Assembly: GCA_963748215.1 (NCBI GenBank)
Contig: CAVVHS010000009.1
Location: 256,001-320,000 of the forward strand
Length of the DNA: 64,000 nucleotides
DNA from: an uncultured Gammaproteobacteria bacterium
GTDB lineage: Bacteria; Pseudomonadota; Gammaproteobacteria; UBA9214
Direction: 5' to 3'
Made by a program: the position numbers and the translations under genes. Shown here piece by piece: positions 1-64,000 of the stretch (position 1 is the stretch's first letter; the number at the start of each line of letters is the position of its first letter). The notes under the pieces are model-generated. The model did not search any database. It had not been told where the DNA came from and saw only the letters and a program-made list of their open reading frames with translations.

Positions 1-464
1 TTGAGCTGTTCTTTTTCCGGTGCATCCACCACGAGTATCCGGTCGACCAGGTCGGACTGCCGCGTTTCCAGCAGTAGCGGAATAATGACTATACAGTAAG
101 GGCTCGTGATTGTGGCCAGCCACTGGCGGACCCGTTGCCTGATCCGGGGATGTAGAATCGCCTCAAGCGCCAGTTTATCTGAAGAATCGGAAAAAATACG
201 TGTGCGCAGGTAAGCGCGATCCAGCGTGCCGTCGTCAAGCAGGGCGCGGGGGCCGAAATGTGCAACGATTTCCTGCAGGGCGGGTTGGCCGGGGATGACG
301 AGTTCACGGGCCAGCTGGTCGGTATCGAGGACGGGTACACCGAGTTTGCTGAATTCGCCGGCAACCGTGGATTTGCCGCTGCCGATGCCGCCGGTCAGGC
401 CGATGACGAGCGTTTGCCTGCCGGCATCGCGGTGCGTTTGCGGGTGGGTGTCCGGGACAGTCAC
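1..464 (-). CDS. coaE: Dephospho-CoA kinase (3' end runs off the window)
   Basis: Not in the ORF track. Manual translation from GTG at 464 gives ...LVIGLTGGIGSGKSTVA...LDRAYLRTRIF...LEAILHPRIR...IIPLLLET...VDRILVVDAPEKEQL. Usual position after pilD. Confidence 0.95.
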   Translation of the reverse strand, partial: MTVPDTHPQTHRDAGRQTLVIGLTGGIGSGKSTVAGEFSKLGVPVLDTDQLARELVIPGQPALQEIVAHFGPRALLDDGTLDRAYLRTRIFSDSSDKLALEAILHPRIRQRVRQWLATITSPYCIVIIPLLLETRQSDLVDRILVVDAPEKEQL

Positions 465-471
465 ATACAGA

Positions 472-1335
472 TCAGCGCAAATAAAGGCTGATGATGTCTT
501 GTCCCCACAGAAGTGTCAACCAACCTGCAGCCGCAAGAAACGGTCCGAACGGCATCGGCTGGTTGTGGTCTCGCCCCTTGAGCAGGATGAGACCGATACC
601 GATTGCCGCGCCAACGACGGACGAGAACAGGATGACAATCGGCAACTGCTGCCACCCCACCCAGGCACCGATTGCACCGAGCAGCTTGAAATCGCCGTAG
701 CCCATGCCTTCCTTGCCGGTGAGCAGCTTAAACAGGTGATAGATCGACCACAGTGAAAGGTAGCCGGCCGCAGCGCCGATAATGCTCGTCGCACTGTCCA
801 CGAACACACCGAACAGGCTCAGCAACAGGCCGGCCCACAGCAGGGGCAGGGTGATCGAGTCGGGCAGGATCTGGTGGTCGAAATCGATCATGAACAGCGG
901 GATCAGTGCCCAGGTGAAGAGCAGTGCCGCCAGCGCCTCTCTGCCGAAGCCGTAATGCATGGCAACGACTGCAGACAGCAGTGCCGTAACCAGCTCGATG
1001 GACGGATAGCGTCGCGGGATTGTGGTACCGCAACCGGCGCAGCGCCCCCTGAGCAGCAGGTAACTTAGCAAGGGAATGTTTTCTACGGCCCGGATGGGGC
1101 GCTGGCAGTGCGGACAGCTGGAGGCAGGAATGACCAGGTTGTAGATCGGCTGACTGCCGTTATCGGGCTCCGGATTACCCTGCAGTTCACTGCATTCCCG
1201 CGACCAGGCCCGGTTGATCATGATCGGTAGCCGGTAAATGACCACGTTCAGGAAGCTGCCTACCAGCAGTCCAAGCACGCCACTGGTGATGCCGAAAAGA
1301 ACCAGCGAAGCCTCGAGCAGGCGCAGCAGTTCCAT
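472..1335 (-). CDS. pilD: Prepilin peptidase / N-methyltransferase
   Basis: GSFLNVVIYRLP, two CxxC pairs, IDFDHQILPD, EGMGYGDFKL, PFGPFLA motifs. Confidence 0.98.
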   Translation of the reverse strand: MELLRLLEASLVLFGITSGVLGLLVGSFLNVVIYRLPIMINRAWSRECSELQGNPEPDNGSQPIYNLVIPASSCPHCQRPIRAVENIPLLSYLLLRGRCAGCGTTIPRRYPSIELVTALLSAVVAMHYGFGREALAALLFTWALIPLFMIDFDHQILPDSITLPLLWAGLLLSLFGVFVDSATSIIGAAAGYLSLWSIYHLFKLLTGKEGMGYGDFKLLGAIGAWVGWQQLPIVILFSSVVGAAIGIGLILLKGRDHNQPMPFGPFLAAAGWLTLLWGQDIISLYLR

Positions 1336-1379
1336 GGGCTATGACAGCCGGTGCGGCAACGATTCAGGTTTCGCTGCGA

Positions 1380-2603
1380 TCAGATAGCCGCGCCCATCTT
1401 GAATATGGGCAGGTACATGGCGACGACGAGGCCACCGATGAGGACGCCCAGAATCGACATGATAAGTGGCTCGAGCAGGCTGCTCAGTGCGTCCACGGCA
1501 TCATCCACCTCTGCCTCGAAAAAGTCCGCCACCTTTGCCAGCATGCTGTCCAGTGCGCCGGATTCCTCGCCGATGGCGACCATCTGTTCGACCATGTTGG
1601 GAAACAGGCCGGTCTGACTCATGGCGAATTGCAACTGCTGACCGGTAGCCACGCTGTCGCGGATCATCAGGACCGCATCCGAATACACCACGTTGCCGGT
1701 GGCACCGGCAACCGATTCCAGTGCCTCGACCAGCGGAACGCCGGCAGCAAACATGGTAGAGAGGGTGCGCGCAAAGCGAGCCACGGCGGCCTTGTGCATG
1801 ATCGGGCCGATAATCGGCAATTTGAGTATCGCCCTGTCGAGCGCCCTGCTGAATTTGCGCGAACGTTTCTTCCCCTGCATGAACCCGATGCCGATGCCAA
1901 AAAATATTCCAGCCATCAGCCACCAGTAACTCTGCATGAATTCCGACAGGTTGACGACCACCCGGGTGAACGCGGGCAGGTCCGCGCCGAAACTGCTGAA
2001 CAGTTCCTCGAATTGCGGTACCACGAAGATAAGCAGGATCGCGGTAACGATCATCGCCACAATAATCACGGCAGTCGGGTAGAACAGGGCCTTCTTGATC
2101 TTGGCCTTCAGGGACTCGGTCTTTTCCTTGTAGGTGGCGATATTATCAAGCAGCGCTTCGAGTACGCCGGCCTGTTCGCCGGCGTTGACCAGACTCACCA
2201 CGAGTGCATCGAAGTGGTACGGGTGTTTGGACAGGGAATCCGACAGGCTGGTGCCGGATTCCACGTCGGACTTGATCTTGAGAATAAGCTCGCGCATGCC
2301 GGCATTGTCATGGCCGCGGCCGATGATATCGAACGACTGCACCAGTGGTACGCCCGCAGCCAGCATGGTGGACAGCTGGCGGAAAAAGACCGCGATATCT
2401 TTCGGTATGATCTTTTTCTTCTCGGTTTTCTGGAAGAGGGTGCTTTGCTTCTTGACCTTCAGCGGCTTGATACCCTGCTTGCGCAGGTCCGCCCGGATCA
2501 GTGACGGGTTGGATCCTCGGGTTTGTCCCTTGACCTTGACGCCGCGCTTGTCGGTGCCGGTCCAGATAAACAGTTCGGGTTGCTTGAGTGCTTTCTCCGC
2601 CAT
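1380..2603 (-). CDS. pilC: Type IV pilus inner-membrane platform protein (T2SS F family)
   Basis: FFRQLSTMLAAGVPLVQ, AGEQAGVLE, KIKKALFYP, IGEESGALDSML, MYLPIF. Confidence 0.98.
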   Translation of the reverse strand: MAEKALKQPELFIWTGTDKRGVKVKGQTRGSNPSLIRADLRKQGIKPLKVKKQSTLFQKTEKKKIIPKDIAVFFRQLSTMLAAGVPLVQSFDIIGRGHDNAGMRELILKIKSDVESGTSLSDSLSKHPYHFDALVVSLVNAGEQAGVLEALLDNIATYKEKTESLKAKIKKALFYPTAVIIVAMIVTAILLIFVVPQFEELFSSFGADLPAFTRVVVNLSEFMQSYWWLMAGIFFGIGIGFMQGKKRSRKFSRALDRAILKLPIIGPIMHKAAVARFARTLSTMFAAGVPLVEALESVAGATGNVVYSDAVLMIRDSVATGQQLQFAMSQTGLFPNMVEQMVAIGEESGALDSMLAKVADFFEAEVDDAVDALSSLLEPLIMSILGVLIGGLVVAMYLPIFKMGAAI

Positions 2604-2606
2604 GGC

Positions 2607-4322
2607 TTATTCCTTCGTGACGCGGTCGATTTCTTCCAAACTGGTAATTCCTGCGGCCACCTTTCTCAGGCCGGACTCCCTGAGATCGGCGACGCCCTCG
2701 GCAGCCGCCTGCTTCTCGAGTTCCATTGAATTACCGCCTTCCATAATAATACGGCCCATTTCCTCGGATACCGGCATGACCTGGTAAATGCCCACCCGGC
2801 CCTTGTATCCGCCCGTACAGCTTTCACAGCCGACCGGGCTGTATATCTTCAGCCCCTTGATCTGGTCTTCCCTGAAGCCGGCCTTGAGCAGGGACTCTTC
2901 AGGTATATCACGTTCCTTCTTGCAGTTATTGCACAGGCGTCGCGCCAGTCGCTGGGCCATGATCAGGTGTATGGCCGAGGCAATGTTGTAGGGCGGCAGG
3001 CCCATGTTTGCCAGGCGCGTCAGGGTCTGCGGTGCATCGTTGGTGTGCAGGGTGGACAGCACCAGATGGCCGGTCTGCGCCGCCTTCACGGCAATTTCCG
3101 CCGTCTCGAGGTCTCGAATCTCACCTACCATGATGATGTCCGGATCCTGGCGCAGAAAGGCACGCAGGGCGATCGAGAAATCCAGGCCCGCCTTGGGATT
3201 GACATTGACCTGGTTGATGCCATGCACGTTGATTTCCACCGGGTCTTCGCAGGTGGAAATATTGCGGTCCGGTGTATTCAGCATGTTCAGGCCGGTATAC
3301 AGCGACACAGTCTTGCCGCTACCGGTCGGGCCGGTCACCAGTACCATGCCATAGGGCTTGTTGATGGCGGTGATGAACAGTTCTTTCTGGTCCGGTTCAA
3401 AGCCCAGCACGTCGACGCCGAGCTGGGCGGCGCTGCTGTCGAGAATACGCAGCACGACCTTTTCGCCATACAGGGTCGGCAGGGTGTTGACACGAAAATC
3501 GATGGAGCGGTTGCGCGACAGGTTCATCTTGATGCGTCCGTCCTGCGGAACACGACGCTCGGCAATATTCATCCGGCTCATGACCTTGAGACGCGCAATA
3601 ATGCGCATCGCCAGGGAGCGCGGCGGCGAGGTGATTTCATGCAGCACGCCGTCGTTGCGGAACCTGACGCGGAATTCCTTCTCGTAGGGTTCGAGATGAA
3701 TATCCGAGGCGCCGGAATTGATTGCGTCGAGCAGGACCTTGTTGACGAAGCGCACCACGGGCGTGTCGTCAATATCCATGTCCGAGGTGTCGCCATCCCG
3801 GATTTCATCGTCGCCGGAACCGATATCCAGGTTGTCGAGGTCGGCATCCATGAGCTCGGACATGGTGGTGTCCAGGGCTTCCAGGGCAACTTCGATGGCC
3901 TTGCGCAACTGGTTCTCGTCGACCAGCACGGCCTCGGTATTGATGCCGGTGTGAAACTTGAATTCATCGATGGCGCCGAGATTGGTCGGGTCGGAAACGG
4001 CAATGTAGAGCCGGTTGGCGTGCTTGAACAGGGGCAGGGCATTGTGCTGCTTGATGAGTTTCTCGCTGACCAGCCTGACCGGTGCCACCTCCATGTCCAT
4101 AGCCGCGATGTCGAACAGCGGGACGCCGAATTCCTGTGCGCCCGACCAGGCGATGTCCTGGCTCGACAGGATCTTGCTGTCGACAAGGTAGCTGACGAAA
4201 TGGGTGCGCTTCTTGAGCGCCATTTCGTGGGCCTTGGTGGCCTCGGTTTCCTCGATAAGACCGTCCATGACCAGCCGTCGCGCGAGTCCACTGAGATTGA
4301 CAGTCGGGTTAAGAGTGGCCAT
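2607..4322 (-). CDS. pilB: Type IV-A pilus assembly ATPase
   Basis: Walker A GPTGSGKT, LRQDPDIIMVGEIRD, TGHLVLSTLHTN, zinc-binding CxxC pairs. Confidence 0.98.
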   Translation of the reverse strand: MATLNPTVNLSGLARRLVMDGLIEETEATKAHEMALKKRTHFVSYLVDSKILSSQDIAWSGAQEFGVPLFDIAAMDMEVAPVRLVSEKLIKQHNALPLFKHANRLYIAVSDPTNLGAIDEFKFHTGINTEAVLVDENQLRKAIEVALEALDTTMSELMDADLDNLDIGSGDDEIRDGDTSDMDIDDTPVVRFVNKVLLDAINSGASDIHLEPYEKEFRVRFRNDGVLHEITSPPRSLAMRIIARLKVMSRMNIAERRVPQDGRIKMNLSRNRSIDFRVNTLPTLYGEKVVLRILDSSAAQLGVDVLGFEPDQKELFITAINKPYGMVLVTGPTGSGKTVSLYTGLNMLNTPDRNISTCEDPVEINVHGINQVNVNPKAGLDFSIALRAFLRQDPDIIMVGEIRDLETAEIAVKAAQTGHLVLSTLHTNDAPQTLTRLANMGLPPYNIASAIHLIMAQRLARRLCNNCKKERDIPEESLLKAGFREDQIKGLKIYSPVGCESCTGGYKGRVGIYQVMPVSEEMGRIIMEGGNSMELEKQAAAEGVADLRESGLRKVAAGITSLEEIDRVTKE

Positions 4323-4630
4323 GAATTAGGATATGTAGTGGTATCGGGTGTTTTTCACTGTGACCAAGGTCCGGTTTTCAGTTGCCTGCAGCAGGTTCGC
4401 GGCGCTGGCCACTGCACAAGAATGTGTAATATTGCATTAATAAACAGCCTTTTGGGTGATGCTACCGCAAACCCGCCAGGCGCATCCAGCAACCGCGGGT
4501 GACTGGACTTGACAGCCCTGCCACCATTGTTTCGTCCTATTTGGATGATACTTTAACCTTTGCATTCGGTAGCTTAGCCTACTACCAGCCAAACTGCCAC
4601 GACCGGCGACAGGATGCCGCGTGGCGTCGT

Positions 4631-5725
4631 TCAGGCGGCGTTTTCGCCAGTATTTTGTCGCGTGTCCGTGTGACCGATGACGTCGAGGTAGCGCTGTGCA
4701 ATCAGTGACCAGGCATTGCTGTCAATGGTGTGCCTGCTGGCGCGTGCGCCGAACGACCGCATGCCGTTTCGGTCAGTCAGCAGCGCAGCGATCCGGTCGC
4801 GGTATGCCACGGAATCACCCGGGCTGACGAGATAGCCGTTCTCGCCGTCCGTGATCGCATCGCACAGGCCTTCCAGTGCCGAGGCGATGACCACGAGGCC
4901 GTGTGCGGCCGCTTCCAGTACCACCAGGCCGAACCCCTCGATATCACCGCTGACCGGGATATTGGGCTGGACGAAGATATCGGCGCAGTGCAGCAGCAGT
5001 TCCTTTTCCGCATCGCTTACCTGGCCGAGCATGATGACGCGGTCCGCCACACCCCGGTCTGCAATCGCGGCGCTGATGCGGGCATGCTCCGGGCCTGCGC
5101 CGGCGATAATGTAGGTGATGTCACTGTCCAGGTGCGGGACGACATTTTCCACAAACCAGGCTACGCCTTTCCTGCGGACCAGGCGTCCCAGCGTTAGCAG
5201 TACCGTGCCGCGTGGTGGTCTGCCGATCATTGCCGCGAGATCGGCCCGGGTGTAGTCGCGCGGTGGCGGGGCCGGCGCGGCGACGCCGTTTGGTATGAAG
5301 ATAAAGCGTGCCGCCGGAATGCCACGTGCCACGCCTTCCGACAGGGTCGCGTTGCCGACGGCAATCAACCGGTCCATGCGCGGCAGAAACAGCCGTACCC
5401 AGAGCCACTGGTACAGGCGGCTGGCGTAGGTCAGATCGAGACCGTGGGTGATGCAGACCACCGGCTTGCGGGTGAACAGCTTGAGCACGAAGCCGGTGAT
5501 TCCCAGGACACCGTCGCCAAGCAGTACCGCGTCCTGCCGGGGCAGTAGCAGCAATGCCTTCAGCGTCGCCCAGGGCAGAAACAGCGGTAACAGGTATTTG
5601 CCCTTGCGGTTCACGATGAGCCGAACATTGCAGATCTCGCCCAGTGCCCGGGCGATTTCGGCGTTCTGTTTCTCGATGCCCCCGACCACGGGGGGAAAGG
5701 ACCTTGAAATGAAGAGCAGGTTCAT
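4631..5725 (-). CDS. Glycosyltransferase family 4 (GT-B)
   Basis: Likely start MNLLFISRSFPPVVGGIE (ATG 5725); GRLVRRKG and EGFGLVVLEAAAHG motifs. Confidence 0.9.
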   Translation of the reverse strand: MNLLFISRSFPPVVGGIEKQNAEIARALGEICNVRLIVNRKGKYLLPLFLPWATLKALLLLPRQDAVLLGDGVLGITGFVLKLFTRKPVVCITHGLDLTYASRLYQWLWVRLFLPRMDRLIAVGNATLSEGVARGIPAARFIFIPNGVAAPAPPPRDYTRADLAAMIGRPPRGTVLLTLGRLVRRKGVAWFVENVVPHLDSDITYIIAGAGPEHARISAAIADRGVADRVIMLGQVSDAEKELLLHCADIFVQPNIPVSGDIEGFGLVVLEAAAHGLVVIASALEGLCDAITDGENGYLVSPGDSVAYRDRIAALLTDRNGMRSFGARASRHTIDSNAWSLIAQRYLDVIGHTDTRQNTGENAA

Positions 5726-5756
5726 TGCATGCGGGGTCTGGCGCCGTGCCGGCAAC

Positions 5757-6506
5757 CTACTGTTTCTGCAGCAGCCAGATGTAGCCGGGAAAGGCCCAGT
5801 AGGCAAGCCTGATCAATGTGCCTGCAATCCTTGCCTTGCTGCTGCCGGGCCTGAGCATGTAATCGGTGTGGAACCGTTCCGCTTCGTCGACCAGCCGTTG
5901 CGTGTAATCGGTGACGGCAAACCTGCGTACCAGGGACTTCAGTCCCCAGTAGCTCAGGTGCTTCTCGTGATAGAAGCGCGCCTTACCCGCAAGCCGAATG
6001 TAGATATGCGCCAGCGGCCTGGGCAGGACTGACAGCAGGGGCAGGTTGTAGTGCGGTTCGTTCCACATCAGCCGGTTGCCGGCGGAAAAATAGCAAACCC
6101 CGTCTTTGCGCAGCACGCGGAATATTTCGTCGAACATGCGTTCCGGGTCCGGGACGTGCTCGTAGACATGCGAGCAGATGACAACATCGAAGGATTCATC
6201 CTCGAACGGCAGATCGAGTGCGTCTGCAACCCGGAACTGCAGGTTGTCGCGCCTGAAATTACCCTGCGCGTGCTCGATGGCGGGTTTGTCGATATCGATG
6301 CCGGTAACGCTTTTGAAATGGCGGGCAAGGTAATTGTCGATAATGCCGGCAGAGCCACCGACGTTCAGCAGGTCGTAGCCGTCGAGCGGCCCGGGGAGAA
6401 AATCCTCCAGTACCGCGGCCATGGTACGGGCCTTTCTTTCCCGGTTTTCCACGTCATAGACATAGGGGCTGCTTGCCGAGAAATCATATTGATAATCCCT
6501 ACTCAC
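5757..6506 (-). CDS. Class I SAM-dependent methyltransferase
   Basis: LLNVGGSAG, GIDID, ADALDLPFEDESFDVVICSHVYEHV, RVLRKDG. Confidence 0.9.
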   Translation of the reverse strand: MSRDYQYDFSASSPYVYDVENRERKARTMAAVLEDFLPGPLDGYDLLNVGGSAGIIDNYLARHFKSVTGIDIDKPAIEHAQGNFRRDNLQFRVADALDLPFEDESFDVVICSHVYEHVPDPERMFDEIFRVLRKDGVCYFSAGNRLMWNEPHYNLPLLSVLPRPLAHIYIRLAGKARFYHEKHLSYWGLKSLVRRFAVTDYTQRLVDEAERFHTDYMLRPGSSKARIAGTLIRLAYWAFPGYIWLLQKQ

Positions 6507-6732
6507 GGCGACTGACTCCTGACGTATTGATGCACCCGGGAGAGGTGCCGGCCGCTATCCGTGGCGCCCGGCGGGTACCGGCTGGACAATAGCGCATATT
6601 ATGATGTGACAGGGTTTTGGGCAAACGCTGTAGCCCGGAGCTGTCGGATTGCATTATCATTCCCCCGTATTCCGTGGCGAGTTGTCAGAAATCGCGCATT
6701 CACCCGCCAATCCAACCGAGTCTGCTATTCCA

Positions 6733-7806
6733 TTGAAACTGCTGTTCCTTAGCAAGCGCAGTCCGATGGGGCGGGATCTGATGACTCGCCCGTACGGACG
6801 GTTCTATTACCTGCCGCGTTCTCTTGCCGGGCGCGGACACGACGTGACAATCCTGTTGCTGGATTACCGTAAAGGCGCGCCGGTTGATATGCGGCGCGAC
6901 GGAATCCGCTGGGTTTCGGAGTCGCTGGTTTTCGGTAGTCCGCTCAACTATATCCGTAAGCTGAAAGGACTGCTCCAGGAAACGAGACCTGACTGGATAG
7001 TCGGTTGCTCTGATACCTATTACGGGATTCTTGCCCGGTACTGGGGGCAGCGATACGGGATTCGATCCTGCATCGATGCCTATGATAATTACGAGAGCTA
7101 CCTTCCGTGGATGAAGCCGCTGCACGGACTCTGGCGCAGGGCACTTTCGCGAGCTGACCTGGTAACGGCGGCTGGACCGGATCTGGCAGCATACATGTCG
7201 CAGCAACGTCACGGTCGCCCCGCTGTGGTGGTCCCGATGGCGGCGGATCCGATTGGGTTCAGGCCCATGGATCAGGCGGAGTGCAGGTCCCGGATGGGAT
7301 TGCCGCATACCGGCCGGTTTGTCGGTTATTGTGGATCAGTGCATAAAAACAGGGGAGTGGAGGTTCTGTTTGACGCTTGCAGCAGACTGAAACAGAAACA
7401 CCCCGATGTTGAATTACTGCTGTCGGGCAGAAGCTGGGGTAACGTGCCAATTCCCGATGCTGCCCGCGTGCTCGGATATGTCGACGACGAGAAAATGCCT
7501 GTCCTGCTGAATTGTATGGATGTGCTGACGGTGATCAACCGTGCCAGCAGTTTTGGTAACTACAGTTATCCGGCAAAGCTGTACGAGGCCATGATGTGCA
7601 ATATTCCCGTCGTGGCGACAGCCACGCCAGCCACGCGCTGGATTCTGGAAGATCACGGAGATTTTCTGGTGCCACCATCCGACCCGGAACAACTCTGTGC
7701 CAGGCTCGAGCAAAGTCTCAATCTGGATCGCGTGGCATATGAAAGGGTCACAGACTGGGAGATGGCTTGTGACATGCTCGAACGGGCATTGCAGGATGCA
7801 GAGTGA
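6733..7806 (+). CDS. Glycosyltransferase family 4-like
   Basis: Likely TTG start (LKLLFLSKR); GHDVTIL, YCGSVHKNRGV, PAKLYEAMMCNIPVVAT. Confidence 0.85.
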   Translation: MKLLFLSKRSPMGRDLMTRPYGRFYYLPRSLAGRGHDVTILLLDYRKGAPVDMRRDGIRWVSESLVFGSPLNYIRKLKGLLQETRPDWIVGCSDTYYGILARYWGQRYGIRSCIDAYDNYESYLPWMKPLHGLWRRALSRADLVTAAGPDLAAYMSQQRHGRPAVVVPMAADPIGFRPMDQAECRSRMGLPHTGRFVGYCGSVHKNRGVEVLFDACSRLKQKHPDVELLLSGRSWGNVPIPDAARVLGYVDDEKMPVLLNCMDVLTVINRASSFGNYSYPAKLYEAMMCNIPVVATATPATRWILEDHGDFLVPPSDPEQLCARLEQSLNLDRVAYERVTDWEMACDMLERALQDAE

Positions 7807-7839
7807 GTTTTATCCCATGCAGTAAATGTGCTGTAGAGG

Positions 7840-8634
7840 CTAGGTTCGGGCTGGCCGGTCTCGAAAAGTGCGGGGGAAGGCAGTTAAAAGATGTCTTGTA
7901 AATCGGTACTTGGGGTATAAAAACCAGTAGATCCAGTAACAAAATCGCAGCAGGCTGGAAGTACAGTTTTTTTCATGGACTCGTTTTTCCTCGCTGAATC
8001 TGTAACTCAGTGAGGCCCAGTCCAGGCGCGAGCTAATGCCGGTGTCACGCATTACCGAAAGTATTTCATCGTAAGGCCTGGTGTCGATTCCGTGCTTGTG
8101 AGCCCTCAGGAAAAAATCATAGTCGAGTGCGAGCTTGAATTGTGTGTCGAAATGGCCAATCTTGCGGAAAACCTCTCGGTGGCACAGGACTCCCTGATGG
8201 TAAACGCCCATCTTGAAATGATTCCACCAGTTAAATCCTCTGGGTTTCAGAATAAATGAAGTGCCATTTGTTCTAGAAAATATAATATTGAATGCGGCAA
8301 TCTTGCACTCGTCCTCGATGTGGCTGACACATTTCTCCAGGGCCTCGTTGCTGTGGAAATAGTCGTCGGCATTCAGGAAAAGCAGGAAATCTCCGCTGGA
8401 TAGCTCAATACCCTTGTTCATGGCATCGGCGATTCCGTTGTCCGGTTCGGAAATCCACCTGTCTATAACACCTTCGTTCTTTTTGATCAGATCCAGTGTG
8501 TTATCTGTCGAATTTCCGTCTACGATTAAAAATTCAATATTTTCGTAGGTCTGTTCGGCTACGCTGGTGATCGTTTGCTCGATATATTTTTCAGCGTTCA
8601 GGCATACAGTGACGACGGTGATTTTTATGGCCAT
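7840..8634 (-). CDS. Glycosyltransferase family 2 (WcaE-like)
   Basis: ITVVTVCLNAE, VDGNSTDNT, SEPDNGIADAMNKG, FLNADD; lower GC than the backbone. Confidence 0.9.
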   Translation of the reverse strand: MAIKITVVTVCLNAEKYIEQTITSVAEQTYENIEFLIVDGNSTDNTLDLIKKNEGVIDRWISEPDNGIADAMNKGIELSSGDFLLFLNADDYFHSNEALEKCVSHIEDECKIAAFNIIFSRTNGTSFILKPRGFNWWNHFKMGVYHQGVLCHREVFRKIGHFDTQFKLALDYDFFLRAHKHGIDTRPYDEILSVMRDTGISSRLDWASLSYRFSEEKRVHEKNCTSSLLRFCYWIYWFLYPKYRFTRHLLTAFPRTFRDRPART

Positions 8635-9309
8635 GTACTATCATCCGGGTTTATGGACAAAACTGTCGCATGTTTGAGAAACGTTTATCTGCAACAACCG
8701 GAATTTATGGATTGCGCAGGGGCTTGGTTGCCGGTGGGGGTCAACCGGCATTGGGCAATAAACGACTGCTGAATCTGATGGCACATATATAGGGAGGAGT
8801 TATAAGTAATCGGAGGTATTGAGAAATCCACCCTGACAACTTCTGAAAATATGCCATATGTCTGTAACAGACTGCTGGTTTTCTGGTCGATAAAGACTGG
8901 TAAAACCATGTATATGAAATCCCGGGTCGAATATCTGTGTACGATGCCGAGATACAGTGGTTGTCCTTGGCGCAATGGTACGAATAAGAATTCAATCTGT
9001 ATTCCCCCTGATTCCCGCTAGTGTCTGGTTGGTCCCGTCACGCACTCCTATTCTGCGCACTGTGCTTCGTTTTTATATAGGCCGGGCACTTCATATATAA
9101 ATACCGTGGTGTAATTGAAACAGGTCTGGATGTTGCTAACATCATTGCGTGGATACTTTTACCGTAAACCTCGGTGTGATGTCCACAGCCGCACTTGGAT
9201 GCAAAAATACATATGGGTGGATGCATGTCGAACCACCTGCCTGAATATGCGTATCACTGGCTGCCCGGTATTGGTTTATCGGCAGGAAGATGTATACAAT
9301 CAGCCGATT

Positions 9310-10623
9310 ATGCCGCTGACTGGTAACAAGATGATTGTCGACGGGGTCTGGGTATTAACCGGCCGCGTGGTGTCGATGCTGTCGGGGCTGCTTGTGATCG
9401 TGTTTATCACACGTCTGCTAGACTCTGCCGAGGTGGGTTTCTACTTTCTCTGCTTCAGCCTTATTACGATACTGGCGCTGGTTTCCCAGTTAGGTATGAA
9501 TCTCGCGGTGGTGCGCCTGATTGCCGAGGCGCTTAGTAACGAGAAACACGAACAGGCGGCATCCGTGGCCACCCTTGCAGTAAAGCTCGTTGGTAAGGCG
9601 ATTGTCGTCGTGTCCTGCCTGGGCCTGTTCTTTGTGGTTATCAAGCCACCGGAGGTTTTTGTCAGCCTGTCACTGGACCGGTATGTATTGCTGGTCCTGG
9701 TGGTCTGGTTCTCTTTCCAGACGATGCTTGGCATCATTTCCGAAAGCCTGCGTGGCTATCATGACGTGCGTGCAGCCACGCTCTACGGGGCGACGCTGCC
9801 CGGTTTGCTGTCGGTAGTCGCCATGTTTCTCCTCTGGAGTCTCGTCGAGACAAGCAGTATCGATCTCGTGCTAAGCCTGCTGGCCGGGCCGATAGTGCTG
9901 AGCGCCGTGCTGGGTGCGGGCCGCCTCAGGAAAATAATTTTGCCGTCACGCGGGCAGGGGCAGGCGGATCTGTCGGGAATTGTTTCGGTTGCCTGGCCAA
10001 TGTGGTCGACCAATATTACCTTGCTGCTGCTTACCCAGGCCGACATCTGGATCATCGGTAGTTTCCTGACTGTTGATGACGTGGCAGTTTACGGCGCTGC
10101 CGCACGCCTCATCATGGCGATCTCGATTTCCCTGATGATCCTGAATGCCGTCGTTTCTCCCGTCATCGCAGACCAGTTTTACAGGCAGCAGCAAACACGG
10201 CTGGAACAGACGCTGAGAACCGGGACCACGCTGGCTGCCATACCCTCGGCGCTGGTCATGCTGGTATTTTGCCTTGCTGGTGAACGCCTGCTGGAACTGC
10301 TGTATGGCCCGTTCTACAGCGATGGTTACCTGATCCTGGTGGTTCTGGGGGTTGGTCAGCTGTTCAATGTTATTTCCGGTCCCTGCGGCATGGTGCTGCT
10401 CATGACCGGGTATCAGCGCAGCATGATGGTAATCAGTGTCATAACAAGTCTGCTGGCTATAGTGACATCGATATATGCCGTTATCCATATCGGAGTTCTG
10501 GGTGTTGCCGCGGTGTTTTCCGCTGCGCTGATCGTCCAGAATATCCTGATGATGCATTTCGCAAGAAAATACACCGGTATGAAAACGTTTATGAATTTCA
10601 GAATTGCGATTCCAGCCGCATGA
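9310..10623 (+). CDS. Wzx-type oligosaccharide flippase (MOP superfamily)
   Basis: About 12 hydrophobic segments; LLTQADIWIIG, VAVYGAAARL; likely start ATG 9310. Confidence 0.85.
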   Translation: MPLTGNKMIVDGVWVLTGRVVSMLSGLLVIVFITRLLDSAEVGFYFLCFSLITILALVSQLGMNLAVVRLIAEALSNEKHEQAASVATLAVKLVGKAIVVVSCLGLFFVVIKPPEVFVSLSLDRYVLLVLVVWFSFQTMLGIISESLRGYHDVRAATLYGATLPGLLSVVAMFLLWSLVETSSIDLVLSLLAGPIVLSAVLGAGRLRKIILPSRGQGQADLSGIVSVAWPMWSTNITLLLLTQADIWIIGSFLTVDDVAVYGAAARLIMAISISLMILNAVVSPVIADQFYRQQQTRLEQTLRTGTTLAAIPSALVMLVFCLAGERLLELLYGPFYSDGYLILVVLGVGQLFNVISGPCGMVLLMTGYQRSMMVISVITSLLAIVTSIYAVIHIGVLGVAAVFSAALIVQNILMMHFARKYTGMKTFMNFRIAIPAA

Positions 10624-11588
10624 ACAACCGCGGTATTTTCATCGTCGGCTGTCCGAGGAGCGGCACCACGCTGTTGCAGAGCATGCTAGCCTCGCACAGC
10701 GAGATCTATACTGCGCCTGAAACATCTTTTTTCTCCCGCATCATTCCCCGTCTCGGCGTTGAGTACAGCGATCCCGGCGCCAGGATCGACAGGCACTGCC
10801 TGGACACGGTTGCCGCTGACTTTCGGGAAATGACCGGTATCGAGCTGCCTGCCGCATTCATGGAGCAGGATACCGATACAGATATCAGGTCATTGTTCGA
10901 GAATCTGCTTGCTTCGTTCAACAACGACGACAAGCCACTGTGGGTCGAAAAGACTACGCTGCATGCCAGGCATATGCTGGCAATCACGCGGTTTTACCCC
11001 GAGGCCAGGTTTATCAACCTGATCAGGGACCCGGTGGCATGCGTCGGTTCGATGTCTGTCATCAGGCCGACATCACCCGCCGATTTCCGGATCAGGTACC
11101 TGAGTTCATTGCATAATTTCGCCAGCCTCTGGGACTCGTGCATCGGGGCGGTGCTGGAGTTTCCGCGCCAGGAGCAGGTATTGCACCTGCGCTATGAAAC
11201 ACTGGTGGAGCAACCGCGCGAGACAGTCAACACTGTCTGCGGGTTTCTCGGTATTTCTTACCAGGAGGAAATGCTCGATTCATTCCATCATTCGGCTGCA
11301 GGAATCTTTTCAGACACCAGTTGTCCCTGGCAGAAAGGCAATCTTTCTGCGGGCGTCAGCAAGGAGTCGCTCTACAAGTGGAGGCGCCGGCTCGGACCGG
11401 CGAAGACCTGGCTGGTGCAGAGGTATGTGCTCGGGCATGCAATGATGCTCGGTTACTACGAAGAGAATCTCCGTGGTAGTGCCCTGTCGGTGATACTGGT
11501 ATTCGCTGCAGACCAGTTGATGCGGTTGCTTGCAGCATCGAGAATCGAGTTGATAATGCGCAGGTTGTTTACGAGGAAGACATCATGA
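10620..11588 (+). CDS. PAPS-dependent sulfotransferase
   Basis: 5'-PSB IFIVGCPRSGTTLL, WVEKT, 3'-PB FINLIRDP, LRYETLVEQP. Confidence 0.9.
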   Translation: MNNRGIFIVGCPRSGTTLLQSMLASHSEIYTAPETSFFSRIIPRLGVEYSDPGARIDRHCLDTVAADFREMTGIELPAAFMEQDTDTDIRSLFENLLASFNNDDKPLWVEKTTLHARHMLAITRFYPEARFINLIRDPVACVGSMSVIRPTSPADFRIRYLSSLHNFASLWDSCIGAVLEFPRQEQVLHLRYETLVEQPRETVNTVCGFLGISYQEEMLDSFHHSAAGIFSDTSCPWQKGNLSAGVSKESLYKWRRRLGPAKTWLVQRYVLGHAMMLGYYEENLRGSALSVILVFAADQLMRLLAASRIELIMRRLFTRKTS

Positions 11589-12031
11589 AAGACGGTTTCG
11601 AGAATGTGTTGTGTGGCGGTAAGTTGCTCGCCGTTATTATATACGATTCGTACAACGCGCCCGGAGTCAACTTCTTTACCCCCGGTGATCTGTCGCAGCA
11701 GGTTGCCCATATGACGCACCGTCAGGGAAAGGTCATCGATGCGCACGTCCACAATCCGGTGCCCAGGGAAGTGATCTACACACAGGAGGCCCTGTTTATC
11801 AAGAGTGGCAAGCTGCGCGTGGATTTCTACGATGATCACAGGACGTATCTCGAAAGTCGCCTGCTCGGTGCAGGTGATGTCATCCTGCTGGTGTCGGGTG
11901 GCCATGGATTCGAGGTCATTGAGGATCTCAGGATGGTCGAGGTCAAGCAGGGCCCCTACGTGGATGACAGGGACAAGACACGATTCGACCCGGTTGCGCA
12001 TGACAAAGTTACTATCAAGAATCCTTTATGA
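11585..12031 (+). CDS. Cupin-fold protein of sugar-nucleotide clusters
   Basis: AHVH...TQE...GGHGFEV...EVKQGPY; overlaps the aminotransferase start. Confidence 0.7.
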   Translation: MKDGFENVLCGGKLLAVIIYDSYNAPGVNFFTPGDLSQQVAHMTHRQGKVIDAHVHNPVPREVIYTQEALFIKSGKLRVDFYDDHRTYLESRLLGAGDVILLVSGGHGFEVIEDLRMVEVKQGPYVDDRDKTRFDPVAHDKVTIKNPL

Positions 12032-13145
12032 ACGATTTCATACCGGTCAACGAGCCGCTGATTGGCCAGGAAGAGAAGGACTATATCGCCGATTGCCTTG
12101 AATCCGGCTGGATTTCATCGGAAGGGTCTTATGTCAGTCAGTTCGAGGCCGAGTTCGCGAAACGGGCCGGCAGGCAGCATGGCATCGCCGTGGCGAATGG
12201 CTCGATGGCGCTCGAGGCCGCGGTCACGGCGCTCGGTATCGGTACGGGTGATGAAGTCATCATGCCGGCATTTACCATCATCTCCTGTGCCACGGCGATC
12301 GTCAGGGCGGGCGCGGTTCCCGTGGTCGTCGACTGCGAAGCGGATACATGGAACATGGACGTCGCCGCCGTCGAGGCGCTGATCACCCCCCGTACCCGTG
12401 CCATCATGGCGGTACATATCTACGGACTGCCGGTCGACATGGATCCGCTCATGGAACTGGCGCGCAAACACGGCTTGCTGGTCATCGAGGATGCCGCGGA
12501 GGCGATCGGCCAGACCTGCCGCGGCCGGCCGTGCGGCAGCTTCGGCGATATCAGCGTGTTCAGCTTCTACCCCAACAAACTGGTGACGACCGGTGAAGGC
12601 GGCATGATCCTGGCGGACTCGCCGGAACTGGCCGAGCGTTGCCGGGTCTGCGTAATCTCTGTTTCATTCCCGAGACCAGGTTCGTGCACGAGGAAATGGG
12701 ATGGAACATGCGCATGACCAACCTGCAGGCTGCACTGGGTGTGGGGCAACTGCACCGGCTCGATGCGCATCTTGCCAGAAAGATCGAGATCGGCCGGCTC
12801 TACAATGAGCGGCTGGCGGGCATCGAAGCACTGACCCTGCCATGTGCACGCACGGACTACGCCGACAACATGTACTGGGTCTACGGACTGGTGATCGATG
12901 ACAGCGTCGCGATGACAGCGCGGGACGCGATGCTGGCATTGGGCAAGGCCGGTATCGGCACCCGGCCGTTTTTCTACCCGATGCACCAGCAGCCCGTGTT
13001 CAGGAAAATGGGACTGTTCAAGGGCGTCAGCTGCCCGGTAGCCGAGCGTATTGCCGTACGCGGTTTCTACATTCCGAGCGGGCTCGCCATGACGAATGCG
13101 CAGGTCGGGCGGGTGTCGGATGCGGTCACGGAACTCTTTGCATGA
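12028..13145 (+). CDS. DegT/DnrJ/EryC1/StrS aminotransferase (perosamine-synthase-like); one frameshift near 12646
   Basis: SGWISSEG, VIEDAAEA, SFYPNKLVTTGEGGM in 12028..12717; continues LRNLCF...GWNMRMTNLQAALG...RPFFYPMHQQP in 12639..13145. Confidence 0.9.
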
Positions 13146-13912
13146 GCAATTTCAGGAAATACGCCAGCTATTATGACCTGCTGTACCTGGACAAGGATTA
13201 TTCCGCCGAGGTTGATTACATCGACACCTTGTTGCGCCGGTATGCACCCGCGGCGCGACAAATCCTGGAACTGGGTTCCGGCACGGGCAGGCATGCCCTG
13301 TTGCTGGCGCAAAAAGGTTATTCCCTGCATGGTGTCGATCTGAGCGAGGACATGGTCCGTATCGCATGCGACAGGCAACGCGACGGTGCTGCCGGCAACA
13401 GCGCCGGGGTTTCCTTCAACCAGGGCGATATCCGCGACTACCGGGCCGGGCACACCTTCGACGTGGTCATGGCCCTGTTTCACGTGGTCTGTTACCAGAC
13501 CGCCAATCAGGACATCATCTCGACATTCCGTACCGCTGCTGCCCACCTCGAGGAGGGCGGGATATTCATCTTCGATTGCTGGTACGGACCGGCAGTGCTG
13601 ACCGAGCAGCCGGAGCGCAGGACAAAAGCTGTGGAAAACGAGGCGCTCGAGATTGTCAGGGAAACGACGCCTGAACTCCTGCCAGACAGTGACATCGTCG
13701 ATGTGCATTTCGACATGACGGTGCGCGAGAAGGCGTCGGGCCTACAGGAGAAGTTTCATGAATTGCACAGGATGCGTTACCTGTTCTCGCCTGAAGTAGA
13801 GTATTTCCTGCAGCAAAGCGGCTTTGCACTGCAAGCAACCGAGGAGTGGCTTAGCGGCGGCAAGCCCGGTACCGGTACCTGGAATGTCTGCTACGTCGCC
13901 CGTAAATGCTGA
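13142..13912 (+). CDS. Class I SAM-dependent methyltransferase (sugar MTase type)
   Basis: YASYYDLLY.DKDY, ILELGSGTGRHA, GVDLSEDM, FDCWYGP, HRMRYLF.PE. Confidence 0.9.
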   Translation: MSNFRKYASYYDLLYLDKDYSAEVDYIDTLLRRYAPAARQILELGSGTGRHALLLAQKGYSLHGVDLSEDMVRIACDRQRDGAAGNSAGVSFNQGDIRDYRAGHTFDVVMALFHVVCYQTANQDIISTFRTAAAHLEEGGIFIFDCWYGPAVLTEQPERRTKAVENEALEIVRETTPELLPDSDIVDVHFDMTVREKASGLQEKFHELHRMRYLFSPEVEYFLQQSGFALQATEEWLSGGKPGTGTWNVCYVARKC

Positions 13913-14180
13913 AAGTCGGAATCTACCTGCGTGCCCGGGAGGAGATGGGGGGCACCCTGCAATACAACCTGGGCGTGCTGGCGGCGGCCCGGTTACTGCC
14001 CCGGGAGCGCTACCAGGTCGTTGTCGCCAGCAGCGGTGACTACTGGCAGCAGAGACTGCAGGGCAGTGGTTTTGCCCATGTCCGCCTGGGCAATACCCTG
14101 GTCAGTCGGGCGAGCACGGAACTGTGGGGCAGGTTGCGACTGTCGCCGGTATCCGTGTGGCGTGCGCTGGCACCGTTAAC
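13906..14180 (+). pseudogene. Truncated N-terminus of a probable glycosyltransferase
   Basis: Coupled start MLKVGIYL...GGTLQYNLGVL resembles a GT-B N-terminus. After ~90 aa the frame runs into the antisense of the next gene; no C-terminal domain. Confidence 0.55.
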
Positions 14181-14220
14181 GTATATGAACTGCACATTCA
14201 GAAGCTGCGAAGAACATCGT

Positions 14221-15312
14221 TCAGGAGTTGTGCAGAAACTCGACGAAAGGTTGAACCCGGACGCCGAAGTCAAATTCCCGGGCGGCTACGGCACAGGCCT
14301 TGCGCATCGATGCATGCCGCTTCAATACATCCCTGACTCCATTGGCGATGGTTTCCGGGGTAAGCTCCTGGAGCAGGACTCCGGTGGCGTAGTCACGAAC
14401 CGATTGCAGGCCCAGAATATCTGACCCGATGACTGGCACTCCTGCAGCGTAGTAATTGAAAAGTTTACCCGACGGCGCCGACAGGTAGTTGAAGTCGTTT
14501 TTTTTGATCAGATTGAAGTCATAGAAGCAGAAACCTGCGGAGAAGCGGGAAAGATAGGAGACAACCTCTTCCTGGGGGAGATAATCCGGATCGAGATCTA
14601 CCCGACCCGAGCTGATCAGATCCGGAAAGCGCTGCCGGATTTCCTCTGAGATCTCCGCTGACATGATCCCCTTTACCGTCAACTTCATTTCCGGCAGGAT
14701 TCGCATCACTTCCAGGCACTGGAAAATGCCATGTTCGGGAATGATATTGCCGAAGTAAATCAGGTGTCTTTCCTCCGGATGCCGTAGAACTCCAGAAGCT
14801 GTCAAAACAGGGGCGTTCTGAATAAGAAACGTCCGTAACGGATGCAGGGAGCGCTGGCCGAAAAGGAACTCATACCGCTCGGTCGTCTGGATGATCACCG
14901 ACATTATACGGGTGCGGCGGCAAAGCCGAAAAAGGTAATCTCGCTTCGCTTCGAGCGACAGAAAGTGGGCCCGGCCGAAGCGCAGCTGGGCAGCCCATAG
15001 TCCGACCGAGTCAACACCGATAACGTGATCCGCTTTTTCTCTAAGCAACCTGATTAGCAACAGAACCGCTCTCAGGGCCTTATAGAGCTGCAATGTATCA
15101 AACACGCGGATAAGCCCCGGAGGCATCCAAATGAATGAATAGTTTCGGGCAGGAAGCTGGCTGTTCTTGTATTGGCCGTTGTCAAAGGCCAGCACGCGTA
15201 CATCGAAGTCGTCTTCGAGAGCGTTCACCAGATTAATCAAGGTCGGGGAGTAGGAAGCCCACTCAACCGGGAAGACGATCAGGACCCGCTGTTTCATGAG
15301 CGAGCCACCCAT
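14221..15312 (-). CDS. GT-B glycosyltransferase
   Basis: LIYFGNI.PEHG, SAPSGKLFNYYAAGVPVIGSD; start may be ATG 15297. Confidence 0.8.
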   Translation of the reverse strand: MGGSLMKQRVLIVFPVEWASYSPTLINLVNALEDDFDVRVLAFDNGQYKNSQLPARNYSFIWMPPGLIRVFDTLQLYKALRAVLLLIRLLREKADHVIGVDSVGLWAAQLRFGRAHFLSLEAKRDYLFRLCRRTRIMSVIIQTTERYEFLFGQRSLHPLRTFLIQNAPVLTASGVLRHPEERHLIYFGNIIPEHGIFQCLEVMRILPEMKLTVKGIMSAEISEEIRQRFPDLISSGRVDLDPDYLPQEEVVSYLSRFSAGFCFYDFNLIKKNDFNYLSAPSGKLFNYYAAGVPVIGSDILGLQSVRDYATGVLLQELTPETIANGVRDVLKRHASMRKACAVAAREFDFGVRVQPFVEFLHNS

Positions 15313-15431
15313 TAGACGTTCCCGGCATCGGCGCCATGAGTCTTGCGGGTCGTCCCTGTCCGTAGTGGCAGGACCCGCAGCCCCGTGCTTCGAGCCAGGG
15401 CTTCGACTTCGGGCTGATAGAGATATCTCAT
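15312..15431 (-). pseudogene. Remnant 3' end of a methyltransferase paralogous to 13142..13912
   Basis: Manual translation MRYLYQPEVEALARSTGLRVL...GADAGNV* versus MRYLFSPEVEYFLQQSGFAL...GTGTWNV; TAATG overlap with the next GT. Confidence 0.55.
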
Positions 15432-15597
15432 CCGCTATGTTCCATGTGGGTCGACAATTCGCCTGACGGTTGAAAGATCTGCACGACCAGATTTATGGAG
15501 AAATGTGTCAACAAAGCTTTCAGGGCACATGTTCTTACGAACATATCCGTGAGCTAACATTTTTCCGAAGACGCCCCCCGGGGTTGCTCTTCAGTAG

Positions 15598-16485
15598 TCA
15601 TCGTTCGGTACGACGCCGCGTCTCCATGATGTCCTTGTAGTGGAGTGCCGAAACCTGTTCGGAAACGACGCCGATCAGGAAGGTGAACAGCGAGGACAGG
15701 AACAGGACGGTGCTCATGTTTGTCAGCCGACCCCAGGAAAAATAGGTCCAGGCGTAGTAGCTGAGACCGGCCATCAGCAGCGCGCCGCTGATGGGCAGGA
15801 AGAAACGCATCGGCGAGAACAGTGCACCGATCTTCACGATGATGATGAGGAAGCGGAAGCCGTCGTGAAACAGCCGAATGTGGCTTTTGGTCTCGGTGGT
15901 GCGTATTCTGGCCCGAATCGGCACGTAACCGACCGGCAGTCCGGACCTGAAAAACGCCATTGTGCTGGTGGTCGGGTAGGAAAACTTGTTGGGCAGCAGG
16001 TACAGGAACTTCTTGAAATGGCGCGCCCGTGCGGCGCGCAGTCCCGAGGTCAGATCCTGGATGGGATAGCCGGTCATCCACGAGGCCAGCCGGTTATAAA
16101 TGCTGTTGCCGATGCGGCGCGTTAGTGATGCATGACTGTCGAGATGACGCGCACCCACCATCATGTCGAAACCCCGGTTGATGCCGTCGATCAGCGGCTG
16201 GATGTCGGCGGGATCGTGCTGTCCGTCGGCGTCCATGAACACCAGGATCTCGCCCTCGGCATTGCGCGCCCCGGTCTTGATGGCAGCCCCGTTGCCCATG
16301 GAATAGACGTGTGACAGCACCCGCACGCCGTGCTGCCGGCAAACACCGGCCGTGTCATCCGTTGACCCGTCATCGACAACAATGATTTCCGCCTCCGGAA
16401 ATTTTTCCTTTAGCTCCGGGAGCAGCGTTTTCAGGCTGTCGGCCTCGTTCCTGGCGGGCAGGACGATGCTGATTTTCTTGCTCAT
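15598..16485 (-). CDS. GT2 of DPM1/GtrB type (putative polyprenol-phosphate glycosyltransferase) with two C-terminal TM helices
   Basis: VLPARNE, VDDGSTD, GNGAAIKTG, FMDADGQHDP, DLTSGLRA, hydrophobic C-terminus. Confidence 0.85.
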   Translation of the reverse strand: MSKKISIVLPARNEADSLKTLLPELKEKFPEAEIIVVDDGSTDDTAGVCRQHGVRVLSHVYSMGNGAAIKTGARNAEGEILVFMDADGQHDPADIQPLIDGINRGFDMMVGARHLDSHASLTRRIGNSIYNRLASWMTGYPIQDLTSGLRAARARHFKKFLYLLPNKFSYPTTSTMAFFRSGLPVGYVPIRARIRTTETKSHIRLFHDGFRFLIIIVKIGALFSPMRFFLPISGALLMAGLSYYAWTYFSWGRLTNMSTVLFLSSLFTFLIGVVSEQVSALHYKDIMETRRRTER

Positions 16486-18450
16486 TGGAGTGTCTCTTGT
16501 GCTCTGTCCTGGTTGGTCAGTGCCGTGTTTACCCTGCGGGCCGTGTTGATTTCGTTTTCCAGCATTTCATACAAGGCGGTATTGCCACCGTAGCTGTTGA
16601 CTGGTCCTGAGCCGCGCCAGTTGCCGTTCGGCATCCTCGTAGCGTTCCATGACAATCAGCAGATTGATCAGGTTGACCCAGTGCTGCGATTCGCCGGGAT
16701 ATTTCTCGACCACCTCGCGAAACAGCTCGAGTCCGGAATCGAAATCACCGAGCTTGTTGATGCGGAAAAAGCCGTAAATCGTCAACAACTGCGGTGTTTT
16801 GCTGTTGTCGAGTCCGAGGGTGAGCAGTTCGTCCATCACCTCAGGGGGAATGTCGCAGCCGTTCCCGTAGCAGTCGGTCAGCATTTTCAGGCCACTGAGA
16901 TCCGATGTGGAGAGCGGGTACTCTACCAGCTTGCGCCTGATCTCGGTAAAACTTGCGGGATCGACCGGTCTGCCGAGGTGGTAGCGGAGAATGATCAGGG
17001 TAGCGTCGGACATGATGCCGCTCGTGTCCAGCTGGCGGGCCCGCTCCAGGTAGTCGAATGCCGCCGCCTCGCTCTCTGTCACGCCGTTCAGCGCCAGGCG
17101 TGCATGTATCCGGCCGGCCGCAAACACGGCGCGCATCGATCCGGGGTGGTGCATGGCTTCGTAGATGGCATGTTGTACATTGTCCGCCCATTGCCCGGCC
17201 CTGATCCAGGTGGTGTAGGAAAACATCAGCAGGAACAGTGCCGCGCTGCCGATGCGGATGAGCCTGCCACGATGATGCATTTTGAGCTGGCTGACGAAGG
17301 CGCCGGCCGCCAGCAGGATGCCGAAATCAGCCAGGTAGTTGCGGTGCTCGTGGGCGAGTTCCAGCGGAATGATAGTTGATTCCAGCAGGTGCCCGGCAAA
17401 AAACCACAGGATGCCCAGGCTCACCAGTGCCTGCCGTGCAGGCAGCGCGACGGCCGTGACCAGCAGTCCGGCGATGGCCAGTACCGAGAGCAGTGTGGCG
17501 GGTGGATCCAGCAGTCCCCGCGACAGCGCGATGTCATCATGGTAGAGACCCAGCTCATTGATCGAGGGCATGACGATCATCTTCAGGTAGAACATCAGTA
17601 CCCGTGCCTCGGTCATCAGGCGTTCTAGAGGTGTAAAGGTTCTGCTGTTGTAGCTGACAAGCTTGCCAGGTTCGAACAGCAGCACCAGCAACGCCAGCAG
17701 CGCGGGCAGTGCAAGGAACAGCAGGAAGAAGCCGGCGATGCGCCGGTCGATCTGTCCGGCCTGGTCGCGGAAACGGAACAGGCCGATCTCCAGCACCAGC
17801 ATGAAGACCGGCAGCAGGACGCCGCTTTCCTTGCTGAGCACGGCCAGTCCGCCACACACGAGCAGCCCGGTAAGGATATACGGCAGTCCCGGTTTGCCCT
17901 CGCGCATGCGCAACCGGCCCAGCAGGTACAGGCACAGGCCGGCAACACTGAACAGTGCCGACAGCCCGGCCATGCGCTGCACGATATACAACACGGTGGT
18001 CAGGTTCAGCGGGTGTACCAGCCACAGGCCGGCGACCACGGCCGGCAGCCAGTGTGCGGCGGTGGCGGAAAAGTCGGGGTTGCGATAGCGCACATAGGCA
18101 CGCACGATCAGGCTGCCCAGCAGCCACAAACCCAGACCGGTCAGCAGGTGGATACCCAGGTTGACGACCTTGTATGACCTGGGGTCGATGCCGAAGAAAT
18201 AGCGGTTCAGGGCAAAGCTGGCCATGCTGACGGGGCGCCGCAGGGCGCCTGATGTCGAGGACCAGGCCGCGCCTGTCAGGCTGTCCATGTCCAGTGACGC
18301 CATGTCCAGCCGCCGGTTCTCCAGCAGGTTGGGGCGATCATCGAACATGTAGTCGCCCGCCAGTCCGGGCCAGTACACCGCGATGGTGAGCAGGCAGAGC
18401 AGGGCGACCATCCAGCCTGTGGAATTGCCTGTGAGCTGTGCGATTCTCAT
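16482..18450 (-). CDS. TMTC-like GT-C membrane glycosyltransferase with C-terminal TPRs; probable frameshift near 16600
   Basis: DYMFDD first loop, RRPVSMASFALN, NLGIHL, HPLNLTTVLYIVQRM, LSKE, EHRNYL, TPR-like tail. A shifted frame continues VNSYGGNTALYEMLENE...ETLQ* and ends in an ATGA overlap with the GT2 start. Confidence 0.8.
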
Positions 18451-18544
18451 GCGACGGTCATGATCAGTCGGATGCGCCGCGGTGGCGGGGATGAGCGTGT
18501 GCTCCGGCCATGCGCGCTAGTGTACTGTCTATCTGTGTGAGCTG

Positions 18545-18583
18545 AAAATAAAAAAACGCCCCGGAGACCGGGGCGTTTTATTT
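18545..18583 (-). terminator. Intrinsic terminator after pilA
   Basis: AAAACGCCCCGG-AGA-CCGGGGCGTTTT stem with A/T runs on both sides. Confidence 0.9.
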
Positions 18584-18598
18584 GCCAGTGCGATCGTA

Positions 18599-19054
18599 TT
18601 ACGGACGGCAGTTGGCAGGACGGTACTTGTTGTTCATGCTGCCGTTCGGTAGCCGGACCGTACCATTGCAGACCCATTCAATGGAGCCGGCGTTGGTCGT
18701 CGGCTGCCAGAACCATGGTCTGACCGTCAGCCGTCGGGTTGCCACCCAGGTTGTTGCGGTAGGTGATGGTGATCACGCCGGTGTTGGCAGTCCAGTGCAA
18801 TCGGGACACGTAGGTGCCCGAGATACTGACAGCCGCCGGCAGGCCGGCGCCGGGCTGATGGTCGGCATGGCGCCGGTGCTGTCGTAGGTTTCGGAGACCG
18901 CCAGCTTGGCGGCGCCGGCCAGGTTCAGACCCTCAGAGACCTTGGCGCGAATGGTGTAGTCCTGGTAAGCCGGGATAGCGATGGCAGCCAGGATGCCGAT
19001 GATCGCGATAACGATCATAAGTTCGATCAGTGTAAAGCCCTTTTGCAGTTTCAT
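18599..19054 (-). CDS. pilA: Type IVa major pilin (several indels in the variable C-terminal half)
   Basis: MKLQKG|[36 protein letters not shown]. Later frames give [48 protein letters not shown] (D-region cysteines). Confidence 0.92.
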
Positions 19055-19170
19055 GGTATTTCCTCTCATGTACATGAACGATGGTAAAGCATTGTTTGGT
19101 TGCCCGGTCCGAGCCACCTGACAGCCTTTTATCGGACAAAGGTCCGGTTTCTTTGGCTGGTAATTACTAT

Positions 19171-19186
19171 CCATTTTCCGTGCCAG
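19171..19186 (-). promoter_or_regulatory. Putative sigma-54 promoter of pilA
   Basis: CTGGCACGGAAAATGG on the minus strand: perfect -24 TGGCAC, but -12 is GG rather than GC; adjacent to pilR. Confidence 0.5.
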
Positions 19187-19342
19187 TTTTCTGCCGCTTG
19201 CCGGTCTGCGGTGGCCAGATTACGTTCTCTAATTATTTAATAATCATATAAAACAGTATAGTTATAATTATTGTGTGGGCCGGCCGCGGGAAGACCTGGC
19301 CCGCCTGGCCTGCTGGCGACGTCATTCCGGCGTAAGAGAAAA

Positions 19343-19397
19343 TGAGACCAGTCTCACAAGCCGGGTCAGATTGTGACGCAGGGCGTCACTTTGTGAC
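19343..19397. promoter_or_regulatory. Candidate PilR upstream activating sites
   Basis: TGAGAC-CA-GTCTCA palindrome plus two GTCA-N5-TGAC boxes (19365, 19385) 20 bp apart; AT-rich tract between them and the promoter. Confidence 0.5.
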
Positions 19398-19411
19398 ACG
19401 GATTATGCGCG

Positions 19412-20767
19412 CTAGTCGAGCCCCAGTTTCTTGAGCCGGTAGCGCAGGGCGCGAAACGTGATGCCCAGCTTCCTGGCCGCTGCCGTCTTGTTGTAACGGG
19501 TCTGCTCCAGCGCCTTGATAAGAACGTCCTTTTCAATGTTGTCCATGTAAGTGTCCAGCGGCACTGTGCCCGGATCCAGTGCCCGGCCCCGGTCCTCGTC
19601 AACCGCGCCGGGAATGGTGCCGGTCATCGGCAGGTGCAGGTCTGCGCGGTGGATGACGTTGCCCTCGCACAGCGTGGTGGCGCGCTCGAGGATGTTTTCC
19701 AGCTCCCGGACATTGCCGGGAAACGGGTAGGCGGTCAATGCCTGCGCTGCCTCTTCGCTCAGCGCGAGATCGGGTTTCGCGTTCTGGTGCGCGAGCTTGC
19801 CCAGGAAATGGCGGGCCAGCATGGCGATGTCCTCGCCGCGTTCGCGCAGTGGCGGCACCTTGAGCTGGATGACATTGAGGCGGTAGTAAAGATCCTGCCG
19901 GAACTGTCCGCCGGCAACCAGCTCGGCCAGGTCCTGGTGCGTGGCCGAGAGAATACGGACGTCGGTGGCCACCTCGCGCTGCGCGCCGACCGGGCGCACG
20001 GCCTTTTCCTGTATGGCGCGCAGCAGCTTGACCTGCATGTGCAGCGGCAGCTCGGCCACCTCGTCGAGAAACAGCGTGCCGCCGGCGGCGACCTGGAACA
20101 GGCCGTCCTTGTCGGTGGTGGCGCCGGTAAAACTGCCCTTGCGATGGCCGAAGAACTCGCTTTCCATCAGCTCGGACGGGATGGCGCCGCAGTTCACCGG
20201 AACAAACGGCCGGTCGGCGCGCGGTCCCTTGCTGTGGATCAGCTTCGCCACCAGCTCCTTGCCGGTGCCGGATTCGCCGCAGATATAGATCGGTGCCTGG
20301 CTGCGCGACAGCTTCTCGATGGTGGAGCGGATGTTGCGCATGGCGTCTGATTCACCCAGCAGGGTGTCGCGGCTGCGGCGCTCGCGCTGGTGGTAGTCGC
20401 CGGACAGTTTCAGCACGCTGGTGATGAGGTTGCGCAGGACATTCAGGTTCACCGGTTTCGAGATGAAGTCGAAGGCCCCGGCCTTGAGTGCTTCCACCGC
20501 CGTATCCATGTTGCCGTAGGCCGTGATCACGGCAACCGGCATTTCCGGTGTGTGCTCCTGGATATATCGCACCAGGTCCAGGCCGTCGCCGTCCGGCAGG
20601 CGCATGTCGGTGAGGCAGATGTCGAACTGTGTGCTGTCCAGCAGCGCGCGGGCCTGTTCGAAACTGGCCGCACTGCGTGCGTCGATGTCCATCCTGCCGA
20701 GGGTCAGCTCGAGCAATTCACGGATATCGGGTTCATCGTCGACGACCAGTGCCAGTGGCTTGCTCAT
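19412..20767 (-). CDS. pilR: Sigma-54-dependent response regulator PilR
   Basis: REC domain, GESGTGKE, GSFTGA, FRQDLYYRLNV, PGNVRELEN, Fis-type HTH. Confidence 0.95.
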   Translation of the reverse strand: MSKPLALVVDDEPDIRELLELTLGRMDIDARSAASFEQARALLDSTQFDICLTDMRLPDGDGLDLVRYIQEHTPEMPVAVITAYGNMDTAVEALKAGAFDFISKPVNLNVLRNLITSVLKLSGDYHQRERRSRDTLLGESDAMRNIRSTIEKLSRSQAPIYICGESGTGKELVAKLIHSKGPRADRPFVPVNCGAIPSELMESEFFGHRKGSFTGATTDKDGLFQVAAGGTLFLDEVAELPLHMQVKLLRAIQEKAVRPVGAQREVATDVRILSATHQDLAELVAGGQFRQDLYYRLNVIQLKVPPLRERGEDIAMLARHFLGKLAHQNAKPDLALSEEAAQALTAYPFPGNVRELENILERATTLCEGNVIHRADLHLPMTGTIPGAVDEDRGRALDPGTVPLDTYMDNIEKDVLIKALEQTRYNKTAAARKLGITFRALRYRLKKLGLD

Positions 20768-22446
20768 GATGCACTCTGTGCGCCAGGCAGGTTGGCGGAC
20801 GACTCCGTGCTGACCGGGAAGGTGATGCGGAAACAGCTGCCGCCTTCGGCGAGCGGCCGGTACTCGAGGCGCGCACCGTTGCTTTCGCAGATTTCACGCG
20901 CGATATACAGGCCGAGCCCGGTGCCGCTGCTGTGGGTGGTGAAAAATGGCTCGAAAATCTTGTCTGTCATGTCAGGCTCGATGCCGGGACCGTTGTCGAT
21001 GATATCAAGATGTGCCACGCCCGGGGTGGCCGTCAGGCTCCCTTTCAGCTGCAGCCGGATTGTCGGCGTTGCGCGGCCGTGATGGATTGCATTCTGGCAC
21101 AGGTTCCAGACGACCTGGTGCAGCAGGCTCGGATCCATGCAGATTTCGATATCGGCAGGTATTGCCGAGCAGCTGATCTGCTCCGCTCTGCAGTTGCCGC
21201 TGCGCGTGAATTCTTCGGCGAAATTTTTCAGCCAGTCCGCGAGTCGCAGGACGCGTGGTATCGAGGAGTTCGGGCGGGAGAGTTGCAGGATATTCTCGAC
21301 GATGACATTCACCCGCGATGTGTTGTCCCCGATGATGGTTGTCAGGCGGCGATCCTCCGCGGCCAGGACGTTCTGTTCGTTCAGCAATTGCGCGGCATGG
21401 CTGATCGCGCCGAGCGGATTCCTGATTTCGTGCGCAATGCTGGCGGTGAGGCGGCCCAGCGAGGCCAGCTTGATCTGCTGTGCCTGTTTTTCCATGGCGG
21501 CCATGTCCTCAAGGAAGATCAGTGCGCCCGGACCGCTTGACGAGTCCAGACGGGTGAACTGCGGCAGGATACTGCTTGCATGCGCCTCATCCCTGAGCAG
21601 GGTCGGCTGGCTTGCCGGTGCGCGCTGCCATTCCAGCAGTTTGCCGAACAGCGCGGGCGAGAGGCTCGCCAGCGGCCGGCCGGTTCGGGTGCCGGGTGTG
21701 TGGAGGAGTTTGCGCGCGGTATCGTTGATCAGGAGGATGTTGTGGCGATGGTCGGTGACGACGATGCCGGCCTGCAGGCGCTGCACGATGTGGGCATTGA
21801 GCCGGGCAAGGTTGGCGATATCCACGGCGCGGCGACGCGCCAGCGTTTCGCTTTCCCTGATCCGTCGCGCCAGCAGGTCGGTCACGCCCGCGCTTGCGAA
21901 CAGTGCAATACCCACCAGCCCGACCTGCGTATAGCCGCTGGTATTGGGTACAGCCTGCAGCAGGTGATTGTAGAAATGCTCGCCCATGACGGCGAGGGTG
22001 GCCACCGCCGCAAACATGAATGCCATGCGTCCGGGGAACAGGATGCTGCCGGTGGCGACCGTAATGATCAGCAGGATGCCGAGGCCGCTGGCCAGGCCGC
22101 CGCTGGCATGGATCAGGACCGTGATGACGCCGATGTCGACAAACAGCTGGCTGATCGCCTGCACCTCGTAGCCGGGCCAGCGCAGGCGCGCGGCGAATCC
22201 CGCCAGCAGGCCAAACAGCAGGTAGACGATGCAGGTCAGTCCGTACAGGCCCGGCGCCATCATGCCGAGCGTGGTTTCGCCACTGATGGTCAGGTACAGG
22301 ACCGTCAGCAGTCCGGCAAGTATCAGGCGGTAGAATGTCAGCAGGCGCAGGGGTTTCCACGCCGGCCGCTCGTCCGTGACGGTCACACCGAAATCCGATT
22401 CAGCGCCGGCAGGCAGGTCGGTGTCCGTAGCGCCAGCAGCGGTCAT
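20764..22446 (-). CDS. pilS: Sensor histidine kinase PilS
   Basis: Six TM segments, LASLGRLTASIAHEIRNPL, NLCQNA, DNGPG, GTGLGL. Confidence 0.93.
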   Translation of the reverse strand: MTAAGATDTDLPAGAESDFGVTVTDERPAWKPLRLLTFYRLILAGLLTVLYLTISGETTLGMMAPGLYGLTCIVYLLFGLLAGFAARLRWPGYEVQAISQLFVDIGVITVLIHASGGLASGLGILLIITVATGSILFPGRMAFMFAAVATLAVMGEHFYNHLLQAVPNTSGYTQVGLVGIALFASAGVTDLLARRIRESETLARRRAVDIANLARLNAHIVQRLQAGIVVTDHRHNILLINDTARKLLHTPGTRTGRPLASLSPALFGKLLEWQRAPASQPTLLRDEAHASSILPQFTRLDSSSGPGALIFLEDMAAMEKQAQQIKLASLGRLTASIAHEIRNPLGAISHAAQLLNEQNVLAAEDRRLTTIIGDNTSRVNVIVENILQLSRPNSSIPRVLRLADWLKNFAEEFTRSGNCRAEQISCSAIPADIEICMDPSLLHQVVWNLCQNAIHHGRATPTIRLQLKGSLTATPGVAHLDIIDNGPGIEPDMTDKIFEPFFTTHSSGTGLGLYIAREICESNGARLEYRPLAEGGSCFRITFPVSTESSANLPGAQSAS

Positions 22447-22664
22447 GACCGGTCCTGCATTGCATCACGGTGCTGTCTGGAGCAGTAGAAGCGGCCATCC
22501 TGCACGATGGCCTCGTTTTCCGGCACGAAGATGCCGCAGTTCGCGCACTGCACCATCTTGCCTGGCGCGTTCTGCGTGCGCCCGCGGCTGCGCGGCTTGC
22601 GCAGCAGCTGCTTGCCGACCATGACGATCAGCGCCAGTGCGATAAAGATGAGCAGGGTACGCAT
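22443..22664 (-). CDS. PP0621-family small membrane protein
   Basis: N-terminal TM, MVQCANCGIFVP..EA....RFYCS..H; typical position upstream of pilS. Confidence 0.85.
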   Translation of the reverse strand: MRTLLIFIALALIVMVGKQLLRKPRSRGRTQNAPGKMVQCANCGIFVPENEAIVQDGRFYCSRQHRDAMQDRS

Positions 22665-22804
22665 TGAACAGGTTCGGGTCGCAGGGTGTGTATCGCCATG
22701 CCGGGTGTGGCGTTACCGGTGATGATACTACCTTTAAACCGGCCACGTGAAATGTCGATCACGTATCACTTGATCAATAACCGCAAGGTTGCCACACTTC
22801 GCCC

Positions 22805-23974
22805 ATGCACCTGCACGAATACCAGGCCAAGCAACTGTTCGCCGAATACGGCATACCGGTTCCCGACGGCCGGCTGATCACCCGTAGCGATGATATCGAT
22901 GCAGTCGGCGCCGGTTCCGGTGCCTGTGTCGTCAAGGCCCAGGTCCATGCCGGTGGCCGCGGCAAGGGTGGCGGCGTGCGGCTGGTGAATAACCGTGACG
23001 AGCTTGCCGCTGCGGTTGCAGCGCTGCTCGGCAGCCGGCTGGTGACCCGGCAAACCGATGCGGCCGGCCTGCCGGTCGGCAGCGTGCTGGTCGAACAGAC
23101 TGTCGACATCGCGCGCGAAATCTATTTCAGCATTGTGGTGGATCGCAGCCGCGAGCGTCTCATGCTCATGGCCTCATCGGCCGGTGGCATGAATATCGAG
23201 GAGGTGGCCGCCACCGACCCGGCCGCGATTCTCACCGAGCTCGTCAATCCCGCGGTTGGCCTGCAGGGCTACCAGTCCCGCAACCTCGCCTTTGGTCTCG
23301 GTCTGCAGGGCAGCCAGATCGGCGCCTTTGCCCGGCTGCTCGATGCCGCCTGCCGGCTGGTGCAGGCCTGCGACGCCAGTCTGCTCGAGATCAATCCGCT
23401 GGTGGTGACCGGCGACGGGGAGCTGCTGGCGCTGGATGCCAAGCTCGATATCGATGACAACGCGCTGTTCCGTCATGCGGAGCTTGCCGCGCTGCGCGAT
23501 GCCAGCCAGCAGGATGCGCGCGAAAACATCGCGCAGCAGCACGGGCTGAACTACATTCGCCTGACCGGCAACATCGCCTGCATGGTGAATGGCGCGGGTC
23601 TCGCCATGGCGACCATGGACATTATCAAGCTGCACGGCGGCGCACCGGCCAATTTTCTCGACGTCGGCGGCGGCGCCACCGCCGACAAGGTTGCCGAGGC
23701 CTTCAAGATCATACTGTCCGATCCACAGGTCGAGGCCATCCTGGTCAATATCTTCGGCGGTATCGTGCGCTGCGACCTGATTGCCCAGGGCATCCTGCAG
23801 GCGATCGGCGAGGTCGAGATAAAGGTACCGGTGGTGGTACGCCTGGAGGGCACCAACGCGCAAGCGGGTCTCGCGCTGATTGAACAGTCCAGCCTGGCGG
23901 TGGTGACCGCCAGCGACCTGGCCGGGGCGGCGGACAAGGTGGTCGCCGCGGCACAGGGCGGCAGCGCGGTATGA
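22805..23974 (+). CDS. sucC: Succinyl-CoA ligase beta subunit
   Basis: [46 protein letters not shown]. Confidence 0.98.
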
Positions 23975-24843
23975 GCGTACTCATCGACAGCGGCACCCGG
24001 GTGATCTGCCAGGGCTTCACCGGCGCACAGGGCACCTTTCATTCCCAGCAGGCGCTTGATTACGGCACGCAACTGGTCGGCGGCGTAACGCCGGGCAAGG
24101 GCGGCCAGACCCATCTCGGTCTGCCGGTGTTCAACACGGTAAAGGACGCGGTCGGCGCCACGGGCGCGGATGCCACGATGATCTACGTGCCGGCCGCATT
24201 CGCCGCCGATGCCATCCTGGAAGCGGCCGCTGCGGGCATTGGCCTGATCGTGTGCATCACCGAAGGCATTCCCGTGCTCGACATGTTGCGCGTCAAGGCC
24301 GTGCTGCGCGAAACAGACGCACGGCTGATCGGCCCCAACTGCCCGGGCATTATCACCCCGGGTGGCTGCAAGATCGGCATCATGCCCGGTGTCATTCACA
24401 CCCCCGGCAGCATCGGCATCGTCTCCCGCTCCGGCACGCTGACCTACGAGGCAGTGTTCCAGACCAGCCGCGAGGGTTTCGGCCAGAGCACCTGCATCGG
24501 CATCGGCGGCGACCCGATCCGCGGCATGGGCTTCATCGATTGCCTGCAGCTGTTCGAGGCCGATCCGGGCACGCATGGTATTGTCATGATCGGCGAGATC
24601 GGCGGCACCGACGAGGAGCACGCCGCGGCGTACATCCGCACGCAGGTCCACAAGCCGGTAGTCGCCTACATCGCCGGCGTGACGGCGCCGCCCGGCAAGC
24701 GCATGGGTCATGCCGGCGCCATCATCAGCGGCGGCCAGGGCACGGCGGCGGCCAAGATCGCCGCCCTGGAGGCCGCCGGTGTCACCGTGGTGCGTTCGCC
24801 CGCGGATATCGGTGTCGCCATGCAGCGGGCGATGGCAGGTTGA
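23971..24843 (+). CDS. sucD: Succinyl-CoA ligase alpha subunit
   Basis: [30 protein letters not shown]. Confidence 0.98.
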
Positions 24844-24893
24844 ATTTTCTTCAGGCAGCCGCATCGGTTTCTAAGTGTTTTTTTGGTTGCTGG

Positions 24894-25395
24894 TTTCGCC
24901 CCGTCGGGGCGAGGTACTTTTCTTTGCTCCGCCCAAGAAAAGTACCCAAAAGAAAGGCGGACCCGAAGGCTTGCCCGACCAGTCATCTGCGATGTCTGGT
25001 CGGGTTCCCTGCGCTTCTCGCCGGTTTGGGCGCTCGCCGAACTCGCAGGATTTGCCGCGCCTTCCGGCTAGCAAATCCAGCTCGACAGGGCGGCTCGCTC
25101 AATCCCAAACCGGCTGCGATGCTCGGCTGCGCCTGACGGGGCTTTATGCGGCCACCCCCGGTCCCGTTGCCCGCGCCGAGTACCGCAGGCAAGCCGGGAA
25201 AAAGGCGCGCACCCTGTCCGAGGCAAGCCGGAGCGGGATTGCAAATCCCGCTCCGGCTCCGAGTTGTGCGCGCCCCGGCTTGACGAGGAACGCAGGGCAT
25301 CCGGCGTCAGCCGGCGCGGGCACCGGGTGCCCTTCTCTTTGGGTACTTTCTCTTGGGCGGACGCAAAGAAAAGTATCTCGCCCGACAGGGCGAAA
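24894..25395. mobile_element. ~500 bp non-coding fold-back element with ~70 bp imperfect terminal inverted repeats
   Basis: Left end TTTCGCCCCGTCGGGGCGAGGTACTTTTCTTTGC-TCCGCCCAAGAAAAGTACCCAAA matches the reverse complement of 25324..25395; inner segments also pair. Confidence 0.75.
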
Positions 25396-25459
25396 TCTGC
25401 GATGTAAACTTCACAGCCTCAATTGCAAAGAATCTTGCAGGAAATAAGACTCCCGAACC

Positions 25460-27118
25460 ATGACATCAGCACAACAACAAACCAAGGGCCTCCGCATTGT
25501 CATGGCCCAGCTCGACTTCCTGGTCGGCGCCATTCCCGCCAATGCGCGCAAGATCGTGGAGGCCTGCAATGCGGCACGCGATGAGCACGCGGCCGACGTG
25601 GTGGTGTTTCCCGAGCTGGCACTGACCGGTTATCCGCCGGAAGACCTGCTGTTTCGCCAGCATTTCATGGAGCATGTGCAGGCCGAAATCGAACGCCTGT
25701 GTCGCAGGATCAGCGGCATTACGGCGATCGTCGGCTGTCCGTTGCAGGAAGGCCGGCTGCTGTACAACGCTGCGCTGGTGATCCGCGAAGGCGGCATCAT
25801 TGCGCAGTACAAAAAAGAGCTGCTGCCCAACTACAGTGTGTTCGACGAAAGGCGCTATTTCACGCCGGGCGGGCAGCCGTGTGTCGTCACGCTCGGCGGG
25901 ATACCGGTCGGCATCACCATCTGCGAGGATATCTGGCAGGCCGGCCCGGCACAGCAGGCCGCCGCGGCAGGCGCGCGACTGCTGCTCAATCTCAACGCCT
26001 CGCCGTTTCACGCCGGCAAGCGCGACGAGCGCGAGCAGGTGCTGGCGTTGCGTGCGCGCGAAAACGACCTTGCCATCGTTTACGTTAACCTGGTCGGTGG
26101 GCAGGACGAGCTGGTATTCGACGGCGGTTCGTTCGTCGTCGACCGGCAGGGTGCGGTGACGCAGCATGCGCCCGCCTGCGTCGAGGGCCTGTACCCGGTC
26201 GATATCACGGCGAGCGTGCCGGCGCAGCCGGTCGCCGCCGACTGCGCGCCGCGCCAGGTGCTGGAGGCGGCCGTTTACGACGTACTGGTACTGGGCGTGC
26301 GCGACTATATCCGCAAGAACGGTTTCGACGGGGCGGTGCTGGGCCTGTCCGGCGGTATCGATTCGGCGCTGACACTGACGCTGGCAGTGGACGCCATCGG
26401 TGCGGAGCGGGTGGAAGCGATCATGATGCCGTCACGCTACACCGCGCCGATGAGTCTCGAGGATGCGCGCGCCGAGGCCACGGCACTGGGCGTGCACTAC
26501 CGGGAAATCCCCATCGAACGGCCGTTCGAGAGTTTCCTCGAGGTGCTGGCGCCGGTGTTCGCAGGCCTGGCCGCGGATACGACGGAGGAAAATATCCAGG
26601 CGCGCTGCCGCGGCATCATCTTGATGGCGATTTCGAACAAGCAGCGCCGTATCCTGCTGACGACCGGCAACAAGAGCGAAATGTCGGTCGGTTATGCCAC
26701 GCTCTACGGCGACATGGCAGGCGGCTTCGCGCCGCTCAAGGACGTGCCGAAACTGCTGGTCTACCGGCTGGCACGCTACCGCAACACCCGGGCGGCGGTG
26801 ATCCCGCTGCGCGTGCTGGAGCGTCCGCCGTCAGCGGAACTGGCACCGGACCAGAAGGATGCGGACAGCCTGCCGCCCTACGCGATACTGGATCCGATCC
26901 TGGAACGCTATATCGAGCGCGACATGAGCGTCGAACGCATCGTGGCGGACGGGTTCGACGCCGCAGTGGTGGGACGTGTCGCCAGTATGGTCGATACGAA
27001 TGAATACAAGCGCCGCCAGGCGCCACCCGGCGTGCGCATCACCCAGCGCGCCTTCGGCCGTGACCGGCGTTACCCGATCACCAGCGGTTACCAGAACTTC
27101 CAGAACGAGGGCGACTGA
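25460..27118 (+). CDS. nadE: Glutamine-dependent NAD+ synthetase
   Basis: FPELALTGYPPEDL, ICEDIW, GLSGGIDS, ENIQAR, TGNKSE, PPSAEL. Confidence 0.97.
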   Translation: MTSAQQQTKGLRIVMAQLDFLVGAIPANARKIVEACNAARDEHAADVVVFPELALTGYPPEDLLFRQHFMEHVQAEIERLCRRISGITAIVGCPLQEGRLLYNAALVIREGGIIAQYKKELLPNYSVFDERRYFTPGGQPCVVTLGGIPVGITICEDIWQAGPAQQAAAAGARLLLNLNASPFHAGKRDEREQVLALRARENDLAIVYVNLVGGQDELVFDGGSFVVDRQGAVTQHAPACVEGLYPVDITASVPAQPVAADCAPRQVLEAAVYDVLVLGVRDYIRKNGFDGAVLGLSGGIDSALTLTLAVDAIGAERVEAIMMPSRYTAPMSLEDARAEATALGVHYREIPIERPFESFLEVLAPVFAGLAADTTEENIQARCRGIILMAISNKQRRILLTTGNKSEMSVGYATLYGDMAGGFAPLKDVPKLLVYRLARYRNTRAAVIPLRVLERPPSAELAPDQKDADSLPPYAILDPILERYIERDMSVERIVADGFDAAVVGRVASMVDTNEYKRRQAPPGVRITQRAFGRDRRYPITSGYQNFQNEGD

Positions 27119-27900
27119 TCCGCGGGGTAACCGCCGGGCGATTCCAGCAGGGCGAGGTCGGGGTGTTGCGGGTAGTTGAGACGCAGCACCTTCAGGGCGT
27201 CAGCGGCGAGATCGTCGCTGCCGAGGATGCGGTAGGCGCGCACCATATACACCAGCGCATCCGGCACGGCGGGCGTGCGCTGGAAGTTCTCGATGACGTA
27301 CTTGGCACGGTTGACCACCGCGACATAGGCCTTGCGGCGCAGGTAGTAGTCGGCCACGTGCAGCTCGTACTCGGCCATGTTGTTGCGCAGGTGGACCATG
27401 CGCTGGGCGGAATCCGTTGCGTAGATGCTGTCAGGGTAGCGCAGCACCAGCTGGTTGAAGTCGTCGTAGGCCGCGCGCATGGTGAAGGTATCGCGTTCGG
27501 TCGGGTCCTGCGGCAGGAAACGGTCAGCCAGTGACTTGCCACGGTTGTAGTTGACCAGGCCTTTCAGGTACCAGGCGTAATCCACGTTCTGGTGGCGCGG
27601 GTAGATCTTGATGAAGCGGTCGGCCGCCGTGATGGCGAGGTCGGGCTCGTCGAACTTGTAATAGGCGTAGGCGATCTCCAGCTGCGCCTGCTGGGCGTAC
27701 TTGCCGAACGGGTAGCGAGCCTCCAGGGTTTCGAAATACTTGATCGCCTGCTCGTAGTTCTTGTCCGCGAGTTCTTCCTTGGCCGCGCTGTAGAGCTGGT
27801 TGGCGGACCAGTCCTTGGTCTTGTCGATCTGTTCGGGCAACAGGGAACAGCCGCTGGAGAGCAGCAGCAGGACGGCCAGGAATAATCTCGTCAATCGCAT
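27088..27900 (-). CDS. bamD: Outer membrane protein assembly lipoprotein BamD (ComL)
   Basis: Start MRLTRLFLAVLLLLSSGC (lipobox); LEARYPFG, YAWYLKGL, ELHVADYY; divergent from rluD. Confidence 0.96.
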   Translation of the reverse strand: MRLTRLFLAVLLLLSSGCSLLPEQIDKTKDWSANQLYSAAKEELADKNYEQAIKYFETLEARYPFGKYAQQAQLEIAYAYYKFDEPDLAITAADRFIKIYPRHQNVDYAWYLKGLVNYNRGKSLADRFLPQDPTERDTFTMRAAYDDFNQLVLRYPDSIYATDSAQRMVHLRNNMAEYELHVADYYLRRKAYVAVVNRAKYVIENFQRTPAVPDALVYMVRAYRILGSDDLAADALKVLRLNYPQHPDLALLESPGGYPADQSPSFWKFW

Positions 27901-27981
27901 CGCTTGTGATGTGTCAAAATGTCCGGACAGGGGCGCCACGGGTGACGCCGCGCGGAAGTATAACCCAATATCGAAGACTGC

Positions 27982-28950
27982 ATGATGCCGACCGTACAGC
28001 TGCAAGTGACCATTCCGGATACCCTGCGCGGCCGCCGCCTCGACCTGGCGCTGGCCGAGCTGGTGCCGGATTACTCGCGCTCGCGCCTGCAGCAGTGGAT
28101 CCGGGCCGGGCAGGTGACACTCGACGGGCGCGTGGCGCAGGTCCGGGAAAAGGTCAGCGGCGGCGAGGTCGTGCGTATCGAGGCGGAGCTCCGCGACCAG
28201 TCCGACGATCAGCCGCAGCCCATCGAACTCGCAGTGGTGTACGCCGACGCCGACCTGCTGGTGGTCAACAAGCCGGCCGGGCTGGTGGTGCACCCGGCGG
28301 CCGGCAATCCCGCCGGCACCCTGCTGAACGCGCTGTTGCATTACGACCCGACGCTGTCGGCGCTGCCGCGCGCGGGTATCGTGCACCGGCTCGACAAGGC
28401 GACCACCGGCCTCATGGTGGTGGCGCGCAACCTCACCGCCCACAAGCGCCTGGTCGAGGCGCTGCAGGCCCGCGCCATCACCCGCGAGTACCTGACCGTG
28501 GTCAACACGGTGCTGACCGGCGGCGGCACCATCGATGCCCCCGTCGGGCGGCACCCCGTGGACCGCAAGCGCATGGCCGTGACCGCGGGTGGCAAGGAAG
28601 CGGTGACGCACTACCGGGTCGAGGAGCGTTACCGGGCGCACACGCTGGTGCGCGTCAGGCTGGAGACCGGCCGCACCCACCAGATCCGCGTGCACATGGC
28701 GCACCACCATACCCCGGTGGTCGGCGACCCGGTCTATGGCGGTCGCCTGCGCCTGCCGGCCGGTGCCGGCGCCGCCCTGCAGGCCGCACTGACCGGTTTC
28801 CGCCGCCAGGCGCTGCATGCCACGCGGCTGGAACTGCAGCATCCGTCCAGCGGTGAAACGGTGAGCTGGGAGGCGGGGGTGCCGGATGACATGGCGCGGC
28901 TTATCAAGGTGTTGCGTGAGGATGCTGAGGCGCTGCCTGATGGTGTTTGA
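27982..28950 (+). CDS. rluD: 23S rRNA pseudouridine synthase RluD
   Basis: S4 domain, NKPAGLVVHP, GIVHRLDK, LETGRTHQIRVH, RQALHA. Confidence 0.97.
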   Translation: MMPTVQLQVTIPDTLRGRRLDLALAELVPDYSRSRLQQWIRAGQVTLDGRVAQVREKVSGGEVVRIEAELRDQSDDQPQPIELAVVYADADLLVVNKPAGLVVHPAAGNPAGTLLNALLHYDPTLSALPRAGIVHRLDKATTGLMVVARNLTAHKRLVEALQARAITREYLTVVNTVLTGGGTIDAPVGRHPVDRKRMAVTAGGKEAVTHYRVEERYRAHTLVRVRLETGRTHQIRVHMAHHHTPVVGDPVYGGRLRLPAGAGAALQAALTGFRRQALHATRLELQHPSSGETVSWEAGVPDDMARLIKVLREDAEALPDGV

Positions 28951-29035
28951 CGTACGGTCCGGTGGATAGCCAAAAGGCCTGGTGATATGACACGCCAGAT
29001 CAATAGTATGCGGTCGTCTACTGAGGTACTCCCTG

Positions 29036-29776
29036 ATGGTGCATGACTGGCTCGTTCCGGACTGGCCGGCACCGCAGACGGTACGCGCGCTGACCACCAC
29101 GCGCACCGGCGGTGTCAGCGTCACACCCTGGGCCAGTATGAACCCTGCCGACCATGTCGGTGATGCGACCACCGCCGTGGCGGCCAACCGGGCACGGTTG
29201 CGCGGCGCGCTGGGCTTGCCGTCGGAGCCGATCTGGCTGCAACAGGTGCACGGTGTCCGGGTGGTCGACGCGGCCCGGGCCGGGGAGAGGCCGAAGGCGG
29301 ATGCCGCCTGGACCGACTGTCCGGGCGTGGTGTGCGCGGTGCTGACTGCGGACTGTCTGCCGGTGGTGTTTGCCGATCGCGCGGGGCGCTGCGTGGCGGT
29401 CGCGCATGCCGGCTGGCGCGGGCTGGCGAACGGTGTGCTGGAGGCGACGGTCGGACAACTGCCGGTGCCGCCGCAGGAAGTGCTGGCATGGCTGGGTCCG
29501 GCCATTGGCCCGGCGGCGTTCGAGGTGGGTGGCGAGGTGCGCGATACCTTCATGGCGCAGGATGTACAGGCGGTGAACGCCTTTACCCCGGGCGTGGACG
29601 GGCGCTGGTTCGCCGATATCTATGCGCTCGGGCGACAACGGCTTGCGGCCTGCGGGGTAACGGCCGTCTACGGCGGCGGCTGGTGCACGTTCCACGACCG
29701 CGCGCGGTTCTATTCCTATCGCCGGGACGGCACCACCGGGCGCATGGCCACGCTGGCCTGGCTGGCGGGGCCATGA
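29036..29776 (+). CDS. pgeF: PgeF/YfiH family protein
   Basis: WLQQVHG, VLTADCLPV, AHAGWRGL, FYSYRR. Confidence 0.95.
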   Translation: MVHDWLVPDWPAPQTVRALTTTRTGGVSVTPWASMNPADHVGDATTAVAANRARLRGALGLPSEPIWLQQVHGVRVVDAARAGERPKADAAWTDCPGVVCAVLTADCLPVVFADRAGRCVAVAHAGWRGLANGVLEATVGQLPVPPQEVLAWLGPAIGPAAFEVGGEVRDTFMAQDVQAVNAFTPGVDGRWFADIYALGRQRLAACGVTAVYGGGWCTFHDRARFYSYRRDGTTGRMATLAWLAGP

Positions 29777-29821
29777 GCGGGTGCGTATCATGGCCGCCTC
29801 TCGAGTCCATGAGATAACCCC

Positions 29822-30607
29822 ATGACGCTGCTTGCCTGGATCGTCCTGTTCTGCCTGGTTGGCGGGGTGCTCAGCGTGCTGGCAGCCGCGGTTTTTCTGG
29901 TGCTCAGCGAGTCGCTGCGCAATCGCCTGTTGCCGCACCTGGTCAGCTTCGCCACCGGCACACTGCTGGGCGCCGCGCTGCTCGGCCTGCTGCCGCATGC
30001 GCTGGCCAGTGCCGCCGGCAGCGATACCCATACGATCCCGCTGGCGGTACTGCTGGGTCTGCTGGGTTTCTTCCTGCTGGAAAAACTGGTGCTGTGGCGG
30101 CATTGCCATGCCGATCACTGCGAGGTGCACGTGCCCGACGATCACGACCACATGCGCCGGCGCTCCACCGGCATGCTGATCCTGATCGGCGACGGCCTGC
30201 ACAACTTTCTCGACGGCATCCTCATCGCCGGCGCGTTCCTCGTCGACATCCACCTCGGCATCGTTACCAGCCTGGCGGTCGCGGCGCACGAGATACCGCA
30301 GGAGGTGGGTGACTTCGCGGTGCTGCTGCACAGCGGCTTCACGCGCGGCCGGGCCTTCCTTTACAACATCCTCTCCAGCCTGACCACGGTGGTGGGCGGT
30401 GTACTGGCCTGGTTAACGCTGCAGGAGATGGAGGCGGTGCTGCCCTACATCCTGGCCGTGGCGGCATCCAGCTTTATTTATATTGCGGTGGCCGACCTCA
30501 TTCCCACCCTGCACCGGCGCGTCGATGGTGCCGCCTCGGTCCAACAGATCATCCTGATTGCACTCGGCGTACTGCTGATCTACGCCACCCATTCCACTCT
30601 GCACTGA
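29822..30607 (+). CDS. ZIP-family metal transporter
   Basis: His-rich loop WRHCHADHCEVH, GDGLHNFLDG, AHEIPQEVGDF. Confidence 0.93.
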   Translation: MTLLAWIVLFCLVGGVLSVLAAAVFLVLSESLRNRLLPHLVSFATGTLLGAALLGLLPHALASAAGSDTHTIPLAVLLGLLGFFLLEKLVLWRHCHADHCEVHVPDDHDHMRRRSTGMLILIGDGLHNFLDGILIAGAFLVDIHLGIVTSLAVAAHEIPQEVGDFAVLLHSGFTRGRAFLYNILSSLTTVVGGVLAWLTLQEMEAVLPYILAVAASSFIYIAVADLIPTLHRRVDGAASVQQIILIALGVLLIYATHSTLH

Positions 30608-30627
30608 GCCGGCGGCCGCCTGGCGGG

Positions 30628-30656
30628 CTTGAAATCGGGCGATCACCGCCCAATCT
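30628..30656 (+). promoter_or_regulatory. Sigma-32 heat-shock promoter of clpB
   Basis: CTTGAAA-N14-CCCAATCT, close to the CTTGAAA-N13/14-CCCCATAT consensus. Confidence 0.7.
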
Positions 30657-30697
30657 GGGTGGTATATACCGATTATTTGCCGCGGAGGCATTGATTC

Positions 30698-33306
<2,609 letters not shown>

Positions 33307-33316
33307 TAGAATAATA

Positions 33317-33541
33317 GCCACGGAATCCACGGAAGAACACGGAAGGCTAAACGCACCCTGTGGCCACGGTTTGCTGCTGTGCCAGCATATTGGGTAGGGT
33401 GCGTTTTACGCACCGGGAATGGTGCACGAAGTGCACCCTACGGGCTTAATAGCCACGCAATGACACGGAAAATACAATCATCGCAGGCGTAGGGCGCGTT
33501 TCATGCACCATTCATTGCTCCCTTGTTGCGTCGCACCCTAC
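33317..33541. repeat. REP cluster: CACGGAA periodic repeat plus GTAG-type REP doublets
   Basis: GCCACGGAATCCACGGAAGAACACGGAA (33317); GTAGGGTGCGTTTTACGCACC...GGTGCACGAAGTGCACCCTAC (33394..33441); second doublet 33489..33541. Confidence 0.85.
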
Positions 33542-34365
33542 ACCCGGTACAGCAGCCGGTCGAGCAGCCGCGTCGACAGCACGCGCTTGAGTGTGCCGAA
33601 CAGGTAGGTCGGAAACGTCACGTAGTAGCGCGGGCGCGGGCGCGGACTTTCGATGGCATGCACGAGTTTCTTCAGTACCGCCCCGGGTGGCAGGGTAAAC
33701 GACACTGCCGGACCTTCCTTCGCCAGGCGCTGTTCCATGTGCTCATAGGCGGCGCGATGCACACTGTGCGCCGCGTCGATATTGCGCCGGTAGGCGAGCA
33801 GTGCATTTGCCCGGAAACGGCTTTCTATCGGTCCGGGTTCGATCAGCGACGCGTGGATGCCGCTGCCGCGCAGTTCCAGCCGCAGGGTATCGGCCAGCCC
33901 CTCGATGGCATACTTGCTGGCGTTGTACGCGCCACGGTAGCGCAGCGCGACAAAGCCCAGCACCGAGCTGTTGAAGACGATGCGGCCGTGACCCTGGCCG
34001 CGCATCACCGACAGCGCGCGCCGGGTCAGTTCATGCCAGCCGAGCACGTTGGTCTCGAACTGCTCTCGCAGTGCCTCGCGTGTCAGGTCTTCCACCGCGC
34101 CGGGCTGGCCGTAGGCGCCGTTGTTGAACAGGGCATCGAGCCGGCCGCCGCTGCGTGACAGGATTTCATCGACGGCGGCGTTGAGCGAGGCGGGGTCCGC
34201 CAGGTCGAGCGGCAGGCTTTCCAGCCCCTCGGCGGCCAGTCGCTTCACGTCGGCCGGACGGCGTGCGGTGGCAAACACCCGCCAGCCGCGCGCCTTGAGT
34301 CCGTGCGCGCAGCACAGTCCGATACCCGATGAACAGCCGGTGATCAGGATGGATCGCTCTTGCAT
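33538..34365 (-). CDS. Short-chain dehydrogenase/reductase (YbbO-like)
   Basis: ITGCSSGIG, NNGAYG, YNASK. Confidence 0.93.
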   Translation of the reverse strand: MQERSILITGCSSGIGLCCAHGLKARGWRVFATARRPADVKRLAAEGLESLPLDLADPASLNAAVDEILSRSGGRLDALFNNGAYGQPGAVEDLTREALREQFETNVLGWHELTRRALSVMRGQGHGRIVFNSSVLGFVALRYRGAYNASKYAIEGLADTLRLELRGSGIHASLIEPGPIESRFRANALLAYRRNIDAAHSVHRAAYEHMEQRLAKEGPAVSFTLPPGAVLKKLVHAIESPRPRPRYYVTFPTYLFGTLKRVLSTRLLDRLLYRV

Positions 34366-34567
34366 GATTAAACCTGCCGGGTTGCTGTTACAGGCGACTG
34401 ATTATCCAGAAATTTGTCAGCCGCGCGAGGGGATGGGCGTGCAGGCCGTCGCTGAGGGTTAACCGAAAAACTTGTCTGCAAGGTGCGCATTCCTTAGTAT
34501 CTCCGCGTTATTCATAAAGAATCATCCGCCGCATACGGATGGCCATGCACATTCAGGAGGGGAGTTA

Positions 34568-35161
34568 ATGAACAACAAACGATTGTCAGCCATGCTGGCG
34601 GGTGTACTGTTCGCCGCCGTTGCCCAGCAGGCAACAGCTGCCAAGGGTCCGGAGTACAGCTACGCCGAAATCGGCTACGTCAATATCAATGGTGACCTGA
34701 TCGAAGGCGATGGCGCCGGCGTGAATATCTCCTTTGGTGCGACGGACCACATCTTCCTCAAGTTCGGTTATTCCCGGCTGTGGCTGGAAGCATCCACTCC
34801 TCCTTCTGTCGATTTTGACGCCGACCGCTTTCAGATCGGCGGCGGCATGCACTACGGCATCACCGACACCATCGATGTGCTCGGTGCCATCAGCTACGTC
34901 GATATCGAGTACTCGAATGGCGTACCGGCCGAGGCCGATGACGGCTACCTGGCCGAGCTCGGTGTGCGTGCCATGCTGAGCAAAAAACTGGAGCTGAACG
35001 CCACCGTCTCCGCCCTGCATATCGACGGCGATAATGACACCGGCTACGGCGTCGGTGCCGTGTTTGACATCACCAAGACCTTTGCGCTGAGCGGCAGCTA
35101 CAATTACTTCCAGGACGACAGCGACAACCAGTTCTTCGTCGGCGTGCGCATGGGGTTCTAG
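34568..35161 (+). CDS. Small outer-membrane beta-barrel protein
   Basis: Signal peptide MNNKRLSAML...ATA, alternating beta strands, C-terminal VGVRMGF; GGAG RBS. Confidence 0.8.
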   Translation: MNNKRLSAMLAGVLFAAVAQQATAAKGPEYSYAEIGYVNINGDLIEGDGAGVNISFGATDHIFLKFGYSRLWLEASTPPSVDFDADRFQIGGGMHYGITDTIDVLGAISYVDIEYSNGVPAEADDGYLAELGVRAMLSKKLELNATVSALHIDGDNDTGYGVGAVFDITKTFALSGSYNYFQDDSDNQFFVGVRMGF

Positions 35162-35173
35162 CCCGCATTATCC

Positions 35174-35197
35174 GGAACCCGCCGTCCGGCGGGTTCC
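35174..35197 (+). terminator. Hairpin terminator between convergent genes
   Basis: GGAACCCGCC-GTCC-GGCGGGTTCC followed by TTGTTT. Confidence 0.7.
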
Positions 35198-35223
35198 TTG
35201 TTTCCGGCCCGCGGAAAAACACT

Positions 35224-37042
35224 TCAGACGGAATCCGTCACCTGCGCCGTTGCCAGTTCGCGCTGTTCCTCCTGCTGCAGTGCCCAGAGCTTCGCGTAGA
35301 TGCCGTTGTGCGCCAGCAGCGCCTGGTGCACGCCGGACTCGATGATGCGCCCCGCCTCCATGACCAGGATGTGGTCGGCATCGACGATGGTCGACAGGCG
35401 ATGCGCGATCACCAGGCTGGTGTGATGTGCGGCCGCCTCGCGCAACGCGTCCAGGATGAGCTGTTCGGACTGCGAGTCCAGGCTCGAGGTGGCCTCGTCG
35501 AACACCAGGATGCGCGGGTTCTTCAAGACGGCGCGCGCAATGGCGACACGCTGCTTTTCGCCGCCGGACAGTTTCAGGCCGCGTTCGCCGACCACCGTCT
35601 CGTAGCCCTCTGGCAGGGTGGTGATGAATTCATGCAGGTTGGCCAGGCGCGCGGCCTGCTGCACCTGTTCGCACCGTTGCCCCCGGATGCGCATAGGCGA
35701 TGTTGTAATACAGCGATTCGTTGAACAGCACCGTGTCCTGCGGCACGATGCCGATAGTGCGACGCAGGCTGTCCTGGCTGACCTCGCGGATGTCCTGGCC
35801 GTTGATCAGGATGCGTCCCTGCGTGATGTCGTAGAAGCGGAACAGCAGGCGCGCAAGGGTCGACTTGCCGGCGCCGCTCGGCCCGACGATGGCCACTTTC
35901 TGGCCCGGCTGCACGGTAAAGCTGATGTTGTGCAGGATCGGGCGCGCCGGTTCGTAGGCGAACGACACCTGCTCGAAGCGGATCTCCCCCGTGCCGGCAT
36001 CCAGCGCGGGCGCGTCCGGCCGGTCGGTGATCTCCGGGGTGCGCTCCAGTACCTCGAACATCAGGTGCATGTCGGCGAGCGCGTGTTTCAGCTGGCTGTA
36101 GACCACGCCGAGGAAACCGAGCGGGATGAACAGCTGCAGCAGGAAGGCATTCACCAGCACCAGGTCGCCCAGCGTCATGGTGCCGGCAACCACGCCCTGC
36201 GCGGCCAGCATCATGATCAGCGTGACGCCCGAGGCGATGATCGCCGACTGGCCGAAGTTCAGCGCCGACAGCGAGGTCTGGCTCTTCACGGCCGATTCCT
36301 CCCAGCTCTGCAGGCTGTCGTTGTAGCGCCGCAGCTCGTAATCCTCGTTGCCGAAGTACTTCACGGTTTCGTAATTCAGCAGGCTGTCGATGGCCTGGGT
36401 ATTGGCCTTCGAGTCGAAGGCATTCATGCTGACGCGGTACTTCATGCGCCATTCGGTGATGTACATGGTGAACGCGATGTAGAGGACCACGGCGACGAAG
36501 GTGACCACGGCGAACCAGACGTCATAGCGCGTCAACAGGATGCCGGCGATGAGGGTGATCTCGACCAGCGTGGGCAGGATGCTGAACACCATGTAGTTCA
36601 TCAGCGAGCTGACACTGCGCGTGCCGCGCTCGATGTCGCGCGACAGGCCGCCGGTCTTGCGTTCCAGGTGAAAACGCAGCGACAGGCGGTGCAGGTGTTC
36701 CAGCACCTTGAGCGAGACCTGGCGCATGGCGCCGTGGCGTACGCGTGCGAACACGGAATCGCGCAGCTCGTTGAACAGCGAGCTGGTCAGCTTGAGGGCG
36801 CCATAACCGAGCAGCAGGGCCAGCGGCAGCACCAGCACCTCGGTCTTGCCCACGTCCAGCCTGTCGACGATGCCCTTCAGCACCAGCGGCACGCCGACAT
36901 TGGCGACCTTGGCCAGCACCAGGAAGGCGAGCGCCAGCAGCACGCGGCCGCGGTAGGTCCACAGGAACGGCGCCAGCGAGCGCAGCGTCCGGATATCATA
37001 GCCGGCGCTGCCGGGCATGTCGGTGGGGCGGTGGATTTGCAT
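35224..37042 (-). CDS. Atm1/HMT1-like ABC half-transporter (frameshift near 35672)
   Basis: FHLERKTGGLSRDIERG, DSLLNYETVKYF, GPSGAGKST, LSGGEKQR, VFDEATS. Confidence 0.92.
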
Positions 37043-37210
37043 GGTGTGCCGGGCCTGTGAGCGGAACACACTATTCTCACAGAATCGGCAGGCAGGCGGT
37101 ACCGTGGTTCAGTCCGGCGCGCGGCGGTCCGGGCCATGGCGCTGTTTTCAGGCCGCCTGGCCTGTATAATGCGCCGGCCTGGAAATCAGGCCGAATGACG
37201 GGAATTATGC

Positions 37211-37516
37211 ATGCCAATCTATGAATATCAGTGCACTGCCTGCGGGCACACCTTCGACACCCTGCGGAAGATCAGCGAGCCGCCCCTGACGCGCTGCCCC
37301 GAATGCGGGGCAGAGGCGCTGAAAAAACTGATCTCGCCCAGCGCCTTCCGCCTCAAGGGCGGTGGCTGGTACGAGACCGACTTCAAGACCGGCACCAAGA
37401 AGAACGTCGCCGGTGGCGACAAGCCCGCCAAGAGTGGTTCCGACAAGCCCGCCAAGAGTGGTTCAGACAAGCCGGCCGCGACCGGCTCCGGAGACACCTC
37501 CAAGCCCAAAAAGTGA
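37211..37516 (+). CDS. FmdB-family zinc-ribbon protein
   Basis: [12 protein letters not shown]...CPECG...[13 protein letters not shown]; typical position upstream of aspS. Confidence 0.92.
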
Positions 37517-37598
37517 GTCGGATCAGTCTGATATTGCGCCTCCTCGCGCAACCCCGTACCATTTCACGCTTTCCAACGCCCTCGACCGGAATCCAGCC

Positions 37599-39380
<1,782 letters not shown>

Positions 39381-39596
39381 TCGGACAGACGGCGCGGGAT
39401 GTTTCGTCCCGTGTCGGCAACGGAGAGTCTGATGTGTTGCGGTGAGATCCATGCCCAGCAGGTTGTGACCAGCAGGCGGATGCATCGGAGCATGCACTTG
39501 CTGCAAATCCACTCAATGTCTGCGGGGCGGTAGCAGTGCAGCCGGGTTGCATGGCGGTACTGACCCCGGGGCCACTCGCAGGCGGAGAAGAAGCGC

Positions 39597-40943
39597 ATGA
39601 ATAAGAATATTTTACTGCTGCTGGGCGTGACGGTCCTGACCCTGCTGGTCGCGCTGGGGCTGATTCGCCAGCTGGCGCCGGGTCTGCTGGGCGGACCGAC
39701 GGACCTGCAGCTGGTGCAGCTCGATGAGCGGGTGCCCCCGTTCTTCGAGGGCGTGTTCCGCGAAGAGCACGCCAGCAGCCAGGAGTTTCTCCTCAAGGAC
39801 CCGCTGACGCGGGTGCGGGCACGGCCGTTTTACCCGCCCGAGCCGGCTATCGGCCCGAATGATTTGCTGGGGTTCCGCAATGCAGCGGTACCGGTGGCGG
39901 CGGATATCGTGACCATCGGCGACAGCATGACCTACGGCAATAACGCGCCCATGCAGGAGAACTGGCCAGCCTGGATGCAGTCCGCGCTGCAACGCGAGGA
40001 CGTGAATGTCTACAACATGTCAACCGGCGGCTGGGCGGCAGTCCAGTACCTGGACATGCTCGGCCATGCGGCATCGTTTCGTCCCTACCTCGTGGTGGTC
40101 GCGTTCTACACCGGCAATGATCCGCTCGAATCCCTGCAGCTGGTGAACGGCAACGAGAACTGGCGCTGGCTGAAGGCACGCGCCGGCATCGCTGACGGGG
40201 TTTCGTTGCAGGGGTTACCTACGTTTTCGCTGGATGCCCCCGTGGAGGAACAATGGCCGGTGACCTTCAGCGATGGTGTTGCGACTGTGTTCACGCCGCA
40301 ATATCGGTTGATATCCAACACTGATCACCCGGGCGTCGATGCCGGCTATGCACTCATGGCAACAGCAGGCCGGATGATCGCTGAGCAGGCAAAACAACTG
40401 GGCATACAGCCGGTATTCACCATCATCCCCACCAAGGAACTGGCTTATGCGGACAAGGTGAGCGCGGAGGGTCTCGAGGCTCCGGAGCCCTACCGTGCGC
40501 TGGTCGACGCAGAGTCCGGCCGGGTTGCGGCGCTGGCCGCACAGTTGCAGGCCATCGACGGGGCGCGTTACGTGGACGTGGTGAGCACGCTGCAACGCGC
40601 GGCATTGGGCAACTCGGCACTTTACCCGAATGACATCAACGGTCATCCACTGGCGGCCGGCTACAAGGTAATCGGCGACAGCATTGCCGCGGCCATAACC
40701 GGTCTGGTGCCGGAACCGGCCAGCGGCCTGTATGCATTCGCCAAAGACAGTGAAATCTTTCTGGCCCTGGTGAACGACGAGGGTCTCTGGTACTTCCAGT
40801 CGGAGGCGGTTATCGAACAGAACGGCTGGCCGGAGGGTGAAGTACCCATGGTCAGTCCGCGCCAGCTGTTGCGCCTGCCGTTCAAGGGCGTAATCGACCG
40901 GGTCGATCCGCAGCGCTTTGGCCCGGCGTGTTGCCAGGGCTAG
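39597..40943 (+). CDS. Membrane-anchored SGNH/GDSL hydrolase-fold protein
   Basis: N-terminal TM, IGDSMTYG (block I), TGND (block III), NGHP (block V). Confidence 0.8.
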   Translation: MNKNILLLLGVTVLTLLVALGLIRQLAPGLLGGPTDLQLVQLDERVPPFFEGVFREEHASSQEFLLKDPLTRVRARPFYPPEPAIGPNDLLGFRNAAVPVAADIVTIGDSMTYGNNAPMQENWPAWMQSALQREDVNVYNMSTGGWAAVQYLDMLGHAASFRPYLVVVAFYTGNDPLESLQLVNGNENWRWLKARAGIADGVSLQGLPTFSLDAPVEEQWPVTFSDGVATVFTPQYRLISNTDHPGVDAGYALMATAGRMIAEQAKQLGIQPVFTIIPTKELAYADKVSAEGLEAPEPYRALVDAESGRVAALAAQLQAIDGARYVDVVSTLQRAALGNSALYPNDINGHPLAAGYKVIGDSIAAAITGLVPEPASGLYAFAKDSEIFLALVNDEGLWYFQSEAVIEQNGWPEGEVPMVSPRQLLRLPFKGVIDRVDPQRFGPACCQG

Positions 40944-41128
40944 CCCGCATTCCTCACCGGGCGGCAGTAGACTCGCGTAATGAACTGAAATCATGAAAGT
41001 GATGCCCATTCAGCAACAAACAGTGTATCGCCGGGCGGCGGGAGAAGCAGGAGACAAGCGTGTTAATTCCGCCGGGCTGCACGCAATGCTAGAATCCCGC
41101 GATATTGCATTTACGAGGTAGCAGCACC

Positions 41129-41875
41129 ATGGCAGGACACAGTAAATGGGCAAACATCCAGCACCGTAAAAATGCCCAGGACGCCAAGCGCGGCAAGCTG
41201 TTCACCAAGCTGATCCGCGAAATCACCGTCGCCGCGCGCATGGGCGATCCGGACCCGGCGTCCAACCCGCGTCTGCGCATGGCGGTGGACAAGGCGCTTA
41301 CCGCCAACATGACCAAGGACACCATCGAGCGCGCCATCAAGCGCGGCTCGGGTGCCGCGGAAGGTGACAATTTCGAAGAGGTGCGCTACGAGGGTTACGG
41401 TCCCGGCGGCGTCGCGGTCATGGTCGACTGCATGACCGACAACCGCAACCGTACCGTGGCCGAGGTGCGCCATGCCTTCAGCAAGGACGGCGGCAATCTC
41501 GGCACCGACGGCTCGGTGGCCTACCAGTTCGCCAAGACCGGTGTGCTGAGCTACCCCAGGGGCACCGACGAGGAAAGTCTCATGGAGGCCGCGCTGGAGG
41601 CGGGTGCCGACGACGTGCGCGGCAACGACGACGGGTCCTTCGACGTGCTGACGCAGCCGGAACAGTTCATCGACGTGCGCGATGCCATGGTCGCCGCCGG
41701 GCTGGAACCCGAACAGGCCGAGGTCACCATGCGCGCCGACAATACCGTCGCGCTGGATCTGGATAATGCGGAAAAGATGGTGCGCATGCTGGAGCGTCTG
41801 GAAGACCTCGATGACGTGCAGGATGTCTATTCCAACGCGGACATCGCCGAGGACATCCTGGCACAGCTGGCCTGA
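41129..41875 (+). CDS. yebC: YebC/PmpR family protein
   Basis: [38 protein letters not shown]. Confidence 0.97.
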
Positions 41876-41957
41876 GCGGTTTTCGGTACCGTGACCGAGC
41901 GGGACGCGCCTCGCTGGCAAGTCGGTATCCGGTTGCAATAAATGAAACAAGGAAATG

Positions 41958-42335
41958 GCCACGGAAGCACACGGAAGAGTGTAGGGCGCACCCGGTGCAC
42001 CATTGCGTGAGCGTGAGACGTGAGACGTGAGACGTGAAAGGTGAATTGTGTTCACGTTGGGATCATTGTTGCAGGAGCGCATCTCATGCGCGAATGGGTG
42101 TGCGAAATTCGTTCGCGGACAGCATCAGCTCCTACACCTTCACGCGCGGGCATGGTCGCCTCGGGCTTCCTGCCCTCGCGCGACACTCGCACATGGCCCA
42201 GGCCAGCCTCTCGACCCGGGCTATGCCCGTAAAAACGGTCTCACCTTCTCCCTGTACTTCTCGCGGTAGACGCCAGCCAAGGAACCATACGGAAAGGGTT
42301 TTATTTTTCCGTGTTCTTCCGTGTTCTTCCGTGGC
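41958..42335. repeat. Mosaic repeat cluster between yebC and ruvC
   Basis: GCCACGGAAGCACACGGAA (41958), GTAG REP, (GTGAGAC)n at 42006..42045, GCAGGAGCG...GCTCCTAC doublet 42071..42135, inverted (TTCCGTG)x3 at 42307..42335. Confidence 0.8.
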
Positions 42336-42452
42336 CATTACGGGGTGTTACACCGATAGACGACATTTATCCAGCGCGGGCATGCAGGCTGTTATATGAT
42401 GTTTGCCACTTGTTTTCGCAAGCCGCAATCAACGGAGGCATGACCGCCACAC

Positions 42453-42968
42453 ATGACGCGTATCCTCGGCATCGACCCGGGCTCCCGGGTCACCGGCTAC
42501 GGCATCGTCGACCAGGACGGGCAGCGCCTCGCTTACGTGGCCAGCGGCTGCATTCGCGTGCGCGGTGATACGCTGGCGGAACGGCTCGGCATCATCCTGT
42601 CCGGCGTCGGCGACATCATCGGCGAATACCGGCCCGACGAAATGGCCATCGAATGCGTGTTCATCAGCAAGAACGCCGATTCCGCGCTCAAGCTCGGCCA
42701 GGCGCGCGGTGCGGCGATCTGCGCCGCGGTGCAACAGGACATTCCCGTCGACGAATACGCCGCGCGCGCGATCAAGCAGGCCGTGACCGGCACCGGTGCG
42801 GCCACCAAGGAACAGGTGCAGCACATGATATGCGTGCTGCTGGCTCTGCGCGGCAAGCCGCCCAGCGACGCCGCCGACGCGCTCGGCATCGCCGTGTGCC
42901 ACGGTCATCACCGTGAAACGCGCCGCCGCATGCAGGCCATGCAGCCGGCGCGCGAGGCTCGCACGTGA
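42453..42968 (+). CDS. ruvC: Holliday junction resolvase
   Basis: [25 protein letters not shown]. Confidence 0.97.
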
Positions 42969-43561
42969 TCGGCCTGCTGCGCGGCCGCCTGCTCGACAAG
43001 CAGCCGCCGACGCTGCTGCTCGATGTGCAGGGCGTCGGCTACGAGGTCGACGTGCCCATGACCACCTTCTACGACCTGCCTGCCGTCGGCCACGACATCA
43101 CGCTCTACACCCACCTGGCGGTGCGCGAGGACGCGCACACCCTGTACGGTTTCGTGCGCCTGTCCGACCGCACGCTGTTCCGGCACCTGCTCAAGGTCAA
43201 CGGCGTCGGCGCGCGGCTGGCGCTGGGCATCCTCTCCGGCATGGACGCCGGCCAGTTCACCGCCTGCGTGCAGGCCGGTGATACGGCTGCGCTGGTGCGA
43301 CTGCCCGGCATCGGCAAGAAGACCGCCGAGCGGCTCATCATCGAGCTGCGCGACCGGTTGACGGCCGAAGCCGGTACGGCCGCGGTGGCACCCGGCGCGG
43401 CCGGGACGTCCGCGTCCAGCCCGGTGGAGGATGCGGTCAGCGCGCTGGTCGGGCTCGGCTACAAGCCGCAGGAGGCCAGCCGCATGGTGCGCGCGATAAA
43501 CGCCATGGAATTGTCGTCTGAGGAGATTATCCGCCAGGCCCTGCAATCGATGGTGCAATAG
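42965..43561 (+). CDS. ruvA: Holliday junction branch migration protein
   Basis: [33 protein letters not shown]. Confidence 0.97.
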
Positions 43562-43818
43562 CCCGCCTCTTGCACCAGTCGGCCACGTGCCTGCGGGATA
43601 TCATGTGAAAATGGGATAATAAGCAGCGATGGTCCATCGAAATCCAGGGTTACAGTTTGTAACGGCCCAAGGCCTATCCGGGCTCTGGCTGGTCCATGCA
43701 CGCCTGGACTTGCCCTTCACTCAAGGCATAGCTACGGCTATGCCTTTCGTTCCAGGGCGGCGTCCAGCCGCACCTGTCCTTCGCCAGCATCCCGGATACT
43801 GGTGCAAGAGGCGAGCTA
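43559..43818. mobile_element. 260 bp MITE-like element with TA ends
   Basis: TAGCCCGCCTCTTGCACCAGT ... ACTGGTGCAAGAGGCGAGCTA (20/21 inverted match); internal hairpin AAGGCATAGC-TACG-GCTATGCCTT. Confidence 0.8.
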
Positions 43819-43857
43819 GCTTGATTACTGCCGCCGGCTCACAGACACTACTCGACC

Positions 43858-44922
<1,065 letters not shown>

Positions 44923-45088
44923 TCAACCGGATGTCGCTGTTCCCCGACAGCTTGACACGCTGCATGCATGCTAACACCATCACGCGACAGTGAATTTATC
45001 GTACCCGCCGTGGTCTCTACCCCGCATACAGCACCGGTTGCCGGAATGATGGCGCAAGATGCGGGTTAATGGTCAATGAGGAGAGCGA

Positions 45089-45487
45089 GTGGCCGGCTTT
45101 CAGTGGCGCGTGCGCGTCTATTACGAGGACACCGACAGCGGCGGCGTGGTCTACTACGCCAATTACCTGCGTTTCATGGAACGCAGCAGGACGGAGTGGA
45201 TGCGCACACTGGGTTTTGAGCAGGACCGGCTGCATGCCGAGCATGGCATCCTGTTTGCCGTGCGTTCCGCGCACATCGATTTTCGGCTGCCTGCGCGTTT
45301 CAACGAGCAGCTCGACGTGAGTGCCGAGGTCGTGCGGCGCGGCCGCGCCAGCCTGACGTTCCGGCAGGCCATAACGCGCATGGACGACGCGCAGCTGCTG
45401 TGCGACGCGCAGGTGAAAATCGCCTGCCTCGATGCGGATGCGTTCCGGCCCAGGCCGATACCGGATTTCATTTTGAAGGAGCTTTGA
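45089..45487 (+). CDS. ybgC: Tol-pal-associated acyl-CoA thioesterase
   Basis: RVYYEDTDSGGVVYYANYL. Confidence 0.95.
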   Translation: MAGFQWRVRVYYEDTDSGGVVYYANYLRFMERSRTEWMRTLGFEQDRLHAEHGILFAVRSAHIDFRLPARFNEQLDVSAEVVRRGRASLTFRQAITRMDDAQLLCDAQVKIACLDADAFRPRPIPDFILKEL

Positions 45488-46195
45488 ATGGCGACGGACA
45501 TGTCGTTTTTCCACCTGATCATGGGTGCCAGCGTGGTCGTCAAGCTGGTCATGCTGCTGTTGCTGGGTGTGTCCATGGCGAGCTGGACCATGATCTTCCG
45601 GCGGCGCACGGCACTGAAGGCGGCGCAGGCCGCGGCGGATGAATTCGAGGACCGCTTCTGGTCGGGCGGCGACCTGTCCGCGCTGTACCGCGAGATCTCC
45701 TCCCGGCCCGTGGACGCTATCGGTATGGCCGGCATCTTCCAGGCCGGCTTCAGCGAGTTCGCGCGCCTGCGCAAGCAGACCGGCAGCGACGCGCGCAGCG
45801 TGGTGGAGGGCGCGCAGCGCGTCATGCGCGTGGTGCTGTCACGCGAGACCGACGACCTCGAGACGCACCTGTCGTTTCTCGCCACGGTCGGTTCCACCAG
45901 CCCCTATGTGGGCCTGTTCGGCACGGTGTGGGGCATCATGAATTCGTTCCGCGGACTCGGCAACGCGCAGCAGGCGACGCTGTCGATGGTTGCGCCCGGC
46001 ATCGCCGAGGCGCTGATCGCGACCGCCATGGGCCTGTTCGCCGCCATCCCCGCGGTGATCGCCTACAACCGCTACTCCAACGACGTGGAGCGGCTGATCA
46101 ACCGCTACGACAATTTTCTGGAAGAGTTCTCCACCATCCTGCAACGCCAGGTGCACGTACCGGCAGCAGAGGGTGGTCGCCGGATGACCGATTAA
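45488..46195 (+). CDS. tolQ: TolQ
   Basis: FLATVGSTSPYVGLFGTVWGIM, PGIAEALIATA. Confidence 0.97.
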   Translation: MATDMSFFHLIMGASVVVKLVMLLLLGVSMASWTMIFRRRTALKAAQAAADEFEDRFWSGGDLSALYREISSRPVDAIGMAGIFQAGFSEFARLRKQTGSDARSVVEGAQRVMRVVLSRETDDLETHLSFLATVGSTSPYVGLFGTVWGIMNSFRGLGNAQQATLSMVAPGIAEALIATAMGLFAAIPAVIAYNRYSNDVERLINRYDNFLEEFSTILQRQVHVPAAEGGRRMTD

Positions 46196-46621
46196 ATGGC
46201 ACGACACCGCGTTCGCAAGAAGCCCATGGCCGATATCAACGTCGTGCCCTACATCGACGTGATGCTGGTGATGCTGGTCATTTTCATGGTGACCGCGCCG
46301 CTGCTCACCCAGGGCGTGAGCGTGGAGTTGCCACAGGCGGATGCCGAGCCGGTGCCGGACCCGGACAATGAACCGCTGGTGGTCAGCGTCGATGCCGCCG
46401 GCCGCCTGTACCTGAACGTGGGCGATGCGCCCGAGTCGCCGGTCGACGGCGCCACGCTGGTCAACAATATCTCGGCCGTGCTGCGCCGCCAGCCCGGCAA
46501 GAGTGTATTGATACGCGGCGATCACAGCGTGGATTACGGTGCGGTGGTTGGGGCGCTGGTGCTGCTGCAGCAGGCGGATATCCCCAAGGTCGGCCTGGTC
46601 ACGGAACCGCCGGAGCGTTGA
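46196..46621 (+). CDS. tolR: TolR
   Basis: INVVPYIDVMLV, FMVTAPL. Confidence 0.96.
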   Translation: MARHRVRKKPMADINVVPYIDVMLVMLVIFMVTAPLLTQGVSVELPQADAEPVPDPDNEPLVVSVDAAGRLYLNVGDAPESPVDGATLVNNISAVLRRQPGKSVLIRGDHSVDYGAVVGALVLLQQADIPKVGLVTEPPER

Positions 46622-46630
46622 TCGCAGTTT

Positions 46631-47506
46631 ATGTGGAAGGCGATACGCGAGAATCCACGCGCCGTGACCTATGCGGTGCTCATGCACCTGGTGTTGCTGG
46701 CATTGCTGGTGATTGGCCTGGACTGGACGCCGAAGGTGACGGCGCCGCCGGGTGTGAAGATACCGATCGAGGCCGAGCTGGTTACCGAGGACCCGCTCAG
46801 GCAGATCGAGCAGCGCAAGCAGGAAGAGCAGCGCAAACTCGACGAACAGCGCAAGCAGGAACGGCTCGCGCAGGAAAAGGCCGCCGCCGAGGCGAAACAG
46901 AAGGCGGAGACCGAGGCAAAGCAGAAAGCGGAGACCGAGGCAAAGCAGAAAGCGGAAGCCGAGGCAAAGCAGAAAGCGGAAGCCGCGGCGAAGCAGAAGG
47001 CCGAAACCGAGGCGAAACTGAAGGCCGCCGCCGAGGCGAAACAGAAGGCCGAGGCCGCGGCGAAACAGAAGGCCGAGGCAGAGGCGAAAAAGAAGGCGGC
47101 AGCCGAGGCAAAACAAAAGGCCGCTGCAGAGGCAAAACGCAAGGCCGAGGAAACGGCACGCCACGAGGCGGAGGCCGCGCTGCAGGCGCAGTTGCAGGAA
47201 GAGGCGGAACAGCGCCGCGCGCTGAGTGAGCTGGAGAAATTCGTGCCGTATATCCAGCAAAAGGTGCAGCGCAACTGGATCCGCCCGCCCGGCAGTCCCG
47301 AGGGACTGGTGTGCGTGGTGAACGTGCGCCTGATACCGGGCGGTGAAGTGGTCAGCGCCCGCGTGGTGCAGAGCAGCGGCGACCCGGTGTTCGACCGATC
47401 GGTGGAATCCGCGGTGCTGAAGGCATCGCCACTGCCCATGCCCGAGGATGCGACGCTGTTCAAACATTTCCGCGAAATCAATTTCAAATTCAATCCAGGA
47501 CGATAG
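46631..47506 (+). CDS. tolA: TolA
   Basis: TM with SHLS-like His, Lys/Ala/Glu helical repeats, TonB-like C-terminal domain. Confidence 0.93.
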
Positions 47507-47520
47507 GAACCAAACCCATC

Positions 47521-48813
47521 ATGCAAGTCAGACGATTCACTGCACTGTTGCTGTTATTGCTCATCACCGGTCCGGCGCACAGCGCGCTCACCATCGAGAT
47601 CACCCAGGGTGTGGAGGGCGCGGTGCCGATCGCCGTGGTGCCGTTCGGCTGGGCGGCGGCCGGGCCGGCCCCCGAGAACATCTCCGCCATTATCGGCGCC
47701 GACCTCGACCGCAGCGGGCGCTTCGAATCGCTGCCGGACCGTGACCTGGTGGCGCACCCGACCGAGGCCACGCAGGTGCAGTACCAGAACTGGCGCATGG
47801 TGAACGTCGACTACCTGGTGATCGGCAAGATCACGCCGACCGGTGGCGGTAACTACGAGGTGCAGTTCCAGCTGTTCGACGTATTCCGTGGCAAACAGCT
47901 GATCGGCTACAGTTTCCCGACTGCGCAGGGCGACCTCAGGCGCGTGGCGCACCACATCAGCGATCTCATCTACAAGGCGATCACCGGCGAGCGCGGCGCA
48001 TTCAACACCCAGGTGGCCTACGTCACCACCAGCGGCAGCGGCAAGAACAAGACCTACACCCTGCTGGTGGCCGACTCGGACGGCTATAACCCGCAGACCA
48101 TCCTGAGCTCGCAGCAGCCGCTGATGTCGCCGTCGTGGTCGCCGGACGCGCGCCGCGTGGCCTACGTGACATTCGAAAACAAGACCGCCGAGATCTACAC
48201 CCAGGAGATCGGCACCGGCGCGCGCCGCAAGCTCGCCTCGTTCAAGGGCATTAACGGCGCGCCATCCTGGTCGCCGGACGGCCGGCGCCTGGCGCTGACG
48301 CTGTCCCGTGACGGCAACCCGGAGATCTACGTCATGGAGGTGAACGGTGGCAACCTGCGGCGACTGACCAGCAACGCCGCCATCGACACCGAGCCGACCT
48401 GGATGCCGGACGGCAATAGCATCGTGTTCACCTCTGACCGCGGCGGCTCGGCGCAGCTGTACCGCATGCCGGCCTCGGGCGGGGCGGCGCAGCGCCTGAC
48501 CTTCGAGGGAAAATACAATGCCGGTGCTGATGTCTCGCCGGACGGGAGTAAAATCGCGCTGGTACACGGTGAGGGCGGTCGTTACCGGATTGCCGTGTAT
48601 GACCTGCAGACGCGGCGCATGCGCATTCTGACCGACGGCAGCCTGGACGAATCCCCCAGTTTCGCACCCAACGGCAGTATGATTATCTATGCCACCAGCG
48701 CCGGCAACCGCGAGGTGCTGGCCGCGGTGTCGGTGGACGGGCGCTTCAAGCAGCGCCTGACGCTGCAGGCAGGCAACGTGCGCGAACCGGTGTGGTCCCC
48801 GTTCGCGGATTAA
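47521..48813 (+). CDS. tolB: TolB beta-propeller protein
   Basis: Signal peptide, ADSDG, PSWSPDG repeats, ESPSFAPNG. Confidence 0.97.
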
Positions 48814-48819
48814 TAAATT

Positions 48820-48867
48820 GCAGGGTGCGCTCTGCGCACCATAGCCGGTGCGTGAAACGCACCCTGC
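48820..48867. repeat. REP doublet just after the tolB stop
   Basis: GCAGGGTGCGCTCTGCGCACC-ATAGCC-GGTGCGTGAAACGCACCCTGC. Confidence 0.85.
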
Positions 48868-48968
48868 ATTCCAACCCCCTCACCCTGGGGGAGAAGGGGT
48901 ATGTGGCAGCAGAGAATTTGCACATGGTTTTTAATTCACTTGATGGGTATTAACCCGGGAGCAATGCA

Positions 48969-49493
48969 ATGATGTACAAGATGAGCAAGTTGTTGGTCGT
49001 GATGCTGGTGGCGGTACTGGTCGGCTGCAGTTCCAAGGGCGGGCCGCAGGGCGGTGCCTCGGTCGAAGACCGCAGCATGGGTGCCGAGGGTGGTGTCGCG
49101 ACCAGCGGTGCGGCCGGTGCGAGCAGTTTCGACAGCTATTCACTGAATGATCCTAACAGTCCGCTGGCGCGCCGCGTGATCTACTTCGATTACGACAGCG
49201 CCGAGATCACCGCGGCCGACCAGGATACGTTGCTGGCGCACGCGTCCTACCTGGCCGCCAATCCGGGCCAGTACATCGCGCTGGAAGGCAATACCGATGA
49301 GCGTGGTTCTCGCGAGTACAACATCGCACTGGGCGACCGCCGCGCACTGTCGGTGCAGCGCGTGCTGGAGCTGAACGGCGTCGGTGCCGGCCAGGTGTCC
49401 GTGGTGAGTTACGGTGAGGAGAAGCCGGCCGCCGAAGGTCACAGTGAGGCCGCCTGGCGTCTGAACCGTCGCGTCGAGATCGTTTATCAGTGA
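48969..49493 (+). CDS. pal: Peptidoglycan-associated lipoprotein
   Basis: Lipobox LVGC, IYFDYD, EGNTDERGSREYNIALG, NRRV. Confidence 0.97.
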   Translation: MMYKMSKLLVVMLVAVLVGCSSKGGPQGGASVEDRSMGAEGGVATSGAAGASSFDSYSLNDPNSPLARRVIYFDYDSAEITAADQDTLLAHASYLAANPGQYIALEGNTDERGSREYNIALGDRRALSVQRVLELNGVGAGQVSVVSYGEEKPAAEGHSEAAWRLNRRVEIVYQ

Positions 49494-50335
49494 TGATCGT
49501 AGAGCGCAACAAGCTAATGAAGTCCCTGGCAGTGGCGGCCGTGCTGATGGCCGCCGCCGCTGGTGGTTCACCCGTGCTGGCCGCCTCGGTGCAGGATCGG
49601 CTCGACAACATCGAGCGCAAGCTGGACGCGCGCGGGCTGGTCGACATGCTGAACCGCATTGACCAGTTGCAGCGCGATCTACGGCAGCTGCGCGGCACCC
49701 TCGAGCTGCAGGCCAACACGATGGAAGACATCAAGCGCCAGCAGCGCGAGCAGTACATGGACATCGACCGCCGCCTGTTGCAACTCGAAACCGGACAGGC
49801 CGGCGTACTGCCGGGTGCGATGCCCGGCGACGGCGGTGGCATGGCGCCGGTGCTGATGCCGCCAGCCGGTACGCCACCCATGGTCAGTGCGCCACCGGCC
49901 AGTGCACCACCGGTCAGTGCACCGCCGGCGGCGGCACCGGTCGATCCGGCGCTGGCCCAGGCCGAGTACGATACCGCGCTGGCGGTCCTGCGCGAGGGAC
50001 GTTACGCGGACGCCGCGCTGGCGTTCAAGCAGTTCCTCAATAACCACCCGGGCAGCTCGCTCGCAGACAATGCGAACTACTGGCTGGGCGAGACCTACTA
50101 TGTTACGCGTGACTTCGACCAGGCCATGGCCACGTTCAGTGGGCTGGTGACGAACTACCCGCAAAGCCCGAAGGTCGCCGACAGTCGCCTGAAGCTGGGT
50201 TTTATCTACTTCGAGAAAGCGGACTGGAAGAAGGCCCGCGCCGAACTCGAGGGCGTGGTGAGCGCATTCCCGGCCTCGACCGCGGCCCGCCTCGCCAACG
50301 ACCGTCTCGCGCGCATGAAGAAGGAAGGTCACTGA
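49490..50335 (+). CDS. cpoB: Tol-pal protein CpoB (YbgF)
   Basis: Coiled-coil N-terminus, QREQYMDIDRRL, TPRs (ANYWLGETYY). Confidence 0.93.
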   Translation: MMIVERNKLMKSLAVAAVLMAAAAGGSPVLAASVQDRLDNIERKLDARGLVDMLNRIDQLQRDLRQLRGTLELQANTMEDIKRQQREQYMDIDRRLLQLETGQAGVLPGAMPGDGGGMAPVLMPPAGTPPMVSAPPASAPPVSAPPAAAPVDPALAQAEYDTALAVLREGRYADAALAFKQFLNNHPGSSLADNANYWLGETYYVTRDFDQAMATFSGLVTNYPQSPKVADSRLKLGFIYFEKADWKKARAELEGVVSAFPASTAARLANDRLARMKKEGH

Positions 50336-50369
50336 GGGCGAGCGGTGTAAATCAATATCGCGCTTGAGA

Positions 50370-50790
50370 AGCGCTCCTGCAAAACCGGTTTACTCTGCAG
50401 GTACGGCGTCCATCCACAATACCTGTCCCAACCGAACCTTGTAGGAGCGGATCTCATCCGCGACAAACACTCCCGCCCGATCCTGCAGGAGTAACGCAGG
50501 ATAAGGTGAGCTCGCAAACCGCATCAATCGAAGTCGGCTTGCCTGTTGAAGAGGATGCTATCCGCGAATGGTCCTCGCGCAGATACGCAGAGCCGCAGAG
50601 AAGACAAATCATGGCGTGGGTTGAGTGTCAGAGACAAAATCGCCGGGAGTGATTTTGAGAACCGCAGGTTGGCCCAAAGGGCGTAGGCCATGGATGGGCT
50701 CCGCAAACCCGGGTTTCACTCCGTTCAATCCAGGCTACCCGCTGAAAATAGCTCGCACAAAGACGCCAGGGCACGAAGAAAACCAGGGGT
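50370..50790. repeat. Mosaic repeat cluster between cpoB and queE
   Basis: GTAGGAGCGGATCTCATCCGCGA (50441), CGCAGATACGCAGAGCCGCAGAG (50578), hairpin CAAAATCGC-CGGGA-GTGATTTTG (50635), inverted GTAGCCTGGATTGAA.. REP ending 50738. Confidence 0.65.
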
Positions 50791-50968
50791 ATCTGCAGGA
50801 GCAGGCCGCGTCAACGATCTTTGTGTTCAAAAAAGACCGCGCAATATACAGGGATGAATCCCGTAATCCCGCCCAATACCCTGACGGCGTGATAAACCCC
50901 GGCTGCAAGGCCTGATAGAATCCCCGCTCCGTGTACCACCTTGCGACTAACCCTGCTGCCCGAATCCC

Positions 50969-51619
50969 ATGATCGAAGCCCCGCGCCTGCGCATCACCGA
51001 GATCTTCCATTCCCTGCAGGGGGAATCGGCGACCATCGGCTACCCCACGGTATTTGTGCGCCTGACCGGCTGCCCGCTGCGTTGCGGCTACTGCGATACC
51101 GAATACGCCTTCCAGGGCGGTGAGTGGATGTCGCTCGACAATATCATCGCGCGGGTGCGGCAATACCGCACCCGCTACGTCACCGTCACCGGCGGCGAGC
51201 CGCTGGCGCAGAGGAACTGCCTGCCGTTGCTGCAACGCCTGTGTGATGACGGCTACCACGTGTCGCTGGAAACCAGCGGTGCACTGGACGTGTCCGGTGT
51301 CGACCCGCGCGTGATCAAGGTCATCGACCTGAAGACGCCGGGTTCCGGCGAGGTGGAACGCAACCTGTACGAAAACATGAACCGGCTGCTTGCCCACGAC
51401 CAGGTCAAGTTCGTCATCTGCGACCGCGCCGACTTCGACTGGTCGGTGGAGATGATGAAACGTTACGATCTCGTCAATCGCTGCGAGGTCGTGTTCTCGC
51501 CGAGCTTCGGCCAGCAGGATGCGACCGAACTCGCCGACTGGATCCTCGCCGAACAGCTGCCGGTGCGCATGCAGGTGCAGCTGCACAAATACTTGTGGGG
51601 TGAGGCGCCGGGGCGCTGA
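50969..51619 (+). CDS. queE: 7-carboxy-7-deazaguanine synthase (radical SAM)
   Basis: EIFHSLQGE, RLTGCPLRCGYCDT, TGGEPL, QVQLHK. Confidence 0.96.
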   Translation: MIEAPRLRITEIFHSLQGESATIGYPTVFVRLTGCPLRCGYCDTEYAFQGGEWMSLDNIIARVRQYRTRYVTVTGGEPLAQRNCLPLLQRLCDDGYHVSLETSGALDVSGVDPRVIKVIDLKTPGSGEVERNLYENMNRLLAHDQVKFVICDRADFDWSVEMMKRYDLVNRCEVVFSPSFGQQDATELADWILAEQLPVRMQVQLHKYLWGEAPGR

Positions 51620-51625
51620 TTGGCT

Positions 51626-52038
51626 GTAGGGTGTTTTTTACGTACCGGGAAAGTCTGTAGGGTGCGTTTCACGCACCAGGGTTGGTGCACGGAGTGCACC
51701 CTACGAAAATGGTTGGCCACGGAACCACATCGAATAACGCGGGATAAATCGCGCATATAGGGTGCGTTTTACGCACCGGGGATGTCTGTGGTGTGCTTTT
51801 CGCGCACCAGGATCGGTGCACGGAGTGCACCCTACGAAAATGGTTGGCCACGGAACCACATCGAATAACGCGGGATAAATCGCGCATGTAGGGTGCGTTT
51901 TACGCACCGGGGATGTCTGTGGTGTGCTTTTCACGCACCAGCATCGGTGCACGGAGTGCACCCTACGAAAACATTGGCCACAGAACCACATGGAATAACG
52001 CGGAATAAATCGCGCATGTAGGGTGCGTTTTACGCACC
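51626..52038. repeat. Tandem array of three 130-131 bp REP-containing units plus a terminal REP (BIME-like)
   Basis: Unit starts at 51626, 51757, 51888, 52018; each unit is REP(+), REP(+), REP(-) and a constant linker. Confidence 0.92.
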
Positions 52039-52138
52039 ATGTATGCTGACGGACGTCGACATGGTCCGCGCGCAAACACATCCTGTATCATTGCCCCATG
52101 CCTGTATGCACTATTACAACTCACTGGACTCGCCTGCA

Positions 52139-52807
52139 ATGAAACCGAAGGCCGTGGTACTGCTCTCCGGCGGGCTTGACTCCGTCACCGTGCTGGCCCT
52201 GGCGCAGCAGCAGGGCTTCGAATGCCATGCACTGAGCCTCGACTACGGCCAGCGCCACGACGCCGAGCTCGCGGCGGCGAAGCGCATTGCCGCCAAGGCC
52301 GGCGTGGAGCACAAGGTTGTCCCCATCGGGCTCGATGTCATTGGTGGTTCGGCACTGACCGACGACGCCATCGCCGTGCCCTTGCAGGCCAGCGAGGGCA
52401 TCCCGGTGACCTACGTGCCGGCGCGCAATACCGTGTTCCTGTCACTGGCGCTGGGCTGGGCCGAGGTGCTCGGCGCCTGGGACGTCTTCATCGGCGTGAA
52501 TGCCGTCGACTACTCCGGCTACCCTGACTGCCGGCCCGAGTACATCGCCGCCTTCGAAACGCTCGCACAGCTGGCGACAAAAGGCGGTGTCGAGGGTGGA
52601 ACCTTCAAAATCCACACGCCCCTGATCGAACTGAGCAAGGCCGAGATCATAAAGACCGGCCTGCGCCTGGGTGTGGATTACACCGACACCGTGTCCTGCT
52701 ATGCCGCGAATGCGCAGGGCCGTGCCTGCGGCAAGTGCGATGCCTGCCGCCTGCGCGCGGCCGGCTTCCGGGCCGCCGGCGTCGCCGACCCCACGCGCTA
52801 CCGGTAA
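52139..52807 (+). CDS. queC: 7-cyano-7-deazaguanine synthase
   Basis: [38 protein letters not shown]. Confidence 0.97.
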
Positions 52808-52810
52808 ACC

Positions 52811-52927
52811 AGAGGAACCTCTGGTTAATTCACTCATCGTCATCCCGGCGCATGCCGGGATCCAGTGTTTTCGATAACCTGGATGCCGGCCTTCGCCGGC
52901 ATGACGAATTAAGTCAGAGATTCCCTA
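52811..52927. repeat. Nested palindromic element: CGTC-type REP doublet inside imperfect outer inverted repeats
   Basis: CGTCATCCCGGCGCATGCCGGGATCCAG ... CTGGATGCCGGCCTTCGCCGGCATGACG, flanked by GGAACCTCTGGTTAATTC and GAATTAAGTCAGAGATTCC. Confidence 0.8.
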
Positions 52928-52950
52928 AAAAACGCGCATTGGGCGCAGCT

Positions 52951-53014
52951 ATAGGAGCCCATCGCATGCGCGAACAATGTCGCCGATTCGTTCGTGGACG
53001 CGGTCCGCTCCTAC
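52951..53014. repeat. Degenerate GTAGGAGC-type REP doublet
   Basis: ATAGGAGCCCATCGCATGCGCGAA...TTCGTGGACGCGGTCCGCTCCTAC; similar to 42071..42135. Confidence 0.7.
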
Positions 53015-53199
53015 AAGCGTCGATCAGCTGGCACATGCCCGCATTACCCGATACACTTTCCCCCTGGTATCAAACCCATAACACCCGCACCCGACGCGCC
53101 GACGGTCCAACCCCGGGCAGAGGGGCGCACGACAACACAAATACGGGTGCGGCCGGTTCGGCCGGCAGCGCGCATGCCAGTCACCCGCGGGAGCGCAGC

Positions 53200-54464
53200 A
53201 TGACATTCGAATCCTTCATCGAGGCCCAATCGTTCTTTTTATGGTCGACGTTTATCATTGCGCTGATCATGGGCGCCATCGTCAACAAGACCAACTTCTG
53301 TACTATGGGCGCGGTGTCCGACCTGGTGAACATCGGCGACTCGGGCCGCTTCCGCGCCTGGCTGCTGGCGATCGCCGTGGCCGTGCTTGGCGTGGTGGTG
53401 CTTGAACACTACGGATTCGCACAGCCCGGCAAGGCGTTCCCGCCGTACCGCGCCGGGCAACTGGCCTGGGCCGAGAATATCCTCGGCGGCGTGCTGTTCG
53501 GCATCGGCATGACGCTGGCCAGCGGCTGCGGCAACAAGTGCCTGATCCGAATCGGCGGCGGCAACCTCAAGTCGATCATGGTGATGATCGTGATCGGCGT
53601 GATCGCATACTTCATGATCAACCCGTTCCCGGGCAGCGACCAGACGCTTTACACCGTGCTGTTCTACAAGTGGCTCAGCCCGCTCGCCGTGAACGTCGGT
53701 GCCAGCCAGGATCTCGGTGCGCTGGTGAGCGCGGAGTCGAACGGCCATGGCGCGGCTGATCATCGGTGGCGTGCTCGGCCTGCTGCTGCTGGTCATCGTG
53801 TTCAAATCTGCTGAATTCCGCGCAAGCGTCGGACAACATCCTCGGCGGGCTGGCAGTCGGGCTGGCCGTGCTGGGCGCCTGGTACGTGACCAGCAACATC
53901 CAGATCGATGCCGACGGTGAGCTGATGTCGTTGAGTGGTTACTATGACCAGTGGGACATGTACGCGGACTCGAACGAGGGCAAGCCCAGCCAGGGCCGGC
54001 CACTCAGCCCGCAGTCGTTCACCTTCATCAGCCCGATGGGCCAGACCGTCGGCTACGCCGCCGGCAAGTTCAATCCCTCCCTGCTGACCTTCGGCGTGAT
54101 GGCGTTCCTCGGTGTGCTGGGCGGCTCGCTGTTGTGGTCGCTACTGAGCCGCAGCTTCCGCATCGAATGGTTCAGCTCGTTCGGCGATTTCGTCAACCAC
54201 CTGGTCGGCGCCATCCTGATGGGCTTCGGCGGCGTGCTCGCACTCGGCTGCACCATAGGTCAGGGAATCACAGGCATCTCGACGCTGGCGCTCGGTTCGT
54301 TCCTGACCTTCGGCGCCATCGTGCTGGGCAGCGCGCTGACCATGAAGGTGCAGTACTACCGCATGGTGTACGAGGCGGAGGCCGGCTTTGGCAAGGCACT
54401 GGTGGCCTCGCTGGCGGATATGCACCTGCTGCCCGACGGCCTGCGAAGGCTCGACAAGGTCTAG
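53200..54464 (+). CDS. YeeE/YedE family sulfur-compound (thiosulfate) transporter; two frameshifts near 53740 and 53830
   Basis: KTNFCTMG, GMTLASGCG, GGVLALGCTIGQG conserved Cys motifs. Confidence 0.9.
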
Positions 54465-54495
54465 CTGCAAATCAACGACTTGGCAGGCCCGGGGC

Positions 54496-54523
54496 TTGCC
54501 ATTTCAGGGGGGCAGGGTATGAT
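54496..54523 (+). promoter_or_regulatory. Sigma-70 promoter of tRNA-Lys
   Basis: TTGCCA-N16-TATGAT followed by a GC-rich discriminator. Confidence 0.7.
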
Positions 54524-54570
54524 GCCAGCGTCCTGTTCAGGACGCCCATCGACGCACGTCAATCGAATAC

Positions 54571-54646
54571 GGGTCGTTAGCTCAGTTGGTAGAGCACCGG
54601 ACTTTTAATCCGATGGTCGTTGGTTCGAATCCAACACGACCCACCA
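54571..54646 (+). tRNA. tRNA-Lys (UUU)
   Basis: GGGTCGT acceptor stem, TAGCTCAGTTGGTAGAGC D-arm, anticodon loop CTTTTAA, GTTCGAATCC T-arm, encoded CCA; 76 nt. Confidence 0.98.
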
Positions 54647-54689
54647 TTAAATCAATCAGTTACCTCTGATTTTCCAAATCAGTAAAAAC

Positions 54690-54947
54690 TGATTGTGGGG
54701 ATTTTGCGGGGATTAACCGTAAACCTTCCTCGTTGGTAAAATTTCGCCTGTAATAAAATCAATTGGTTGCACGTTAGTAACAGACTCGAACCGTTATTCT
54801 CTGGACCAAAAATCCGATGCTCGTATAAACACGCAGATGTTGTGAAAAATGCATGAGTTTTATCTCGAACTCCATGACATGCATGTATAGATCAATGACT
54901 GTGGTACAGATATGTAACCCGCCATTCAATGCTTAACCACTATCGCT
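54690..54947 (+). repeat. 258 bp direct repeat, copy 1
   Basis: Identical by eye to 62066..62323. Confidence 0.95.
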
Positions 54948-54961
54948 GGAGGAGAGCCTGT

Positions 54962-55390
54962 ATGAAGAAGATCAAGGAGGTTTTGGATGCCAAGGGTCGT
55001 GATGTACTGTCGATTGCCCCGGAGGCCTCTGTATACGAAGCCGTCACTCTCATGGCCGAGCGGGGAGTCGGGGCGCTGCTGGTGATGGAGGGTGACAGGT
55101 TCGTCGGCCTGGTTGGCGAAAGGGATTGTCTGTTGAAGGTGATGCTGGAAGACCGATCCCCGCGAGAGACCGAGGTCAAACAATTAATGGCGAAAAATAT
55201 TCTCTGCGTCAAACCCGAGCAGACGGTGGAGGAAGGGATGGCCTTGATGACCGATAAAAGAATCCGCCATCTACCGGTCGTCAAAGGAGATCGGGTGGAA
55301 GGCATCATTTCCATCGGTGACCTGGTCAAGGCGATTATTGCCGACCAGCAGTTTGTGATTAAACAGCTGGAACACTACGTCACCAGCTGA
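54962..55390 (+). CDS. CBS-domain pair protein
   Basis: MAERGVGALLV, MTDKRIRHLPVV, GIISIGDLVK; GGAGGAG RBS. Confidence 0.92.
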   Translation: MKKIKEVLDAKGRDVLSIAPEASVYEAVTLMAERGVGALLVMEGDRFVGLVGERDCLLKVMLEDRSPRETEVKQLMAKNILCVKPEQTVEEGMALMTDKRIRHLPVVKGDRVEGIISIGDLVKAIIADQQFVIKQLEHYVTS

Positions 55391-55495
55391 CTCAAGGCTG
55401 AACGCGCTCTAAAGCCGTACATGTCCGGGTTCGATGCCTGGAAAAAGCAATGCCGAGGCTGCCATCACCGTGACCACGGCCAGGAACACCAGCAG

Positions 55496-56656
55496 CTAAC
55501 GGTTACCGGCGTAGCCGCTGAGTTCCAGGTAACCTCTGCCAGTGTGACTGCCGGATACATCGACCGCGCCTTCCCAGTAACGCACGCTGTGATCCATCTG
55601 CTGATCATCAAGCAATGCCTGGACTTCAAGATCCAGCTGAAACCCGTCCACCTGCAGGCGCCAGCTAACCGGATAGCGCGCACCGTCTTCGGCCTGCCAG
55701 TAACGCAAGGGTGTGAGCTTTACCTGGTCGGGCAGCAGGGTGCGAACGCCGCCGTCTTTTTCCACCAGGCTGCCACGGCTGAACGGGTGCGCCTCGCCCT
55801 GCTTGTTGCGCAGCTGGTAGTACATCACCTCTCGGCCATCATCCAGTTGCAGGGCAAACCAGTCCCATCCGGCCTGGGTCCTGTCAAGCGCGGAGCTGGA
55901 CCACTCGTGATCCATCCACGAATCGCCCTGCACGGTGTAAACCGTATCGCCAGTGCGCAGCTCGCCGCGTGTCGGCAGACGCGTAAAAGAATAGTAGTAA
56001 GAGGCATTGCCGGGTGTTGCACTTTTGCGCGACAAGCCGTGATCGCCCTGCAGGACCAGTGGCTTGTCGCCTGACTGCAGTTGCAGCGAAAAACCGGTGT
56101 CCTCGTTCTGCGCCGATACGGTCAACGGAAACAGGCCGGTATCCGCATGCATCGACCAGGGCCCCAGCCACACTTCATACGGCGCTACGCGGGCGCCGGC
56201 GAGGCCTGCCGCCGCGCGTGCAAAACGTTCGGCCGAATAATGCCTGGCTTCGTCGATGTCGCTGATCGCCATGTGCCCCATGTAGATCTGGTTGGTTCGC
56301 CACATCGAATCCTTTACAGGTTCCCCGGGGCGCAGCCCGACACGAAACAGCGTGAACTGGTAACCGAACCGACGCCCGCTTTCACTCTGCAGATTACCTG
56401 TCAGGTACCACCACTCGGTGGCGAATTCGGGATGTGCGCCGTGATCCTGCGGGAACTGGAAATCCCGTGGTTCAAGCGCACGCGCAAAACCGGGATCAGG
56501 TTCCGCTCCCAGCACCTGGTCCACGCGCACCATCGGCGCGGTTGCCGGCGGCCCTGTTTCGCAGGCCGATACAAGCAACGCCAGCAACAGCAGCAGGCAG
56601 CGCACTGTCAGTCTTCCCTCAGTTGCGGTGCCGGGTCGCGATGCGCGGAACGCCAT
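55496..56656 (-). CDS. AttH/CrtC-like lipocalin-fold lipoprotein
   Basis: Lipobox LVSAC, FPQDHGAHP, EWWYLTG, SYYYS, WMDHEW, GWDWF, YWEG, GYLELSGY. Confidence 0.88.
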   Translation of the reverse strand: MAFRASRPGTATEGRLTVRCLLLLLALLVSACETGPPATAPMVRVDQVLGAEPDPGFARALEPRDFQFPQDHGAHPEFATEWWYLTGNLQSESGRRFGYQFTLFRVGLRPGEPVKDSMWRTNQIYMGHMAISDIDEARHYSAERFARAAAGLAGARVAPYEVWLGPWSMHADTGLFPLTVSAQNEDTGFSLQLQSGDKPLVLQGDHGLSRKSATPGNASYYYSFTRLPTRGELRTGDTVYTVQGDSWMDHEWSSSALDRTQAGWDWFALQLDDGREVMYYQLRNKQGEAHPFSRGSLVEKDGGVRTLLPDQVKLTPLRYWQAEDGARYPVSWRLQVDGFQLDLEVQALLDDQQMDHSVRYWEGAVDVSGSHTGRGYLELSGYAGNR

Positions 56657-59109
56657 GCCGGGTAGACAGCGGCAAGCCCCGCAGCCAGCAGCCCGACCAG
56701 CAGCGTCTGCAGCAGCAGCCCGCTATCAACGCTGAATGGCATTGTCCAGCCGAATGCACGCCGTTGCACCGACTGGATCAGGACCCACGCCATGAGCACG
56801 CCGGTGGGAATTGCCACACACGCGGCCAGCAGTCCCATCAGCAAGGACTCGCCGCCGATCAGTCCTGCGATCTGGCCGCGTGTCAGTCCCAGCGCACGCA
56901 ACACGGCATACTCCCTGGCGCGTTCAAGCTGCAGCGCCATCAAGGCGCTCAACACACCGATAAACGCGACAGTCAGGGACACGGCGCGCAACACTTCGGT
57001 GACGCGGAAGGTGCGGTCGAAGACGGCCATGGATTCGTTCAGTATGGCGCCTGCGGGCGTCTGCACGATGGCGTAGCGCGCGGCGAGTTCACTCAAATCG
57101 CGGCGCATTTTATCCACTTCGCCGTTACGCGCAAACAGGGCCAGCGTGTTGACCTGCTGCTCGGGCCAGTACTTGCGGTAGACGGTTTCATCCAGAAAGA
57201 TGCGGCCGTGTTCGCTGGCATAGTCGCGGAATACAGCCGCCACCTGAACGGCCAGAGGGCCTCTGGGTGTTGGCAGTTCCAGGCGCGAGCCGGGCGTCAG
57301 GCCGAGGTGGTAGGCCAGTGGTTCGGAAACCAGCACCGCACCCCTGTCAAATTCCTTCCATGCCGACCGTGCACCGCTCAACAGCACAAAGCCGCGGCGC
57401 GACGGCGCGGCCAGGTGCGCCCCGACGAGTTCCACGCGCCGGCCGGCCAGCGGCAGCTTGCGCTCGCTGTAACGGCTGATCGCCGCCACGGTCCCCAGCC
57501 GGGACACTTCGTGCAGGACGGCTTCAGGCAGATATGCACCTTCATCAAAGCCTTCGGCCGCTACATAGAGGTCTGCACTTAACAGGTCGCTCAGCCAGGT
57601 GTTGACCGAACCACGCATGCTTTCCACCATGACACCGACACCGACGCTGGCTGACAACGCCACCATCAGTGCCGCAACGGCAATACCCAGGCGCGACAAA
57701 TGCCGGTCCAGATCGCGCACGCCCATCCGCCAGATACCGGGCAAGGACGCACGCGCCAGTAGCCGGTACAGCACGCGGATCATCAGGGGTGTCATCATGG
57801 CCGCGCCCAGCACCAGCGCAAACAAGCCGGCAAAGCTCATGATCACGCCGCCCGGTAAAACCAGTGCCAGCAGCAAGCCCGCCGACAACAGCACCAGACC
57901 GAGCAGCGCGCACAGGGGGACGCCGCGCTGCACGGCCTGCTCCAGTGCCGCCCGCGAGAGTGTCGTCAACGGGGGCGTACGTGCGGCTTGCCAGGCGGGC
58001 ACCAGTGTCGCCAGCAGGGTCGCCACCACGCCCAGGCTGGCGGCGATCAACAGTGACCTCCAGTCCAGGTGCAGGGCCGTCACGCTGACCGTGTAGTAAA
58101 GGTCGCTGACGGTAGCCGCCACCAACCGGGTCAGCCCCTGGCCCAGCCACACACCGAGCAATATCCCGATCAGCGTGCCGAGCACGGCAACGATCGCGGC
58201 TTCCAGCAGGATCAGGCTGAACAGTTCCCGCGGCGTCACACCGATGGCGCGCAGCCGCCCGAACAGGTTGCGCCGCTGCACCATGGAAAAGGTCATGGCG
58301 TTGAAAATAAGAAACATGCCGACCAGCAGCGCCAGCAGGCTCATCGCGGTGAGGTTGAGCTCGAATGCCGCTGACAGGCGTGTCACACCCTGCGCCTGTT
58401 CGGCGACTGTCTGCAACTGCACGCCGGCGGGGATGCGCTGCCTGACCCAGCGTTCGCCGGCGGCATCCAGTATCAGGTCCACGTAGCTGAGTTGCCCGTT
58501 CATCTCCAGAATGGATTTGGCGGTGGCGATATCGACCAGCAGCAGGTCGTCACCGGCAGTGCTGTGCCGCGTATCGATACGCAGCACATCGAGCATGGTG
58601 GACCTGCCCCGGTGAACGATGTCCAGCCTGTCACCTGCAGCGACATCGAGCGCGCGCGCCGTTGCCGCGCCAAGCACCAGCGCACCTGCCTGTGTCAGCC
58701 AGTCTGCGGTGAAGCCCGCGCCGGTCGACACCTCGGCAAGCTGACTGCGGAACGGCGCCTCGGCAAACAGGTCAAAGCCCACCAGGTGATAACGTCCCGT
58801 GCCGCCTTCGACCCTGACCCAGCCGCTCACCACCGGCGCCATGGGCGGTGCGCCGGGCTGGCGTTGCAGGCTGATATACACCTCATCGGGTAGCTCGGCG
58901 CCGGGCACGGCAAGGCGATGTGTGGCTTCGCCCTGCAACTGTCGCGCGGACAGCTCGAAGGCGGCACGCGCACCGCTGTTGGCCAGGTCCACCGCCAGTA
59001 CCACCGCAACACCCAGTGCGATGCCGGACAAGGCCAGCAGACCCTGCCAGCGATGGCGCAACATATAGCGCAGTCCGGCACGCAACAGCAATGGCGAGAA
59101 ATATCTCAC
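56608..59109 (-). CDS. FtsX/MacB-like ABC permease with two repeats (AttF/G-like)
   Basis: GIALGVAV, LLVDIATA, NLTAMSLLALLVG, LRAIG / LRALG. Confidence 0.9.
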   Translation of the reverse strand: MRYFSPLLLRAGLRYMLRHRWQGLLALSGIALGVAVVLAVDLANSGARAAFELSARQLQGEATHRLAVPGAELPDEVYISLQRQPGAPPMAPVVSGWVRVEGGTGRYHLVGFDLFAEAPFRSQLAEVSTGAGFTADWLTQAGALVLGAATARALDVAAGDRLDIVHRGRSTMLDVLRIDTRHSTAGDDLLLVDIATAKSILEMNGQLSYVDLILDAAGERWVRQRIPAGVQLQTVAEQAQGVTRLSAAFELNLTAMSLLALLVGMFLIFNAMTFSMVQRRNLFGRLRAIGVTPRELFSLILLEAAIVAVLGTLIGILLGVWLGQGLTRLVAATVSDLYYTVSVTALHLDWRSLLIAASLGVVATLLATLVPAWQAARTPPLTTLSRAALEQAVQRGVPLCALLGLVLLSAGLLLALVLPGGVIMSFAGLFALVLGAAMMTPLMIRVLYRLLARASLPGIWRMGVRDLDRHLSRLGIAVAALMVALSASVGVGVMVESMRGSVNTWLSDLLSADLYVAAEGFDEGAYLPEAVLHEVSRLGTVAAISRYSERKLPLAGRRVELVGAHLAAPSRRGFVLLSGARSAWKEFDRGAVLVSEPLAYHLGLTPGSRLELPTPRGPLAVQVAAVFRDYASEHGRIFLDETVYRKYWPEQQVNTLALFARNGEVDKMRRDLSELAARYAIVQTPAGAILNESMAVFDRTFRVTEVLRAVSLTVAFIGVLSALMALQLERAREYAVLRALGLTRGQIAGLIGGESLLMGLLAACVAIPTGVLMAWVLIQSVQRRAFGWTMPFSVDSGLLLQTLLVGLLAAGLAAVYPAWRSAHRDPAPQLRED

Positions 59110-59114
59110 GGCAT

Positions 59115-59852
59115 TCAGTCTGCCGCTACCTGCCCGTGGCTCAGACGCAGAACCCGGTCGGCCGCCTGAGCAACATATGTGCTATGCGTTACCAGCAGCA
59201 TGGTCGTTCCCTGCCGCCTGGCCAGGCCGGTGAGCAACTCGATGATCCGGCCGGCGCTATCCTCATCCAGGTTGCCGGTGGGCTCGTCGGCCAGCAACAG
59301 GTCGGGCCGGTGCACCAGCGCGCGGGCGATGGCGGCGCGCTGCTGTTCACCGCCCGACAGTGTTTCGGGAAAACGATGCTCCAGACCGCCGAGTCCGACA
59401 TCTTCCAGCAGATCGGCAGCGCGTTGTTGCGCTGCGGAATTGGCATTACCCAGCAGTTCCAGCGGCAGGGCAATATTCTCACCCACCGTCAGGGTCTGGA
59501 TAAGGTTGAAAAACTGGAATACGAAACCGATACGCCGGCGCCGCAACAGGGTGCGTTCGGGTTCCGCCAGTGCGTGTACATCGACACCGTCCAGCCACAC
59601 GTTACCGCTGTCTGGGCTGTCGATACCGCTGATCAGGTTGAGCAGGGTCGTCTTGCCACTGCCACTGGCCCCCAGCAAGGCAACCGTTTCGCCTTTCCCG
59701 ACGCTGAACGTCAGCCTGTCGAATACCACTTGTCGCGTGCTGCCGGACCAGTACACCTTGGCTAGATTGTCGACACCTACCATGCTCACCTGGATACTGC
59801 CCGCGTTGCCAAACAATTCCGTTGACATCATACACTGCTGCACGTCATGCAC
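59115..59852 (-). CDS. ABC transporter ATP-binding subunit (LolD/AttE-like); start uncertain
   Basis: GASGSGKTT, LSGGEQQR, ADEPTGNLD, LVTH. Confidence 0.93.
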   Translation of the reverse strand: MHDVQQCMMSTELFGNAGSIQVSMVGVDNLAKVYWSGSTRQVVFDRLTFSVGKGETVALLGASGSGKTTLLNLISGIDSPDSGNVWLDGVDVHALAEPERTLLRRRRIGFVFQFFNLIQTLTVGENIALPLELLGNANSAAQQRAADLLEDVGLGGLEHRFPETLSGGEQQRAAIARALVHRPDLLLADEPTGNLDEDSAGRIIELLTGLARRQGTTMLLVTHSTYVAQAADRVLRLSHGQVAAD

Positions 59853-59898
59853 TTACCCCTGTGCCAGGAGGGGACCGGGGTCCACTTCAATGAATAGA

Positions 59899-59992
59899 GA
59901 ATAGGGGACAAACCGCGTTTTTCAATACGGAAGAATAGGGGACAGACCACGTTTAGGGAAGAATAGGAAGAATAGGGGACAGACCACGTTTT
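59899..59992 (+). repeat. Three direct copies of GAATAGGGGACAGACCACGTTT
   Basis: Copies at 59899 (degenerate), 59933 and 59970; the last abuts the transposase stop codon. Confidence 0.9.
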
Positions 59993-60682
59993 TCAATCTG
60001 ATTTGGCGGGTCTTCCCGGGTTTCTACGTGTAACACGTCGTTGCAGCATGTGGGAGATCTCAGACTTAAAGCGTTCATTACCCAGAGCATAGTTACCATG
60101 CGAAGCAGTCCGGATCTCGGCAAGCAGATCGGGGTCTATAGCTGTGTGAAACAGGCCACGGTAATTGGCAAGACGCGTTTCTTCACTCCCTCCGAGTGCC
60201 AGGTATTCTGCGTGTGGCGTCAGGCCGTCGTGCTGTGCGCCTTGACCGTTAATCCTGTAACTTGACCACTGATATTCTGCCGGGTGCTCTACCATGACTG
60301 CGCGAACCGGGTTCAATTCGATATATCGGTAACAGGCAAGTACATAGTGACTTTCCTGAACCAGACAGGAGCGAAAACGGCCTTCCCAAAGCGTTCCGCT
60401 GCGCTGGTAGCGACGGTTACTGTATTGGACGTAACGCTGACCAAGCTGTTTCATGAGCAGAGCGGCGCTATCACGCGCTGCTGGGGTAAGGAGCAGGTGT
60501 ACATGATTCGTCATCAGGCACCAGGCATGTACACTGCAACGATATCTAGCGCCCTGCTCAGCCAGGGTATCAAGGTAATACTGGTAATCGCAGTTGTCGT
60601 AGAAGCAGGGGCTGCGATTATTGCCGCGCTGGATGATATGCCAGGGAATGCCAGGAATGACCAGGCGGGCACGGCGTGGCAT
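59993..60682 (-). CDS. HUH Y1 transposase (RAYT/TnpA-REP-like)
   Basis: MPRRAR..HIIQRGNNR, CLMTNHVHLL (HUH), LWEGRF, YIELNPVRA (catalytic Tyr), YQWSSY. Confidence 0.92.
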   Translation of the reverse strand: MPRRARLVIPGIPWHIIQRGNNRSPCFYDNCDYQYYLDTLAEQGARYRCSVHAWCLMTNHVHLLLTPAARDSAALLMKQLGQRYVQYSNRRYQRSGTLWEGRFRSCLVQESHYVLACYRYIELNPVRAVMVEHPAEYQWSSYRINGQGAQHDGLTPHAEYLALGGSEETRLANYRGLFHTAIDPDLLAEIRTASHGNYALGNERFKSEISHMLQRRVTRRNPGRPAKSD

Positions 60683-60782
60683 AAGAATAACCTTGTTCAA
60701 TTTAGAGTAAGAGTTGAATGGTGAATGCATGAATACGGCGGTTATGTAGTGAATGTGCGTGAAGGTGCGTCAGTAATTGACG

Positions 60783-60800
60783 AAAACGTGGTCTGTCCCC
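60783..60800 (-). repeat. Inverted copy of the transposase-flanking repeat
   Basis: AAAACGTGGTCTGTCCCC is the exact reverse complement of 59975..59992. Confidence 0.9.
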
Positions 60801-61054
60801 CTTTTTCAGATCGATAATGCGGGACTCACGAAGTACTACGATGAAATAGTCTCAGTCGAGGAAACTTGAAGTTTCAAGTCGGATGCTAAGGTCCACCGGT
60901 CGGTTATGGGGGTGACCTTGAATGTTCGCTGATGGACGTAGATTCGCAGTCCCAACTCAAGACGTCATACCGTGATGGCACCACGGGGGAAACCCAGGGG
61001 ACGTTCGTCAAATAGTCAAAATAAAGTTAAAACAGAAATAGCGGATTAATTATT

Positions 61055-61453
61055 CTATTTGTCGGCCAAACTTTCCCACAAGCCTCTGGGTGTGATTATG
61101 GGTAGCCCTTCCACGCTTTCCAAATTCAATAAGGCCTTATCTCCTGTGACGAACACATTGGCGTTGCCCGCCAGCGCGGCGGCAAGAATTGCTTCGTCAT
61201 CAGGATCAGGAAGTTTCGGCAAAGGGTGTTCGGCGGCTATAACCTGACCCTCTGTGCGGAGTAGTGCAATAAAGCCATTAGTGATCGCTTCTGTCTGACC
61301 CAGTTTTTCTGGGAGGATGCGTTGTAGTTCTCTAAAGACGGCTTCGGAGATTAATAGATCGTGGGACTGGAGAACCACTTCAAAGAGTTCAGCGCACAGT
61401 CCACGTGTTGTCAAGGCGCTGGCCAATACATTGGTATCCAGAAATATCCGCAC
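61055..61453 (-). CDS. PIN-domain (VapC-like) toxin
   Basis: FLDTNVLASAL, PDPDDEAIL, FVTGDKALL; TAGTG overlap with the antitoxin. Confidence 0.9.
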   Translation of the reverse strand: MRIFLDTNVLASALTTRGLCAELFEVVLQSHDLLISEAVFRELQRILPEKLGQTEAITNGFIALLRTEGQVIAAEHPLPKLPDPDDEAILAAALAGNANVFVTGDKALLNLESVEGLPIITPRGLWESLADK

Positions 61454-61665
61454 TAGATGTCCCGAAAGACATCTTCATCGGTAACATACCCGGCAGCCTC
61501 CGCCAGTGGTAGCGCCTTATGGCGTAAGGCACGAAAACGTTCTACGGCGATGCGTTTACGCAGCATCTCTCTTGCCAGATCACTTTTAGTGCGGTGCTGG
61601 GCCTTGGCTAGCTGGTCAAGGTCTTTTTCCAGTTCGTCGTCGATACGGATGGTCAGGGTGCCCAT
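61453..61665 (-). CDS. CopG/RHH antitoxin
   Basis: MGTLTIRIDDEL...KSDLAREML...TDEDVF. Confidence 0.88.
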   Translation of the reverse strand: MGTLTIRIDDELEKDLDQLAKAQHRTKSDLAREMLRKRIAVERFRALRHKALPLAEAAGYVTDEDVFRDI

Positions 61666-61691
61666 GGGGTCCTCCAAGCAAAGAAGTTTAT

Positions 61692-61712
61692 CTGTATTAC
61701 ATTGTAGTACAG
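61692..61712. promoter_or_regulatory. Putative autoregulatory operator of the TA operon
   Basis: Near-palindrome CTGTATTACATTGTAGTACAG about 27 bp upstream of the antitoxin ATG. Confidence 0.6.
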
Positions 61713-61891
61713 CGACGGGCGGGGAGACAGCCTTTAATGCGGATTACTGGTTTAATGACAGAAAAGGTGCTGAAAATGCCTGCGGGAGTTTTGCGGGACT
61801 GGGTGCAGCACCGTTATGCACGGTACTGCATTTTAGGCAACGGACGCCCCGGTATTATGTTATATAAAACAATTAGATAGGTCGTGATTCT

Positions 61892-62022
61892 CGGACTTTT
61901 AATCCGATGGTCGTTGGTTCGAGCCGAGGACGACGCAGTCGGCCGAGACAACAGCGTCGCATCAGCGACGCTGACCCCGAAGGGGCGAGGGCGCAGCCCG
62001 AGTAATCCAACACGACCCACCA
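61892..62022 (+). other. Displaced 3' part of tRNA-Lys (att site) with an 82 bp insert in the T-loop
   Basis: CGGACTTTTAATCCGATGGTCGTTGGTTCGA [61923..62004] ATCCAACACGACCCACCA equals tRNA 54598..54646 plus the insert. Confidence 0.92.
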
Positions 62023-62065
62023 TTAAATCAATCACTTAATTCCGATTTTTCATCCCGGTAAAAAT

Positions 62066-62323
62066 TGATTGTGGGGATTTTGCGGGGATTAACCGTAAAC
62101 CTTCCTCGTTGGTAAAATTTCGCCTGTAATAAAATCAATTGGTTGCACGTTAGTAACAGACTCGAACCGTTATTCTCTGGACCAAAAATCCGATGCTCGT
62201 ATAAACACGCAGATGTTGTGAAAAATGCATGAGTTTTATCTCGAACTCCATGACATGCATGTATAGATCAATGACTGTGGTACAGATATGTAACCCGCCA
62301 TTCAATGCTTAACCACTATCGCT
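62066..62323 (+). repeat. 258 bp direct repeat, copy 2
   Basis: Identical by eye to 54690..54947. Confidence 0.95.
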
Positions 62324-63617
62324 CTTCAGGCGCCTTCCAGGATTGTAATCGGTCGAGCGTATCGATGCTGCCGATCAGCTTTCGAGCGCGTCGCAGCCGT
62401 TCCATGGTGTGCTCTCGCTGATCTTTTGGTAAGTCTTCCAATCTCCGTTCTGCGTCAGCGAAGAACGCCTCGAGTTGTTTTGACGTGGCCCATGTTTCGA
62501 TGATCTCGAGCAGTTCCTCTTTGCTGTCTTTAAGGGCCTTTGCGGCACGTCTCTCCGCCTCTTCGCGATGCCATTGCTCCATTTGGGCGGCCCAGCGCTG
62601 GCGCTCCCGTTCTGCTTCGCGTTCGCCTTCTTCAACCAGGCGCGCGATGTCAATCGTGGCTTTGGTCAGCGCGCGTACAATCGCGGGGATTCGGGTGGAG
62701 AGATCGCGATGGTTTGTTTCCCGCCATTGCTGGGTCCATTGCGCGCGCGGGTAGGGTGAATAGGCTTGCAGACATAATCGGCCGGTCGGGAAATCTCGCC
62801 TGCTGGTCCAGCCGCTATCCGCTACATAGCGGCCACGCCGTTGCGGGACGTAGTCACTCACCCGTACATACTCACCTTTGACATAGCGCACCTCGACGTT
62901 CTCGGACAGCTCGATGATGGTAAGACCAATCGCGACGGTCCCGATATAGACGACGGTGCTGCGCTGCGGTGACCAGAGGTTGTTGTAATGGTGTTGTTTC
63001 TCCGGATGCTCCCGTTCATCGACTGTTGCCCTGTGAAATTGCTCTGTATTCGGTGCGATGAGTACCCGGTGCCCGCGCGTTTCCAGTGCAAGAAAGAGCT
63101 GGTTGGCAAAGGACAGGGCCTTGTCCAGGCCGGTTTTCGTCACAACCAGATCAATGAGCAGCCTTTTCGCGGGCTTCAGGTAGCCTGCGGAATAGGAGAG
63201 CCGGCCTACCTCGAAGTGTGATTTCACCTCGGTGGTCAGCGGATGTCGATCCGGGAGCGGTTGGTGATGTTTGTGTGCTTTGCGGTCTTTCTTGTCCGGT
63301 GGCTTCGGTTGCGGTCGTGCGCGCCTGGGTGGTGTGCCATCGCGTGACCACTCGAGTGGATCGCCGGGTCGCGCTTCCGGGAAGGCTGGCTGTGTGGATG
63401 CCTTACCGACTGCCAGTTTTGCCCAATAGCCGCGCTCAGGTCGTGGCACGTTGAGCTGGGTACAGACCCGGGCCATGTAGCTTGATGAAACACCGAACCG
63501 GGCCGCCACCTTGAGCATCGGCTCGGCCCAGACGAGTGCGTACAGCGCTTCCCGTGTGACTTTCGAGTCGTCTTGCGTGGGGTCTGGTGGTGAGTGCTTA
63601 CCGTTTCCGGGATTCAC
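62316..63617 (-). CDS. Island-associated hypothetical protein with an N-terminal HTH-like region
   Basis: 433 aa; TREALYALVWAEP..KVAARFGVS...VPRPERGYWAK, C-terminal coiled coil. Confidence 0.75.
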   Translation of the reverse strand: MNPGNGKHSPPDPTQDDSKVTREALYALVWAEPMLKVAARFGVSSSYMARVCTQLNVPRPERGYWAKLAVGKASTQPAFPEARPGDPLEWSRDGTPPRRARPQPKPPDKKDRKAHKHHQPLPDRHPLTTEVKSHFEVGRLSYSAGYLKPAKRLLIDLVVTKTGLDKALSFANQLFLALETRGHRVLIAPNTEQFHRATVDEREHPEKQHHYNNLWSPQRSTVVYIGTVAIGLTIIELSENVEVRYVKGEYVRVSDYVPQRRGRYVADSGWTSRRDFPTGRLCLQAYSPYPRAQWTQQWRETNHRDLSTRIPAIVRALTKATIDIARLVEEGEREAERERQRWAAQMEQWHREEAERRAAKALKDSKEELLEIIETWATSKQLEAFFADAERRLEDLPKDQREHTMERLRRARKLIGSIDTLDRLQSWKAPEER

Positions 63618-63654
63618 GATACTGTTCCAACCGCAGCGAGATCAGCGCACTACA

Positions 63655-64000
63655 CTACGATTCTTCCAGCCAAGGTCCACCTTCTTTCCAGCGCGCATCG
63701 AATTTCAATCCTTGTCGGGCGGCTGCTGTCGGTGGTCGCAGAAACGCTGCCAGGAACTCGCACACGTCCGTAAGCAACGGTCCGTCTCCGTCTGTGGATA
63801 CTCTCGACAGGAATGCCTTCCACTGGCTGTTCTTTGCCCGGTCGCTCGCGAAGTCGGGACCGAGACCGGATGGCGTGTCTTCTGGCAGCTCGGTTCGCCG
63901 GCGTGCGAATGTATTGCCTATCGCTTGGGCATGTGACTCGCCCTGGTAATCAAAATCCCGCGCCATCACCCACAGGTCGTAGAAATCCTTCATCCGACTA
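63655..64000 (-). CDS. AbiEii/AbiGii-type nucleotidyltransferase toxin, C-terminal part (start beyond window)
   Basis: SRMKDFYDLW...AIGNTFARRRTELP...QWKAFL. Confidence 0.8.
   Translation of the reverse strand, partial: SRMKDFYDLWVMARDFDYQGESHAQAIGNTFARRRTELPEDTPSGLGPDFASDRAKNSQWKAFLSRVSTDGDGPLLTDVCEFLAAFLRPPTAAARQGLKFDARWKEGGPWLEES

Follow-up and report, generated by a model that had tools for sequence, protein, structure and literature searches.

In tRNA-linked island arrays, such as Islander-type islands and tycheposons, displaced tRNA 3' fragments are found at tRNA genes. The window analysed here, a stretch of 64,000 nucleotides from an uncultured gammaproteobacterium (contig CAVVHS010000009.1, positions 256,001 to 320,000), contains an intact tRNA-Lys(UUU) gene followed by such a fragment, but the fragment is split in its T-loop by an insert of 82 nt that folds into hairpins. 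This raises the question of what the insert is, how it came to lie at this exact position and what it does to the junction that it interrupts.

Results

A displaced tRNA-Lys copy split at its T-loop

As the initial annotation had stated, the displaced copy is identical to the gene on both sides of the insert, with homology beginning at the anticodon stem (Table 1). The insert lies there without a target-site duplication, and its placement is ambiguous by one base (A58/A59). Upstream of the copy, within the type A right end of the islet, GGTCGT at 61880-61885 may be a remnant of the acceptor 5' strand. Downstream, identity to the gene locus runs 300 bp beyond the end of the tRNA (54628-54927 against 62004-62303, 97%); by blastn, contig positions 310628-310947 and 318004-318323 match at 96.9% over 320 bp. 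The copy repeats the 3' part of the tRNA in direct orientation where the inserted DNA ends, as an att fragment of a tyrosine-integrase island would, but while such a fragment would run uninterrupted from the crossover to the 3' end, this one is broken by 82 nt. ARAGORN and Rfam detect a single tRNA gene in the window, and only one tRNA-Lys(UUU) gene was found overall: ARAGORN reports 43 tRNA genes genome-wide, one of them Lys(UUU) and one Lys(CUU), in an assembly that is 95% complete.

Table 1. Features of the window (positions counted from its first letter) and cargo of the islets that follow.
Feature	Position	Strand	Remarks
Intact tRNA-Lys(UUU) gene	54571..54646	+	T-arm GTTGG-TTCGAAT-CCAAC, no insert; ARAGORN and Rfam tRNA, 76.7 bits
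Conserved left end of islet 1	54647..54947	+	97% identical to the stretch after the interrupted fragment; holds paired motif GTGGGGATTTTGCGGGGATT
Cargo of islet 1	54948..61779	.	CBS protein, CrtC-like, MacB/FtsX permease, 843-bp Y1 (RAYT-like) unit, RHH+PIN pair; Pfam scans
Type A right end of islet 1	61780..61891	+	Alignment A1; homologous ends in four related genomes precede uninterrupted tRNA-Lys fragments
Displaced tRNA-Lys copy, left part	61892..61922	+	Anticodon stem to T-loop TTCGA (CGGAC...GGTTCGA); 31/31 identical to the gene
82-nt insert, very probable RtT core	61923..62004	+	Hairpin 1, CGAGACAAC, hairpin 2, CCCC-GAA-GGGG, CGAGG, GGGC-GCA-GCCC, GAGTA
Displaced tRNA-Lys copy, right part	62005..62022	+	T-loop AT, T-stem 3' strand, acceptor 3' strand, CCA; 18/18 identical to the gene
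Conserved left end of islet 2	62023..62323	+	Mosaic by identity matrices: initial 60 nt 98% like the end behind fragment 2, following 120 nt compared 100% like the end behind the tRNA gene
433-aa ORF, first gene of islet 2	62316..63617	-	Family unassigned; no Pfam, NCBIfam or PADLOC match
Islet 2 cargo			433-aa protein of no family, AbiE, type I Wadjet set JetABCD
Islet 3 cargo			MscK-like channel, second copy of the islet-1 Y1 unit, Phd/ParE
Islet 4 cargo			Usp proteins, ion exchangers, P-type ATPase, Mrp-like subunits
Islet 5 cargo			FKBP isomerase
Islets 6-8 cargo			Redox, secretion, signalling and efflux genes, some fragmented

All four stems that the initial annotation had named appear in the minimum-energy fold of the insert. 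Folded as DNA, it reaches -24.4 kcal/mol, where shuffled sequences average -15.6 (z -4.33) and none of 200 does as well; in the fold of the whole 131-nt fragment, GGTCGTTGG pairs with CCAACACGACC. RNAalifold predicts 13 pairs when run on 27 distinct cores, three of them from E. coli, and nine of these pairs have pair-keeping changes on both sides. Hairpin 2 is the most variable, with compensatory changes in five of its six pairs (one pair reads GC in 10 cores, CG in six, UA in five, UG in five and AU in one); hairpin 4 shows compensatory changes as well, and the CCC-GNA-GGG hairpin is nearly invariant. C-GNA-G triloops, which are unusually stable in DNA, account for 40 of the roughly 85 loops predicted in these 27 cores, and the core folds about equally well on the top and the bottom strand. 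Chance hairpins are ruled out by the z-score of -4.33 and by the eight conserved copies described below, and a group I or other intron by the 82-nt size, the absence of a ribozyme family match and the existence of a working gene that lacks the insert. An assembly artefact is unlikely, given that the eight copies have diverged and that related copies are present in other genomes.

The insert and the RtT repeat

There is little room for doubt that the insert is the structured core of a diverged repeat of the RtT family. RtT has been known since the 1970s and is among the oldest described bacterial repeats; we know of no accepted origin or function for it. The Rfam model (RF00391, positions 1-130) aligns over 61870-62022 with 32.7 bits (E 2e-4 when 651 nt were searched, 6.7e-5 for 221 nt), placing its GGUUCGA, CGAGA.A.C, CCCGAAGGGCGAGG and CGAGUAAUCC on matching motifs of the insert, and in a search at a permissive threshold RtT is the sole Rfam family that matches the region with E < 0.01. 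The Lys copies stay below the curated gathering score of 45 bits (28.7-35.8 bits, with two of the eight unlisted at E <= 0.01), and the other six are among the 18 RtT matches found genome-wide; seven non-Lys copies of the genome exceed that score (45.9-61.2 bits), with 61.2 bits for the tRNA-Glu repeats. By BLAST, the Lys core matches canonical copies of the same genome at 76% over 93-99 nt (E 4.5e-13 and 9.7e-9). Moreover, like RtT repeats, which end with the last 18-19 nt of the neighbouring tRNA, the window copy ends with 18 of 18 such nucleotides and the eight Lys copies with 83-100% of them, and the alignment of the 27 sequences (A2) holds the conserved motifs and the compensated pairs expected of the family.

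The same anatomy is found in E. coli. The tyrV repeat of strain K-12 consists of ...AAGGTTCGA, a 68-nt core and ATCCTTCCCCCACCACCA, which is a tRNA-Tyr T-arm split at the same place as the Lys copy; here too the core directly follows GGTTCGA, with its motifs in the order of the Lys core. The RtT/RttR repeats at tyrT likewise hold the core between GGTTCGA and ATCC, followed by the tRNA's own tail ending in CCA, show the shared order of CGAG, hairpin, CGAGA.A.C, hairpin, CCCGAAGGG, CGAGG, hairpin and GAGTA, and lie in sense orientation behind the tRNA gene throughout. Since a core in the T-loop is the defining anatomy of a known family, the insert is no private feature of the islet. There are also differences. 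The left part of the Lys copies is a faithful piece of tRNA-Lys (27-31 nt, from the anticodon arm to the T-loop) instead of the GGAUGAGAAC segment of the family, and the Lys units lie 1.7-25 kb apart with genes between them, whereas the family forms tandem repeats of 170-180 bp directly behind the tRNA. In E. coli, RtT is transcribed, and one unit is annotated as a small RNA, rttR; K-12 has 16 RtT matches, four of them at tyrTV and five in the lysT operon region.

The initial annotation had mentioned similar inserts in other gammaproteobacteria, and the Rfam match, the tyrV repeat and a wide scan identify these as RtT. Run on one genome per species with an exact pattern (GGTTCGA, gap, CCCGNAGGG, gap, GARTAATCC), the scan returned at least 119 stretches from Enterobacterales, Marinobacter, Ectothiorhodospiraceae, Chromatiaceae and other gammaproteobacteria, and from one Rhodocyclaceae record. 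The stretches listed contain 141 copies, 106 of which have a tRNA gene at most 400 nt upstream; 77 of these 106 carry that tRNA's own tail, counted as such when the 18 nt after the core have at most two mismatches to it. Among the matches listed, the bases before GGTTCGA in canonical copies pair with the tail mostly at three to four of five positions, two of which are fixed by the search pattern, and this poor T-stem pairing indicates that their left part, unlike that of the Lys fragments, is no faithful tRNA copy. In the genome under study, the core is present after nine other tRNA genes, at eight of which (Gln twice, Ser four times, Glu and Val) it forms units of about 170-200 bp, without cargo and often in tandem.

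Searched by blastn, phage and plasmid collections gave no match to the core, which is weak evidence for a query of only 93 nt. A full-text literature search returned no paper in which RtT is described as inserted into a T-loop or as marking the junctions of islands. One study of E. coli under stress describes raised "mobilome" coverage over tyrT-rttR, which its authors link to RNA and the stress response (10.1101/2024.07.17.603846), and in another, some attenuator candidates are likened to rtT (PMC2965389).

An array of eight islets behind tRNA-Lys

The window copy is one of eight cores on the contig, all on the forward strand, 79-100% identical and every one at the same T-loop position, between ...GTTCGA and ATCC with a Lys-like tail. 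They start at contig positions 317923 (window copy), 328290, 335117, 360709, 362398, 375494, 400670 and 408680, and their identity to the window core is, in array order, 100, 100, 95, 96, 95, 92, 83 and 79%. The eight interrupted fragments mark the junctions of islets of about 1.7-25 kb (spacing 7.4, 10.4, 6.8, 25.6, 1.7, 13.1, 25.2 and 8.0 kb), which together occupy 98 kb behind tRNA-Lys(UUU); all eight displaced fragments contain the core and the tRNA-Lys gene itself does not. A terminator-like hairpin and its T-run directly precede six of the eight fragments, type B right ends are found at six of the eight junctions, and the T-stem of fragment 8 is still complementary across the core (GCTGG..CCAGC). 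Ordinary genes, for example ferrochelatase, lie beyond the eighth fragment.

Array content (Table 1) varies among related genomes. The 843-bp Y1 unit is present in two copies, with 18-bp inverted repeats GGGGACAGACCACGTTTT at its ends that are unrelated to the core; its gene scores 70 bits with the NCBIfam model REP_Tyr_transpos, under the cut-off of 80. No tyrosine integrase (PF00589) was found in the 104 array ORFs scanned. These comprise 101 of the 114 ORFs called over contig 308-432 kb, which cover 310,929-416,773 (the 13 omitted lie past the array), and three ORFs added to the scan that cross locus borders. A six-frame search of the whole genome gave five PF00589 matches, three of them full-length (two of about 310 aa and one with an internal TGA) and two fragments, with none on the array contig, and in six related genomes no integrase occurs among 59 array ORFs selected out of the 136 called on the stretches fetched. 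A small ORF in the conserved left end was rejected as an excisionase because it has no Pfam match at E <= 1, and the 433-aa ORF was rejected at the sequence level as a hidden integrase, having neither a family in Pfam, NCBIfam or PADLOC nor a recombinase motif by eye. The setting of the repeat is new: an RtT core that marks the junctions of islets without a tyrosine integrase.

A present-or-absent module with a preferred target

Alignment A1 sets the type A right end of islet 1 against six uninterrupted orthologues from four genomes (three in G015 and one each in G023, G024 and G012) and reveals an exact insertion of 82 nt; a seventh orthologue, also in G024, has only the first 10 nt of the core. 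The type B right end occurs with the core in G008 and G015 and with uninterrupted fragments in G051 and G050, and the latter two speak against the reading, suggested by eight of eight other type B ends, that the core always travels with this end. Similarly, the left end of islet 2 together with a homologue of its 433-aa gene (83% at the protein level, 348 of 417 residues identical by BLASTP) follows an uninterrupted Lys fragment in G023. Given that the same islet ends carry uninterrupted fragments in relatives, the core is a present-or-absent insertion, and these sequence comparisons show it to be a separate DNA module.

A census of the genus (37 genomes) counted 43 uninterrupted Lys T-arm segments in 24 genomes, with up to four per genome, and the genome under study (G000) has the gene only. 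The Lys-type start of the core occurs at 15 places in seven genomes of the genus. Seven of these are in G000, whose eighth copy is too diverged for the pattern, and three of the eight outside it were judged to be those of other tRNAs, on account of an AGTTCGA start or a non-Lys tail. Absences are soft, as many of the genomes are incomplete.

The targets are biased within the genome as well. Ten tRNA genes have the T-arm GGTTCGAATCC, and nine of them are followed by a tail copy preceded by GA(G/A)TAATCC, the exception being tRNA-Glu(CUC); of the other 33 tRNA genes, a single one, tRNA-Arg(CCG) (TTCGATTCC), has a tail copy preceded by the core. Displaced fragments at kb scale of tRNA-Met, Val(CAC), Asn and Thr(UGU), whose T-loops differ, are uninterrupted in six of six cases. 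As the tRNA genes share one genome and the repeats are related, this bias is a pattern and not a statistical test.

Mosaic fragments and their breakpoints

Several fragments are mosaics. The left tRNA part of fragment 1 is identical to the gene and its type A right end is only 65% like that of fragment 2. From the core through the tail and for 60 nt beyond it, by contrast, fragment 1 matches fragment 2 at 98-100%, and the 120 nt compared after that agree at 100% with the sequence following the tRNA gene. In fragment 6, the left half best matches tRNA-Met(CAT), 27 of 37 nucleotides, up to GGTTC, after which come the core and a Lys tail; a Met array with this kind of right end lies on another contig. 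Fragment 4 combines the T-stem halves GTTGG and CCTTC, the second being the allele of most related genomes, and G051 contains an uninterrupted GTTGG..CCTTC hybrid. A T-stem with this mismatch can be of no service in a tRNA; a crossover between the two T-stem halves would be expected to produce it, whereas one in the anticodon loop could hardly do so.

While the initial annotation was right that homology extends from the anticodon stem onward, the crossover in the anticodon loop that it derived from this is doubtful, as three hybrid fragments put the breakpoint between the T-stem halves. These hybrids, which later recombination could have made, point to the T-loop, where the core sits, as the crossover site of the islets, and with breakpoints in the T-loop the core probably splits an old crossover site.

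Discussion

The explanation that we find the best overall, and on balance probable, is that an RtT core came to lie in the junctions of the Lys islets, that it was spread there by copying and that it disabled att sites. According to this scenario, recombination at both borders of the core, as gene conversion or homing-like copying, would carry the core from one non-functional tRNA 3' copy with a TTCGAAT T-loop to another; selection would purge it from working tRNA genes; and, placed in the middle of the crossover site, it would disable the secondary att site. Taken by themselves, spread by copying and the disabling of att sites are each nearly an even call, and it is the mosaic sequences that suggest the copying; no enzyme, circular form or recent transposition was found for the core. 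Recombination among related islet ends could yield the same mosaics as copying of the core. Homology to the left of the core is short (31 nt at 87-100%) and to the right of the shared patch is 78%, which makes for a poor substrate for RecA-driven conversion. The complementary T-stem of fragment 8 fits plain insertion, but also selection for pairing in RNA or in single strands. Neutral copying does not explain why all eight sites are filled here and mostly empty in relatives; biased copying, selection, or an origin from islets that already bore the core could each account for it.

The initial annotation had offered, as its second reading, a tiny mobile element tolerated only in spare tRNA copies. 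This came close, in that it fits the present-or-absent polymorphism; the way in which the core spreads and its effect are inferred.

It is also conceivable, although unlikely, that the RtT unit is itself a minimal, non-autonomous element aimed at T-loops, and that the Lys islets are the same element with cargo. A recombinase encoded elsewhere would then, in a mechanism to which we give the same low credence, join core/ATCC-tail to TTCGA/ATCC-tail, to the right of the core, so that the gene would never be interrupted and each insertion would add a core-bearing junction. In keeping with such units, the tandem repeats of E. coli and of the genome under study and the Lys islets all start with ATCC and the tail and end with the core; the core is found at all eight junctions, including the outermost, which adjoins core genes; the upstream tRNA's own tail follows the core in 77 of the 106 copies among the matches listed; the TTCGAATCC T-loop is strongly preferred; and array content differs across related genomes. 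However, both types of islet end also occur with uninterrupted fragments, which means that the core is unnecessary for an islet to sit there. Nor was a candidate recombinase found; the three full-length tyrosine recombinase matches of the genome all lie away from the array, and neither an identical cassette at two places nor a match of the core in phage or plasmid collections was seen. Extended to the family as a whole, this idea would make RtT units the empty form of a T-loop-aimed gene-cassette system and the 98-kb tRNA-Lys array, with its Wadjet, AbiE, toxin-antitoxin and ion-stress genes, the loaded form, which we regard as a long shot; with equal reserve, the four C-GNA-G hairpins might be the single-strand site of the recombinase encoded elsewhere that joins core/ATCC-tail to TTCGAATCC T-loops.

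Comparable modules are known from other systems. REP/REPIN sequences with their RAYT (Y1) enzymes and the mini-elements derived from IS200/IS605 are short, GC-rich, noncoding hairpin modules without target duplication, and the core is all of these, with Y1-type genes present in the array. Could the core be a small insertion of this PATE/REP-like kind, which a Y1/HUH enzyme would transfer in single-stranded DNA form to the 3' side of TTCGA? The precise insertion without duplication, the hairpins near both ends, the share of C-GNA-G triloops (40 of about 85 loops) and the two Y1 (RAYT-like) genes inside the array would agree with this, yet we consider such an origin improbable. A PATE would be expected in many copies at unrelated sites with no more than a 4-5-nt target in common, but all copies found, as read from the listed sequences, are flanked by a tRNA tail at a T-loop-like GGTTCGA..ATCC, and none is dispersed between genes as REP sequences are; the core has four different hairpins where REPs have one palindrome; cores cluster by locus with no sign of recent jumps; the core shows no relation to either end of the 843-bp Y1 unit; and TTCGA is present on both strands of the palindromic T-loop, although the core is found in one orientation only.

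A functional RNA, in which fragment and core would be transcribed and a tRNA-like minihelix of acceptor and T-stem strands would close a four-hairpin domain with a role in tRNA processing or the starvation response, is a reading drawn by analogy that we find just as improbable. The rttR annotation in E. coli, a structure conserved with compensatory changes, the GGTCGTTGG/CCAACACGACC pairing in the 131-nt fold and the T-stem of fragment 8 that is complementary across the core would all suit an RNA. But six of the eight Lys fragments start right after a terminator-like hairpin with a T-run, no promoter-like site was found before the core in 61300-61922, the T-stem halves are mismatched in fragments 4 and 6, pairing of the bases before GGTTCGA with the tail is poor (mostly three to four of five among the matches listed), and both strands fold about equally well.

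The main proposal of the initial annotation, that the insert is a lock kept by selection because excision through the anticodon loop would put an interrupted 3' half on the sole tRNA-Lys(UUU) gene with lethal effect, is very improbable: notwithstanding the single-copy gene, the homology that begins at the anticodon stem and the eight of eight interrupted fragments here against mostly uninterrupted ones in relatives, it needs an integrase, a crossover to the left of the insert and the lack of a harmless route, and none of these is supported, since neither the array nor its contig holds an integrase to excise the islet, the hybrid fragments put the breakpoint at the T-loop, the 97% identity over 320 bp on the right side of the insert permits a harmless deletion that leaves the tRNA intact, and the core also lies behind other tRNA genes with no cargo between units.

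Returning to the RtT core in the junctions of the Lys islets, the array resembles Islander-type islands and tycheposons in its layout, with the intact tRNA on one side and the displaced 3' copies lined up behind it, in its conserved island ends with the repeated motif TTTTGCGGG on both sides, and in a cargo of defence, toxin-antitoxin and stress genes whose content varies between relatives. It differs from them in that no integrase was found in the eight islets or in the 59 array ORFs of six relatives, and in that every displaced fragment is split at the T-loop by the structured 82-nt module. A practical consequence is that island-mapping programs which seek uninterrupted tRNA fragments would miss all eight junctions of the array. 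The cassette system, if true, would provide a function and an origin for the RtT repeat. Overall, the locus reveals an RtT core that is separable from its surroundings and that some island junction fragments have, at one exact position of the T-loop, and others lack, and its restriction to tRNA copies with a TTCGAAT T-loop, with recombination breakpoints at its borders, ties RtT to the biology of tRNA-linked islands.

RtT cores in a duplicated tRNA gene and in tRNA fragments

A whole duplicated tRNA gene can also host the RtT core, the hairpin module that splits the tRNA T-loop between TTCGA and ATCC, so that its occurrence is not confined to 3' fragments. The case in point is a copy of tRNA-Gln(UUG) on contig C8 of this genome, in which the full 5' part, from the acceptor stem to TTCGA, is followed by an RtT core and then by a degenerate tail. 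This copy lies directly upstream of an intact tRNA-Gln gene, which has an RtT unit of its own.

Cores were also found with fragments of tRNA-Ser and tRNA-Arg. In three genomes (stretches L031, L032 and L040, from G019, G003 and G013, respectively), cores lie upstream of the tRNA-Ser(GCT) gene, at a distance of about 130 nt. There, a core with a GAGTAA end runs into a Ser fragment, the junction being at the anticodon stem; next in order are the T-loop, another core and a tail that does not match. The tRNA-Ser(GCT) and tRNA-Arg(ACG) genes are separated by 10 kb in this genome (contig C5, 2666-13108); three related genomes have a spacing of 70-200 nt between the two. On contig C6 (879-885 kb), displaced Arg(ACG) fragments occur with RtT units and the Arg gene is absent nearby.

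Borders and contents of the islets

The left and right ends of the islets behind tRNA-Lys(UUU) have in common a doubled motif, G(Y)GGGR-N-TTTTGCGGGR, which was found again on other contigs, where fragments of tRNA-Met and tRNA-Arg are likewise followed by islet ends that contain it. These motifs look like candidate arm-type binding sites of a recombinase that this locus does not encode.

Positions of features in the islets and on contig C8
Feature	Window	Contig
843-bp unit, copy 1	59959-60801	315959-316801
843-bp unit, copy 2		C9 333292-334134
433-aa protein gene (minus strand)	62316-63617	
tRNA-Gln(UUG) 5' part, RtT core and degenerate tail		C8 225176-225330 (L064 663-830, minus strand)
Doubled motif G(Y)GGGR-N-TTTTGCGGGR	54690-54720, 62066-62095 and 61783-61803	

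Islets 1 and 3 each carry an 843-bp unit, consisting of a Y1/RAYT-like gene (245 aa) flanked by 18-bp inverted repeats, GGGGACAGACCACGTTTT. The two units are 99.9% identical and are the only copies in the genome; immediately outside the one in the window there are two further copies of a 29-nt repeat (59898-59997). The 433-aa protein of islet 2 had no family match in Pfam, NCBIfam or PADLOC, and an 83% identical homologue occupies the equivalent place in a related genome, as the first gene past the left end of an islet. Islet 8, the outermost (contig C9, 400991-408371), looks decayed, given that its heavy-metal P-type ATPase and its AcrB-type transporter are each broken into at least two ORFs.

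A possible tRNA origin of RtT

Inspection by eye of canonical RtT copies identified a conserved 7-nt loop, (A/G)TGAGAA, between varying stems (e.g., L061 340-366 and, in E. coli, L074 3170-3190 on the minus strand). Read in the same way, this loop is shaped like an anticodon loop, with U33, a purine at position 37 and GAG as the 'anticodon', which suggests that RtT as a whole may derive from a fragment comprising the 3' two-thirds of a tRNA.
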